A DNA stretch of 62,740 nucleotides, filler included, from Sphacelaria rigidula (Eukaryota), in NCBI GenBank assembly GCA_964200075.2. It is 11 parts of 11 records of this genome, joined end to end, with 100 filler letters (N's around TTAATTAATTAA, not from the genome) between each part and the next. Parts side by side here need not be neighbours in the genome. Positions count along the whole stretch, not along the records: positions 39,992 to 45,604 come from CAXNAA020025862.1; 10 more parts are not named here. One strand, given 5' to 3'. The position numbers and the translations under genes are program-made. Numbering within the stretch: the stretch's first letter is position 1; every line of letters begins with the position of its first letter. The notes under the pieces were generated by a model, which worked only from the letters and a program-made list of their open reading frames with translations, was not told the origin of the DNA and made no database searches. Positions 1 through 62,740 of the stretch are shown piece by piece.

Positions 1-825
1 CTTCCGTGCAAAAGAGAAATGCCACTTCAACCCCATATTTTGTATGAACCCCATTTTCTAGGATCCACTTTTTTCCCAGATTTTCATCATTGTCCATCAT
101 AAGGAGCGGCCTAATGCACCAGCGGTTCTTCATATTTAGTTTTATAGCACGATTCTCAAAAACGGAGACGCGATATCCAGATTGAGGGCATCTAGTGCCT
201 CTGCTCGCAATATATAGATCTTAGTATGAAAAATTATGTGCGCCATATCTCGAGATATATTACGAATTGGGTGAAGGTGAGGGTATCTATCGTCTCCCCG
301 TGTTCCAGAAAAAGTCCACACAAAATCATCATCACTCGCTGACTGCATCGTTCGGGGTTTCACATAGATTTTAGTCTAGACGCTATCTCCGTACGGTATG
401 GGAATTACTAGACATGGGGTTTATTCAACGAGAAAACATTGGCCCAGATTTTTAACATATGGGCACCTTCCCCTTGATTAAACGATCACTACGATATGCG
501 GATCATGGGCCAATTCGTCTATGTCGATGAGATATTGCGTTGAGAACTTGAATCCGTTTTTAGGCTGGCAGCTCGTACTCTTAATCCATTTCCATCCAGA
601 TTTATTTCATGAACGACAGAGCAATGGCGATGGTCCAGAGAACGGGGGGAGGGGGGTGATCTCCGCCGATGAGGGGTGTCGTGAGGTCATGCGGTGCTCG
701 TCTTGACGTGTCTGGTCTGCTTGTCCGTATGGTTGTCCCCCGGGAGGTCAAAGTATAGAACCTTGCGATACTTATTTTTTTGGTTGGTGGTCTTCGGGCG
801 TTGTGTTTGGCCCTTAGTCTGACCT

Positions 826-1030
826 TGTGTCCATTTCTACTTGGCGTCGCGCATTGAGTTGGAACGTCGGGCGGCGCCCCCTGAAGTCCGAATGGCCACC
901 TGCGGCACCGGATCTTTTGAGGTTAGCCATATTTATTCTCTTCCTCCTTCATTCTTTATCCCTGCTTTGCTTTTATCGCGTCGTCTCTGTTTTTTTTCTG
1001 GGCCTGTTCTTGTTTTTCTGCTTGATTTCC
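826..1030 (+). repeat. Dispersed repeat; reverse-complement copy at 11427-11625
   Basis: CATTTCTACTTGGCGTCGCGC...GAAGTCCGAATGGCCACCTGCGGCACCGGATCTTTTGAGGTTAGCCA recurs inverted at about 11519-11620 on a different contig and is followed by a T-rich tail. Confidence 0.85.
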
Positions 1031-2158
1031 TCATACCTCATTCTAGGTTGCTAGCCACGAAAGGCGTCCGCATCAGACGCCCAATACGGATGTACCGCAA
1101 AGATATCGGCACGATTTTTTAATGTGAAGACAACAACAATTTCATCATAAAATGGATGAAAATGGACGAACATGGATGAAAAATAAAGCCCCCTTCCCTC
1201 CCCTAGATGACATGATGGACATAAGTGACCGATCAGACCACACCACTCGATACTGAAATGGCGGATTATCAGACCGGATTTTTCTCTCATCATACCGCCC
1301 TTGTTCGATCGAGAAGTAATGTTCTGAGATACACGAAAAGATGAAATGCGCCCTTGCTCGAGCACTCCACATTTTCCTGCAGGCGCGGCTGCACGGCGCG
1401 GGAGCTCTGCTTGTACATGGGCACGGTGGGTCGTACTGCGCAGAAATTTATTTGAGCGACGCTTCCGTGTTCAACCAGAGCTAGGTCCTGTAGTAGTACC
1501 TGGCTTACTCGGTGACGTTACCGTCCGTTTATTCCTTCGTTCAATATGGACGTGTGGACCCCGAGACCTGTCCATTGAGTACGGATCACAGTCAACTAGG
1601 CTCAGAAATCATACTTGTATTGTACGACTTGGCTCTAGTTTTGCTCGTAACCCGAACCCAGTTTGTTCGAAAACATCGGTAACGGGCAGCTGATTTAAAA
1701 TATGTGGGCTCCCGAATTAAAAAAAGAACGCGGGATCAGTCATGATAAAAGGTCACGGTGGAAATAAGGATCCACCTATATAAGTGAAAATACTTTTTGC
1801 GCCTACGATACAGTAGTGGAACGCGTAGTAGTTGATTGCCGCACTATCAGCCTCCCCGAGGTCTTGATGAAAATAATTCCGTCCTTATCAGGAGAGAGTC
1901 AAACTTCGATTTCTGGATACGCGTACTATGAGAGGTTGCAAGAGCCGTTCACAAATTGCGGGGTCCGATAGGGACCCACTCTATCAAGACAAGAAAAAGC
2001 AGCGAGAAACGAAACAAGCGTTCGGAAGCAGCACGTTGATAGATCGCCGAGCGGGCCCATGGTGGCCGCGACTTAACAACACGCCGCTTTTGGGCGCCTC
2101 TTTGGTTTTACGTTCCCTTTTGTCGTCTCGATAAGACACTGGCGAAGAAGCAATGCGA

Positions 2159-2258
2159 CCTATAATACTGACAATCTGTACGAAATTTGAGGTGCTATTG
2201 TTATGTTCTGCATTTGAATTAGAACCTCCAATTTCGTACAGATTGTCAGTGTTATAGG
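2159..2258. other. Long stem-loop (39-bp arms, 22-nt loop); candidate pre-miRNA or tiny MITE
   Basis: Arm 2159-2197 CCTATAATACTGACAATCTGTACGAAATTTGAGGTGCTA pairs with arm 2220-2258 TAGAACCTCCAATTTCGTACAGATTGTCAGTGTTATAGG. There are 3 non-Watson-Crick positions, one of them a U-G wobble on the + strand. Confidence 0.8.
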
Positions 2259-3592
2259 AACCATGTCATGTAGGGAGTTGCAGTCGGAAGGTGCCTGCAT
2301 CCCGTGGCGCACACAGGGAAGAGCAGAGAGTCCTTCAGTGAAATTTATTCGAGTTGACAGACTGTCGAATTGTGTTGAAGCGAAAAAGTAATGCGGTCGC
2401 CACCTGTGTCCAGGAAGTCACACAAGAGCAGAGAGAGCTTCGTTGAAATTTTCTCGAATTGAAGACATTCGAACTGTGATGCAGCAAACGAATACTCGTA
2501 ACAGTAGTTCCGCACGACCACTAGCATTGCACTGCCTGTTATGCTGATCCGTTATACTGTACAGTGTTGCTGCCTGCATTGGCTGTGCGGTCAGGTACCC
2601 TGCCGTTCGATGCCGTAGGGGTAACTTTGAACAAACTAGTGTGCGTGACATTTATTCACCCGTTCCAACTCGAGAGGACGACAGAATAATTGGAAATGGG
2701 CAGCATATGGTGGCGACTCCTCAAACATGCGAAATCATTTCTAAAAGTACTTGTGTGGGAGGTTGGTGGGCCCGACGCGCGTCATCAGTATATGCCCTTG
2801 GCGTGATTATTGTAAACGAAACGTACACGCTAGCTGTTTACACGGAAACCCTGCAGCGCTCGTGCGGGATGCGAAAAACTAGCTAGCAGGGCGAGTCGGC
2901 ATGCCCATATCTTGACGACCAGCGAGCCCGCGGCTACAGACACTACAGTGGTTTTTGAACTACACAAATCCTGACGGGCCGGTCAAAATACCAAGACTTC
3001 ACTTATACACTGCAGTCAGTCGAATCAAGCAACGAAACTTTCATATTATTATTCTCGCCGTTGACTACTACTTGTATAATGTACTGTACTGACTACTCTG
3101 CGGCAATTCGGGGTCTACCGTCTTGACTTGATTGTCTTGACTTGATTTTACAAGGGCGGGAAGAATAACATGTCACTTCATCATGAAAGATGCGTCTTTC
3201 ACATCATCATAGAAATCGACTTCAGTTGGCAGAATCCCCAACCTCAGAATATCTGCGAACCCGAGGCAGAAGAAATATCCACACTCTGAGGTGTACAGGT
3301 CAAGTACGAGTGTAACACTAGGGGCATGCCCCGCACTCCTCGAGTGAATGAGTGTGCCCCTATCTCATTCATGAAAATGAAATATGGGTGTATGGCAAGA
3401 GAGGCAAGGGCAGGAAGTGAAAAATATGCGCGCCAAGCCTGACTGGGGCAGGATGGCACCAACTAACGGATCCAACTCGCCATGCTAACTCACCATGCTA
3501 ACTTCATTCTGACAACACAAACAACGGCAAGCATACAGTAACGGTGGTAGGTGGCCGACTCAGTCTCAAATGCACTCCCTCTATGTACCCAC

Positions 3593-4099
3593 CACATGTC
3601 CCAGCAGGTATGCCTGATCCTCAGCGCTCCGGGTACCGATAAAACTGCAGTCCGAAATAGACAAGCTGCCGGCATTCTGCACAATGCGCGTGCCGTATCC
3701 GGAAGGCGTCGTATCGCCCTCGGGGTCAAAATTGAACTGGAGGTTCTCGAGGTGCAGATTACCGGACGACCTGAACAGATTGCCCACGAAGTCGTCTCCA
3801 TCTCCCGCGACGATATCTTCGGCGTCCAAGAACACCTCAGTCTTGGTACCTTCGATGGCGCCGGCAATCTGTACGGTTTGAGCCGCATCAATCACTATAT
3901 TCTCGTTGCAGACGAATGGGTTTGCGCCGTCGTCCAGAAGAAACAGATGCAACTCTTCGGTAGTGTCAGTTTGTGTCTCGATGGCGACTTTCAATGCCGC
4001 GCACGTTTGGAGGACGAGAACTGTGTGGCCATCAACACAGGCCTGGCCCAGGAGCAGCAGGGAAGCTGCCCCGGGGGCCACCCATGATATGGGCTTCAT
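3593..4099 (-). CDS. First coding exon of a secreted acidic beta-rich protein (adhesin-like / 'polymorphic outer membrane protein'-like, possibly beta-helix)
   Basis: ATG at 4099 followed by a signal-peptide-like MKPISWVAPGAASLLLLGQACVDG. Motifs LFRSSGNLHLENLQF and IVQNAGSLSISDCSFIG resemble beta-helix repeats. Phase-0 donor GTGGGT at 3592. No downstream exon was recognised. Confidence 0.7.
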
Positions 4100-4823
4100 T
4101 TCAAAAACTGATCTCTCTTCAACTGTGTGAGATGCGGGTTATATTGTTTGAGTTTTGCTGATTGTAATTCCTTGGTTGCGGCCAGCTGGTTGCAACCTGC
4201 AACAGCGAAACCCCGACCGCGGCACAACTTCCAGTATTGTAATCTATACTCGATTTTGTTCCCACAAATAAAAATAAAAACACAGCACCCTGTGAAATAT
4301 GCGCATTCAAGTAAAAGTTCAAGGTACAACTAGAGTATGGTCAAAAGATACAAAATATCATCCCACAGCAGAGAGAAAGAGAGATCTGGAGCAGAGGCCA
4401 GCATCGTCAGTGATGCGACACGATTCAACAGCGCTTCAAGTCGTCAGTACTAAACGATGCACTGATTGCACACTGCTCTACATATATACTACAGTGCAAC
4501 ACTAGCTTGCATTGTTGTGCTGTTGTCGTGCCTTTACCCTTGGCATCGTCGTCTTCACTTTATGCTGAATTCCATGTACAATATGCAAAAGCAACCTTAG
4601 GGATCAACATAAAAACACCCATAACTCGTGACATGCGCTGGCAGCTCCTCCTTCTGACTTAAATCCTGCGGTAAAAAAAATCCTGAACTCTTCCTCGTAA
4701 CGGCTGCTTGTTTCTTGCAGTCAAGTTTATTTATGCACACGGCCAGCGGTCAACGGCGGTATCCATTGACAGCGTCAAACACGTCCACACACGGTGTAGT
4801 ATAACAGCGGTATGCATCACGGG

Positions 4824-5045
4824 ATGTGTGTGAGTTGTCGTCCCATCTATCATTCTGGACGCCGGTCTACACCTTTCGGTGTATGTGGGCGCAGCAGCCG
4901 GGGTCACAAAGGAGGAAGGTGAAGATCAGCACAGGAGCTTTTTCTTTTACATTTGTTTCAGGACCTCACCTCTTTTGCTCTGCTTGCCTCTTTTTTTTGT
5001 TATCGCGAGAGGAACTTTGCAGTCCCTTTCCCTCGTCGGCCGTTT
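4824..5045 (-). mobile_element. 5'-truncated tRNA-SINE family A copy
   Basis: GTTGTCGTCCCATCTA...GTGGGCGCAGCAGCCGGGGTCACAAAGGAGGAAGG matches the 3' body of the full-length copies at 31115-31468, 36528-36890 and 38931-39307. Confidence 0.8.
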
Positions 5046-5186
5046 AGTCGAACGGGATGATGGGATGATCTATTCGAGGTATGCATGGACTTTGCAAAAA
5101 TACTTTGAAATGCGACCATGGGTAGGTACGCAGCGAGCAGCCGCCCATCACCATCATTATCCATCATTGTGGTCTGGGTATTATTA

Positions 5187-5370
5187 TGTGTGTGTGTGTT
5201 GTCGTCCCATCTATTCTGGACGCCGCGGGCTACATCTTTCGGTACATGTGGGCGCACCAGCCGGGGTCACACGGGAGGAAGGCCAACGCAGGAGTTTCTC
5301 CTTTGTTGTTTTGTTTCAGCAGTCAGTGCTCCGCATTCCTTCTCCGGTGCTTGTCTTTTTAGTAAAGTTG
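5187..5370 (-). mobile_element. 5'-truncated tRNA-SINE family A copy
   Basis: (TG)n tail followed by GTTGTCGTCCCATCTATTCTGGACGCC...GGGCGCACCAGCCGGGGTCACACGGGAGGAAGG. Confidence 0.8.
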
Positions 5371-5613
5371 TGAACTAGCTACCAGTTTCACTGGTTGCAG
5401 GTACATTTAACTGGTACAACTGCTTAACTGACCGGTTGTGTGACCAGTTGAATCAGTAATTTCTTATAATCGGCTTGTTAAGCCCCGTGCGAAGTTGCTT
5501 CAGCATCTGGGGGCGGCAGTACGCACGCCCTGTGCTGTCACGAGACTGTCTTCTGCTGCCGTTGCAAAAATATCAAACGCCTCGTACTCTAGCAACGTAC
5601 GTCAATACGCGTA

Positions 5614-5713
5614 NNNNNNNNNNNNNNNNNNNNNNNNNNNNNNNNNNNNNNNNNNNNTTAATTAATTAANNNNNNNNNNNNNNNNNNNNNNNNNNNNNNN
5701 NNNNNNNNNNNNN
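5614..5713. other. Artificial contig linker (44N-TTAATTAATTAA-44N)
   Basis: An identical 100-bp spacer with stops in all six frames also occurs at 11327-11426, 17040-17139, 22753-22852, 28466-28565, 34179-34278, 39892-39991, 45605-45704, 51317-51416 and 57029-57128. Confidence 0.99.
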
Positions 5714-6289
5714 CGTGGTCCGTCCCGGCTTTGTAGGGATGCGAGGTCAATGGTCTGATGACTATGGCATACATGATCATGAGTAACGTATCGTTGGATA
5801 ACTCTGTTTGCCTGTGGCAGCATGCTGATGCCGTGGTGTCAACCCTAGGTGTATCGCTGACAGAAAACACGACGGAATCGGAGCTCCCTATCACCGTTCA
5901 TCTCACCTATCTCCGCTTACTTGTCTCGTCATGTTGTACTGCCACTCACATTGTCGTTATCAACAAGATATCTGTCGACGAGGGCGGGAGCGCTGCGAGA
6001 GCGTCTGCGCTCAGAGACGGCACGAGACCCCGTACCACGCACGGGACTCGTTCTCCCGCTGTCAAGTGCCGTGCGCCGCAGCGAAGAAGGTCTGCCCTAT
6101 GCACTTCAAGAACACGTCGGTATGCTGCACTACTACCGGCGGCTCCACATGAGCTATACTTGTACATCGAGGCGTGCGCAAATTGGGAACAGAAGCTGCT
6201 AGCCTAGGTGCTACAGTAGTTGACACCTGATATAGAAAAAATTTCGTATTTTCTCGTAGTCAGGGATACTTGAAGGTGTTGTCAAGTGC

Positions 6290-6720
6290 CACCGCTCATC
6301 CGGGTAAACGTTTGATCCCAAAGTTCGGGGATCAGGAGATACTAGGCATTCTCTCCGCATTTCGAAATGAGATCACACCAACGCCCATCATTGAACAACT
6401 TACGGACTGACCGGTTTTGGGGGGTCCTGAGACTACCCAGCCCCAGGTTCTGACCCTTGAGCATTTTTGCTCGATCGAAGCAATCCCAACCGTTTTCGTG
6501 AACAAATGAAAATGATTGAGCTCTTGTTGTTTACCTATTTATTGCGCTAGAGCTCAAGTACTGTGTTATTTAGACCAGTGACGGTCGATAAAACCTCCTG
6601 ATGAACAAGGTACTCACTCCGCATCATCCCGACAACACCAATTGAGGATCGTGTTCTGAGCACGACCTGCTTCTCTCCCAATATCTATCGACTCTAAGAC
6701 TTTTAAGCACCCAGGACGGA
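6290..6720 (+). repeat. Degenerate dispersed repeat (probable non-autonomous DNA TE); interrupted homolog at about 40060-41455
   Basis: Shared blocks GGAGATACTAG(G/A)CAT, TTTTGCT(C/T)GATCGAAGCAA..CGTTTTCGT(G/C)AACAAA(T/C)GAAAATGAT and GCACGACCTGCTTCTCT occur in the same order in both contigs. Confidence 0.7.
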
Positions 6721-6831
6721 TATTACACGAGAAAATTCGGGGAAGTACCCCAAAACGAAAATTGCCCAACCGAGCTCTGCACAGCACAGGAGGGGTCGGA
6801 CCAATTTCGATCACTCCCATGGATGCTTTTG

Positions 6832-7048
6832 ATTAATTAATTGATTGATTGATTGTCGCACTTCAACTGATCCACCAGGGGTCCAGCCGTGGTCGCATGA
6901 TAGACATACCCAAGAATAACTGAAACATTCGCTGAGCAAAAGAAGGAACAGAAAAAGTCGAACAGAACGACATAGTAGGCTAAGACGTGAAAAAATAATA
7001 ATTTAAAAAGTACACAAAAGCAAAGCAAAGAAAGAGATGGCCGATCTC

Positions 7049-7093
<45 letters not shown>

Positions 7094-7870
7094 AAGGAGG
7101 GAAAAAGAGCAAGAACAAATTGAATAAATACTATAATAAAAAATAGGAAAAAGCCTAAGGGATTCAGGGCAGCAGAGTAGATACAGACACACAGCAGTGG
7201 GCACCGCAGAGCCACCGACTCAGGACATAATCAACAACCGATATGAGCAGACAGGATTATTCGATTGGCGGCCCTCGACGCAGCAGCCTCTGGCTTGTGA
7301 CGGCAGTCTGATTCTCGTGTGTCCGCGCGTCGCCACGTGTCCTCAAACTCTTCCGCTCCTTTCCGACTCCAATATGCCATTTGCCCATGTTCTTCGCCGC
7401 AGTGACCCGATCGTATGCATCTTTAACCTCTACACCGTAGACAAACCACTTTCGTCGTGCTCCTTGAGGGTATCCTTCTATTGCTTGGGGGGGCGGTCGG
7501 TCTCCTCGGGTCCTCGTGTGGAAAGCCGACCGTTCATGACGGGCTTAGGTAGGCGTGTGACCTTTTGCCGGACAAGAGCTCCCGCGAACCAGAGTTGACG
7601 TTTGTGGACAGTCGTCTCGATACGTTCGCAGTTGGTCATCTCGAGCACCGCTATGTACGAAAGAGTCTTGTAGCTATTTCGATCTTTCCTGCGGAATCCA
7701 GTCACTTGCAGCAGGAGCTTGTGATTGCTCTTGTGAGGCTGGCGAAGTCTTCAGAACGCAGCGTACATGTGGCACATCCGTACAACAGAGCTTCTACCGC
7801 CTTAGCTTTAAGCAGTCGAACTTTCAAGGATGGCTCGGCGCTGGGTCAGTGGTGGAGTTGGGAGCTACAT
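6832..7870 (-). mobile_element. 3' fragment of an RTE-like non-LTR retrotransposon (frameshifted ORF C-terminus, 3'UTR, (ATCA)n tail)
   Basis: Minus-strand peptides LKVRLLKAKAVEALLYGCATCTL, HKLLLQVTGFRRK..LSY..IETTVHKRQLWFAGALVRQ..RLPKPVMNGRL are typical of the RTE post-RT region. The element ends GACCACGGCTGGACCCCTGGTGGATCAGTTGAAGTGCGACAATCAATCAATC. Confidence 0.85.
7050..7093. repeat. (CAA)n microsatellite in the LINE 3'UTR
   Basis: Directly visible; it explains the poly-L and poly-C ORFs. Confidence 0.95.
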
Positions 7871-9587
7871 ATATGTATTCGCGATTTTACGAACCCTTGT
7901 CTTTGATTTTCACCTTTCATTGCGCTGGAGCCGGAAAGAAATGTGTTTTGGACCACAAACGGTCTGAAACACCCCCTGTCAATCCAGTTCCGAGGCCGTT
8001 CAAAATTGAGCACAGAGACGATATCCGTCTCGGAATATGGAGCGCATGCCTAGTATTTCCCGACTCCCAAGCGTTGGGATCAGCCGCTCGCCGGGATGAG
8101 CAATCGCACGCGAAAAAACGTCGAAAATCGCCGACTACGGAAAAATGACAAACATCTTATATCGCAGATAAAAACTACTGTACATAATCCCTGTGACACT
8201 TGTTGGAAGGAGTTGCCCAAAATTGAGAGTGGCATTCTTGCTCACGATGTCAAGACTCTGTCATTGGCTAGTGCCTCTACAATGGGACTTTGCGGCATTA
8301 CGCGCGGTGACGACCCTTTCTTCAGGTGGGAATAGTATACAACGGACAATTCAATATAATGAGGTTGGACACTGAACTGAGGTTCAAGCCCAAAATAGTG
8401 CTTTATCCACACTTTCAGCGATGGTGCCCAATGACGTTTTGTCAACCTCATGCCCCTCGATCGCTTGATACTTTTTTAGCGCATTACATCGACTCTTTTA
8501 GCTCACAGGGCCGACCGAAGCCGTCATTTTCCCTGATATTCCCCCCCCCAAAAAATATGCAATGATCTGATGAGTATGGGATGCATGATCATGAGTACAC
8601 CCCGATCTACTTTCCCATATCAAGTCCGAAAACATCCGAGAATCTCCCCTCTATATCATAACAAACGTAGACAAGAGTAAAAGCCAAAACCTAGACATGT
8701 AAGTAATAGTGTAAAGGTTGACCACCTTACATGCAAATCGGAAGTACAGAAGATATAACCAGTACGGATAGGGTAGGGACACCAAACCCTCCACGTCGAA
8801 TTCACATGGAGGTTGGGGTTTCGTGGTGAGATACCCGTAAAACCTTAGCGTTTCCATTGGGCGGTGGAAGTCTGGTCAGTCATTCCCACAATTTTCCGAC
8901 ATCAGGTGCAAACGGCGCCCAATGGATGGAAAGGGTGGACAATGGATGGCGTATACGTCAAGACCTACTGCACTCATGAAGAAAGACCCTTGCCGGTGAC
9001 CGACCACATGACCTACGACGAGAAAGAGCACCAAGCGGTACGTAAACTTCTTGAGATCTTGAAAGATAGAAGCTGATACAAAGTGTGGGGGAATCGTTGG
9101 CCAAGCTTTCGGCAGCGAAGGTCTACTTGGAAGCATCAATGGAGTAGCGACCCATGGTGAACCGTACCCGGGGTGGGAAAGTGATGTACGGGACATCCCG
9201 GTGTGAGTGAGGCCTTGTGTTATGCAAGCCGTCCCTGAACCTTACACGGTGAAAATGTCCTCCATGGAGGAAAGTAACCAGTAAAGCAGCGGGGCAAGAA
9301 GATAGAAGATACGATCGTGGGACGCCTGGATGGTTTACAATGAAGATCGCCTAGCGCAAACGTGGGTTACTTGTGTCAAAGGTGTTGAACTTGGCTTCAG
9401 TCTACGAGCCCGTGTTGGAGGCACCATTTAGTCTTGGCGAGCCAGCAAAAAAGCTGAAAGGAACCAGACCCCAACGGGTATCAGGATTGGGATATCCCAG
9501 TACGTTAAAGACATCCCACCACGACGAATAAAACGAATAAACGGGAGGTCCTCTCGAAGGAGATCGAGAGAGAGACGGCAAGGAAGG

Positions 9588-11326
9588 ATGGATGGAGGAG
9601 TAAAAGAGTGGTCGGGTAAGGTACTAGTAGTGCGGGTACTCGGAGTACGTAGCGACATGACGAGAATCGAGTTCAAAAAGAAATACGATGAAGTTGGGTT
9701 ATACTGTTTGGCAAGAGGAAACGTAAAAAGGGAGGGAAAACACTTCGGAGTCACGCTAAAACAGGGAGCGAGCAAGGTGTGGGAAAGGATAGAAACAAGT
9801 AAGGTGTCGGCATGGGTTAGAAAGTAGGATGGGGAGTATACATGGCTAATGGAACAACAAACCAAGGACATGGTCCACGTGTAAATGGAGGGGGAGAGAG
9901 GCAGGAACAGGTAAGTGTCCGTAAGGGGAAAGGGAGGGGACATAGCGGCCCGAAGCAAATAGACAAAGACCAACGCAGAAACGGGAAGAACAACCAAGCA
10001 AGGGAAAGTAAAAGTAAAAGCGACGGAGAGAGAACAGCAGACAACACGAGAGCAGATAATGATTCGGAAAGGAAGTGAAGACCATGGGATCGTGGAACGT
10101 GTGTGGGTTCGTCACAGACAAGCGCAAGGAGAAGAGATAGCACAACAAGTGAGTAGACACGACCTAGATATAGTAGGGATTCAAGAGTCATGGGAGAAAG
10201 AGGGGGCGGAAATAGTGTGCAAAGTTGAAGAGTATGCATGGAAAGGGAAGAAGCGGAAGGGACAAAAGTACAAGAGTTGGGGAGCGGGAAGAGTCATTCT
10301 CGGTCAAGAAATATCTGTATGACAGTATAGAAGTGATCGACGACACGAAATTCGACAAGAGCATATGGCTAAGGGTACCAGGAGAGCGGGGAACGAAGAA
10401 CTTCTTCGTAGGAAACGTCTCTATGACCCCAGCATCGAAGAGTAGGGTAAACGACATACAACGGAGGTTGGGAGAGATAGCAGCAGATGAACATAAGTAC
10501 TAAAGGCAAGGAGAAGTAATGTTAGTGGGAGGATTTAATGCAAGAAAAGGAAGAGCAGGTCTTCCGGATGACATCATCGGGCAATAGGGGGAAAGTAAGA
10601 AGAACACGAATGGGTGAGAAATGCTGAAGTTACTCGAGCATAACGAGATGAAGACGCTGAACGATAGGGCACAAAAGCCAAGGGCGCAGTGGACATGGGC
10701 TAGAAAATACAAAAACGAAATAGAACGTTCCGTTCTTGACTATGTAGTGGTAGACATGAAAATAGTAAAGAAATGGAAGTACATGTATGCGCGGAGGACG
10801 TGGGAGCCACAGATCATTGGCTAATATGAACAGAGGGCCAACAGACGAGAGCTAAAAGAAAAAAGCAGGGTAGAAAGTTGTACAAATGGAGAATCGATCA
10901 ACTAGATATGGAAGAACAACGGCAAGAGTTCCAAGAAGAGATGGCCCAAAATGCAGTGAACTTTTCCGAGCCGTTGGAACGCGTAGGTACAGTTGATACC
11001 GAATATGGAAAAAAATCGGGCAGGAGAGAAATCGGGGAGGGGCGAAGATCATAGAAGGATGGGAGCAGCTGGTCAAGAACACAGCGAGTAAAGTCACAGG
11101 GAGGAGACTGATAGTATGCAATAGAGCAGTAAAATGGTGGGATGAGAAAGTGAAAAAGGCTATCAGAGTAAGGAGAGAAGCCCACCCGAGATGAGTGTCG
11201 AGCAAAGCTACGATAGGATGGGAGGAGTATACTAAAGCTCGAGAGGAAGTTAAAAAGACGGTACAGCAGAAAAAGAAGGAAGTTTGGGAAGGTGTAGTGA
11301 ATAAAACCATTGAAAATTTCGACGGC
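9588..11326 (+). mobile_element. Decayed non-LTR retrotransposon: ORF1-like remnant and APE endonuclease of ORF2, truncated by the contig end
   Basis: APE motifs in order: MGSWNVCG (ATG at about 10084), DLDIVGIQESW, MLVGGFNARKG (GDFNA-like), SVLDYVVV, GATDH, then KWWDEKVKKAI. Multiple stops and frameshifts. Confidence 0.85.
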
Positions 11327-11426
11327 NNNNNNNNNNNNNNNNNNNNNNNNNNNNNNNNNNNNNNNNNNNNTTAATTAATTAANNNNNNNNNNNNNNNNNN
11401 NNNNNNNNNNNNNNNNNNNNNNNNNN

Positions 11427-11737
11427 ACCAAAAAAACAAAATAGACCCGGATTGAAAACTCACAAAACGCGATACAAGCTAAACAGGAATAAAAAATAAA
11501 AAATAAAAAGAGTACATGTGGCTAACCTCAAAAGATCCGGTGCCGCAGGTGGCCATTCGGACTTCAGGGGGTGGCACCCGGCTTTCCAACTCGACGCGCG
11601 ACGCCAAGTAGAAATGAACACAGGATCATGATCCAAAGCATAGTCTGTGGGGGGAGGGGCGTACTCATTTGTTGCTTGCCTTAGTCGTTTGACCATTGAC
11701 CACGCATCCCTTTCGAGACGGAGCACCGTTCCTACTC
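11427..11737 (-). repeat. Composite high-copy repeat (826-1030 module plus the GTACTCAT...GACCATTGACC core)
   Basis: The core 11648-11737 recurs at 39792-39865 (same orientation) and 46047-46132 (inverted). Confidence 0.85.
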
Positions 11738-12099
11738 CTAATAGCATAATCTGTGGGGAAGGTACTATTTCCCCCCTCCCCACCCCATCCCCCACCCCGT
11801 CACAAATCATGCACGATCCTTTTGACTTAAGAAATGCTCTATTAATACGACTCGTAGGCAAAGATGGGATACAAACAAATCCCGCTTTTGGGGGGTTGGG
11901 GTTAGAACTCACTTGATTCATGGATCGATTGGTTCATCGATTGGTGGTCGCGCACTAGACATTCCCCTAGGAATCCAGCCGTGGTCAAGCGATAGACATA
12001 CCCACCCAAGATACACATGAAGCCTTTTTTTTGTGCGTGCTTGTCTGTGCCGCGCGGGCGGGCGGGCGGGGCTGGACAACGTACAGGTCGCGGTTAACC

Positions 12100-12303
12100 A
12101 TGGCGGGTAGGGGTGCCGGAGGTCGAGGCCGGGTGTTGTGTCCGATGTATGAGCCGATCAGCACGTTGGGGCCATCGGAAAGCGATAAGGAGTTGGACAA
12201 GCGGTTGGAGGTGTTCATGGACGAAAACGTGCCGGTTATGTCGAAGAGCGATTTGCGACGGCGGGAGGTGGTGCTGGGGAAGATTCGCGGAATTTTCCTG
12301 CAG
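12100..12303 (+). CDS. First coding exon of a canonical-type poly(A) polymerase (N-terminal region)
   Basis: MYEPISTLGPSESDKELDKRLEVFMDENVPVMSKSDLRRREVVLGKIRGIFLQ matches the PAP N-terminal pattern PIS..GP...D......LE.F..........RRE.VLG.I. Ends CAG|GTGTGA, phase 0. Confidence 0.8.
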
Positions 12304-12452
12304 GTGTGATTTTGAGTTTTGTTTTGCGTCGGGTTTTTTGTTTGTTTGTTCGATCGATCGCTCGGTTGGTTAATTATTTTGGTTGGTTTGCAATGTGGTG
12401 TGCGTTCTTATGCTGGTCGTTGCACTTGTTGTTGTTGTTGCTGTGATGGTGC

Positions 12453-12784
12453 CACACGCGGCCATTTGGCTACACCCCAGAATGACTCCGGAGGGATGCG
12501 CGGCCCTCCAGAGGGAAAACAAGCCTCCGGAGGCCTTCAATCCCTCTGGAGGAAACCAAACACTACCGATCCGGAGGGCCGCGCACCCCTCCGGAGGAAT
12601 TTGGGGGTATGCGCGGCCCTCCAGGACGAAAATACGCCTCCGGAGGTGTTTAATCCTCCTGGAAGAAACCAAAAGATATCCTCTGGAGGGCCGCGCATCC
12701 CTCCCGAGGCGTTTGATTCCTCTGGAGGCTCGAAATGTTTACCCACCTGGAGGAATTTTGGGGGTAGCCAAATGCCCGCGTGTG
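12453..12784. mobile_element. MITE with about 35-bp TIRs and internal CCGGAGG subterminal repeats, inserted in a (GTT)n tract
   Basis: Left end CACACGCGGCCATTTGGCTACACCCCAGAAT versus right end AATTTTGGGGGTAGCCAAATGCCCGCGTGTG. Confidence 0.8.
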
Positions 12785-13189
12785 TGGTTGTTGTCGTGGT
12801 CGTTATTGTCATGTTATCGCCGTTGAATCCTATCCACAACGCATACCCCCCCACCACAGGATACGGGTTACGTAAAAAAGCAGTTGAACAAAGCAGGGTT
12901 CGAATCACAATCCAGCGAGGGAGGGATCGGTGCGATAAAATGACACGTGACACGTGGGTCCAAAAAATATCAATGGGTTGTGTTCGGAAGTATTATACTC
13001 AACTACCTTCATGTTTTCCCGTGAAAGGAGACAAATAAACATGAGTGGTAGCCTCTATATTAAAATCCGTGTGACACTCAATCAATTGTATAATAGACAT
13101 AGCCTGCATCGTACAGTAGTTTTGACGGAGGAGCAAGGATCAGGGTACTGAGCACAACATGAAAGCTGAAAACAGTTACCGGTACATAT

Positions 13190-13529
13190 TTGATTTATTT
13201 GTCATTATTTGTCATTATTTTATTTGTCGCACTTTGAACCCCTTCCCTACCTTGGGATGAGTCCGTGGTCTCAAGGGATCAGCCCATCTCTCCCCCGGTA
13301 CACGCCTTACATTTTGGTCTCGCGGATTGGATCATGACCAACACTCCCGCACCGCGTCAACTCACGTCATACAAACTCAGTCGACTACTTTGTTTACTCA
13401 CGTTCTCACGCTTTCCACGGTGGAAATCAAACATTACGAAGAAAAAACCCAACGCGTTGGGAGCCGAACCCCCGTTCTCTCCTCCCTAATGGCGACAATC
13501 GGACCATTACACCACCGGGGCGCGGCGGC
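13190..13529 (-). mobile_element. tRNA-derived SINE (family B) with a LINE-like GTGCGACAA tail
   Basis: Minus-strand head GCCGCCGCGCCCCGGTGGTGTAATGG (A box) ... GGTTCGGCTCCC (B box-like). 3' end AAAGTGCGACAAATAAAATAATGACAAATAATGACAAATAAAT. Confidence 0.7.
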
Positions 13530-13625
13530 TACGGAATCTATTATATATTGCAATAGATGCATTAGTCCATACTGTACACAGTACACTTCTTGACAACGTA
13601 ATATGTTATCCAGGGTCTGGAAAGT

Positions 13626-14035
13626 ATGAAGAGCAGCCTGCGCCCTACCCGTCACAAGCTTTTACGGCGAGCCGTTGGGTTCCTCCGGAAGGATCGCTAC
13701 GAGCCTCTTTCATACCGAGCTATGCTCCCTATGACCAACCGCAAGCGTATCGAAGCGATCGTTTGCAAGTGTCAACTGTCTGAGATCGCACGTTCCAAAA
13801 GTGTGCTGCTCTCTTGGCCGGACGATTCTCTCGACATGATAGCACTGGAGAACACAGGGTAGTCAGTACCACGCTCCCTTCATTCAGGGCTGTGCTCGTG
13901 ATGACCAATTGCAAGCGTATCGAGATGACCATTTTTGTAAGTGCCAACTATCTGAGATCGCACGTTCCTTGGTGTGCGATCTTAGCCGGACGATTCTCTC
14001 GACATGATAGCACCGGAGGACACAGGGTCGTCACT
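13626..14035 (+). mobile_element. Short RTE-like LINE remnant with an internal tandem duplication of about 170 bp
   Basis: HKLLRRAVGFLRKDRYEPLSYRAMLPMTNRKRIEAIV is homologous to 7478-7760. The block ATGACCAA..GCAAGCGTATCGA..CCGGACGATTCTCTCGACATGATAGCAC occurs twice. Confidence 0.75.
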
Positions 14036-14181
14036 GTCACCATCTGGTTGCAGACTTGTTATCTACCTGGCGTGTGTTCTGCGTCTTGGGTCGATACGAG
14101 AGGCACGAGTGCACACTCGCCAAGAGGGTAGCTGGTATAGTGTGCGCTTGTTTTGTAGAGCTTGTTAAGATGGTATATTTT

Positions 14182-14412
14182 CAGGGCTCTTCACGTCACA
14201 CGTCACAAAGTTCGTTACACGTCACAAGTTAAGCCTGGCTAGTGCTACGGTGGAGGCCTACGTGGTTCCCCACCGTAGCACTAGCCAGGCCCGAGGCTTA
14301 ATTTGATTTGACCTGACTTTACACAGGGCTCCGCGTGTAATGAATTTTGTGATGTGTAACGTTAAGTTGTGACGTGTAACTAAAATTGTGACGTGTGACG
14401 TCAAGGGCCCTG
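14182..14412. mobile_element. hAT-like MITE (CAGGG TIRs, degenerate 8-bp TSD) with a perfect internal hairpin
   Basis: TIRs CAGGGCTCTTCACGTCACACGTCACAA and TTGTGACGTGTGACGTCAAGGGCCCTG. Flanks TATATTTT and TGCATTTT. Perfect 21-bp internal stem at 14233-14290. Confidence 0.8.
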
Positions 14413-14879
14413 TGCATTTTTCAAATGTGTTTTCTTGCGAGGGATGTCATGAATCTTGATTAATTTTGATCGATTGATTATCGCACTTTAACTGACCCCC
14501 CAGGGATCCAGCCGTGGTCACATTACTGCGATCATAGTTCTCAATTCTGGTAAGCAAATGGGGGCGTTTCGTTGTATGTACATGTGCCAGCTTATCTCTT
14601 CACAGGGCCGGTGTGCATCAAGTATGTATAATCATGTTCATTGATATTGACTTGACGCACAACAAGTGAGTTTTGTTCCTGTTCCTGAACTCAAATATGT
14701 TTATTCTATTTCGTGTCTCGTCATTTTTTTTTCCTTTTCGTGAACGCACGGACATGCTGATCATTTCCAGTTGTGTATTTGTGGTAACGTCTGCACTTCT
14801 TTTTGGTTTGCACACACCACTTTTTACGGGATCGATTTTTTGTCTTTTTGCTCAAAATCGTCTACTTGGACCCGTCGCC

Positions 14880-15210
14880 CGCGTTTGTCGCGGGGAAAGA
14901 CGGTCAGACTGATGAGGCCACCCCGGAATGACCTGCTCTACTGCGTGGGAGGATTCCGGCACACCTGTAGCTTTTTGATGCTCGCAGTTTGAGCTTAGAT
15001 CGAAAAACAAATCGCACAAACTTTGCACACGGTGGGAAATGGTGGCCCCAAATGGTCACTTTTGCGAATGTGCAAGAATTTGCTTTTGGGCCAAAACTTA
15101 AAGTGTGCGCACCGAAAATCGCCCAAGTGTGCCGAAAGCCCCTCACGTAGTATATCACGTCATTCCGAGAAGAGGTTATCTGCGTGGGCGTCTTGTCACG
15201 CGAAAAACGC
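14880..15210. repeat. Degenerate inverted-repeat (foldback/MITE) element
   Basis: CCGGAATGACCTGCTCTACTGCGTGGGAGGATTCCGGCACAC is mirrored by GTGTGCCGAAAGCCCCTCACGTAGTATATCACGTCATTCCG. Confidence 0.65.
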
Positions 15211-15411
15211 TTGGCGAGGGGGCCAAAATGGGCACTCTGGGGCAAACCGCTATGTCGTTCCCGCGATAAGTGGTCATGAGACCGCTTATCCGCACGTAAT
15301 TTGAGGCAGCACACTTTTTACTCCTCACTTTATCGGAAGGCAATAACACCTTGCGATTGAATACTCTTGATGTCTATACACACTCTCCTACATGTATGTG
15401 CCTTCGCGCAG

Positions 15412-15561
15412 GTGGTTGCGGGCGCAGCCGCTCCGGGGGATAAATACAAGCCTGTAGAGGTCGGAGAAGTGAAGATGGACTTGACCGTTGGCGTCAAAGC
15501 GGACGGGGGGAGTCGCGTGCGGGCGTTGACCGTGATGATCGGAGACCTGCCAGGCTTCAAG
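15412..15561 (+). CDS. Internal 150-nt phase 0-0 exon, product unknown (possibly exon 2 of the PAP-like gene)
   Basis: CGCAG| ... AAG|GTGCGT splice sites, GC-rich, and only one open frame: VVAGAAAPGDKYKPVEVGEVKMDLTVGVKADGGSRVRALTVMIGDLPGFK. Confidence 0.6.
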
Positions 15562-18500
15562 GTGCGTAGGGCGTTACCGTTTTTCATCATGGCAGGCCCT
15601 GCGGGCGAGAGTATGAGCTAGTGCTTCGACTGGAACGATGCAGCAGTCATCTGTACTCATCGTATGCTTCTCGCACAGAGCCACGACTGTTGTAACTTGA
15701 ATCCATTCTCCCTCTCCCACGAGATATAGGTCTTAACCCTGTTTGGTTTCACTGCCAATCTTACAAAACCACCCTGGTCGGTACTTTTTGCCTACATACG
15801 TATATACTCCCCTCCCCCCGTCCCCTCTAGCTTTTCCTGCAGCGGGTGTAGAGTTAAGGCGTTTGTGGAATTCAAGTGTGGAGTAGGATCGTACTCGAGA
15901 ACTTCGATCATTCGGGAAGGAAAAGGCTGGTCAAACATGTATATATACAGTTTTTCTCTCGTTGATTTGAAGACAATAAACTGGTATACAAGTAATGAAT
16001 TAAACCATTTGTTCGGGGGGGAAACCCGCGTCTCTGACTGCCGGCATGTATCTCAACGAGAGGCTCCCAAACCCCCAGCTCCGTTCGTCTACTCATACTA
16101 CATTTGTGGAGCCCCTTATTCCGGATGCGGATGTTGGGAACTTTCGGAACATCGCCGATAAAACATTCCATTTCAGTTAGAAAATGATTTCATCCTGCTG
16201 GCACCGTGTCGTCTTGCCTTCTTCTTCCCAGATTCACAGCAACTTGCGCGTCCTCGCGCACATTCTAGACGTCACGGTGAGGATTGTATTACCGCTGGGC
16301 GATGAGCTTTTTTGGCCCACATTACTCAGCACCCCACCGTGATGTTCCGGGGTTGTAACATTCATCGTAACCCGGTACAGCGCACGGTGTAGTGTATAGT
16401 ACCAAAAAAATGGCCGAGCAGTATCGCCCACGAGCACGGGGTTGTGTATCTCTCACTCTCCCACTCACCTCACCCCAGTTTTGTATGGCATTCTATACCT
16501 GTTAGGTACATTTCGCCCGAAAACGCCGTTGAAGCTAATGAGGGCCTTCGCAGGTAGCTTCATCAACTGCAGGGGTACACGGGCAAAGATATCGGTAACA
16601 CGTTTATCTTTTACTCGTACGTGTCTATGGCGTGTGCGAAGTGATCTTCATGCGGCCGAAACCCGGCCGCCCCGCTGGTGTTTCTTCTTCACCATCAGTT
16701 AGATCTTCCTGAGTCGCGCTCAAGTCTTCCAATTTTTTTTCAGAAACAGAACGCGTCCTTGCCCCGAGTTCAGTACAGCACTGTGACATCCGCTAAACAC
16801 GTGTACTCGGCTTAGATTATCCCCCTCTCAGGATACGGGTTAAGAACGACAGTAGTGAAACGAGTGACGATTCGGATCACAGGCTCGTAAGGGAGGGGCC
16901 GGTGATGTCACGATAGAGACCCCCCTTCCCCCCTCCCCCTGTGGGTTGGCGTTGGTTAGCAACGACTCTGTAGAACACGCCACTCAATGCGTAAGCTAGG
17001 CAACAAGGTTCCCGGGGGGGGGGGGGGGGGGGGTTTTTTNNNNNNNNNNNNNNNNNNNNNNNNNNNNNNNNNNNNNNNNNNNNTTAATTAATTAANNNNN
17101 NNNNNNNNNNNNNNNNNNNNNNNNNNNNNNNNNNNNNNNCTAGAATCGTTAGGAGCCCCCGAACCAGACAAAATTTCGCGAAAAGAGGGCACCCCTACCA
17201 TAGCATTGCTCACCTTTCGGTGATCGAAATCCAAATTTCTATGGCGTGCAGCAGGTGTCAATAGCGATCAGTAGGTGAAGAAATGGAACCGTATTTCGAA
17301 GATTTAGTGTGGATAGGAAGATTTTAATCCGCCGGGTTTCTCATCCCCAATAGAAGATCCATCCCCAATTTGTAAGATCCCGTGTTAAAAACAATGTTTT
17401 CGTGACCTTGAGAGTAGAGCGCTGATTTAGCGTGGCTTTGATCACCCGCTGTAACTTGGCCAATTTTTCATTCCGTGTGTGCTTTTCTTTGCCTATATCA
17501 CTTGCGTGAGCTCGCAGCTACACGTCGATATCCCACTAAGGAGTATTAACGGCCTCAGTGGCAAGCTACTACAGAGAGCATATTGGGCCTCGTGGAGGGG
17601 CATTTCGGAACTGAAACGAGTCATGTTCCAATTGACTGCTGTTCTCTCTCAATCGTATCCTCTACACTCTCAATTTCACGAAAACAACGTTCAACACATT
17701 TTGACGCGGAGACGCGTTTCGCTTCTATCGCGGTAGATAATTGGTCGGGATGTGGTGTAGCGGAGTGAAGCACGCTGATTTTGTTGACTGTTCGCTGGAT
17801 CCCTTTAACGTGTTGAACAGACACAGTTTCCTCCGTTTGTGGATACAGCCAGTATATTTCATATTTTCACATCGCATCACGAAACTCGAAAACTGATGGA
17901 CTCTTCATGGTAGTATAATCACATTGCTAATCGACTGGATTGATTCACACGAAACCACAACTAACTTGACAAAAAAAAAAAAACGGCCGAAAACCGAACC
18001 ATATTTGTAAACCATTCATCAACAACAACAGCACATTTTTCACCTCCTCCCCCTCTCCCCCCCTCCCCGACGAATAATCACGCAAGATAGGCATGTGCAC
18101 AACATTTATTACCCTGACGATATACCAAGGACAACACATAGCTCTGTAATGATAATCCACTTTTGTTCTCATTTTCGTTCAACCAGCCGACCACCAGCGT
18201 GCGCAAACGCACGCAAAAGATAAAAGCCCCCCCAACCATTTGACACCTACCTCTCTCGGACACACATGAAAAAAACACGACACTCAATGTCGCCAGCACC
18301 TACGCCGAAGCCTAGAGAGAAAAGCGAGAAAAGACGCCATGCAGGACGGATTACTCTCGTGGCACTACAGCTGGCGCGACCAAGCCACCGATCGACGAAC
18401 GCACATGGCAACCGCACCATTACGTGAAGGAGGGTTGGATTGTGACAAGAAATGGCGACGGACTTTTCGACAGCGCAGGCGGCGTATAACCCCATCGCGC

Positions 18501-20247
18501 ACAATATTTTACACGCAAATGTATGTACCCAGCGCGCGTTCATCATGCCCAACTCCTTCGCCATTGAAACACGACAGCAGCGACAACGCGCTGTCGTCCA
18601 AATGACACGGAGTGACACAACACTGCTTCGCTACTTCGCTCCTTCGCAACACAGTCTCCCTGCCCACCCCTACGTCCAACCCCCGGCAATGTCCAACAAA
18701 ACGTCGTGAGGGTACTAGCCGCTGCGCTATCTCGCCGCCCCCCCCACCCCGCCCCGCCGAAATGTGTACACCTAGGACAGCTCATGAGCTACCTCAAATG
18801 ATCAAAATCGAAGAGGACTATCAGATTCGTTGTCCAAGAACACGTGACAGCGGGGTCCAAGAAGCTCATGTTCCGGATCAATGCACTACTCCGGGTGTCC
18901 GGCGTCCAGCGCCTTAGGGAGGAACTACATAAAAAGAGGCTTAAATCAGCTAGCTCATGTTCCGGATCAGTGCACATATAAAAGTAATGTATTTAGGCAT
19001 AATAGCTCATGAACCGTCCGACGTATGGAGATGTGGAAGCTACCTCGACGAAAATCGGGCATCTCATCTCAGGCGAAACGATAAACCCGAACGGCGCAAA
19101 GATAGCGGCATATATAGGACGTTCCCAACGAAACGAGCAACGTTTCAGCGTATGTTCGTACTTCTTGCCCAACATGTGTCCCCCAGCGAAGGGCAGAGGG
19201 GGATGAGTATAAACTAGACATACCACAGGAGGCTCCTGATAACCATGCAAGCAACAGCAAAGGAGCTGTGAACGAAAAACGAAAAACCCGCGCATTTAGC
19301 GATCCATCTCAGCGGACGATGTCACCATCACACTAAATTACACACAAGTATAAACGACAAGGAATCGGAAGTAGTCGTTGGTTGTCGTCACCATCAAGCC
19401 CAAGGAGTACACGAAAAACCCTCTGTTTGCCTAGAGGAAGGACACGGCTCGACATGAAACTGCACAAAAAAAAAAGTACCGACGTATGCACGAAATCACA
19501 TCCTGGACAGTAAGTAGATTGCATTTGTCAACAAGTGTACTGCGTACAGTATCGACCGTCATGTAAATTGCGGTAGACAAAAGACTCCGTTATATACGCA
19601 ATACATTTCTTGACAATGTCATACTCTATTTATTGTCCAGGGTCTGTACGACATTGCGAAAAAAAAAACCGAGCAAAAACAAAAAGCGGGGAACGCCGCC
19701 ATCAAGCACCTGACGTAGCCCTAATAGTACAATGCCTGCTGCCATGATAGTCACCCTGTCTGTACACCGTCTCCGCTTCATCCCCGATGTCACCCCCACT
19801 GAAACCGTTTTTTGGGGTCCGTATCAAAAATCCATATGTTGGGGAATGGATTGCTTTCAAGCAGAGAAAAGGCGACATACACGTGGCATCCACAAAAAAA
19901 AACTGAAATTCAACTTGAACGTTCTGCCGCCACTATTATAAAAATCGAACCACTATTAAATAACGAAGTGATGGATTGGGATTATTCGCTTTTTTCCCCC
20001 CCCTTTCTTGTCAGCATTTTTTGTTAATGTAGGGGGTGGAACCTCCTCGCTCATCAAACCCACTTTACGGTTGACATACGGATGAGGTTAACTGACTGTA
20101 CTACAAATATACACACAACCAATCTCGCTATTCAACAAATCGATCCTCCTCAACCCCTTAATTCCCAGTGGCAAAATTCAAGGAAAGACAACGGGGGGCG
20201 ATTCCCAAACACTTCCACACTCTGGATGATGACAACATATGACGGTT

Positions 20248-20372
20248 GTCAAAAAGTGTACTTGCTGCGTACAGTATCGACTATTGCGTCTATTGCAATA
20301 GACAATAGATTCCACACTACTGTACGCAGCACCTTTTTGACAATGAATACATATATGTCATTTTCCAGGTTG
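20248..20372. repeat. Small palindromic repeat family (related copies at about 19527-19645 and, partially, 13531-13620)
   Basis: Arms GTCAAAAAGTGTAC..GCGTACAGTA ... TACTGTACGCAGCACCTTTTTGAC, with a shared downstream TCCAGG. Confidence 0.65.
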
Positions 20373-21126
20373 TGAACACTTCCACATGTCACTCTCGACA
20401 GCCCCTCCCCAGTATTCGCACGTGCCCTCCCCCCAACCAACCATTGTTCCCTCGTGCCTCCCTCCGTGAAAAAGCCAACCCCTTCTCAAAGAGCCAACTG
20501 CTGTTTCTGGAGTAACGGTATTCGTTGACCCCTCATGCCCCCCGCGGAAGACATCATGACTGGAGTATTTATTTCGACTGGGAAAACGATAATCGTTACT
20601 TGTTGGATCTTCGGATGTACATTACCATAATCATGTTCGGTGTCTCTTCACACAAGCACACACAACATACAACAACGGGATGGGGAGTTGTTGTCGGCCT
20701 CTCATCTCCTTCCCACCACCACACATTACAAACACACACACAGGTTAAACGATAGGATGGCTGCCATGCTGATGCCGTGCTGTGCTGTTTCACTCACCGT
20801 ACGAGGGGAAAATGAAAGTGCACGCAACCACTGTACCCTACTACTGGTGACACACTCCAACCACTGCACCGCATCATGTCACTTTAGGAAATAACTATAT
20901 ACAGCACTCCATTTCGTTTCGAAGTGCCGCCGTATGCGGAAGGTTGGGGTCAACTTTTTTTTTTCCCTACACGCTGGACAATAATTAAATATAGTCAACG
21001 CATGCAATACTCGTAGGGCCTCTACCTTGCTCAGTACATTTCTGTCTATCGCAACTATGTTGACCATACATAGTTTGTTCAGGATGAGAATTGTCTTGTT
21101 GCCAGCCAACACACGTCGTTCGCCGT

Positions 21127-21293
21127 CTACACCATGGTCATCATCTTCGCCTTTCTCGCCTGGGACACCTCCGCCCACTTGTATGCCCCCACAAACAACA
21201 GACCCCCAACTACAACGATGCCCACCCCGATTGGCCAGTATGGATAGTCGGGCCCGGAGTCCTCCTCCTCTTCCTCGGGTAATTCCTCCAGTT
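21127..21293 (-). CDS. Terminal exon of a type I single-pass membrane protein (acidic stalk, TM helix, short basic tail)
   Basis: Phase-1 acceptor GTAG|AACTG; (E)LEELPEEEEEDSGPDYPYWPIGVGIVVVGGLLFVGAYKWAEVSQARKAKMMTMV*. Confidence 0.8.
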
Positions 21294-21884
21294 CTACCTT
21301 AAGCACCAAGTAATTGACAGAGCCTGTGGTGTATCACGCAGCGGGAGAGGTAATGGGGTTGGTTCGGCGGGGGTTCGGGGAGGACAAAGATGGTGTCATC
21401 AAGCATGATATGACAGTGATAATCATGAGGATAATGGTTTCTACTATATCCGCACATTTTCTGAGTTTTATTTTGAGGAACAAAAAAGGGGGAAGGGAGG
21501 GATAGATGGGGTGATGATAACGGCCAGGAATATTTGAAGTGTAAATCGAAAATATTCAATGCAGAAATGCTTGAAGATTGTTCTTGTGTGTATGCATCGG
21601 TTTTTGACGGGGCGGAGAGCACCCGTCACTTCATAGCCACAAGGAGACAATTTTCGTAATTAGCCGTACCCAAACTCGACTTTGGCACCCAAACTACTGG
21701 ATTTTGGGGGGGGGGGTACCACCCATGATCTTGCATGCCGTCGTCATGAGTGTGCTAAAATTGAAATAATCAAGCAACAACCCTTGTTTCCGACCATTTG
21801 GTATACCTGCTGCTGAAAGTCATATGCTTCAACCGTATATGTAGGAATAAGAATTGAGGCGAAACAAGCATTTTCTGGTCTTAC

Positions 21885-22092
21885 CGTCCGTCTCAGGTTC
21901 CTCGTCCTCGTCGAAGTCCCCGTCCTGTTGACCAATCAAAAAGACACCATCCTCGACATCGGGATCTTTCACCATTGCAAACGCACGCTCCTCCGTGAGG
22001 TTGGAGGCGGCCGCCGCCACGAAGTACTTGGAAACCTCCGGAGTCGTCCCGCTGATGTCGATCTTCGCGGCCACCATGTCACCTGATCCCGG
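21885..22092 (-). CDS. Penultimate exon of the same membrane protein
   Basis: ACAG|CCGGGATCAGGT... to G|GTAAG, 208 nt, phase 0-1. Encodes PGSGDMVAAKIDISGTTPEVSKYFVAAAASNLTEERAF...DEEPETD. Phases match both neighbouring exons. Confidence 0.8.
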
Positions 22093-22527
22093 CTGTATGT
22101 GGTTGTTGTATTGTGGTCGTTGATTCGCAGGTGATGTTGAAAATGGATTTGGGGGGGGGAGGGGGGGGGGGGGGGGGAGCGGTAAAAGCTATTAAGTTGA
22201 TTGATTTGACTGATGGATCGATTGTCGCATGTTCACTCATCCCCGACGAGACCCTGCTGTGGTCATCTTTCACAAAATTGACGTGATATAGACAGAACGG
22301 AAACTGGAAAAACACTGGCTGAAGAAGAAAAAAAAAATGATCGAGTTACCCCGCAAGAACGATTAAATTACCCCGCGAGCTGATCCTGTGGTCTCACGAG
22401 TATAACGGAATTGTATGATTTGAGCTGATCAATAAAATACATGAGACATTTGTCATTTGTGGCGGCGTGGAGCTTGATCATGTGGAAAGCCCTGAAGGCT
22501 CGTCTATAGTTTTTCGAAACATCTCAC

Positions 22528-22647
22528 CTCCCAGTAGGTGAAGGAGAGATTGAACTGGTTCCCGAACGCTATGCCGCCGATAATGGGGGAATCGTCTTCA
22601 GCCAAAACGACACCGGCGAAACCGAATGCTGTTGCGTTTTCCTCGCT
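22528..22647 (-). CDS. Upstream 120-nt exon of the same membrane protein
   Basis: GGCAG|AGC...GAG|GTGAGA; encodes SEENATAFGFAGVVLAEDDSPIIGGIAFGNQFNLSFTYWE, with N-glycosylation sequons NAT and NLS. Confidence 0.8.
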
Positions 22648-22880
22648 CTGCCGGCAAAAAAAGGGGGGCGGGGGGGGGGGGATAAAATTAATAAGAGTAC
22701 AAAAAGACTGTGAAGTGAAAAAAAAACAAAAATAATAAAAAAAACAAAGGAANNNNNNNNNNNNNNNNNNNNNNNNNNNNNNNNNNNNNNNNNNNNTTAA
22801 TTAATTAANNNNNNNNNNNNNNNNNNNNNNNNNNNNNNNNNNNNNNNNNNNNCACACTGGTGCACAGAATAAATGACACC

Positions 22881-22881
<1 letters not shown>

Positions 22882-22923
<42 letters not shown>
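22882..22923. repeat. (CA)n microsatellite
   Basis: Directly visible. Confidence 0.95.
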
Positions 22924-22925
<2 letters not shown>

Positions 22926-23309
22926 TTTTCCTTTCCGCCGCCTCCTTCTCTCTCTTCTCCTTCTCTTCTTCGGTCTCTTGCGGCTCCGTCCACTGAACGT
23001 CCGTCGTGTTTTTGTTGTACCAAAACGGCCTTCCGGTATCTTTATCGATACATTTTATCCACAGCTGTCGTTGCCGTTGTTTTTTGGCGTGTTTTTGTTC
23101 ACGAGAAGAGCAAGCAGACAGACAGCGTTTTTTCCCGTAAGGACGCCAATTTTCCCGTTCTTGATCTGATCGTTGTTTCGAATGTCTTTTTGATCGTATT
23201 CACGACCAACAGCAAAACGTGTTGCTGTGTGCATGGGCAGAAGCAGCGGATATGAAGCCCCCTGATCAACATGCCCCTACATCTTCTTCTTTATCTTCGC
23301 ATATTCTGG

Positions 23310-23503
23310 TCATCATCAACATTACCATCGTCATCATCCTTTTCATCGTCGTCGTCATTATTATTATCCTTATCATTATCATCATTGGCATTATCATCGT
23401 TAACATCACTATCATTATCATCATTAGTATCATCAGTATCATCATCGTCATCATCATCATCGTCGTCATCATCATCATCATCATCACCGTCATCATCATC
23501 GTC
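23310..23503. repeat. Degenerate (ATC/GTC/ATT)n trinucleotide microsatellite
   Basis: Directly visible; it produces the poly-I, poly-S, poly-D and poly-M pseudo-ORFs. Confidence 0.9.
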
Positions 23504-24199
23504 AACATTTCTCAAAATTGGTGTACTGCTTCGATCGACGCACTGGCTTTCCTTTGGCTGTGCCTATATGTTGCGACTTATGATGAGCAATGACATCATC
23601 ATCGTTTTTCTCGTTTTCGACGCCCATCAACTAGTCACGTCAGAATTTCCGGCAAGACTTGCACCACGACGACTTGATCGTTTAATAGAAAATGGCAATG
23701 TCACATGCACACGATAGAGAAAAACATCCCTAGCTCGAGTGTACTGAAGGGTCATACCACGGTAGGTTTGCACTCTATATTTCTCAGCTTTGAATTGTTA
23801 GAAACCCTTCATTTCATCCGAAAAACGACCTGAGATATGTAAGAGCATGCGACGATTAAAATAGGATTCCAATGGGCTAGGGGTGTCTTCGAGTAAGTTT
23901 ACAACGGAGATGTCCTGACCCATATTCTTGTGTGGCTACTAACTTGAGGAGCCCCTCGATGAGAAATACCTGGACCCAAATGTGCAATCCCTACCGTGGT
24001 ATGACTCTGGTTCACTGAAATATAGCACTCTGTCCAATATCAGTGTGAAATCTATTGATCTTTCTATTTTACCGCACGTGTGCATTTTGGGAGCAGACTT
24101 CGGTAGACAGACAGAAACTAAGACAGACATTTTACAGTATTCTCGACAAAAAAATGACATTTTTATTCCTCATTGCTCCATTGTATCCTTGGATTTCAC

Positions 24200-24580
24200 C
24201 ACTTTCATGTGTTCCTTCTCTCTCTCTCATTTCTAGTTTGATGCTGTCATGCTGTTTTTTCTTCTTTGTTTCCTTTATCGTTGGGACCTCTTGTTGTTTT
24301 TGGTTTCGGGTTTCTGTCCTAATTCTTTTTCGTTCCCTTATATTTTGTTTTGCTTTAATATGTTTTGTTTCTTATGCTTTATGCTTTTGTTTCCGTTCTT
24401 ATCTTTCAGTGTACTCGGCTTGTTCCATCGTTTGTTTTTTTCCACATTTATTGTTCCCTCTGCGAGCATGTCCGTTCTGTTTATCTCGAGTATGTCTATC
24501 TTGTGAATAATGACTAAGACTTGGTCCCTCGGGCATCAGTTAATGTGCGACAATCGATCAACCAATTGATCAATCATCAC
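24200..24580 (+). mobile_element. 5'-truncated RTE-like LINE 3'UTR and tail
   Basis: T-rich UTR ending GGGCATCAGTTAATGTGCGACAATCGATCAACCAATTGATCAATC, the same terminus as at 6832-6900. Other tail-only copies lie at about 11930-12015, 14458-14522, 22198-22266 and 37314-37580 (all on the minus strand). Confidence 0.7.
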
Positions 24581-27270
24581 GGGATTCTAGAAATCGAACC
24601 ATCAATGGATCAATCAACACGGGATTTTACAAATCAACCAACAAATCAATCAATCAGTTAACACGGGATTTTAATGTGAACACCGCCATGCACAATATCG
24701 AATACGTTACCATCGAGGTACTATGCATGTCCCGTCTTCTGCCCTGCCGGCAAGCGTATGATGAGCAAATGAAGAGACAAAGGTAACACCATTAGTTTAA
24801 CGTCTGACTGAAACCTGTATCATGCTCAAATATCTGTTTATGTACATATATGTATGGTCCGTCCAGATGTACATATATGTATGGTCCGTCCAGGACAAGT
24901 TGTCTATTTTGCCACACACACCAAACAGGGTACAATTTTTCTCGAGGTGGAGGTCATTATTCCAAAATCCAAAACCAACGTTAAATTACCTCGTCTCCGG
25001 GCGGAGAAATGTATCGAGTTTTTTTTCTTGTCTCTTTATGTCCAAAAATTGGAAAACCTTGTTCGCTTTTTCCTGGGGGATGCACTTTTCAGATAAATGT
25101 TCTGACACCGGCTTTGGACTGTTCTTGGATTTTGCCCGAGGGCGTTCTCGCAGATTTTGGAGAGTGCATTGATTCATCTCCCGAGAAATCGCGGCAAAAA
25201 AAATTCTGTCAAGGATAAAACCACACATATCGGGGTGATTTCAGGGTCTTTTCGGCCCAAAAGTTGCAATTTCCCCGGGGGGAAAACTCCGCGATGATCG
25301 ATGTAGCTCAATCTCCCGGTTACGAGCATTGTTGTTTCACTTAACAATTCGCTTTTTTTTTCTCAAAATTCTGTGACCAAAAAAAGACAAACAAAAAAAA
25401 TATCCTTCACGGACCGTATGTGTGTACAGTTCGTGCATTTTGACCCTGATCAATTACAAAGGTACACCTAATTTTCGAAGCATAACAAACCAATCAATCG
25501 AAAATGTAATGTCTCAATAATAGTGTTTTTCAACCCAGTTTATTTCATTGCATGCCGCGCTGTCTGAAACTCAATCCAAAATATTTCGCGTATTGCACTT
25601 CTTGCGGCGGCGGGTACAGAGATCAAGCGAGCACTGAGCGGGCGGTGCAAGCTCCGTCCGCTAAAATATTTCTTGTTCGTCATCAGGGCGGGCACCCCTA
25701 TGGTCACGGGCATTTCCGGGCAGAAAAGTGTCTGTTTTCAAATCTTGCGGGATCAACGGGTACTGCTATACCTGTGTATTCGGCGCCGCTCCTATCGCCG
25801 CGATCTTCCCGTATCTCCGCATGAGGGGGAAGGCGTACTCATGATACGGTATGCCGCAGTCATGCGACCATTGACCTCCCTTCCTGAGGGGGTGCCCGTA
25901 TTGAGACACCTTTGTCGTGTTATTGTGATAGTACAGCTGATTCTCCCAAGGTGTTCCCAGTTCCAGGTATCGATTGCAGGCACGCGAAAACAAAAGGGTG
26001 GCGAAAAGGGGTGAAGAGGTTGGCCACGGTGGCTTGCAGTGGCGGTGAGTCCATGATCAAAAAAAAGAGAGAGAGAGACCATATCCGCAGGACGCCCTGC
26101 GGATACGGCGGCTCGTATAATAGTCGCGACTTGCATTGCGTGTTAGCTCGTAGTTCCCGAGAAGTGTGCGTACCCGCAATCCTCACGCATCTTCTACTAC
26201 ACAAAGCCGAGCGTCGAACGACCGATAAGCGAACGACAAACCGTAGGAAAAGCTTCAAGCGACATCTGAGCGATAACGTTTTGGGACACGAGAACATATC
26301 ACTCCCAGCGCACGCTCATTTGTGGATGGGGGTGGGGGGTCCGGGCGAGGTGGTATGTATACATGGTATTCCGGTATTTCGAGTAGTATCTTGCTGACAA
26401 AAAAGCTACATGTAAAGCTGAACTGTCAGGCGCATAGATGGCCGAAAAAACGATTGTCTACTGTTCATGTTGTGGGTATCACCATATGAAGGAGGAAAAT
26501 TCGCGCAAGTGTCCGTCGAGGAATCACCTTTTCACACCTTGTATCTTTGTACACAAGGCAATCGTGGTTGGAAACAGAAGTACTGCGTCGCTTTGACCGC
26601 AATCGCCTACATCACGGTAACTTTGGATATGAACGCATCTATGTGTCTATCTATATATATATCGTATTATCAAGCGTTGTGTATCAAACAGTCTACATAC
26701 ATATTCTCCCCTTCCGGAAGTAGTTGTCGTCCCCCCTCCCGCCCGCCCTTCCTCGCCCCTTGCTCCTCCAATTGAAAAGTAGATATTAGTGTTTTTGTTG
26801 ACAATTTAGTCACTCGGACACCGAAAACTAGTGTCTCCTGCGCACACGGCAACCTATAGTTCCGCAATACATGAGCTGTTATGAATACAAGCTACATAAG
26901 TTGCTGGGGTAGGTGATGACTTAGAAAAGAGAATACAAAGCCCTGAACCGTAGATTCATATGTGAGGGGTCAGTCGCGACAGACAGGGAAATCAAGGGGT
27001 CTAAACATGGGCCGCCATACCCGAGTCGTCCATCGCTAGGTGACGAAGAGGAGGAAGGTCTGAAAGTAGGCGTTATGCATGCAGCTATCCTTCAGTAGTT
27101 CCACAGCCTAATAACCTTTTTAGCCTCCACGAATAGGCAACTGCACTGCGTATGGTAGTCATCTTGTAACTGAGCATGTAGCCGACTGAACAGATGGACA
27201 CCATGGGCTGTGCATGCATGCACATTTATTCGTAGGAATGGTGAATACACCCGCAGCCCCGACGACTCAC

Positions 27271-27451
27271 CCGGCCGCTGAAACTGTCTTTGGCGACCAC
27301 CCACCCTGGTCCCGGGTCCAGCTCAGTGAGAATAGATCCCCCTAGCACCCCCTGGGGACCAATGCCTAGTGTCATGGGGCTGCGGAAGGGTCCGAAGAAC
27401 GCGCCGTTGTTTGGCGGAGCAGCCACGTGCGGGAGCAGTTCCACGTGCCCC
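27271..27451 (-). CDS. Isolated internal exon of an unknown protein, possibly ending in the start of a WW domain
   Basis: GACAG| ... CGG|GTGAGT, single open frame: GHVELLPHVAAPPNNGAFFGPFRSPMTLGIGPQGVLGGSILTELDPGPGWVVAKDSFSGR. Confidence 0.55.
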
Positions 27452-29254
27452 CTGTCATAGATTAACTTGTTCGTGTGTTCATTATACCTGTTGCGGTAGT
27501 AGTAGTAGTAGTAGTAGCAGCAGTAGTACAGTAGTCAGAAATTATACCAAAACAAAACGTTAACAAATGCAAGTTATCGGGTTATCGTGAAAAAAAATGT
27601 GTATATGCAGACATAGTCACTATTTAGAAGTCGACCGTGGCTGACGGCCAAGCAGAAAACATTGTCTCCGAGTGTATTATGTATACGCAATATGCCGTCC
27701 GCATTTGCTCTCGGTATTTTAAGAAGGCGCTAGTATAAGGCTACTTTCTGTTAGTGCTGGTCCTCCTCGACGTAGTAGCACGTTGAAATTGAGAGGGTGT
27801 GGGGTGGTGGGAGAATGGGAGCGAGGTGGGGGACGAAAAACGTGTGTGTATAGATGGTGATGATGGATTCTTCGATGGACCCAGCTCTTACTTGTATTCT
27901 TGCTCTAACCGTTATATTCGTTTTAATTTTTAATTTTTAATTCTATTTTGTCTTGTGTTGCGTTGTGATTGTATTTCATCGTTGGTGATGCTACTCTTGC
28001 CCTCGTCAAGCTTCGCACTGTGAAATTCTTTTGCGTACTTGTTTGTTGTTTTCGTCTATAGCTCATGCGATGTGAGTATGTATGTACGTTTGGAGTGCAA
28101 GTCAGAGACAACTTATGTTTTCTATCGGAAGACTACCTGAAGCTAGCAAGTGTACACTGCAACAGTACACGACTTCAAGTCTCTCCTGACAAGATTTGTA
28201 GAAGCTCATATCATCGAGATTTTCTCCTACCAATTCCGAGCCTGCCATACGTAGTCAGAAGGCGGTATGTAAACGCATGTATAGTCCTACCTGCTGGATA
28301 CACGAGTCAACTTCTGGGGGGGAGGTGTACTCATGATCATGCTTGCCATAGTCATCAGACCATTGATCAACTTCTGGGGGGGGGGGGGGATGGAAACGAA
28401 AGTAGAAAGTAGGGGGTGAATACATAGAAATAGGCGGGGGGCGCGTTAACTTTGGGCATAGTAGGNNNNNNNNNNNNNNNNNNNNNNNNNNNNNNNNNNN
28501 NNNNNNNNNTTAATTAATTAANNNNNNNNNNNNNNNNNNNNNNNNNNNNNNNNNNNNNNNNNNNNGGGGTAGGGCGTGTTCCAATATCATCGCCATGTAG
28601 CAACACGCTTACGGGTGGTAAACACCGTACGGTGCAGACAGGGGCGCTGGTGCGAAGGGCATTCAAAGCCACGCCACCGTGGTGCGTAGCACTTAGATAC
28701 TGTAGTAGGAGTTAATCACCGCACAAGCCGAGTGTTGTACTCTTCCAGGGATCTCTGCCTTAGCTGACCTATACCCGGTGACGGCGGTTCGGGTCTACGA
28801 CCGGGGAAGGTACCAACTGTATCACGGGTGATAAACACCGTATGGCTTGCACGAGCAGGGGTAGGTGGGATGAGAAGTAACCCAGCTACCGCACGGGCGT
28901 GGTACGAAGTAGATTGAGAGTAGATATCACAGACACTCCGTACTAGCCAAATTGCTGCGTTTTTCCTTGAGCCGCTGCCGTCAGCCAGCCCAACCCGCGT
29001 AGTGACAGTGTATTGTGGATCTCGCGCCGGCCAGCCCCCGACTCACGGGTGCTGTTCAATTGACGTCTTTTGGATTTGCAATTTTTTCCCAACGGTAGAT
29101 CCAGCGTCCGTTTTAGGGGGATCGGCAGGTAAGGGATTGTGGGTTTCTGTGGAAATCCGGGGTCAGTACCAGCGGGCAGAACCAACAAACTTCTATGTTT
29201 CTGATGCATGATTCACCACAGCACCTGTGAGCTACGATGGTGCGTTAGCTGCTT

Positions 29255-29312
29255 ATGGACTTAAATAGAGTCAAGGCTGACGTCCCCACCGAGGCAGAGA
29301 GGGAAGCACAGG
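29255..29312 (+). CDS. Putative initial exon that splices in phase to the LRR exon
   Basis: ATG GAC TTA...CAG G|GTGAGC encodes MDLNRVKADVPTEAEREAQ(G), with a phase-1 donor. Confidence 0.4.
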
Positions 29313-29631
29313 GTGAGCTTTCGTAGATAGGGGGAGCCTTGTCGAGGGTTACAACGCTCAGTTACATTTAGATCTTCTCGTTCACTCTTACACCGAGGTT
29401 CATGCTGGCTCGAATGCATGAATACGACTACTTGCTACTTCTGATTACGAGAGCTCTGAGAAGCTCATCTCGCTATTCGCCGGGTGGCGAGGAGTGTCGG
29501 CGTCCCTAAGCTTGAATCCCCGCTGACTAGATTCTACATTCGCCGGAGATAACTGTGGAGCGATTGCTACGAGTACTGTACGTGGACAGCTGAACGCAGC
29601 TCTATGCGTGACTCGCCTCCTTGATGTGCAG

Positions 29632-29703
29632 GCCCACTACTGGCAAAGCTTGCCCAGCTCGATGCACTGGAGGAGCTAAACGTGTCTTGGAACGAGCTAA
29701 CAG
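29632..29703 (+). CDS. 72-nt single-LRR exon (brown algal ROCO/LRR type)
   Basis: GTGCAG| 72 nt |GTGAAT, symmetric phase. (G)PLLAKLAQLDALEELNVSWNELT(G) fits the 24-aa GxIPxELGxLxxLxxLxLxxNxLT repeat. Confidence 0.85.
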
Positions 29704-31114
29704 GTGAATGTCGAGACAGAGTAGCTATTATATCCTCTCTCCAGAAATAAGGTAGATGTACTTGCAATACTTGGAATTGCGATCGTGGGGATTGCAAGGT
29801 TTCGCACACGTGTGTGTTGCAGAGACAAGAGGCATGGACGTCTTTAACGCTTGTGTAATTTTATTGATGTATGATCGCACAAAGCGCGAAAACTGCTCCG
29901 ACTCGACCAACCTCCACTAATGATGTCTGCATCACTATATTCGTTCGTTTCCATCTCGAGTGAGATAATGTGTGAAATTTCTGACACGTACTTCGTGAGC
30001 GGTGGGGAGGCAGCCCTGGTGAAGAAACCGTGGGTTGCCTTGTCAGACTGGCTGATGCCCGAAGTGAATGCGGTTCCGGTCTGGATGTTGTATTTTCGAT
30101 GTTTTCTCCTTTTTTTTGCCACGATATTTTTTATTTTGGCGAGAACCACAAATCACCAGCGATCTAAATCTTCGCATGGTGTGCTGACGGTGAGTTGTAA
30201 GGTGTTCGCGATGTGGGTGCATCGAGTTCGGCGGCTCATTTATGGAAGCCCTTTCCGATGCTGTTGTTGGACAACAATAATCACCGAGTCCAATCCCAAT
30301 ACATGGTGTGGTAAACTTGTTTCGAATTTTCACTGCCAACCCTTCCAGCGCCGAGTTCCACTTCGGCGCAAGGTTCTCGGTTGAGAGCTCTGCAGGATAA
30401 TTATGGTGAAGGTTTTTTCTGCGGCTGCTGGATTGCTTCGGAAGCAATGCTAATGCTGTATAAAGATGCTCGCAGATGGACCCACGGCGCCGAAGTGGGA
30501 ATTGGGCTCAGTGCCCTCATTTTTCGGCGCATGTCTCGCATCAGATTCGGCCAGCCTTCATGAGCCAGTGCGAGTGCAGCCTCGGGTTTTTGTGCAAGCG
30601 CCCGACTTCGCAGAAACCGTACATGCATGTGCAACAGTGGATTCTATCGCGTGGTGTGTGGGCTGATGGGTCGTGAACGTAAAGTACCACTCCAGTCATG
30701 ATATTTATATGAAACACGAATCGCAGCTGAACGTGTCCAATACCCAGCAACCACACAACAAATTTAAGAGACGAAACATTAGTTGATGGAATCTTGTGAG
30801 CAGTACCGTCCTCCCCTGGAATAGGCGTAGAGTACACGACATACGTGAAACCCTGATCAAGATTCGATCAAGCAACTGACAAAAATACGGGTGATGTTCT
30901 CTCCCACGCGATGCTTGCTGTGTGCTTCATGCGAGTCATCATCTGGCTTACATATTATTCTTGTATATTATCGAGTTTGAGATGTTATTCGTGTTTATCA
31001 AAGCTTTATTAAATTGTGATTACTTGAGCGTCTAATGTGAAACGATGACGCGGCAGATATCAATCTGCCTTTTCACGTGCTGGTTCGAATCCAGTCAGCT
31101 GTAGGTATCTGTTT

Positions 31115-31468
31115 TGTGATGTGTGTTGTCGTCCCATCTATCCTGGACGCCAGTCTCTTTCGGTATAGGTGGGCGCACCAGCCGGGGTCACACAGGAGGA
31201 AAGCCAGCACAGGAGTTGTTTATTTTTCGTTTATTTTCATTCTCCACCTTCCTTCTGCGATGCATGTCTTTACTTTTATCGCAAGAGGGGTTCAGCAGTC
31301 CCTTTCCCTCGTCGACCATTAAGTCGAATTTTGTGTACCTATGATATAGTCGCTCCCCACTGTTGGGCACTGTGTGAGGAAACATCCCAGATCGCTCCGA
31401 GATTGAAACCCACGACCTAACTGTCAAAATATTTCGAGGTTACTTGCTGAGCCACAGGGGCTACCGAC
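31115..31468 (-). mobile_element. Full-length tRNA-SINE family A
   Basis: Minus-strand head GTCGGTAGCCCCTGTGGCTCAGCAAGTAACC...GGTCGTGGGTTTCAATCTC. Body and (CA) tail as at 36528. Confidence 0.85.
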
Positions 31469-31586
31469 CATGTATATATCATATGATTCAAGCACACACT
31501 ATTTAAAAGCAGTAGGTGACCATGGGGGCACAACTGTCCATTGCATAAAGTTGAAAGAAAATTCACCGCTCATCAGGGTGATGTTA

Positions 31587-31650
31587 TAATTGCACCTCTA
31601 CAAACTCTAATTGCACCTCTACAAACTCTAATTGCACCTCTACAAACTCT
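31587..31650. repeat. 21-bp tandem repeat x3 (TAATTGCACCTCTACAAACTC)
   Basis: Directly visible. Confidence 0.9.
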
Positions 31651-32654
31651 CTATCAGGAGTCCCAGGTTTTGGGGGATTTCCGGGGATCACATGCCGTCC
31701 TGGGACCCCCGACAACCGGCGAAATAAAAACGAATGAAGTGCTCCGTTTTTTAAACGTCTCATGACCCGACGTATAGATTTGCAAATGTTCCGAGTCTAG
31801 CTCCAAAACTCGGCGTGTGGTGTTGCGGAAGAGTATGCTCAAGGGTACCGTGCCCGGCACGACCTCTTAACTAGTTGAGTTCAGTATGGAACGACTTTTT
31901 CGACATGAAAATGACGCCGTTGTGTCAGTTTGTCGAGTTTCGCAACGAACCGCCGAACAAATGTTTCACGGAGTACCCCGAGATGACTACATGTTTTGTT
32001 ATTTAGGTATTCTATATCGATTTCCGGGGGTCCAGGCGTGGACACCCGGAAGACTGTACGGAGAGGATAAACTTTGAAATAGTTTTCAACAAGGTTGTTG
32101 TCCTTCTGGAGCACCAATTTCCACCGAATTGCCAACATCGAGGGTGATCTGAGGTTTTCTACGGTAGATGGATACCGTCCGGAGACTTTCTCGGTCTCTA
32201 GTATATATTAGTGGAAATCCCACGACGCAAATCCCCACATTACCAAAATACCGCGGTTTGGGGTATAACTTGATACCATTCACACGTCGAACAGGTGAGC
32301 TTGAGACAGATACGGGTCAGCTTATTTGGATCATAGATCGTGATCTGTCCGCGGTGTGCTGTCACCGGTGCACGTTTGTCCGGTGGTGATCTGTAGGATC
32401 CGGTTGACCCGTACATATTTGCCGACCAATAATCTGTAGGACCCGCTTCAAGCACACTCTTTCGAGCACAACTGATCTGCAGAACTGTGTCATTTGTACA
32501 CCATCACATAGTTGTCGTTTAAATAACTTGGCTCAGGCACATGCAGCAGCTTGTCGTCGACCCGCGCGACTTTAATCTGATGTATACCAACAGCTAGCCC
32601 TGACCCGTGGTATCCGAATCTGGTATACAAGAAAGATCGAGTATACAAGAAGAC

Positions 32655-33075
32655 AGTATTCAGTATTATTTACCTGCTTACCTGTATGGCCCGGGTACTA
32701 TGCATGTTCACAAGTCCGTAGATTGACAGCCGGCACATGGAACATGAAGCACGTACACGAATGTATATTTTTGCCGAATCGTTCCACTATAGGGGTGCAC
32801 GTTTTTTCTCAAGCTGCGCACTGTGTGAGCATCACTTAACCCTTAGACCGCGAGGTTAGTCTTCTGTTGAATCGGCATCAATTTCAAGTGAAAAGAAGTA
32901 TGCATGGTCCAGAAAGACTAATCTCGCGATCTAAGGGTTATGTTTATAATTCACAGTATGCAGTATTCCTCACCCGCTGGACTTTATGGCCCGGGCACAA
33001 TGTGCATGTTCACAAATCCGTAGGTTGTAGGTTGGCTGTTTGTAGTAGCCCAGCATATGGGACATGAAGTACGTC
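32655..33075 (+). repeat. Local direct duplication of about 110 bp (about 32655-32755 and 32954-33075)
   Basis: CAGTAT..CAGTATT..TATGGCCCGGG..TGCATGTTCACAA.TCCGTAG..ACATGAAG.ACGT occurs twice. Confidence 0.7.
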
Positions 33076-33109
33076 AATTTATTGGCACTTATCATAACAC
33101 GTCACAATT

Positions 33110-33283
33110 TTGTGACATGCGAAACGTTAGGCGTCAGGTCAGGCTAGCACGACGGTGGGGGACCACGCGGGCAGCCCTGATTTGACAACTTTCACCCCGT
33201 GTGCTCACTTTGAACAGGGCTCCCCACGTGGTCCCCCACCGAAGTACTAGCCTAGCCCGACGCTTAACTTTTCGGATGTAACA
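33110..33283. mobile_element. Palindromic MITE related to 14182-14412
   Basis: About 70-bp arms: AGGCTAGCACGACGGTGGGGGACCACG..GCCCTG and CAGGGC..CGTGGTCCCCCACCGAAGTACTAGCCT. Confidence 0.75.
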
Positions 33284-35035
33284 GAACTCTCACATGCTGA
33301 GGTGTGTTCACCTTGACGACAACGCGCTCTGCGCACGCAAGGGGCAGTTTGGGCTGTCAACCACTATTAAGTTCCATATCGGTGTTTACACTCAGATCAA
33401 GTAATGCATCTCCGAGTAGATTCTAATCGACTAAGCGGTAAACACTACTGGGCATGCTACGATAAGCGCCCTTAATATATTTCGAGTGCTTCCACGCGCA
33501 CATTTTTTTCCGAAGCTGTTCACTCACAAGAAACTTTGATCTGATCGCATGCTCAACACATTGTACATCTGTGACGAAGCGGGACGGGTCATGAGCCTAA
33601 AGAGCGAGGTCATCTCGCAAAACGCCCACCGTTTTGCTGATAGCAACACCCACTCAGTTCACACCGAAATACCAACTACAGCAGTGGCCTCTGAGCACTA
33701 GCATTGACTACCGCCACTTTTTAAAGCAACAATGTCAGCAACAGTATACAGTAGGAGGCCCGCCCAACGTCCTTGCAGTTGAACTTCTTCACTCCGGTAG
33801 CAGTAGCAGCAGTAGTGAGGAATGGTGATTGTGATTTGCGTAGGTGACATGTATGTTCAGTTGTGCCAGCGGCAGTAAGAACGACCGTTTCTTATTTCCT
33901 CATTCAGGGTGCACATTCATGCGCAGCGGGAATAAAAAAGAAAGAACGCACGGCTATACTGACTCATAATGACGTTGTTCGGCCAGCTCTGACGAAACCT
34001 TCCGGAGAAGAGTCATCGACTTGTACATTGCCGGCGTTGATGAAGCACGGGTACCTCCCGCAAGCCTACTCGACGATCAGCCGTATGACCTTTGTGATGT
34101 TTCATTGATCTGTATCCATGTGACCCGTTTAACCTATACTTTCACTGTCCCATAAGTAAAGTCCGTTATGTTTATACGNNNNNNNNNNNNNNNNNNNNNN
34201 NNNNNNNNNNNNNNNNNNNNNNTTAATTAATTAANNNNNNNNNNNNNNNNNNNNNNNNNNNNNNNNNNNNNNNNNNNNCGAGATACAAGGGCAAGTGCAA
34301 GCACGATTAAGCGATAGTGGTGGGGTGTGGAGTAATAAGCCTGAGGTGTGCGAGTTACGGGATACGGGCGTCGCGACTATCAGCGTTCGAACCGTTGCCG
34401 TAGCTCGTGCGTCCCGAGTGTTTGTGAAGTTTCTGGTTTGTTTTTTTGGTTTGCAGTTCTCACGGCTCAATATGCCGTCGTCAGGAGGAGCGTCATGCAC
34501 CGTGGTTCACCTCGACGCTAGTTTTAACCCCCCGCAACGTTTCACTCCCAACTACCAATTCATCAGCAGTAACTCATGAGAAGTTGATCCCGCATGTAGA
34601 GGCCTTGTCGCGCGTGATGCATCACCTCGTAATTTGTACCCGCACTGACACAAACATCGTGCGAGTGATTTTTGCGATATTTTCTGCCTCGCCGTGTAAA
34701 ACTTTGATAAGAGCCCTGCAAAAAGATCCAGGACCGTGTATCAGCCAACCAACGCACTCTCGATTCCAAGGAAGTGTGACGAGGAGGCTAGAGTCGGCAC
34801 GTTACACACCTCGTGTCAAAACACATGTGCGATTAGTGTGCAGTCGCCAACAACACATGCAGCAAAAGTCTTTAAAACCATGACGTCGGGAACACGACTG
34901 TCTTTGTAGCGGATCAGTGCAGCGGCAATCATATCGAATTCAATCCATCAAGTCCAGGATATGCCGTGAGTTACACCACTTGAAGCACAAATGCAAGCGT
35001 ATATGCACGTGTGCTTTTTGTACAGGATAGCTTAC

Positions 35036-35125
35036 CTGCACCACAGCAGGATGTCTCAAGTACTTCTTCGCCATTTTCTCCACTGCTGGAGGCATAGTGG
35101 CGCTGAACATAGCGGTCACTCGTAC
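35036..35125 (-). CDS. PRP28: DEAD-box RNA helicase PRP28/DDX23 exon (motif III SAT)
   Basis: CCAG|...CAG|GTAAG, 90 nt, encodes [30 protein letters not shown]. In phase with the 37011-37146 exon. Confidence 0.9.
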
Positions 35126-36527
35126 CTGGTTTACCGAAACGCAGTATCAACAGTAACATCAACAAACCGGAAAATAACATTGGAAAATGACGACCTACCA
35201 CGTCAGGCAACATAACACAACAGCACTACTGCAGGAAAAAAAAGAAGACAGAAACATAACATACAGCAGTAGATTGACACTTATTTTCCCCCACAAAAAA
35301 AGAGGTGAAGCAAGAGGGTAGAGCGGGAAAACATCAAACATGAGAGTGGTGCACGTAGGCTACACCTGTCAAGTGTGGCGCACGAGGGGTTGACCGTTTG
35401 ACGGCGAAGCAGTCCATTTTGAGCACATGTATGTCAATGGACCGCAGTACTTCTTTGTACCGCTCAGTACATATCCCGAGCTCTGCGATGCCGAAGGGCT
35501 GCAGCATGTCCCAGCAACCAGCCTACAGCAACCCAGCACCATGCATGATATCGTCTTTTTCTACTCTGTGTTTCCAAAGAACAGGGTTTCGCGTCTGTAC
35601 GATGGAAAATAACACGCAGGCTTGTTCCATCAACAGGTGCAAGAATTACTTCATCGCTTCTTCCCTCGCTGTGTGCTGCTGCCCGTCCACATGACCGTCG
35701 CATTCAAAAGCAAACCAGGCGTCAGAGTTGGCGTGACATGGTACTCGACACATCACAAGTACCAATACACCGCTCAGAACTGTCAAACATGGGAATCATC
35801 TAACATCCGATACCTTCAGCACGAAAAATGACCTGATACGACCGGTATTGGGATATATACTGCAACACACGCATAAATCAATACATGCAGCAATATACCG
35901 CAAAGCCTATCAAACTTTTCGATTTTTTTCAGTGTTTCTTTACGATAAATTTCTTCAATGATAATACAACTATTAGAGGTGGGTATGGTTGGGGTTGAAT
36001 TATTATTTCTCGTTGGGTGTGGTTGAATTATTATTTTTTGGAAAAAGGGGACACAATATAGTCATATCCTAAACACGCCCACCACAATCGGGTTGCTGTT
36101 CCCCTCGCATGGTTGCGGGAATTCTTCGATGGAACGGATGTTCCATAAACCCAGGTCGTTGCCTATTCCGTCACCAAAGTAGTGCCATACTCTAACGAGA
36201 CGGACGGCTCACCAGAGCTGCACCGTACTCACCATCGCGCGTGTCTTCAAGCTCGGCACACAACAACCAAAACACGACCTCGTCCTAGTGGTTCACACCC
36301 CATCACCCACAAAACCCATCACCCCCACGGTCGAAGGTGCTCGTCTGGTATATCGATACACGAATACGGGCTCATGTCTGATGACCATCACTTCTGTGCT
36401 ACATAATATACATGGTGGGTGGGACATTCAACAAGACAAATACATCCTGGCGCACAGCCTACAATTACTGTCATATTCCTCGTCTCATTACTCTTCGTCT
36501 TTTGATCCGTGTACAGGGTTTGATAAA

Positions 36528-36890
36528 GCCGGTCGCCCCGGTGGCTCAGTTGGTTACCCCGAAACCTTCTGACGGTTGGGTCGTGGGTTCACATCTCGGA
36601 GCGATCTGGGATTTTTTCTCACCCAACGCCCAACAGTGGAGAGGGACTGACTCTGTCGTGAGTACAAAAAATTCGACTCAATAGTCGATGAGGGGAAGGG
36701 ACTGCTGGACTTCTTTCGCGAGAAAAGATAATGGCAACCACCGCAGAAGGAAGGTAGATAACAATATACGAAATAAAAAAAAATCCTGTGTTAGCCTTCT
36801 TCCTGTGTGACCCCGGCTGGTGTGCCCACATATACCGAAATGTGTAGACCGGCTCTCAGAATAGATGGGACGAGAACACAGACACAAACA
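36528..36890 (+). mobile_element. Full-length tRNA-SINE family A (in a PRP28 intron)
   Basis: GCCGGTCGCCCCGGTGGCTCAGTTGG (A box)...GGGTTCACATCTC (B box-like), 3' GATGGGACGAGAACACAGACAC tail. Five copies in the window. Confidence 0.85.
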
Positions 36891-37010
36891 AGGTATCGCT
36901 CATGTCAATTTCCAGTACCCACATGATGGATCACCCCCACAAGAAAGTCCGACGCTAAACCAAAGACATATTATTAGTCATGTGATGGGCAATCGCGACT
37001 TTTGACTCAC

Positions 37011-37146
37011 CAAGTCTTGGCAAGTCCTCGCCGCCTTGGCCTTCTTCTCTTGCTGATACGCCTCCTGCTCATCGTCGGCCTTGAGAGTGCCCCCCATGGC
37101 TTCCAGCACCGCCAGTACTTGCTCCTCGAAACCCATATCGATCATC
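37011..37146 (-). CDS. PRP28: PRP28/DDX23 exon immediately after the DEAD motif
   Basis: CCAG|G ATG ATC GAT ATG GGT TTC...TTG|GTGAGT encodes RMIDMGFEEQVLAVLEAMGGTLKADDEQEAYQQEKKAKAARTCQDL. RMIDMGFE plus a charged insertion before motif III is characteristic of Prp28. Confidence 0.9.
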
Positions 37147-38153
37147 CTGGAGTATGACACGAGAATAAAAAGGACATCATGCTCGAGGCTGATCCCAGGG
37201 AAACAAAACCGAGAACCCGTCAATTTTCCCTCCTCCAGTTGTGAGTTTTTTTCCTCCGTCATAATTGCAGTCTCGAGGGATGAAGCTACCTCTGCTCTAG
37301 TGCAGCACATGCCTTGATTGCTGTTGGTTTGATGGGTTGTCGCACTTTTGACTTACCCCCCCCAGGGGTCATGATTCAGCCTTGGTCATTATCCAACATG
37401 ATCGACGAACAGTACCCGAGACAAGAGCAAGACTGAAACACTCGTTGAAGAATAATAAGTGACGAAAAACAGGCAAGGCAGAACACACAGACAGAGTAGA
37501 CTTCTTAGAAAGAAAAGAGAAGAGGAGAGAAGAGAAGAGAAGAGAAGAGAGAGTAATACGAAGACGTGATAAAAGAAAAAAGGTTTCAACTTGCTGTCGA
37601 GCACCGGGTCATGACCAGCACCACTCCCGCAGTCCGGCGACTCTGTTGATGGACTTTATATCATTTTTTATTGTGCCTTTGACAGAGTAGACTAAGAAAA
37701 GAAGAGAAAAAAAAGAGATAAAACAAAGACAAATGTGAATAACACTTGTGAGAACCCAGCATACCTTATAGTTCTGTCCAAGAACCTTTTATTGGTTCTA
37801 TTCATGAGAACGTTCTAGCACTGAGCAAGGTTCCTCAGACGTCCGCTAGATCTTTGGAGGGTGGTCTATTTGTCTCGGAATATCGGGACAATATCAGACC
37901 GAATATGCCCAAGAATCACAGAACGTTGTACACACCAAACCCAAGGTTATCTACACGTTGAACTGAACTCCAGGCCAATGTCTGTGGGTACATGGTTCCT
38001 TGATCCATGTCTTGTTGTCTGAGATGAGCTGCTGCATGGATAGATCGCAGATCATCCCCACCTCATCACACAATAATCACAACCACTCTTCTTCTCTCGA
38101 TCTCCACTCTGTCTGTCAAGCTCACTCGAGCTCTGTCCTGTCCACTCAACGCC

Positions 38154-38372
38154 ACCGACGTAGCTTAACTGGAGAATAGCACTTCGCGTTTCGCTTGCAT
38201 TTCGCGGAGAGTGTAAGGGTTCAAATCCCTCCGTCGGTCTGCTTATTGTAACGACTCTTGCAAAAGGCGAAAAAAAAAAATGTAACTTGCTATCCAGCAC
38301 CGGGTCATAACCAGCACCACTAGCACCACTCCCGCAGTCCGGCGACTCTGTTGACGGACTTTATATCACCCT
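38154..38372 (+). mobile_element. tRNA-derived SINE (family C) with a cloverleaf head; tail-only copy at about 37587-37663
   Basis: Acceptor stem ACCGACG/CGTCGGT, D arm GCTT..TAGC, anticodon stem CTTCG/CGGAG, T arm AGGG-TTCAAAT-CCCT. The tail AGCACCGGGTCAT..CCACTCCCGCAGTCCGGCGACTCTGTTGA.GGACTTTATATCA is duplicated. Confidence 0.7.
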
Positions 38373-38930
38373 TGTATTGTTCTCACGCTTCCGAACGACG
38401 CTGACCGGTGTAACATGTCCCATTGGGATTCAACCTGAAAACACCCAGACGAAACCCACCAAGGGTGTGTTGGATGACGTGAATACCCGGGTATCTACTC
38501 TCCCGAATTTTGTGTAATGACGACCCGATCCCCAACCTTTACCTAAATATTGGGCAGAGTTAGGTACGATCGCAACAACCTACCCAATATCTGGCTATTG
38601 TTGAGTGCGGTCTAAATAGTCTACTGGGGTTTTGGGTACATGAAAATGCAAAGTATTTTTTTTCAAATACCCAAATGTGGGTAATACCCCACCCAGCAAG
38701 TCCTTGAAAATCATCCCCCAAGCGAGCAATGGTTTCGACGATCGAGGCGTAGCGGTATGAATGATCATAGCGTGATATTTTTCTACCCATGTTTTTGCTT
38801 CCCGTGTTGTGTTCTAGACTGGGCTGCAATTTCCGTGGAATAACAGTTGTTTTGCTCTCGTCTTGCGGTACCGTTATTTCTTCCGGGGCTGTTTCTTACC
38901 GTCATGTTCCAAAGTTCAGCTACCGTATGA

Positions 38931-39307
38931 GCCGGTCGCCCCGGTGGCTCAGTGGATAACCTCGTAGCCTTCCGGCGGTTGGCACGTGGGGTCGACTCTC
39001 GATGAATTCACACAGTCTGGGGGGTTTTCCTCACTTCATCCCCAACAGTGGAGAGTGACTTTATGGTGGGTACACGAAGTTCGACATCACGGTCAACGAT
39101 GGAAAATTACCGCTGTACCCTTCTCGCGATGAAACGCAAGGCAAGCACCGCAAGATGGAGGTGCGACACTAAACCACGATCAAAACTACAAACAAGCTCC
39201 TGTGTTGATCTTCCTCCTGTGTGACCCGGGGTGATGTACCCACATTTGCCGAAAGGCGCAGACTGGCGTCCAGCATAGACGGAATCACAACACACATACA
39301 CACACAC
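38931..39307 (+). mobile_element. Full-length tRNA-SINE family A (diverged)
   Basis: GCCGGTCGCCCCGGTGGCTCAGTGG head, CCTGTGTGACCCGG body, (CA)n tail. Confidence 0.85.
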
Positions 39308-39732
39308 GACAGCACTCCACAAACCAAATAATGGTTCACATAAAAATAGATGTACGAGAAACAACATACTCCAAACGTGAGCTAATGACCGAAAGAGAAA
39401 TGAGCACAATAAGCAAGACACGCGCACACAAGCAAAAAACAGATACCCTACATAAGGACGACGCCCGCAACCCAACAAACTGTCGACAAGAAACCAAGTC
39501 TTTTTTCTTCAATCGAGGGGGAAAACGAGAGTCGATCCTGACAGAAGAGATAAACTTGAAGATCGCACGTCAATTCCTACACGAACTAACAGGTAACACT
39601 ACTGTATACAGTTCGGCACCTCCATGACAACACGCGAAAATCAAAGTGGAGTCATGGCCTGACGTACTTATCAATTGCGGGGCACGTCTGTACTCTCGAC
39701 GACCAATGATCACGAAGAACCGTGCGGTAGGG

Positions 39733-39736
<4 letters not shown>

Positions 39737-39767
<31 letters not shown>
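39737..39767. repeat. (GA)n microsatellite within a dispersed repeat
   Basis: Directly visible, just upstream of the GTACTCAT core at 39792-39865. Confidence 0.9.
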
Positions 39768-39769
<2 letters not shown>

Positions 39770-42700
39770 CTTTTCGTGTGTGGGAGAGGGCGGCAGGGGA
39801 GTACTCATTTGTTGCTTGCCTTAGTCGTGTGACTATTGACCACGCATCCTTTTCGAGACGGAGCGCGCGCGGGGGGGGGGGGGGGGGGGGGNNNNNNNNN
39901 NNNNNNNNNNNNNNNNNNNNNNNNNNNNNNNNNNNTTAATTAATTAANNNNNNNNNNNNNNNNNNNNNNNNNNNNNNNNNNNNNNNNNNNNCGAGTCGAC
40001 TCATCATACTAGAACCAAGTAATTTTCAGACGACTCATTATTTGTCCGACCCTTGAAGTATTTTTGCATGCCACTGTTCGTCCCAGGTAACGTTTGATCA
40101 CAATGTTTGTGGACCGGGAGATACTAGACATACCCTCCACATTCCGGGATTGTGGTGGTATATGACAGCGTGCGAGAATTAAACTTTCACAGTGGGATAT
40201 CACGATCGTTTCACAAACGACCGGCGGGTATGAGGAGATCCTAGTCGGAAGTGTGCTTGTGTAAAATAGAAAATGGGCTATTTGCTTGGCTGATTGGCGT
40301 TTTCATGAGTTTGTGTTTGGACATCGCCTGTGCCGGATTAGTCATATGTGGGACACGCGTGCCAACGCTTGATTGGTTGGAGGCACACGCCGGGATGAGT
40401 TTGTAATATGGCAGTTGTATGCGTGGCTACGAAAAGGATTTTGCTTAAACCTCTGGCACCCGCCCTTTCACTTGCTCCCCAGACCGATCTACAAGCATCA
40501 TTTGGATACTAGAAGAGCTTTCAATCGTCGCCCACCCCTCTGATCTCTTCATTTCTGCCTGGTGCCCAAGTCCACAGCTCGGACCACGTGGGTAGTGGAG
40601 AGTCGTGCGTATTTTATCCTTATATATACCCTTCGTTCCTGTTTTACCCTTCGATCGATTGCGACTACCTGAAAGGCTGGCTGAAATTCCTTCACAGCAG
40701 GGTCAAGTGGGCGCTTAATTTGAGAGCTTCAGAGCTAGTAGTCCAAACTGAATACAGGACCGCTCGCTAGCATTTCTCAAGGGTATGGCTTGCTTGCATC
40801 GGCGTATACGGCAGTACTGCTCTACGGCATTGCCTACACTTCTACAGAATAAGATAATATATGCGCTCATTATTGGAGGATTTATGGGCTGGTCTGTTTT
40901 CGGGAGTCGTGAGCCAGCCCTAGCTTCTAATCCTTGAATATTTTTGCTTGATCGAAGCAACTCCGATCGTTTTCGTCAACAAACGAAAATGATCGCTTGT
41001 GAAATTTCTGCGTGTTTATTGCGCCAGAGCCGAAAAACTGTGTTTTTCGGATCAGTCACGGTCGATAACACCCCCTGCTAAACAACGTACTCACTCGGTA
41101 TCACCCCGAGACGCTTTTTACGATAGCTCCCCCGCCAAGAGTACATGGTTTTCGAAGGCAAAATCTTCACATAAATCGAAATGGGAAAAGTCGAGCACAA
41201 CGAGCAGCTGAGAATTCCCACGCTTGGGTTCGTTTTCGCCAATGTCGCCAATATGAGACGCTTCATGCGGCCTGAACCCAAGCATCAGGCGCTGCATGGC
41301 CATTTTTTCTGCGACACTTTTGGGCTGGTTTTGGGGGGAGGGGGGGGGGGTATCGTAGAAAGTGTCCCGACAACACCAAGGGAGGACTGTGCTCTCAGCA
41401 CGACCTGCTTCTCTTCTCAATATGAATCGACGCTAGGACTTCTAAGCGCCAAGTGTAATATGGGAAGGCTCCACACACCTTCCTAGATGAGTGTTTATCA
41501 ATGTGCTGCAAGCTGGGTGAAATGCACAAGGTGCAATGCTGTATCCGAGCAGAACAAGCTGCAGACATGTGTTTCACACGCACAGGTTCACGTGACTGTT
41601 GGTCAACAGTAGCAAACAAACAAAGGAGCTCGAAGGCTTGGTATCTTGTTACTCTCGGCTATTATTCTCTTGCTCGCCTAGCGTACTGTCCTCACCGAGG
41701 GTAAACAGTAAGAGCAGATGGTCCAGCTCAGAGAGTGATCGAGGGTGCAAGTAACACAGCCTCTCTGATCTAGCCCCGAGAAGGCGTTCTTCCTTCTCGG
41801 GGCTAGGGTGCACAAGTCTGCATGCCAACCTTCCCCAAAACTATGGGAGAATTCCCATGAACAGATCGAATGATCTGTAAGTCAACCTGCCCCAAAACTG
41901 TCTGAAGGAACAAATACCGCCTCTCTATCTTCCTTCCTCATGACACTCACCCACCCAGACGAACTTCTCTTTGAGTTGCGATGAAATTTCAGGAGCAACT
42001 AAAATTGAGGCTTATCTCACCCATCAAGTCATGAGGAGACAGCGCGAAAAAAAACAAGAGGGCAATGACCAGCCCGCGCCCGATACTTCCACCCAAACGA
42101 AAAAACCAAAGGTGCCTCAAAAAGCGCAATCACGAAATTGCGGTTGACTGCGCAGTAGCACACAATGCTGCTGCGAGCTAGCGAACAGACCGGAAAAAGC
42201 ACACAATGCTTTGATGCGCTAGCTAGATAAAAAGCGAAGGAAAACCTCGCAAAGGACACAGTGGCAATCTCAAGCAGGGAAACAAAAACTCAAAGACCCG
42301 AATAGGGTCGAGTGCCAGCCGGACAAAGTGATGGCAGCGTAGAGGCCAATGGAAGGGGGCGAAGAAGATCCAAAGAAAGGCGTCGAAGGGGTCAATAAGG
42401 GCAGAGATGAGCCGTGATAGGAGAGCCATAGTAGGTGAAGCAGTGAAGAGAAGAGCGTACCTGAATGGGGATAAGGGAAGTACCAGAACCAAACTGGGAG
42501 GGGAGAGAAAAATCGCGATAAAGGGAGTGCAAAGAGATAGGACTCAAGATGGTGCATTGATGTCGTTTGTACGATCGATATTGCGCTGAAGGCCTCGGCG
42601 TAGGCCGTGTGACTTGAAGAGCAGTACTACGATAGGGGTTGCACTTTTTGTTTCTGGGTCTCGTTTTTGTAGGAGCCCAAATATATGGAGCTTACTGTGC

Positions 42701-42854
42701 AGCCCAAATCTCTGGGGACAGGGCATGAAGATGCACACAGGGGCCTTTTCGTGAATCGACATCATTTTCAGTCTTTTTCAAGTGAAAATGATGCCGACTC
42801 TCAAAATGATCCGTGCAACACTCCGAGAAACATTTTCGCGTAAAAGGTGCAACC

Positions 42855-45604
42855 CTACCGCAGCATCACTCTGAAGCGTTGTGGGCACCATGAACCGCGG
42901 GGTGCGGAGGGGTTAGTCGTGTATAAATCGGGGCAAAGCTTGAGCTGAACGGGCCCAGGGTCATCGAGGAAACGCACTATGTACGTGTCGGCCGCGAGGG
43001 CATCGACGGATTGAATCTGACCTAGCCACCAGATGTAATTGCTGCCCTTATCCCACAAATAGGCACCTTCAGGGAGAGGTTATTGTTTTACGCGAATCTT
43101 TTCGTCCCATTGTTTGGTGAATACGAGTTCGTAACCATCGGCTACAAAACGTAGTCCTTTGTCACGGTGGAGTTCGCGGGCTGCAGCACCGCGTCTCATG
43201 TTGCGATATCCCTTGTTGACAGCGAGCTGTTGCTGTGGGGATTGCGTCCAATAAAGATAAATAGCACGACGGTGCAGTTGAAGGTCGGACTCGCGTTCCC
43301 AAGACGCACGCCGAAGACCTTGCCAGTGTGTCTTGTACATGGCAGCAACTTTGCCGCCAGGATCTCGAGTGATTTGGTGGCCGGAAATGTGGAACACGGC
43401 CAAGCGGAGAGCTTGTTCAGTCACGCCATCAGTGGTAACGTGGTACGGTGGATATTTTGTTGAGTAGCTGTTGAGCACGTATTCAGTGAGACATGCAGGT
43501 AGGTGTTGCGGCATATCAGCAGTGTCATGCGGGTTCGTGCAAGGCTTGCAATGATGCACAGAGACGCGAGATTTAGCGTCATGTCCCTGGAGATCACGAG
43601 GTAAATCGAGGTAGAGGAGTTTGTTGCCAACAGGCATGCCGTCAGGAGACGTTGGCGAAGGTCCTACTATGAGAGTCTTGAACGGATCCGTCCAATTAAG
43701 GGACAGTTTGGTCTTCAAGACTGTTGCATGGGCAGTACGGTCAGCGCCTTGACGGATGGTGGACAAACTGTTGTAAATCCAGACCCAATCGCCGATCTTC
43801 CAAGTAGGGCGTTTGTGCATCAAGTTGTAGAGGGCAGTATTGGATCTTTCAAGGCGTGAGGCGTTGATAGCGTGTTGTTCACGCACCAAAGTGAAAGCCT
43901 TGTGGTGACGAGCCCTGGCGAGGTCGTGGTAGGACATCTGATCCTGTTCCAGACCTTGTTGAGCATCGAAGGTGTGTCTTTCGAACACGGTGATGGGCAG
44001 ACGAGGGTAGCGTCCAAGATACAGCTCGTTGGGCAAGAGGGCTGTTGCCGCGTAGACCGAACTGTTGTAAGACAGCATGATATGCGAAAGGTGAAGATCC
44101 CAGTCATCCTGGCGGTCGTTTAAGACCATGGATAGCATTTGAGCCATAGTGTGGTTCACACGTTCAGTTCCACCGTTACCGTTAGGGTGGTGGGCGCTCG
44201 TGGCAGTTTTACGAATACCGAAGAGCTTGTACAAAGCATCCGAGAGTTCGGAGCAAAATTGTTGGCCATTGTCGGAGAGGAGCCGTTTCGGGCAGCCATA
44301 GTGCTTAATGTAGTCATGGACAAGAATGTCCGCTGTGCCGGCAGCAGTGAAATCGCTAGCAGTAACAGCGTACATAGACGCGTGACGGCTGAAGCGATCG
44401 GTGAAAAGCAGAATGTAGTTATTACCACGGTCAGTAGTGGGTAAAGGACCGAAGTAGTCAAACGATACGAAGTGACCAGGAGCGTTTGGAAGTTTCATGG
44501 AATTGACCGGCCATCGTATGGTCTGTCGAGAAGTTTTGCGAGCCTGACATTTGAAACATCGTCGGATCCAAAAGCACGCGGATGCTTCCATGCCGATCCC
44601 CCAATAAAAGCGTTCGAGGAGCGCTAACGTGCGCCTGACGCCTAAGTGGCAGGACAAATCAAAGTGACAGCCCTTCGTGACCCACGGACGCATCATGATA
44701 GGGACATAGATGCGGATAGGGGCGTCATGACGCATATGTGCCGGAGTGGCAGTTATGACTGCGGCAGCCGTGCCCAAATGGGAGTTGGGTCGGCACACAA
44801 GCAAATGGACGTCGTCGCCAGTCGCGAAGATAGTACCTTTGCGTGCAAGCTCGAGCACTTCAGAGGCGGTGGGGGCGAGTAGAGTGCCCACGGGGATCAG
44901 GATCTCAGCCGGGAAAGGAGTGGGGCAGTTAAGCCGTAAGTACCGCATTGTCGCGCGACAAAGCCGTTCCTGTTGTTGGTCGCGAGCCCAATCGCGGTGA
45001 GAGTAGCTAGCGATAAATTCTCGAAGTTGCCCTTTACCCGGAGAACCAACCAAACATGGCGGCTCAGAAAGGGGTGGCACAGGTGAGGAAGCAGGGGTGC
45101 CGACGTCAACATCTTGATCCAGAAGCGGATCTGACGCATGCGTATCGCGAGTCAGAGGCGCAGGTGCAGGGAGATTCCCAGAAGGCGGCGTGGGGGTAGC
45201 GCGAACTGGTGAACGTGATCGGCGCGTTGGGCACACAAGGGGCGCGGACTTTGTCGGTACAACACTGGGCACGCGAGCGGTTGTGGTAGGTGTTGTACGG
45301 CTTGTGGGGGCACGAGGCGGCGGCGGCGACGCAGTGCTAGAAGCGGCCGACGGCGGCGGTGGTATCACGGCACGCGAAGAATTTGCACGAGCTGCCGACC
45401 GAGAACACGTGTTGTCGAAGATGAGGAGAACAGTTGGTGGTGGCGGCGCCGAGATGTTCGCGAGAGGGCCGAAAGTGCGGAAGTCGGCAAAATCAGCAAC
45501 TGTGGGCGCTAAGCCATCCAAAACTGCATCAAACAGCCGATTTTATATTTCGGGGTTCATACAAAATATGGGGCTGAAGTGGCATATCTGTCTTGCACGG
45601 AAGA
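42855..45604 (-). mobile_element. Ty3/gypsy LTR retrotransposon pol 3' portion: P/S/T-rich linker, integrase (HHCC, DD35E, GPY/F), chromodomain-like domain and C-terminal extension; 5' part cut by the contig end
   Basis: ORF 43080-45521 contains CHFDLSCHLGVRRTL..CFKCQ, FDYFGPLP, LSDNGQQF..GTERVN (35 residues between D and E), WTDPFK and YKTHWQGLRRASWERESDL. The same frame continues past a TAA at 43080-43082 to 42855. Confidence 0.95.
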
Positions 45605-47577
45605 NNNNNNNNNNNNNNNNNNNNNNNNNNNNNNNNNNNNNNNNNNNNTTAATTAATTAANNNNNNNNNNNNNNNNNNNNNNNNNNNNNNNNNNNNNNNN
45701 NNNNTGATAGACGTACCCACGAAAAACGAAACTGAAACACGCTCTGAGAAAAAGGGGACCAGAAAAAGAAGAAGAAGGTATACCAGTAATCGGAAAGAGG
45801 AAGTTGATAGACAAAACTACCTCTGTGGCAAAGCAATCGAGAGCAGAAGTCATAAAGTGGCGCAATGTGAACTGTACAAGGAGGGGCAAAACGTGCTAGA
45901 GGGAGAAAGCGGGACGTGAACGAAGGAGGCATGAAATCGTCCGATGTATTAGCTACGTAAAATGTTTTTGCGCAGAGTATGGGATAAACGTAATGAGCTA
46001 TGGCAGAAGCGTAATGCGCGCCGGAATGTTGAAGGTGTCTCCATTACGAGTAGGAGCGGTGCTCCGTCTCGAAAGGGATGCGTGGTCAATGGTCAAACGA
46101 CGAAGGCAAGCAACAAGTGAGTACGCCCCCCCTCAGATTCGATTGCACCTGTTCTCCCAAAGGGTCTCCTTGCTGAAGATCAGACTGGATGCGTTGGTTT
46201 GGGTCTACAGAGCACGATCATTCGCCACTGTATCCAGTTCGAGGTCTGTGGGAAGAAGTAGGCGTGTCCCCCCCTGCGGAGAGCACTTCGCCTATCTTCA
46301 TTTCTTCGCTAACTGTGCGGAATGACCAGTACTCACACCTGTTACGGAAACTTGATCGGTGCTGTTCGGGCGGTCTCGGGTCTACCACTTGGGGAGCTAC
46401 GTGACTCTACTCGACAAAAAAGGTGGCGTTGATTTTCTGCGAATGGAGTACAGTACTCAAGGGGGTACGTGTAGCTCACTGTTGTTGATGACCAGAACCT
46501 GCTTTGGGTCCGTGGAGAACAGCCCAGTGTCCAGAGCCCAGCAGGACGCCCACCAGCTCCCGTTTCTCCGATTCACCCACCTGTTGACCTTACGCTACAA
46601 CCTCCCCGATATATGCTTACACTTCTTGTCTAGCAAACCGCCATTGGCTACGATCGATGGAGGCGCTGTCGATGCCCCATCTCACCCGTTATCCTGAGTT
46701 GGCTTTCGTTGCGCTTCGTGGTCGTCCCTGGAGTTTGCCATCACAGGATTCTCAAGACAAATGTACCTGGGGTGTACTTTCGTGCGTCAGGCAATGGCTC
46801 TAGCAAAAGATTTGCAAATACAAAACACCATGGATGGGCGGGGCTGTACGCTTGCAACATGAAGGTAGCAAAAACACATGGCGAAGATGGCTGTAGAGTA
46901 AAATTGCCACGGGAGTAGATAATACAAGTGAAACTGTAGAAAGAGAGGAGACAAACGGCGATAACTCAGGGGGTAACATACGGCAGATAGGGGGGCAAAA
47001 AGGGAAAGAAAAAAATGATTGAGTCGATGAAAGGAGAAAATGAGAACAATAGTGCACCGTGCGCTATGACTGCTAAATGCAGACGACGAGGGAAAGGGAT
47101 CACTAGTATAACACAGTTGATAGCGACAGAAAAAAATTCAACAGCAAAAAATACCAGCGGGAGAGGATATAAACATGGTATGATGCAATACCAACGACCG
47201 TGGAATGACTCGCGGCATTGCGCAGGCACATTCAGGGCGACAGGAGCGGGCAAAATCGAACAGCAAAAGCGGCAGGGGCGGATGGGGGGTGTAGTATTAG
47301 TGCGCGCTCTACCGATGTTCGTATGCAATTCCGAAACTTAAAAAATAAATAAAGAGGTAAAGGTAGATAAAAATATAATATAATATAACAAAACAAAATA
47401 AAATAAAATATGGGTCAATTGTGAAGGAAGGAGTCAAACGCAACGCTACAGTAGAAGCAGGGTGAACAACAGAAACGGTCAAGGCTTGAGCCACGCATAT
47501 AATAACTTTTACAACCGGTGTGTCTACTGCTGCCGATCAACGGCACTGGTTGCCCCCGATTTCCTGGCGTGAAGGAA

Positions 47578-47710
47578 CCCATGTAGTGACGGTCCTCTGA
47601 AGTGTAGTGATGGTCCCATGTAGTGTAGTGATGATCCCATGTAGTGTAGTCATGGTCCCATGTAGTGTAGTCATGGTCCCATGTTGTGTTGTGACGACCC
47701 CATATAGTGG
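47578..47710. repeat. 21-bp minisatellite (GGTCCCATGTAGTGTAGTCAT)n, about 6 degenerate units
   Basis: Directly visible; it gives the YTTWDHD and CSVVMVP pseudo-repeats. Confidence 0.9.
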
Positions 47711-49151
47711 CGATACAATGATAATGCAGTGGCGTCATGTTGTGGCGTGGAGCGGAAGCGAATCCATAGGACTTGACCCGTGCAATGACTTTCCATAATG
47801 CCGCACATCAATCAATCATACTAGGGGCCATTCGTCATTTGCCGGGTGTTGAACATGTTTCGCCGCCAGGATGACTCCAGCATATAAGCCCCGTATGTTG
47901 GTCAGAAATTCATTCGGACTCACATAGAATGATCGCACAACTGCTCGAGCAGTCCTGTTAGGTACGAAGTTGCACAGTGCAAACACGCTGCCATAGCACA
48001 CAGTACAGTGTAAACACCATGCGATCACGTACCTGGCTAATATGGTGCAAACACCATGCTAACACGTACCTGGCCAACATGGTGGGCACCTGGGCACCAG
48101 ATCTAACAGGAGCTGTTTTCTGTCACAGTACACACCTGAATGATGAACATGGGTTACCGTCTCGCAATCCCTCCAGGGGCACAGCCCCAACAACCGCCGC
48201 CCATGTGTATTTTGCGCACGCATGTTCGCCAGTTTCAGTCTCGGGACACTCCACTCTCCCGGAGTGGATCAACAGCACTCACCTCCTGCCTACGGAGCAC
48301 TTCGTACACAGCGTGCCAACTATGGGTACTGTATGGGACACATTGATCGAACGTGCGGTACTGTAAGATCCCGACCTGGACTTTTTGAATTTTGAATTTT
48401 GAAATTGTGAAAAAACAGTCCTGTGTTGTCGTGTTAGCACGGAAGGTAGCAAGCATACGCTGCAGCCAGGTGTCTCAGCTCCGTTTTGCCCAGCTGATGG
48501 TCTCTTCGAGTAACCAACAGGCATGTAAGATTCTGGCACCTAAACACGTGATCGTTGCTCAGAAGACCCCACGCTGAACAGAAAGCAGAACAGAAAGCAC
48601 GATTGATCCACTACTGTACACCGTATGCAAACACAACGCGAAACAGTGCAGCTCTACAGCGATGCGACTATGCAGTATTGCTTACATTCTCGATTGGTCA
48701 CCATGTCGTGGTCTGATCACGAGGTGATACTGGCGTCACTCTCAAAGAACACGCCCGGCCCGGGGTGACACGAGGTCAGCGGCTGGCCACATTGAACAAT
48801 CGCAGTCGAGCGGAACGAACCTTGAGCTCGTGAATAACAGACCATCGAGTCCGATAAGCACTGCACCGCAAGGCCAAGCAGGGACTCACTTTCACGTGCA
48901 GAAGAGGTGCTCTTGACTTACTTGCAGGCGAGATGTCTCCAAGTGGTGGCTGATAGCTCTGTTAGTAATTAGTCTCAGCTAGGTAGCTAAACGAGAGTTG
49001 CTGGGTGATGGAAGTTGTGGGGGCGGTGGGCTCTGGTCAAGGACGCCCGATTGGAATACAACACCAACATGCGGATGGAATGAGACCTACTGCACTTGCC
49101 ACGCATACTGCAAAACGCCTACTACACATACAGTCGATATCCGCCCTAACA

Positions 49152-50779
49152 TTTTTGCCGCAGCGTACCGTCCTTGCTGACATGTGCGTGACAGAGAACG
49201 GTAGTAGCGGTGACGGGAACATTGCCCTGTTTCTCAGCGCACAGAGGCACGTCCTGTCCAAAAAGAGAGGCAGGGAGAAATCGATCTTCGCATTTGTGAC
49301 CTCCAGAGACAAGAAGAGACGAAATCTCTCCGCAGCTCGATGTTCTTTGGGGATACCTACCGGCACGTGAGAAATTCGGTACGGGCTGGTAACATGCATG
49401 ATGCCAGTCTCTAGAGCGATTGGTAATCGCCGAGCGAGGGCACACAAAGGACACGGGCGAGAATCTTCCTCTCTGCCGCTGCTTCTCTCTCTGGTGATAT
49501 CGTCATCGACACGCGTGTACACCGCAGTCGTTCGATGCGTTTAGCCACAACTGATGATTCACAGTTGCAGAGTTTTGGGGCAACGATGGTTCCGCTCTGT
49601 GTCACTGTTTTGCGTCCTCCCTGCAAAAAAGATATGCCACTTGAATCTCATTTTTGATATTTACTCCATTTTTCAGGATCCGCTGTTAATTGGTCAAAAT
49701 ATTGAACATATACTCGTAATGAAAAAAAATAGGCTCACTTTGATATGCCCTGTTGAGGTTGGTGATGTTCACGACCGCAGTATCCAGCCATCACCGTAGT
49801 AATGCACAGTAAAATTTGGATGGAAATTGGTCACACTCGTACTCATCGGCGAAGAAGCCAACCACCTTGGGGAGATTATCCACGAAAAAGAGTCCACTGT
49901 ATTCCATATACTGCGGATACCTGACCACGCCTACGGCATGCCCGATCGGCTAGGTAGGGCCTCTTTTGCCTCACCTAGTACGTGTCCGAAGATCCTTTTC
50001 AGTGAATCATTGGCGGATCTGATTTGTTTGTTTTGCAACTTGACGGGGGTGTGCCTGGCCGGTGAAAGCCTGGTATGTAATATCCCAGCATGGCAGGGAA
50101 GATGGGTGTGGTATCGTGTTTTTTGTGTTCAAATGGAGTACGCGGTGTCGAGACCCCACATGTAATGCGGGATTTGATTAACAATTACATACTGTACAGT
50201 ATTATAGTAGGTGACCCGATTTAAGGTCACCCTGGTCCATCCTGAAATGGCGGCCTAAAATCTACAATAAACAGCGGATCCTGGAAAATGGGGTCCATCT
50301 CAAAAATGAGGTTAAATCGGTAGTTCTTTTTTGCAGGGATGGCGCCAAACACTCACGACCGAGCGAAGCCATCTTCCCCCCCAAATGTCCGCAGCAGCTA
50401 GGTGTACCGAACGACTGCGGTGTACACGCGTGTCGATGACGATATCACCAGAGAGAGAAGCAGCGACAGAGAGGAAAATTCTCGCCCGTGTCCTTTGTGT
50501 GTCCTCGCTCGGCGATTACCAATCGATCTAGAGACTGGCATCATGCATGTTACCAGCATGCACCCAATTTCCCGTGTGCCAGAATATCGAGGTGCGGAGA
50601 GATTCCGTCTCTTCTTGGCTGTGGCCAATGCGAAGATCGATTTCTCTCTGCCTCTCCTTTTGGACAGGACGCGCCTCCGTGCGCTGAGAAACATGTTGAA
50701 AAATAGGGAAATGTTCCTGTCACCGCTACTAGTGTTCTCTGTCACACACATACCAGCAAGCGCGGTGGTGCGGCGAAAA
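49152..50779. mobile_element. Foldback element: about 530-bp inverted arms (about 49152-49690 and 50268-50779) around a spacer of about 580 bp
   Basis: CTCTCTCTGGTGATATCGTCATCGACACGCGTGTACACCGCAGTCGTTCG at about 49486 is mirrored exactly at about 50408. Mirrored ORFs appear in the track. Confidence 0.9.
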
Positions 50780-51416
50780 CAACAGATATATCCAATTTGA
50801 ACTTGGGGGTGGGGTGTTATTCATCGTTGATTTTGCCCGATATGTATGTGAGGGACCCTCTGGGTGCCCAACGACAAGAGCGTGCGAGACACCAGTTGAG
50901 GGGAGGGGGGGATATGAGACATCAAACATTTGTGGAGACCTTCTTGACATGCGGAGTAAAAAAAGATACCTATGGTAGTCATCTAACCGGTGCGAGCGTG
51001 ATGCAGAGGGGTGCGTCCATGATGCAACCTGGGGCACGCGCTGGCCGCATAACCACCTCGGTACAGTAGCTGTCAAGAATTGCTTCCGATACGTGACGAG
51101 GTCATGCATTACTACTGGGGCGAGATATGAACCCACGAAGAACAAGGGTGCTCTATCATCAACCACTTGTCGCTGCATTTGACACCCACGCCATCAACCG
51201 CCAACGCAAAGGTCTTGTGGCCTTCAAGCACCGCTGGCGGCAGTACGGCAGGCAAACCCGATCATAGCTAGCTTTCGTCGCTCTACTGGACTGGCTGGCG
51301 TCGGCACATAGGTCGCNNNNNNNNNNNNNNNNNNNNNNNNNNNNNNNNNNNNNNNNNNNNTTAATTAATTAANNNNNNNNNNNNNNNNNNNNNNNNNNNN
51401 NNNNNNNNNNNNNNNN

Positions 51417-51545
51417 CAAAAGTTGCGTGGATACCCCTCGGACCAGCGATCAACTTTTTTTTCCCTTTTGGGTAATCAGGCCGAAGAAATCGTGAATTTG
51501 GTGATATTGGGTCCTGATGATTTGTCCTAACCGTGAAAACTTTGC
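51417..51545 (+). repeat. Dispersed repeat homologous to 58090-58345 and, inverted, 62262-62512
   Basis: CAAAAGTTGCGTGGAT..ACCAGCG.TCAACTTTTTT..CAGGCCGAAGAAATCGTG.ATTTGGTGAT. Confidence 0.8.
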
Positions 51546-51698
51546 ACGGAGTCCTGGGTCAACCCTCCGACCACCTGTGTGGCTTACCTGGTTTTCCGGT
51601 CCCTTTTCGAGTGAAAACAGTGCCGACTCAACGCATGACCCACCCTGGCGATCCGACGTCAAACTACTGGTACGCTCTTGTATTGTTTGTAACACACG

Positions 51699-51737
<39 letters not shown>

Positions 51738-51961
51738 TGGGTTGAAATTAGGTAACCTCCTCCCCTTCACTCACCTTCTAGAGCGTTGATTGTTTATCTT
51801 TCGTCCCGTCCAAACGTTCTTCTTTACTCAGATAAGCTGTGTTACTACACATGTTTGAGAAGTGGTTTGAATAAATACTATTATCGACGTAAATCTCCCG
51901 CCTGCCCGCCATCTGTCGCCTCAACACGTGACGGTGAACCGTTGCAAATACACACATGCAG

Positions 51962-52147
51962 GATCGAGCGTTCACCCGAATGTTCGGTGTGGCGAAGCCC
52001 AAGCCCGTGCCGATCCCGACGTACCTGCTATTCACGGTGAGGGACGCATCCACGGTGGCGGCATCGTTTAATCTTCCCGCACCGGTTTCGACCTATCTGC
52101 AGGATCGCTTCGGCATGTCCAAGAGCTCCGCGGATTTCACAGCGCAG
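51962..52147 (+). CDS. Exon of a conserved uncharacterised mitochondrial-carrier-like membrane protein
   Basis: ATGCAG|GAT...CAG|GTATTG, 186 nt, phase 0-0. Encodes DRAFTRMFGVAKPKPVPIPTYLLFTVRDASTVAASFNLP...TAQ. Confidence 0.8.
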
Positions 52148-53398
52148 GTATTGTCATTCGAGTGCGGATGAAGACTTTCATTTTTGTTGATTTTGCGGGC
52201 GTTAGTATATGTCGTCGTAAAACGTTCCACGATGCTATTTGTCTCGGCCCACCCAGCCTGATGGGAAAAGGATTTCTCGCTGCTATCCTACGTTTGGTTT
52301 GTCAACACCTCGTTACACCGTGCAGGTGTCTGGTGTTCGGCCACTGAATCCCACACCGATTGGCTTGCATTTTCTATACGTGACGTATGTGAAATGCCGA
52401 GAGCTTTTCGGAGCATAATTTGATGAGTTATGACTGGAAGCTGTCCTCCATGTTTCATGTCGATTGATTGATCAAGTCGCGGTTCCTTCGTGGCATCAGA
52501 CGTACACATGGTAGCTGACATCGGGTGCGTAGTTTATGTGTGATCATGAGCCGAACACCCCATGCGTGACAACCATTTTACGTTCCCTCCCGCATTTCTC
52601 ACCAGACACTCCTCCGTTCTCACGAACGAATAATTAAGCAAATGATTCAGAGATGGGGATGGTTTAGAGACGAGAACTGCAGCATCTGTCCTCAAACAAT
52701 CAAAAGGATAATAAAGTTGAGTCGTCATGATCACCATCATTTTCACAGTTGCATTCTCAACTCTGTATTGCTCGTTTCTCTTTGGTCGCGACACGTACTT
52801 CTCTGGCTGTGACGTTGCCGTCTTTACTGCAGGAACCGTAGTGAATCAAAATCACCCCACAGAGTTTCGCGTTGACACAGACATGACGTCACCGGATAAT
52901 AACCCACTACCCCGCAAATGGTGGATATTAGGAGCAGTAATTAGCGTTCTCCTCTGCAGTAGAAAATGCGCCAAGATAATGCGTGGGGCGTAGACTGAGA
53001 GGGTTGTTGGGCGAAAACAAACGCACGTGAAAGCGTATCTACGATATTGCCCGCTCTGGGTTCAGCATTTTTTGTCGTTGCGATTAATGGTGACCAAACA
53101 GGTAAGCAGGCGTGCAATGACGTAGCCGTAGCTCGGTACGGTATGGTTTTTACATTGCCCGTGCTCGTTCTCTGTAACGGTGTGTATGCACGGCTACCGC
53201 GCTGAACTCACAAGAATACACCAGCTCCATATATCTTTGCCTGTTTTTATTACACGTATCCTTTACCGCACATCGCACGGCGAGTACAGAACCTCTCCGT
53301 GAAAGAGAACGACTGAAGTACTGTGATTTCCGCCCATGAAGTAACTCACACCTCTCTTGTTGTCGATTTTTTCTCCTCGGCCTCCCCGACACACTCAG

Positions 53399-53626
53399 AT
53401 GACGTGCCCCGCAGGAGTGCAGTTCCTCTCCACACCGCTCCATCTTTTGGGACTCGACCTTTACAACAAGCCCCAAAATACGCCGTCAGGGCGAACAAAG
53501 TTCATTGTGGGCGCGTACACCCCGTCGGTTATTGCGCGTATCTGCCGAATTGGCCCTGCATTCGGGATCGGCGGGGTGGGAAACACTGCCTTCCGAAAAT
53601 ACTTCCGGGGTTTGGCAGGATGCTAG
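53399..53626 (+). CDS. Terminal exon of the same protein
   Basis: CTCAG|ATG...TAG; MTCPAGVQFLSTPLHLLGLDLYNKP...SVIARICRIGPAFGIGGVGNTAFRKYFRGLAGC*. I recall the QxxSTPLHLLGLDLYN and ARxxRIxPAFGxGGVxN motifs from a fungal/protist carrier-like family. Confidence 0.8.
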   Translation: MTCPAGVQFLSTPLHLLGLDLYNKPQNTPSGRTKFIVGAYTPSVIARICRIGPAFGIGGVGNTAFRKYFRGLAGC

Positions 53627-54656
53627 TTATTATTTTTCAAGATTCGACAAAGTCGAAACGTTTGGCTGCGCTGTCGGCTGATTGGCTTTGCGCGCATACC
53701 ATCAGAGTTGCCTATTTTGTTATTATGTTGTGATAACTTGTTGTCGCTTTTGCTGAAGGTGCTTGCTTTTCCCCTAGAATCATGAAGGTGATTGGCCTCT
53801 CATGTTGTTGGCGCTGCATGGTGTAGACGATGGAATATTTGTACACTCTCTCCCCCTACCCCCCTCTCTCTCTGCCGTGAGAAGGTGTTCACTATCCGAC
53901 TTTTGGACCGGCAACACGCACCGTATGCCCGATACACACGAATCTCGCCGATGATGATGAGAATCGTGTCAGCGCCGTAGCCGTTTGTCTACGAGATTTA
54001 GTGGGATTTCCAGTAGTATTGCTGTGGGTCGCGAGCCTGGCGTGGCCACACTCTTGTGACTACGTGGTGATTTTGACGGCACTGTGATAGGACCTCTCAT
54101 CTGCAGTCGATTTTGATGAATTTGTCACCTGGGGTGTTCCTGTACATCACTCACATGGCGGCCCCGTCACCCGGTACATGCACTTGTGGCGGTGCTAGGG
54201 CTCCGACTTGCGATAGGAACATGTGGCGTCATGGGGCAGCGGTAAGCAGGTACCGGTACATGATGTAGGCAGGCAGTGCCGAGCAACAAGAAAAACTCTC
54301 CCGTTTTTGTTTTGTGTATTCTTGTGCAATTTTTGTTTTTAGGGTCGTTGACGGTGTAGTTTTTCCCTCCTTCCGGCGGTGTTTGCTAGTGAAGAAGTCA
54401 TGCTTTCATGTGTGTTTATGTTGGTGTTTCCGTGTGGTGGAGTAAGCGTTATTTGTACGAGAGTCTTGCCACGATAGGGTTGCGTATTTGGGCCCGGATG
54501 CTTCTCATTGAGGGGCGCCTACAGTCGGGAGCTACACAAGAATATGTGTCAGAACGTCCCCGTTTCAGATTCCATTCGAGGTATCCCTTGCAAATTTTGG
54601 AATGCTGATCCCGGCGTGCTGTTACATATTTCATGAGTGGTGTTTTGGATGAGGTA

Positions 54657-55070
54657 AAGGGCTCCTGAAAATTTCAAGGATATCCACGTTACACACGTGG
54701 CATATTTGAAAAAAACGAAAAAAAGCGTAACTTTGGGCCATTCAACGCTACGTAGGGTTTGATTTTTTGGACTGGACAAATGTAACGTGATGTGATGTAA
54801 CGTGTTAGGCTGTTTGTGTGATTTTTTCACGTGACACGTGACGCTTTACATGTTCACGAAATCAAGCAGAGTTTTCGTCACATTTGGAAAGTTGAACACT
54901 TTGTCAGGGTTCATCCGAAGGACCACACGTTACATCACGTTACGTTACATTGGTCCCATCCAAAAAATCGAATCTTACATGGCGTTAAATGACTCAAAGT
55001 TGCGTTTTTCCGAATGTGTCACGTAGAAACGTCACGTGTAAGGTGTATATCCCCGGAAAATTCAAACCTG
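54657..55070. mobile_element. MITE/foldback with about 150-bp degenerate TIRs rich in GTAACGTG/CACGTTAC
   Basis: GCGTAACTTTGGGCCATTCAACGCTACGTAGGGTTTGATTTTTTGGA is mirrored by TCCAAAAAATCGAATCTTACATGGCGTTAAATGACTCAAAGTTGCG. Confidence 0.75.
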
Positions 55071-58000
55071 AGGGAAAATCGTGCAACCCTACGGTGGCGT
55101 GAGTCACGATGAAGACTGTGCGTTGGTAGTCGCAGTACTGTCTGCGAGAGGAGAAGAAAATACCGTTAGAGACACACGAAAAATATTTCTCGAGGAACGA
55201 AAACTTAGCCGTCTCGCGGGATGAACTCGTCGGGCGGGGGGGGGGGGGGGGATTTGAAAGTACGCCTGCCACGGAAGATTCCCCGGAGCAAAGTATTGAT
55301 CCTCAAGTATAGTAAACTTGAGGTCGATCTCTTTTTTTGAGATGGTGAGGGAGAAGCACACACAGTTGCAGTCGCTTTGTCGTAGTAGGTAACTTACTAG
55401 AGGAATGGTGACACGCATAGACTGCATGAATAAAAAAGTAAGTGTTCTCTGTGGGTCTGTCTGCTCGTTGGTTTAAACTGTTTTGTAGGGTGAGGGTAGG
55501 CAGCTCCGTTTTTGCACGATTTTCCCCATTTTTGTCTGTCTAGAGTAATCGAGAAAAAGTCTGCCCGCTCCGGTGTGAGACTGCTTGTTTTTTTTTTTGT
55601 ATACTGAAGCAGATAACCGCCCTCACAGTGTACCCTCCCGAGGGGTCACTGCTGAGCGCGTATCTCTTTAGGTCCACGGGTGCGAGCATTTTCGGCGTTT
55701 TTTCGTACGTTTTTTTGGCGGATCGGGATCACTTCATGCGCTCTCGCCCTGCTTTTGCCATGAGTGACGGAGTATATTGCCTCCGGTGGGGTGGGACGTC
55801 TTCTCAATCTGGACTTTCTTGACATAACTGCGATGGCCCCGCTACCAAAGCTGTGTCGTTGCGAGTGTTATCATGCAGAGACGGTCAACAAAACAGTCAT
55901 CCCTCGGGGGTCTGAAGGTGTTTTGGTTCTCGCGAAAGTAGAGAGGTCGAGGAACGTCTTGTCAGCCCGCGGGGGGGGGATACCATCCTCCGTTCCCGTG
56001 CCGTAGGTTGCTGTCAGCCCGACTTCCATGCGTGCTTGTTACGTTTTTTTTGTCTGCTGCAGTCCAGGGCGATGTTAGCCGTAGGTTAGGCAATGATGAA
56101 ATTGCTCGCCGTATACAACGGTGAATTAAAAAGTGATGGACAACAGTTTGCAGGTTATAAATTTTGATGAAGAATAGGTTTCAGGTTTCAGCCGGAGGGT
56201 GGTTACTCGCTTCTTCCCCCCCCCCCCCCTCTCTTTTCTTTTTTTACGAAGGCGGTTCCCCCCTTTTTTTTTCTTTTCCTTTAATTTTTTTTTCCAAATA
56301 AAATGCGTTTTGAGACACTTTGAGGCAGTCTGTAACTCTTCTCTCACAAGCCTACATATCATGCGATGATTGACGATCTAGTGTGTTGAACTTTCCATCC
56401 TGCGTGCCGAGAAGGTGCGGTTCCGCACACAATGACTGAGGCCCATCAACATTGAAGGGAACTCGGTTGCTCACCGTATCCCACCCCATGGAAAACATTG
56501 GCCGTTGAAACTCATGGTACCGGAGAGCTGCTTTTCGTACCCTACAATATTAGCTCATAGTGACCCTTCGTCGAAAACGCTCTGTGTGCTGGTAATGCGG
56601 TATGACTGTATTGCAATGGTACTGATTTAGCTTTTTAGCGAGAAAGTATTGCAGTAAGGTTGTGGTGAAGAGAGAAAGCAAACACAGTTAGTGTGTGTTT
56701 CGGTATGAGTGCAATGTAGATGTGTGTGTATATACATCTATATGTATATCATGATTCGGGGGGACCTTGGAGACAAATAGCAGATCCATCATAAGTGAGT
56801 TTTTTCACAGGGAAATGTTTCACCAACCAAATACGTCACGAACAGAGGAAGTGGTAGTTCCGTTGCCTTTGTTCTGTGCGTTTCCAGCTTGGGCGGAGGA
56901 ATCGGTGGACTCCTGGAACGTGGAAGGGGAACCACTAGTTACGAGTCATCGTACGATAGGGGGGGGGGTATTTGATTGCGCAAAAAAAAAGCTGATGAGT
57001 GTGTTGAATGACTTGCGACGCTCGCGTTNNNNNNNNNNNNNNNNNNNNNNNNNNNNNNNNNNNNNNNNNNNNTTAATTAATTAANNNNNNNNNNNNNNNN
57101 NNNNNNNNNNNNNNNNNNNNNNNNNNNNCAACACATGAGAACGCCCCCTCCCCCCCCCGTTCCCCGAGTGTTGCTGATCTTCAGGGCTCTTCTCGCAACT
57201 CTTGCTGCGCATACTTGGTGGACAGACTGCCGCGGCTGAAACCATCCACGCTCGCATGCTGCGGAAACGTACCGTGATCGTACCTAACTCGTGACTTAAA
57301 AGTTCGCAAAATTCAGTTTCGCCGAACCGTAACCACGGTTCGGGGTCCTGCCGTGGCGTGCCCATCTCGTCATATCCCGCCGTTATCCCGGGCGTTGTGG
57401 TTGGTTGTGCACTTCGGTGCCCTGGCCATTCGCACTTCATGGCACCGTGCGTGCGCCCGTCGGGCTTCGAACGAACTCCTGCGATGATTCACCTGAAAAA
57501 CATGGGGGTATTCCTGGTACATTTGTAATAAGGAGGATTCCTCGTACACATGTGCCCTTCAACGGAGACGCGCGCAACTTCTCACGCAGGGTTGCCACAC
57601 CGCTTTCTCAAACGCCGGATATCTGGAGAAGAACAGAGCAAAAATTAAGCACCACCTTTCATACCGAGTTTCGAAATATCGGAGAGCACACGTGTGCAAA
57701 GTTTCAGGGTCTAAGTCGAACATTTTCGGCCGATTTTTTTTAGCCAACCTGCATAAGACGGCCGTTTTGAAGGCAGCCCCCTTACGTATGACGGTAGGTG
57801 AGGCCCAGCCCACTTCAAGCCTGAACCTGTCACGAAAGTGCTTGGTCTTCGCTTGTACCATACCGCCTGCGTGTGACCACGGATAAATTCATTGGGGATC
57901 ACTCAATGTGCGACCACTCTTTGGTTGTTGTCGGTTGCAGGTAGCTTTGTTTACTTTACCTACTCTTTCTTGCGTTAACTTTCGTGTTTCTCGAGTTTGC

Positions 58001-58089
58001 TTTGGCGAGTATACCCGTTCATTCAGGTCGGGTGCGTCCCTCGTGTCACCACGACAGGAATGGTGACGGATCAGTCAACGTTCGAGAAG

Positions 58090-58345
58090 CGATCAAATAA
58101 TTATTTCAAGGGTCGGACAAATCAATGATTCGTCTGGAAAGTACTTGGTTTTGGTCTAATTGATTCGAATCGTACAAATCAATCCCTCGGCTTTATTTTC
58201 AGCCTTGCAACCCAGGTACACATAGCTCAGACACGTGGAATAGCGCAAAAGTTGCGTGGATGCCCCTTGCACCAGCGGTCAACTTTTTTCTCCCTTTTGG
58301 ACAGTCAGGCCGAAGAAATCGTGGATTTGGTGATTCGAACCCGTG
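58090..58345 (+). repeat. Repeat copy forming an inverted pair with 62262-62512
   Basis: GGTCGGAC..TCGTCTGGAAA..TTGCAACCCAGG..GTGGAAT.GCGCAAAAGTTGCGTGGAT..ATCGTGGATTTGGTGATTCGAACC. Confidence 0.8.
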
Positions 58346-59541
58346 ATGATTCGTCATAACCGTGATTTTTTTCAACATACTAAACCTTCCAAAAACGTGC
58401 GACCACTGCCATGAATATACTCCTCCTCCCCCAACCCCCCTTCTGCCTCCCACTCACTGCGTACGATGGGCAACCAGGTAACCGATGTGATTTTCGATTA
58501 CGTTTTTACGCGGCAACTCATGATGGTAGTCGAGTCAGATCATGTTGTGTGGGATAAGAGAACCTCGACTCCGGGCAAAGGGGATCACACTAAGTAGCGT
58601 TTAAATGGCGAGGCATTCATGAGAGGGGGAAGCCGTGACCATCCCTTGAAGTAACGGCACCAGGAATTGAAGCAACTGATTGTATGATGTCATCCGTACG
58701 CAAGATGATCACTTCGCTTCGAGCCGAACGATCTTTGCAAGACACAGGTAATCTTTCATGCAACCCGCCCAACACATCACGGCGCTTCGTGCTTGATGAT
58801 TGCGAGCATGGTCCGGCGAAAACCCGGCGTGCTTCGTTCCGGCTCGGTAGAGATGCCAGGTCAATGGTCTTATGACTACGGTACGCAAGATCATGAGATC
58901 ACCGCCTCCCACCCCCTCTCCCCACACGCGGCAATCGGCAGTCTTTCGTTGGGCTGGAGCGAGGCAAGACGTGCTTCCCCGACCCCGTCGCAGCTCACGA
59001 CGACGGCTTGACCTACGGACCCTACATTCCCACGTGGGACGAAGTGTGCATCGGATTGGACGGCACTGAGGTATTGAAATATCATTTTGTTTATACTTTC
59101 TGTACCCAGATAAACTCGTTCCTCGCATTTAATTGTGATCCGACTATTAATATCATCTTCCCGATCAACCATTCTCACTGTGTAATTATTTATCTCACCT
59201 CACGTTTGGTCCGTTTATTTGGTCCGCGCACTCGAGGGTCGGAGCTCACTCACTCACTCACCCAGCGCATTATAGTATGCACTGATTGGGAATGGTGGCT
59301 TGTTCGAGAGTGTTTGTCTGTACTTACCGATAGCTTCCCGAAGCCGTGGTGTCTTCGAAGTGAAAAATATACATTTGATTCATTTACTCGCCCAAATAGC
59401 GAGTCGAGACTGTGGTAGTTTCTTACCAAGAACAATAACGTTTTTTGAGTTGTAACATTCGCATCGAAACCGCTCTTCTAAACTGGTTACTCGTAGTTCC
59501 CGAGCGGGGCAGTATCTAAACCGCCATTATTCTCATGTGTC

Positions 59542-59574
<33 letters not shown>

Positions 59575-59723
59575 TACTCGTGCCCCCCCCGCGCCGGCCC
59601 CCCCCCCCCNNNNNNNNNNCCACACCGCCCTTCTAGACTTGTTTCTCGTCGTCCCCGGGCGGGGGGGGTTCTACACCCCCCTTTTTTTTTTTTTTCCCCC
59701 CCCCCCCCCCCCCCCCCCCTTCC

Positions 59724-59812
59724 CCAACTTATTGCGGATGCCTCGGACAGACGACCGGGCTGACCTTCGAGGGAGAGATCAACAAGCTCGCAACCAATGT
59801 GGCGTTGGGCAG
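59724..59812 (+). CDS. Vanadium-dependent haloperoxidase exon (readable 3' part; the 5' part lies in corrupted poly-C/N sequence)
   Basis: PTYCGCLGQTTGLTFEGEINKLATNVALG(R)|GTGAAA matches the brown algal vBPO motif LTxEGEINKLAxNVAxGR. Phase-2 donor. Confidence 0.9.
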
Positions 59813-61622
59813 GTGAAACGGAGGAGTGGGCCCTAGTGGGGATCTCAATAACGATGGCGATGTAGTCGATTTGATTTGTTCTATTTGATTTGTTCTATTT
59901 GATTCTGGTGTACGTGAGTATTTGGTACGATACACGTTCCGTCCGGTAGCTTCTTCATGCGAGTCGAAGTGTCGGATAAAAGGGGCCCGACGACCATAAA
60001 ACATAATGAGATAATCGGGTTCTTTGGACAAATACTGATATTACATTTGATCTGTGCCGAACAGAGAAATCCTTAATGCTGAAGGCTGTACGAAACCCCA
60101 AACGATGTACAGCCGATGGTGATGAGTGCTGGTGCGACCCTTCCCTGAATCACGGGGAAACGATCGATACCCTCACCGCCTGATTCGCCATCTATCTACT
60201 GTAGACACCTCTTCCTGGAGCGCAATATATTACGACGAAAGGCTCTGAATGCACTAAAGCTAGATTTCGCGTGTCAATCTTGAGACCTGTGCTGTTGAAA
60301 TTTCGGTATGAGATTTTGCGAGGGCAAAACTAGTAGGCTGGCCCATGCTGTAAACCTAAAGTTCTCACCTCATTTGCATGAGTTGCGCTTTACAATTTCT
60401 TACGGAGGATTGTTGGGTCATTATGGTCAGTAAACCTTCAGGACCTTGGCGTTCGGTTTTCGTGGCACAAAAACGGTCCAGTGAAAATTGGACTTCGAGT
60501 TTTGCCCTCAACTCATGGGAAACAAACCCCAAGGTCCCAGGATTCCTTTTCTATCACACCCTAGCAATTTACCAGTTTTTCAAGCGCAACTCTCATTATA
60601 TAGTTGAGAGCCTACTTGCCGTCTCTACTGATCCGCTTCTAGGCTGGCCCAGCTCGTGATCCATTCTGGTACGTGTTGACTACTGCTTTTTTCACAAGGC
60701 AGGCTTCGTTCATCAGTCGCCGAGAGGTGTATGGAGCCTCACTTGATACCCAGGCGCACCCGGGTTACGACTTCTATGTACAATAAAACGTACAGCAAAG
60801 AAGAAGAACGTTTCCACTGTTTTTGATCGGGACCAAAAAACGTCGGACGAGCGTTTTAGATTTTGAAGAAGGAAGTCGTCGATATCTCATCATTTTCCAC
60901 AACTCGATTTTGAAGTTGATTGTTTCGTGACTTTTTTGCCTATGAACACAGGTCTGTCGAGGGAAAATTCTCGGACAGGGAGACCCCCCAATTTTTGTTT
61001 GTCATTGTCATCATTTTTCAGTTTTTTTGTGCTTTTTCTTTGATTTGTTCAACTTTTTGTTGGAGTTGTTGAGAGGAATTGATCAGCAAAGACTGACAGA
61101 AACCGAAAAGTCTGGTGGACTCGGCGAGGTTCGTATTTTTGCTTCTGCTTCTTAGCCGCCCTGTCCCGATGATCTCGGATGCCGGCAACGCTCACACACA
61201 TCTGTGTACAATACACAGGCGCACGGTAGCGACAGCCTGTAGGCGAAGTAGCAACATTGTCTAACGCCTCGCCAAATTTGCCGTGGCAGGTAGTCGAGGC
61301 ACACGACACGGAACATGATCCCGTAAACTTATCATGGTAGGTGATGAGCTTGGAGGGGCGGTGTGTCCGTCATCTTAGCGGCCTCCGTGCCAAGGTTCTT
61401 TGTACACGGTAGCTGACCGCATCCACCAACGCCTTGGCAATAAACTAGGGGACAGCAGTCTGGGTATCCCCCCCCTTCAAAACCTCGAATTTTCGATCGT
61501 GGGGCTTACGTGTCCCGAAATATATATTTTTTGACAAACCCTTGCTACAAATGGTGATTTTGCGGCCTTAGCTCTTTCCACCCACCTGGGTGTATCTGCT
61601 GTGCGTATGTTTTCGACTACAG

Positions 61623-61707
61623 GTCGATGATGGGAGTGCACTACAGGTTCGACAGCACGGACGGCATGTTGCTGGGAGAAACATACGCCGTGAGAATGCT
61701 GCAGCAG
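61623..61707 (+). CDS. Vanadium-dependent haloperoxidase exon containing the vanadate-ligating His
   Basis: CTACAG|G TCG ATG ATG GGA GTG CAC TAC AGG TTC GAC...CAG|GTGGGG gives RSMMGVHYRFDSTDGMLLGETYAVRMLQQ (RxxxGxHYRFD motif). In phase with the previous exon. Confidence 0.92.
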
Positions 61708-62261
61708 GTGGGGACAAGGCGTGGACGTTCAGAGAGTGTCGGATTGCATGCAACTATCCTTGTGTCATACAACACGGGCTACCGCAAAATACCTTCACGC
61801 AGCGCAAGGCTGATGGAGAATGTTTAAAACACGGGCAGCCTAATTAACTTGAGGACTTGAAGCAAGAAACGACAGGTCTAAAATACGAATGGTGTTGCTT
61901 GTGTAGGGAAGGACGTCGAGGATCGTCCTGCAAATTTTTTTGACCTCAATCTCTTACATGGGTGGTCGTACGCGGCTTTCTGGACTGGAGTATATTACTG
62001 TCCTGACCGTAAAAGCTCGTGTTCTACAAAAGATCCTTCAGCAGCACCAAACAACGTGAATGGAGGGGGAGAGAGTAAGCAGAGTGTAGTGACATGGACG
62101 TGAGACTCGAGGACTGGTACCCATCTCGAGAAGCCACGAAGACGCGTTGAACCATTCTTTTCAAATGTCGACTAGCCCCTGACATCTGAGATCAGCCCGG
62201 TAACTCTCTCAGGCGTATCTTTCCATGTACGAATGTTCCACGGTTGGGACGAATTATCGCC

Positions 62262-62512
62262 GGTTCGAATCACCAAATCCACGATTTTTCAAGCCTGATT
62301 GCTCGAAAGAGAGAAGAAAGGTGACCGCTGGTCAACAAGGTATCCACGCAACTTTTGCGCCATTCCACATGCCTGGGCTGTGCGCGCCTGGGTTGCAACG
62401 CTGAAAACGAAGCTTGAGGGTTGGTTTGTATGGAACGGATCAAATACACTAGAAAAAAGTAATTTCCAGACGAAACATTCATTCGTCCGACCGTTGGAAT
62501 GGTATTCGACCC
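62262..62512 (-). repeat. Inverted copy of the 58090-58345 repeat
   Basis: GGTTCGAATCACCAAATCCACGATTT..ATCCACGCAACTTTTGCGC..CCTGGGTTGCAA..TTTCCAGACGA..GTCCGACC. Confidence 0.8.
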
Positions 62513-62677
62513 TTCTTCCTGTGCGCCAATCTAACCAACCTAGAATTAAGTCTAGGAATTCGAACCCTAACCCCGAGCGGAGAAGGAATATCAGCGGGCC
62601 CTTGTCCCTGGCTCTGGGGGGTTCAAGGAACCAAGCGTTGAGTTTTTCATGGCCTTCCCCCTGCCCTGCCCTGCCTT

Positions 62678-62737
<60 letters not shown>

Positions 62738-62740
62738 CCC

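Follow-up and report, generated by a model that had tools for sequence, protein, structure and literature searches.

The window analysed here, a stretch of 62,740 nucleotides from Sphacelaria rigidula, consists of several contigs joined via N spacers, one of which, of ~5.6 kb, lies at positions 39992-45604. The minus strand of this contig carries a pol ORF of 820 codons (45542 to 43083) that encodes a Gypsy integrase. Similarity to P0317, a 1422-aa RT-RH-IN protein with 73% identity to the window sequence across 883 aa, identified positions 43083-45530 (minus strand) as a pol fragment of a Ty3/Gypsy LTR retrotransposon, comprising the RH-IN spacer and the integrase, in a 5'-truncated and decayed copy. 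The integrase H2C2 zinc-binding domain (44535-44714, minus strand; Pfam PF17921, Integrase_H2C2, E 8.8e-10) and DDE catalytic core (44052-44480, minus strand; Pfam rve, E 6.9e-8), together with the RT-RH-IN order of P0317, place the element in the Ty3/Gypsy group (Metaviridae), and the best PDB match was Ty3 Gag-Pol (E 4e-35). No paired LTR was found within the 5.6-kb contig. An Rfam search and viral-contig scans gave no match, a metagenome scan returned one locus, and no RNA run was present among those listed by the sequencing-run search.

Past the DDE core, the minus strand encodes in succession a GPY/F module, i.e. the SH3-like C-terminal domain of the integrase (43539-43802), a chromodomain-like segment, ~55 residues, a TAA codon and an in-frame tail. 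The GPY/F module, whose motif is degenerate in the window copy, was located by alignment; in the relative P0315, there is a weak SH3_Tf2-1 match (E 0.21). An earlier note on this DNA had described a chromodomain-like segment after GPY/F, followed by a TAA and a tail in the same frame, and we confirmed all of these on the minus strand, the chromodomain at 43406 to 43248 and the stop at 43082-43080. The chromodomain is group-II-like, as the only cage aromatic kept is the W45 equivalent (Pfam Chromo, E 0.072; VIA-align). It is followed by a basic linker (43083-43247, minus strand) predicted by AF2 to contain helices 81-98 and 113-119, with conserved Arg residues on the long helix. The sequence beyond the TAA (42872-43079, minus strand) corresponds to a predicted five-stranded beta-barrel of the Tudor clan with an incomplete aromatic cage, based on an AF2 model of a relative, Foldseek, VIA-align and profile matches. 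The earlier note correctly placed a break of the ORF at the TAA and missed a further one: the last strand of the barrel is cut by a 253-bp insertion (42619-42871), past which a match to the C-termini of P0317 and its cluster mates revealed the last 24 pol codons and the natural stop (42544-42618, minus strand).

The insertion is skipped by related contigs in four of four runs, with loose ends at 42619 and 42871, and harbours imperfect terminal inverted repeats of ~28 bp (17 of 28 positions matching) and a TTCA target duplication. This MITE-like element has GAG...CTC ends, and its depth is far above that of the retrotransposon in related runs. On its 5' side, pol is truncated by a very high-copy repeat that starts near 45532 (45532-45604), with a summed depth of about 1.9 million in X1 and a 38-bp fold-back. 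Two short motifs are conserved between the window copy and its relatives, namely a near-invariant PP(Y/F)HVTxxD directly N-terminal of the chromodomain (43410-43445, minus strand) and an RGxxRNxDxSR-like motif at the extreme C-terminus, after the Tudor domain (42570-42610, minus strand). Elsewhere in the window, a short minus-strand frame at 37150-37260 resembles by eye a DEAD-box helicase exon, presumably DDX23/Prp28-like, and a 21-bp tandem repeat is present in six copies at 47561-47728.

The stop codon and the conservation of the tail

The earlier note had left open whether the stop reflects decay or regulated readthrough. Using as a query the 187-residue tail region with the stop read through as X, we obtained 10 matches among 3013 candidates. 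The similarity of the tail is far beyond chance, since all 10 matches cover 99% of the query in unbroken ORFs (40-54% identity). The cluster of the closest match has 37 members, and 11 of the 15 listed align to the window fragment; among these 15, all five proteins of this closest family that span the TAA site, 70-75% identical to the window copy, have a sense codon there. A larger set comprised 167 relatives, recruited through their Pol similarity or their cluster; a whole chromodomain is present in 118 of them. The full tail is present in 88 of the 118, a count that is not wholly unbiased because the search profile included tail columns; in 11 others the break falls within the tail and in the remaining 19 it precedes the tail, its position varying from one sequence to another. 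A single one of the 118 ends within five positions of the TAA site.

A regulated readthrough that would yield integrases with and without the Tudor domain is suggested by the position of this lone in-frame TAA at a domain boundary. However, the stop is private to the window copy, as the intact relatives have a sense codon at its position (five of five in the closest family and 10 of 10 first matches), hardly any relative ends near it, and the window copy bears further lesions, with the 253-bp insertion, conserved residues altered throughout and private substitutions. We therefore attribute the TAA to decay, consider programmed readthrough extremely improbable and rejected it as a candidate. 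The window copy is a dead relic in which the stop plays no regulatory part. In the intact members, the chromodomain-linker-Tudor module is produced by ordinary translation without readthrough, as these comparisons show.

A profile of the linker and tail built from 9 sequences was searched against 1.84 billion representatives and matched 499 clusters at a threshold of E<=0.001, or 288 when this was set to 1e-10. The best 150 of these 499 clusters are mostly fragments and include one clear false match, P0234, a low-complexity bacterial Ig-repeat protein that we discarded. Among 18 non-redundant relatives, three of which consist of the C-terminus only, identity averages 72% for the core and 63% for the chromodomain, compared with 44% and 54% for the linker and the tail, respectively. 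In the one DNA pair compared, the window copy and the intact relative L001, the Tudor domain has a pS of 0.80, which is saturated, and a pN of 0.30, resembling the rest of the integrase; by this comparison, the post-stop domain is under purifying selection. The linker has a net charge of +6 to +9 in the eight relatives examined, with arginines conserved at 90-95%, and 12-40 residues follow the barrel in eight intact proteins.

Over 21 rows, the identities of the core vary together with those of the tail (Mantel r 0.59, reached in none of 2000 permutations), and the core and tail trees have most small groups in common, with just one starred branch in the tail tree. Vertical co-inheritance is the simple reading of these observations; the module is kept by selection and inherited together with the integrase. 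Some variants depart from the common architecture. Of P0070 and P0051, one has an in-frame loss of the chromodomain and linker with the Tudor domain kept, and the other a tandem duplication of the linker. In P0165, P0166, P0158 and P0229, the tail is present without the integrase core. P0158 resembles a gene-model fusion, while P0165, P0166 and P0229 consist of long low-complexity, gag-like or unknown ORFs joined to the Tudor domain and, for P0229, also to the chromodomain; the latter three may have arisen by deletion or shuffling, or may be artefacts of gene models.

Relatives with a full Pol harbour an N-terminal NADAR domain (E 1e-45), and both the chromodomain and the Tudor domain are found in all seven NADAR-bearing Pols. 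The labelled relatives belong to Ectocarpus sp. and Nemacystus decipiens, and S. rigidula is represented in the closest cluster; these labels indicate a brown-algal host, not specifically Ectocarpus. NADAR marks lineage IV in the available part of Dinatale et al. 2025 (PMC12477816). None of the five rows of the window's own subclade carries NADAR, and the window copy is devoid of its 5' part, so that the window element could belong either to the NADAR-bearing lineage itself or to its sister group. The intact Pols of L001 (190-7347), P0043, P0046 and P0037 are 2200-2400 aa long and comprise NADAR, protease, RT, RNase H, a long Pro/Ser-rich spacer, integrase, chromodomain and Tudor domains. In these proteins, three captured domains are present in one polyprotein.

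Folds and aromatic cages of the two domains

We modelled the module with AF2 from a 40-row alignment headed by L001. In the model (pLDDT 90.1, pTM 0.77), a chromodomain with three strands and a helix is followed by a long helix, then by a short strand and helix and finally by a five-stranded barrel; the high pTM hints at a packed chromo-linker-Tudor unit. The predicted chromodomain has the expected three-stranded sheet and C-terminal helix (E20-30, E36-44, E51-54 and H55-70), and VIA-align matched it to Chp1 (Z 7.4, rmsd 1.6, 53 residues aligned) and HP1 (Z 7.0, rmsd 1.4, 51 aligned); chromoshadow domains are also among its matches (Z 6.9-7.0). Pfam Chromo is detected at E<=1 in 17 of 40 relatives, the best at 0.0016, under the Pfam cut-off as in the window.

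The barrel of a relative modelled alone has five antiparallel strands in a Tudor arrangement (pLDDT 90.9). The PHF19 and PHF1 Tudor domains ranked first in Foldseek (E 0.012-0.04, prob 1.0), with a TMt of about 0.6 to PHF19, PHF1 and TDRD3 and zero matches at E<=0.001. In VIA-align, no match to the barrel reached Z 8; the top row was a PWWP-ssDNA chain (Z 6.9, rmsd 2.2, 56 aligned), with the PHF19 Tudor at Z 6.6 (rmsd 2.0, 55 aligned) and ties with Spindlin, RDM15 and TDRD3 as well as with the non-reader SH3-like TraI, KOW and UvrD. Scores of this kind are intermediate (Z at best 6.9 and 7.5; Foldseek E at least 0.012), and no solved chain matching both domains together was found in the top 50 VIA-align rows. 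Two sequence profiles, independently of structure, gave the PHF19/PHF1 Tudor as the best PDB match (E about 0.03). No Pfam family was found above the cut-off for the tail, Agenet being weakly detected in 7 of 60 and 9 of 40 sequences, and Atlas matches were Tudor-clan or chromo proteins, all named ones under 0.9 and hence leads only.

The earlier note had predicted a second Royal-family fold, and a predicted barrel of this type indeed follows the chromodomain, is conserved across the lineage and belongs to the integrase ORF of intact elements. Its assignment is at the Tudor-clan level only, because of the ties with other SH3-like barrels. The more precise proposal of a PWWP domain was not supported. 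PWWP domains are defined by a P-W-W-P motif and by an aromatic residue of the cage that precedes the motif by two positions. The consensus here reads G-L-W-W-L, an aromatic occupies the cage Y/F position in 1% of the sequences, Pfam PWWP was detected in one of 60 (E 0.12), and the best sequence matches are to Tudor domains. The barrel model shows no helix of four or more residues that might correspond to the PWWP helical bundle, but the modelled relative ends shortly past strand 5. With good confidence, we predict a Tudor-clan barrel, sequence favouring Tudor over PWWP.

We assessed the aromatic cages from alignments, with the chromodomain register taken from VIA-align and the Tudor register from the profile match. 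Many of the sequences scored are decayed copies, which lowers the percentages but cannot create the pattern described below. The chromodomain cage is formed by Y24, W45 and Y48 of HP1 (PMC3350952, available part), and the consensus at these positions is L, W and L. Of 26 ungapped non-redundant chromodomains, 22 have one cage aromatic, two have two, two have none and none has all three, so that they do not belong to the methyl-lysine-reading group I; no aromatic column is found in columns 15-19. Methyl-lysine-reading Tudor domains have cages of 3-5 aromatics, W41, Y47, F65 and F71 in PHF1, according to the available parts of PMC7492083 and PMC13285377. The corresponding residues are A, G or S, then W, F and P. 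Among 116 non-redundant Tudor domains, 84 have two cage aromatics, 31 have one, one has none and none has three or four, which sets them apart from the PHF1/PHF19-type readers. The earlier note had placed Y, W and F at cage-like positions; the Y is a private substitution of the window copy, its position being aromatic in 1% of the 116 and in none of the closest family. At the sequence level, both canonical cages are incomplete.

The earlier note's proposal of a bivalent methyl-histone reader is weakly supported, and a canonical reader of this kind is not borne out by the counts of 0/26 and 0/116. A version in which partial or rebuilt pockets would steer integration to, e.g., H3K79me2- or H3K36me-marked brown-algal chromatin is in line with the methyl-lysine readers found as nearest structures (PHF19/PHF1 Tudor, Chp1/HP1/MPP8). 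The Tudor domain also retains the Y47- and F65-equivalent aromatics (91% and 80%) and two adjacent Asp residues (87% and 78%), and several other aromatics are conserved (W132, Y133, W140, Y155, Y175 and W186, as well as the Y/F of the PPYH motif), which could form another, rebuilt pocket. An aromatic that the cage lacks could come from the PP(Y/F)HVTxxD motif, or this motif could fill the peptide-binding groove. Against this version, beyond the missing aromatics and the private nature of the cage Y, the W41A substitution abolishes binding by PHF1 and loss of the fourth PHF1/MTF2 aromatic leaves a three-aromatic cage that binds weakly (PMC7492083, available part), and the W41 position is occupied here by a small residue. 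We consider it unlikely.

A structural or nucleic-acid role is equally doubtful, i.e. an additional SH3-like DNA/RNA-binding or oligomerisation barrel that would stabilise the intasome or the particle and leave target choice unaffected. It would account for the incomplete cages, the ssDNA-bound PWWP in the top VIA-align row and the ties with DNA-associated barrels, the chromoshadow domains among the chromodomain matches and the conserved basic residues K134, K144, R158 and K167. In addition, the authors of the work on ECR elements doubt that the chromodomain sets targeting, in the available part of their preprint (10.64898/2025.12.07.692804). However, the specific best sequence match in two profiles is the PHF19/PHF1 Tudor, suggesting capture from a chromatin reader, and the module occupies the slot of the targeting domain of other Gypsy integrases.

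Possible function and comparison with known systems

By sequence comparison, intact elements end with integrase, GPY/F, chromodomain, basic helical linker and Tudor domains. On balance, we lean towards a module that anchors the intasome on chromatin, where it would probably contact DNA or the surface of the nucleosome instead of relying on two canonical methyl-lysine cages. Its position and the chromoviral precedent suggest that it would bias target choice. As the canonical cages are incomplete, the more likely binding partners are the DNA or the surface of the nucleosome, or else a chromatin protein; any methyl-lysine sensing would be weak or non-canonical, in keeping with what has been proposed for the group II chromodomains of plant chromoviruses. 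The Tudor domains of PHF20L1 bind nucleosomes via DNA irrespective of methylation, according to the available part of PMC13285377. A bolder and rather improbable hypothesis is that the module represents the first integrase-encoded tandem of two different Royal-family folds, present in a large radiation of brown-algal Gypsy elements and working as a rigid unit, whose rebuilt non-canonical pockets would read the nucleosome and target a chromatin state specific to brown algae (e.g. H3K79me2 domains), in a LEDGF-like manner in cis.

Integrase-fused reader domains set the landing sites of retroelements, and a tandem of chromodomain and Tudor would add another, hitherto unremarked acquisition to those of stramenopiles, in a lineage that has captured NADAR as well. 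With its degenerate cages and its conservation over hundreds of clusters, the module, which is compact and folds well, lends itself to tests of the ligands of cage-less retrotransposon chromodomains, and it might serve as a probe of brown-algal chromatin. A plant retrotransposon with double chromodomains has reportedly been described, for which our literature search gave no confirmation.

In the earlier note, the architecture was not known to have been described. This stands for the tandem: no chromodomain-plus-Tudor integrase was found in the literature full text searched, in the text and annotation table of PMC12477816 or in the available parts of a survey of TE-reader fusions (10.1101/2021.11.30.470311), the Chronos article (PMC5348765) and the centromere preprint (10.64898/2025.12.07.692804). 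It does not stand for a Tudor domain on a brown-algal Gypsy integrase, which is reported in another lineage in the available part of PMC12477816. There, Gypsy-10_Ec32 of Ectocarpus and Tribonema, presented as the first Tudor-bearing TE, is likewise a stramenopile Gypsy with this domain at the integrase C-terminus. By its description, it differs in belonging to a separate RT lineage, in having a Tudor aligned to cd20401 and in the lack of any mention of a chromodomain in the available text. The lineage IV NADAR-Gypsy elements of Ectocarpus (e.g. Gypsy-12_Ec32) share the RT-RH-IN order, a C-terminal putative chromodomain and brown-algal hosts with the elements described here, as well as an N-terminal NADAR with the seven relatives outside the window's own subclade that carry it, but the text and annotation table of PMC12477816 name no domain past the chromodomain.

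Plant chromoviruses with group II chromodomains have an integrase-fused chromodomain that similarly lacks the first and third cage aromatics, but it is a single domain without Tudor in the available parts of PMC3059260 and PMC3350952; brown-algal lineages are reported to be unrelated to chromoviruses (PMC12477816, available part). ECR-1, the Ectocarpus centromeric retrotransposon, is also a brown-algal Gypsy with an integrase-fused chromodomain. In contrast with the module described here, it keeps all three cage aromatics, belongs to a distinct lineage and has no Tudor domain reported in the available part of PMC11541908.

The Tudor domains of PHF19 and PHF1, which are H3K36me3 readers, are the best sequence and Foldseek matches and have the same barrel and register, whereas the algal Tudor keeps two of the four cage aromatics, with a small residue at the W41/W50 position and a proline at the F71/Y80 position. 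The LEDGF PWWP domain tethers HIV integrase in trans. Unlike it, the algal barrel is provided in cis and is devoid of the PWWP motif, of an aromatic residue at the cage Y/F position and, in the model, of a helical bundle, but in both systems a Royal-family barrel is linked to an integrase.
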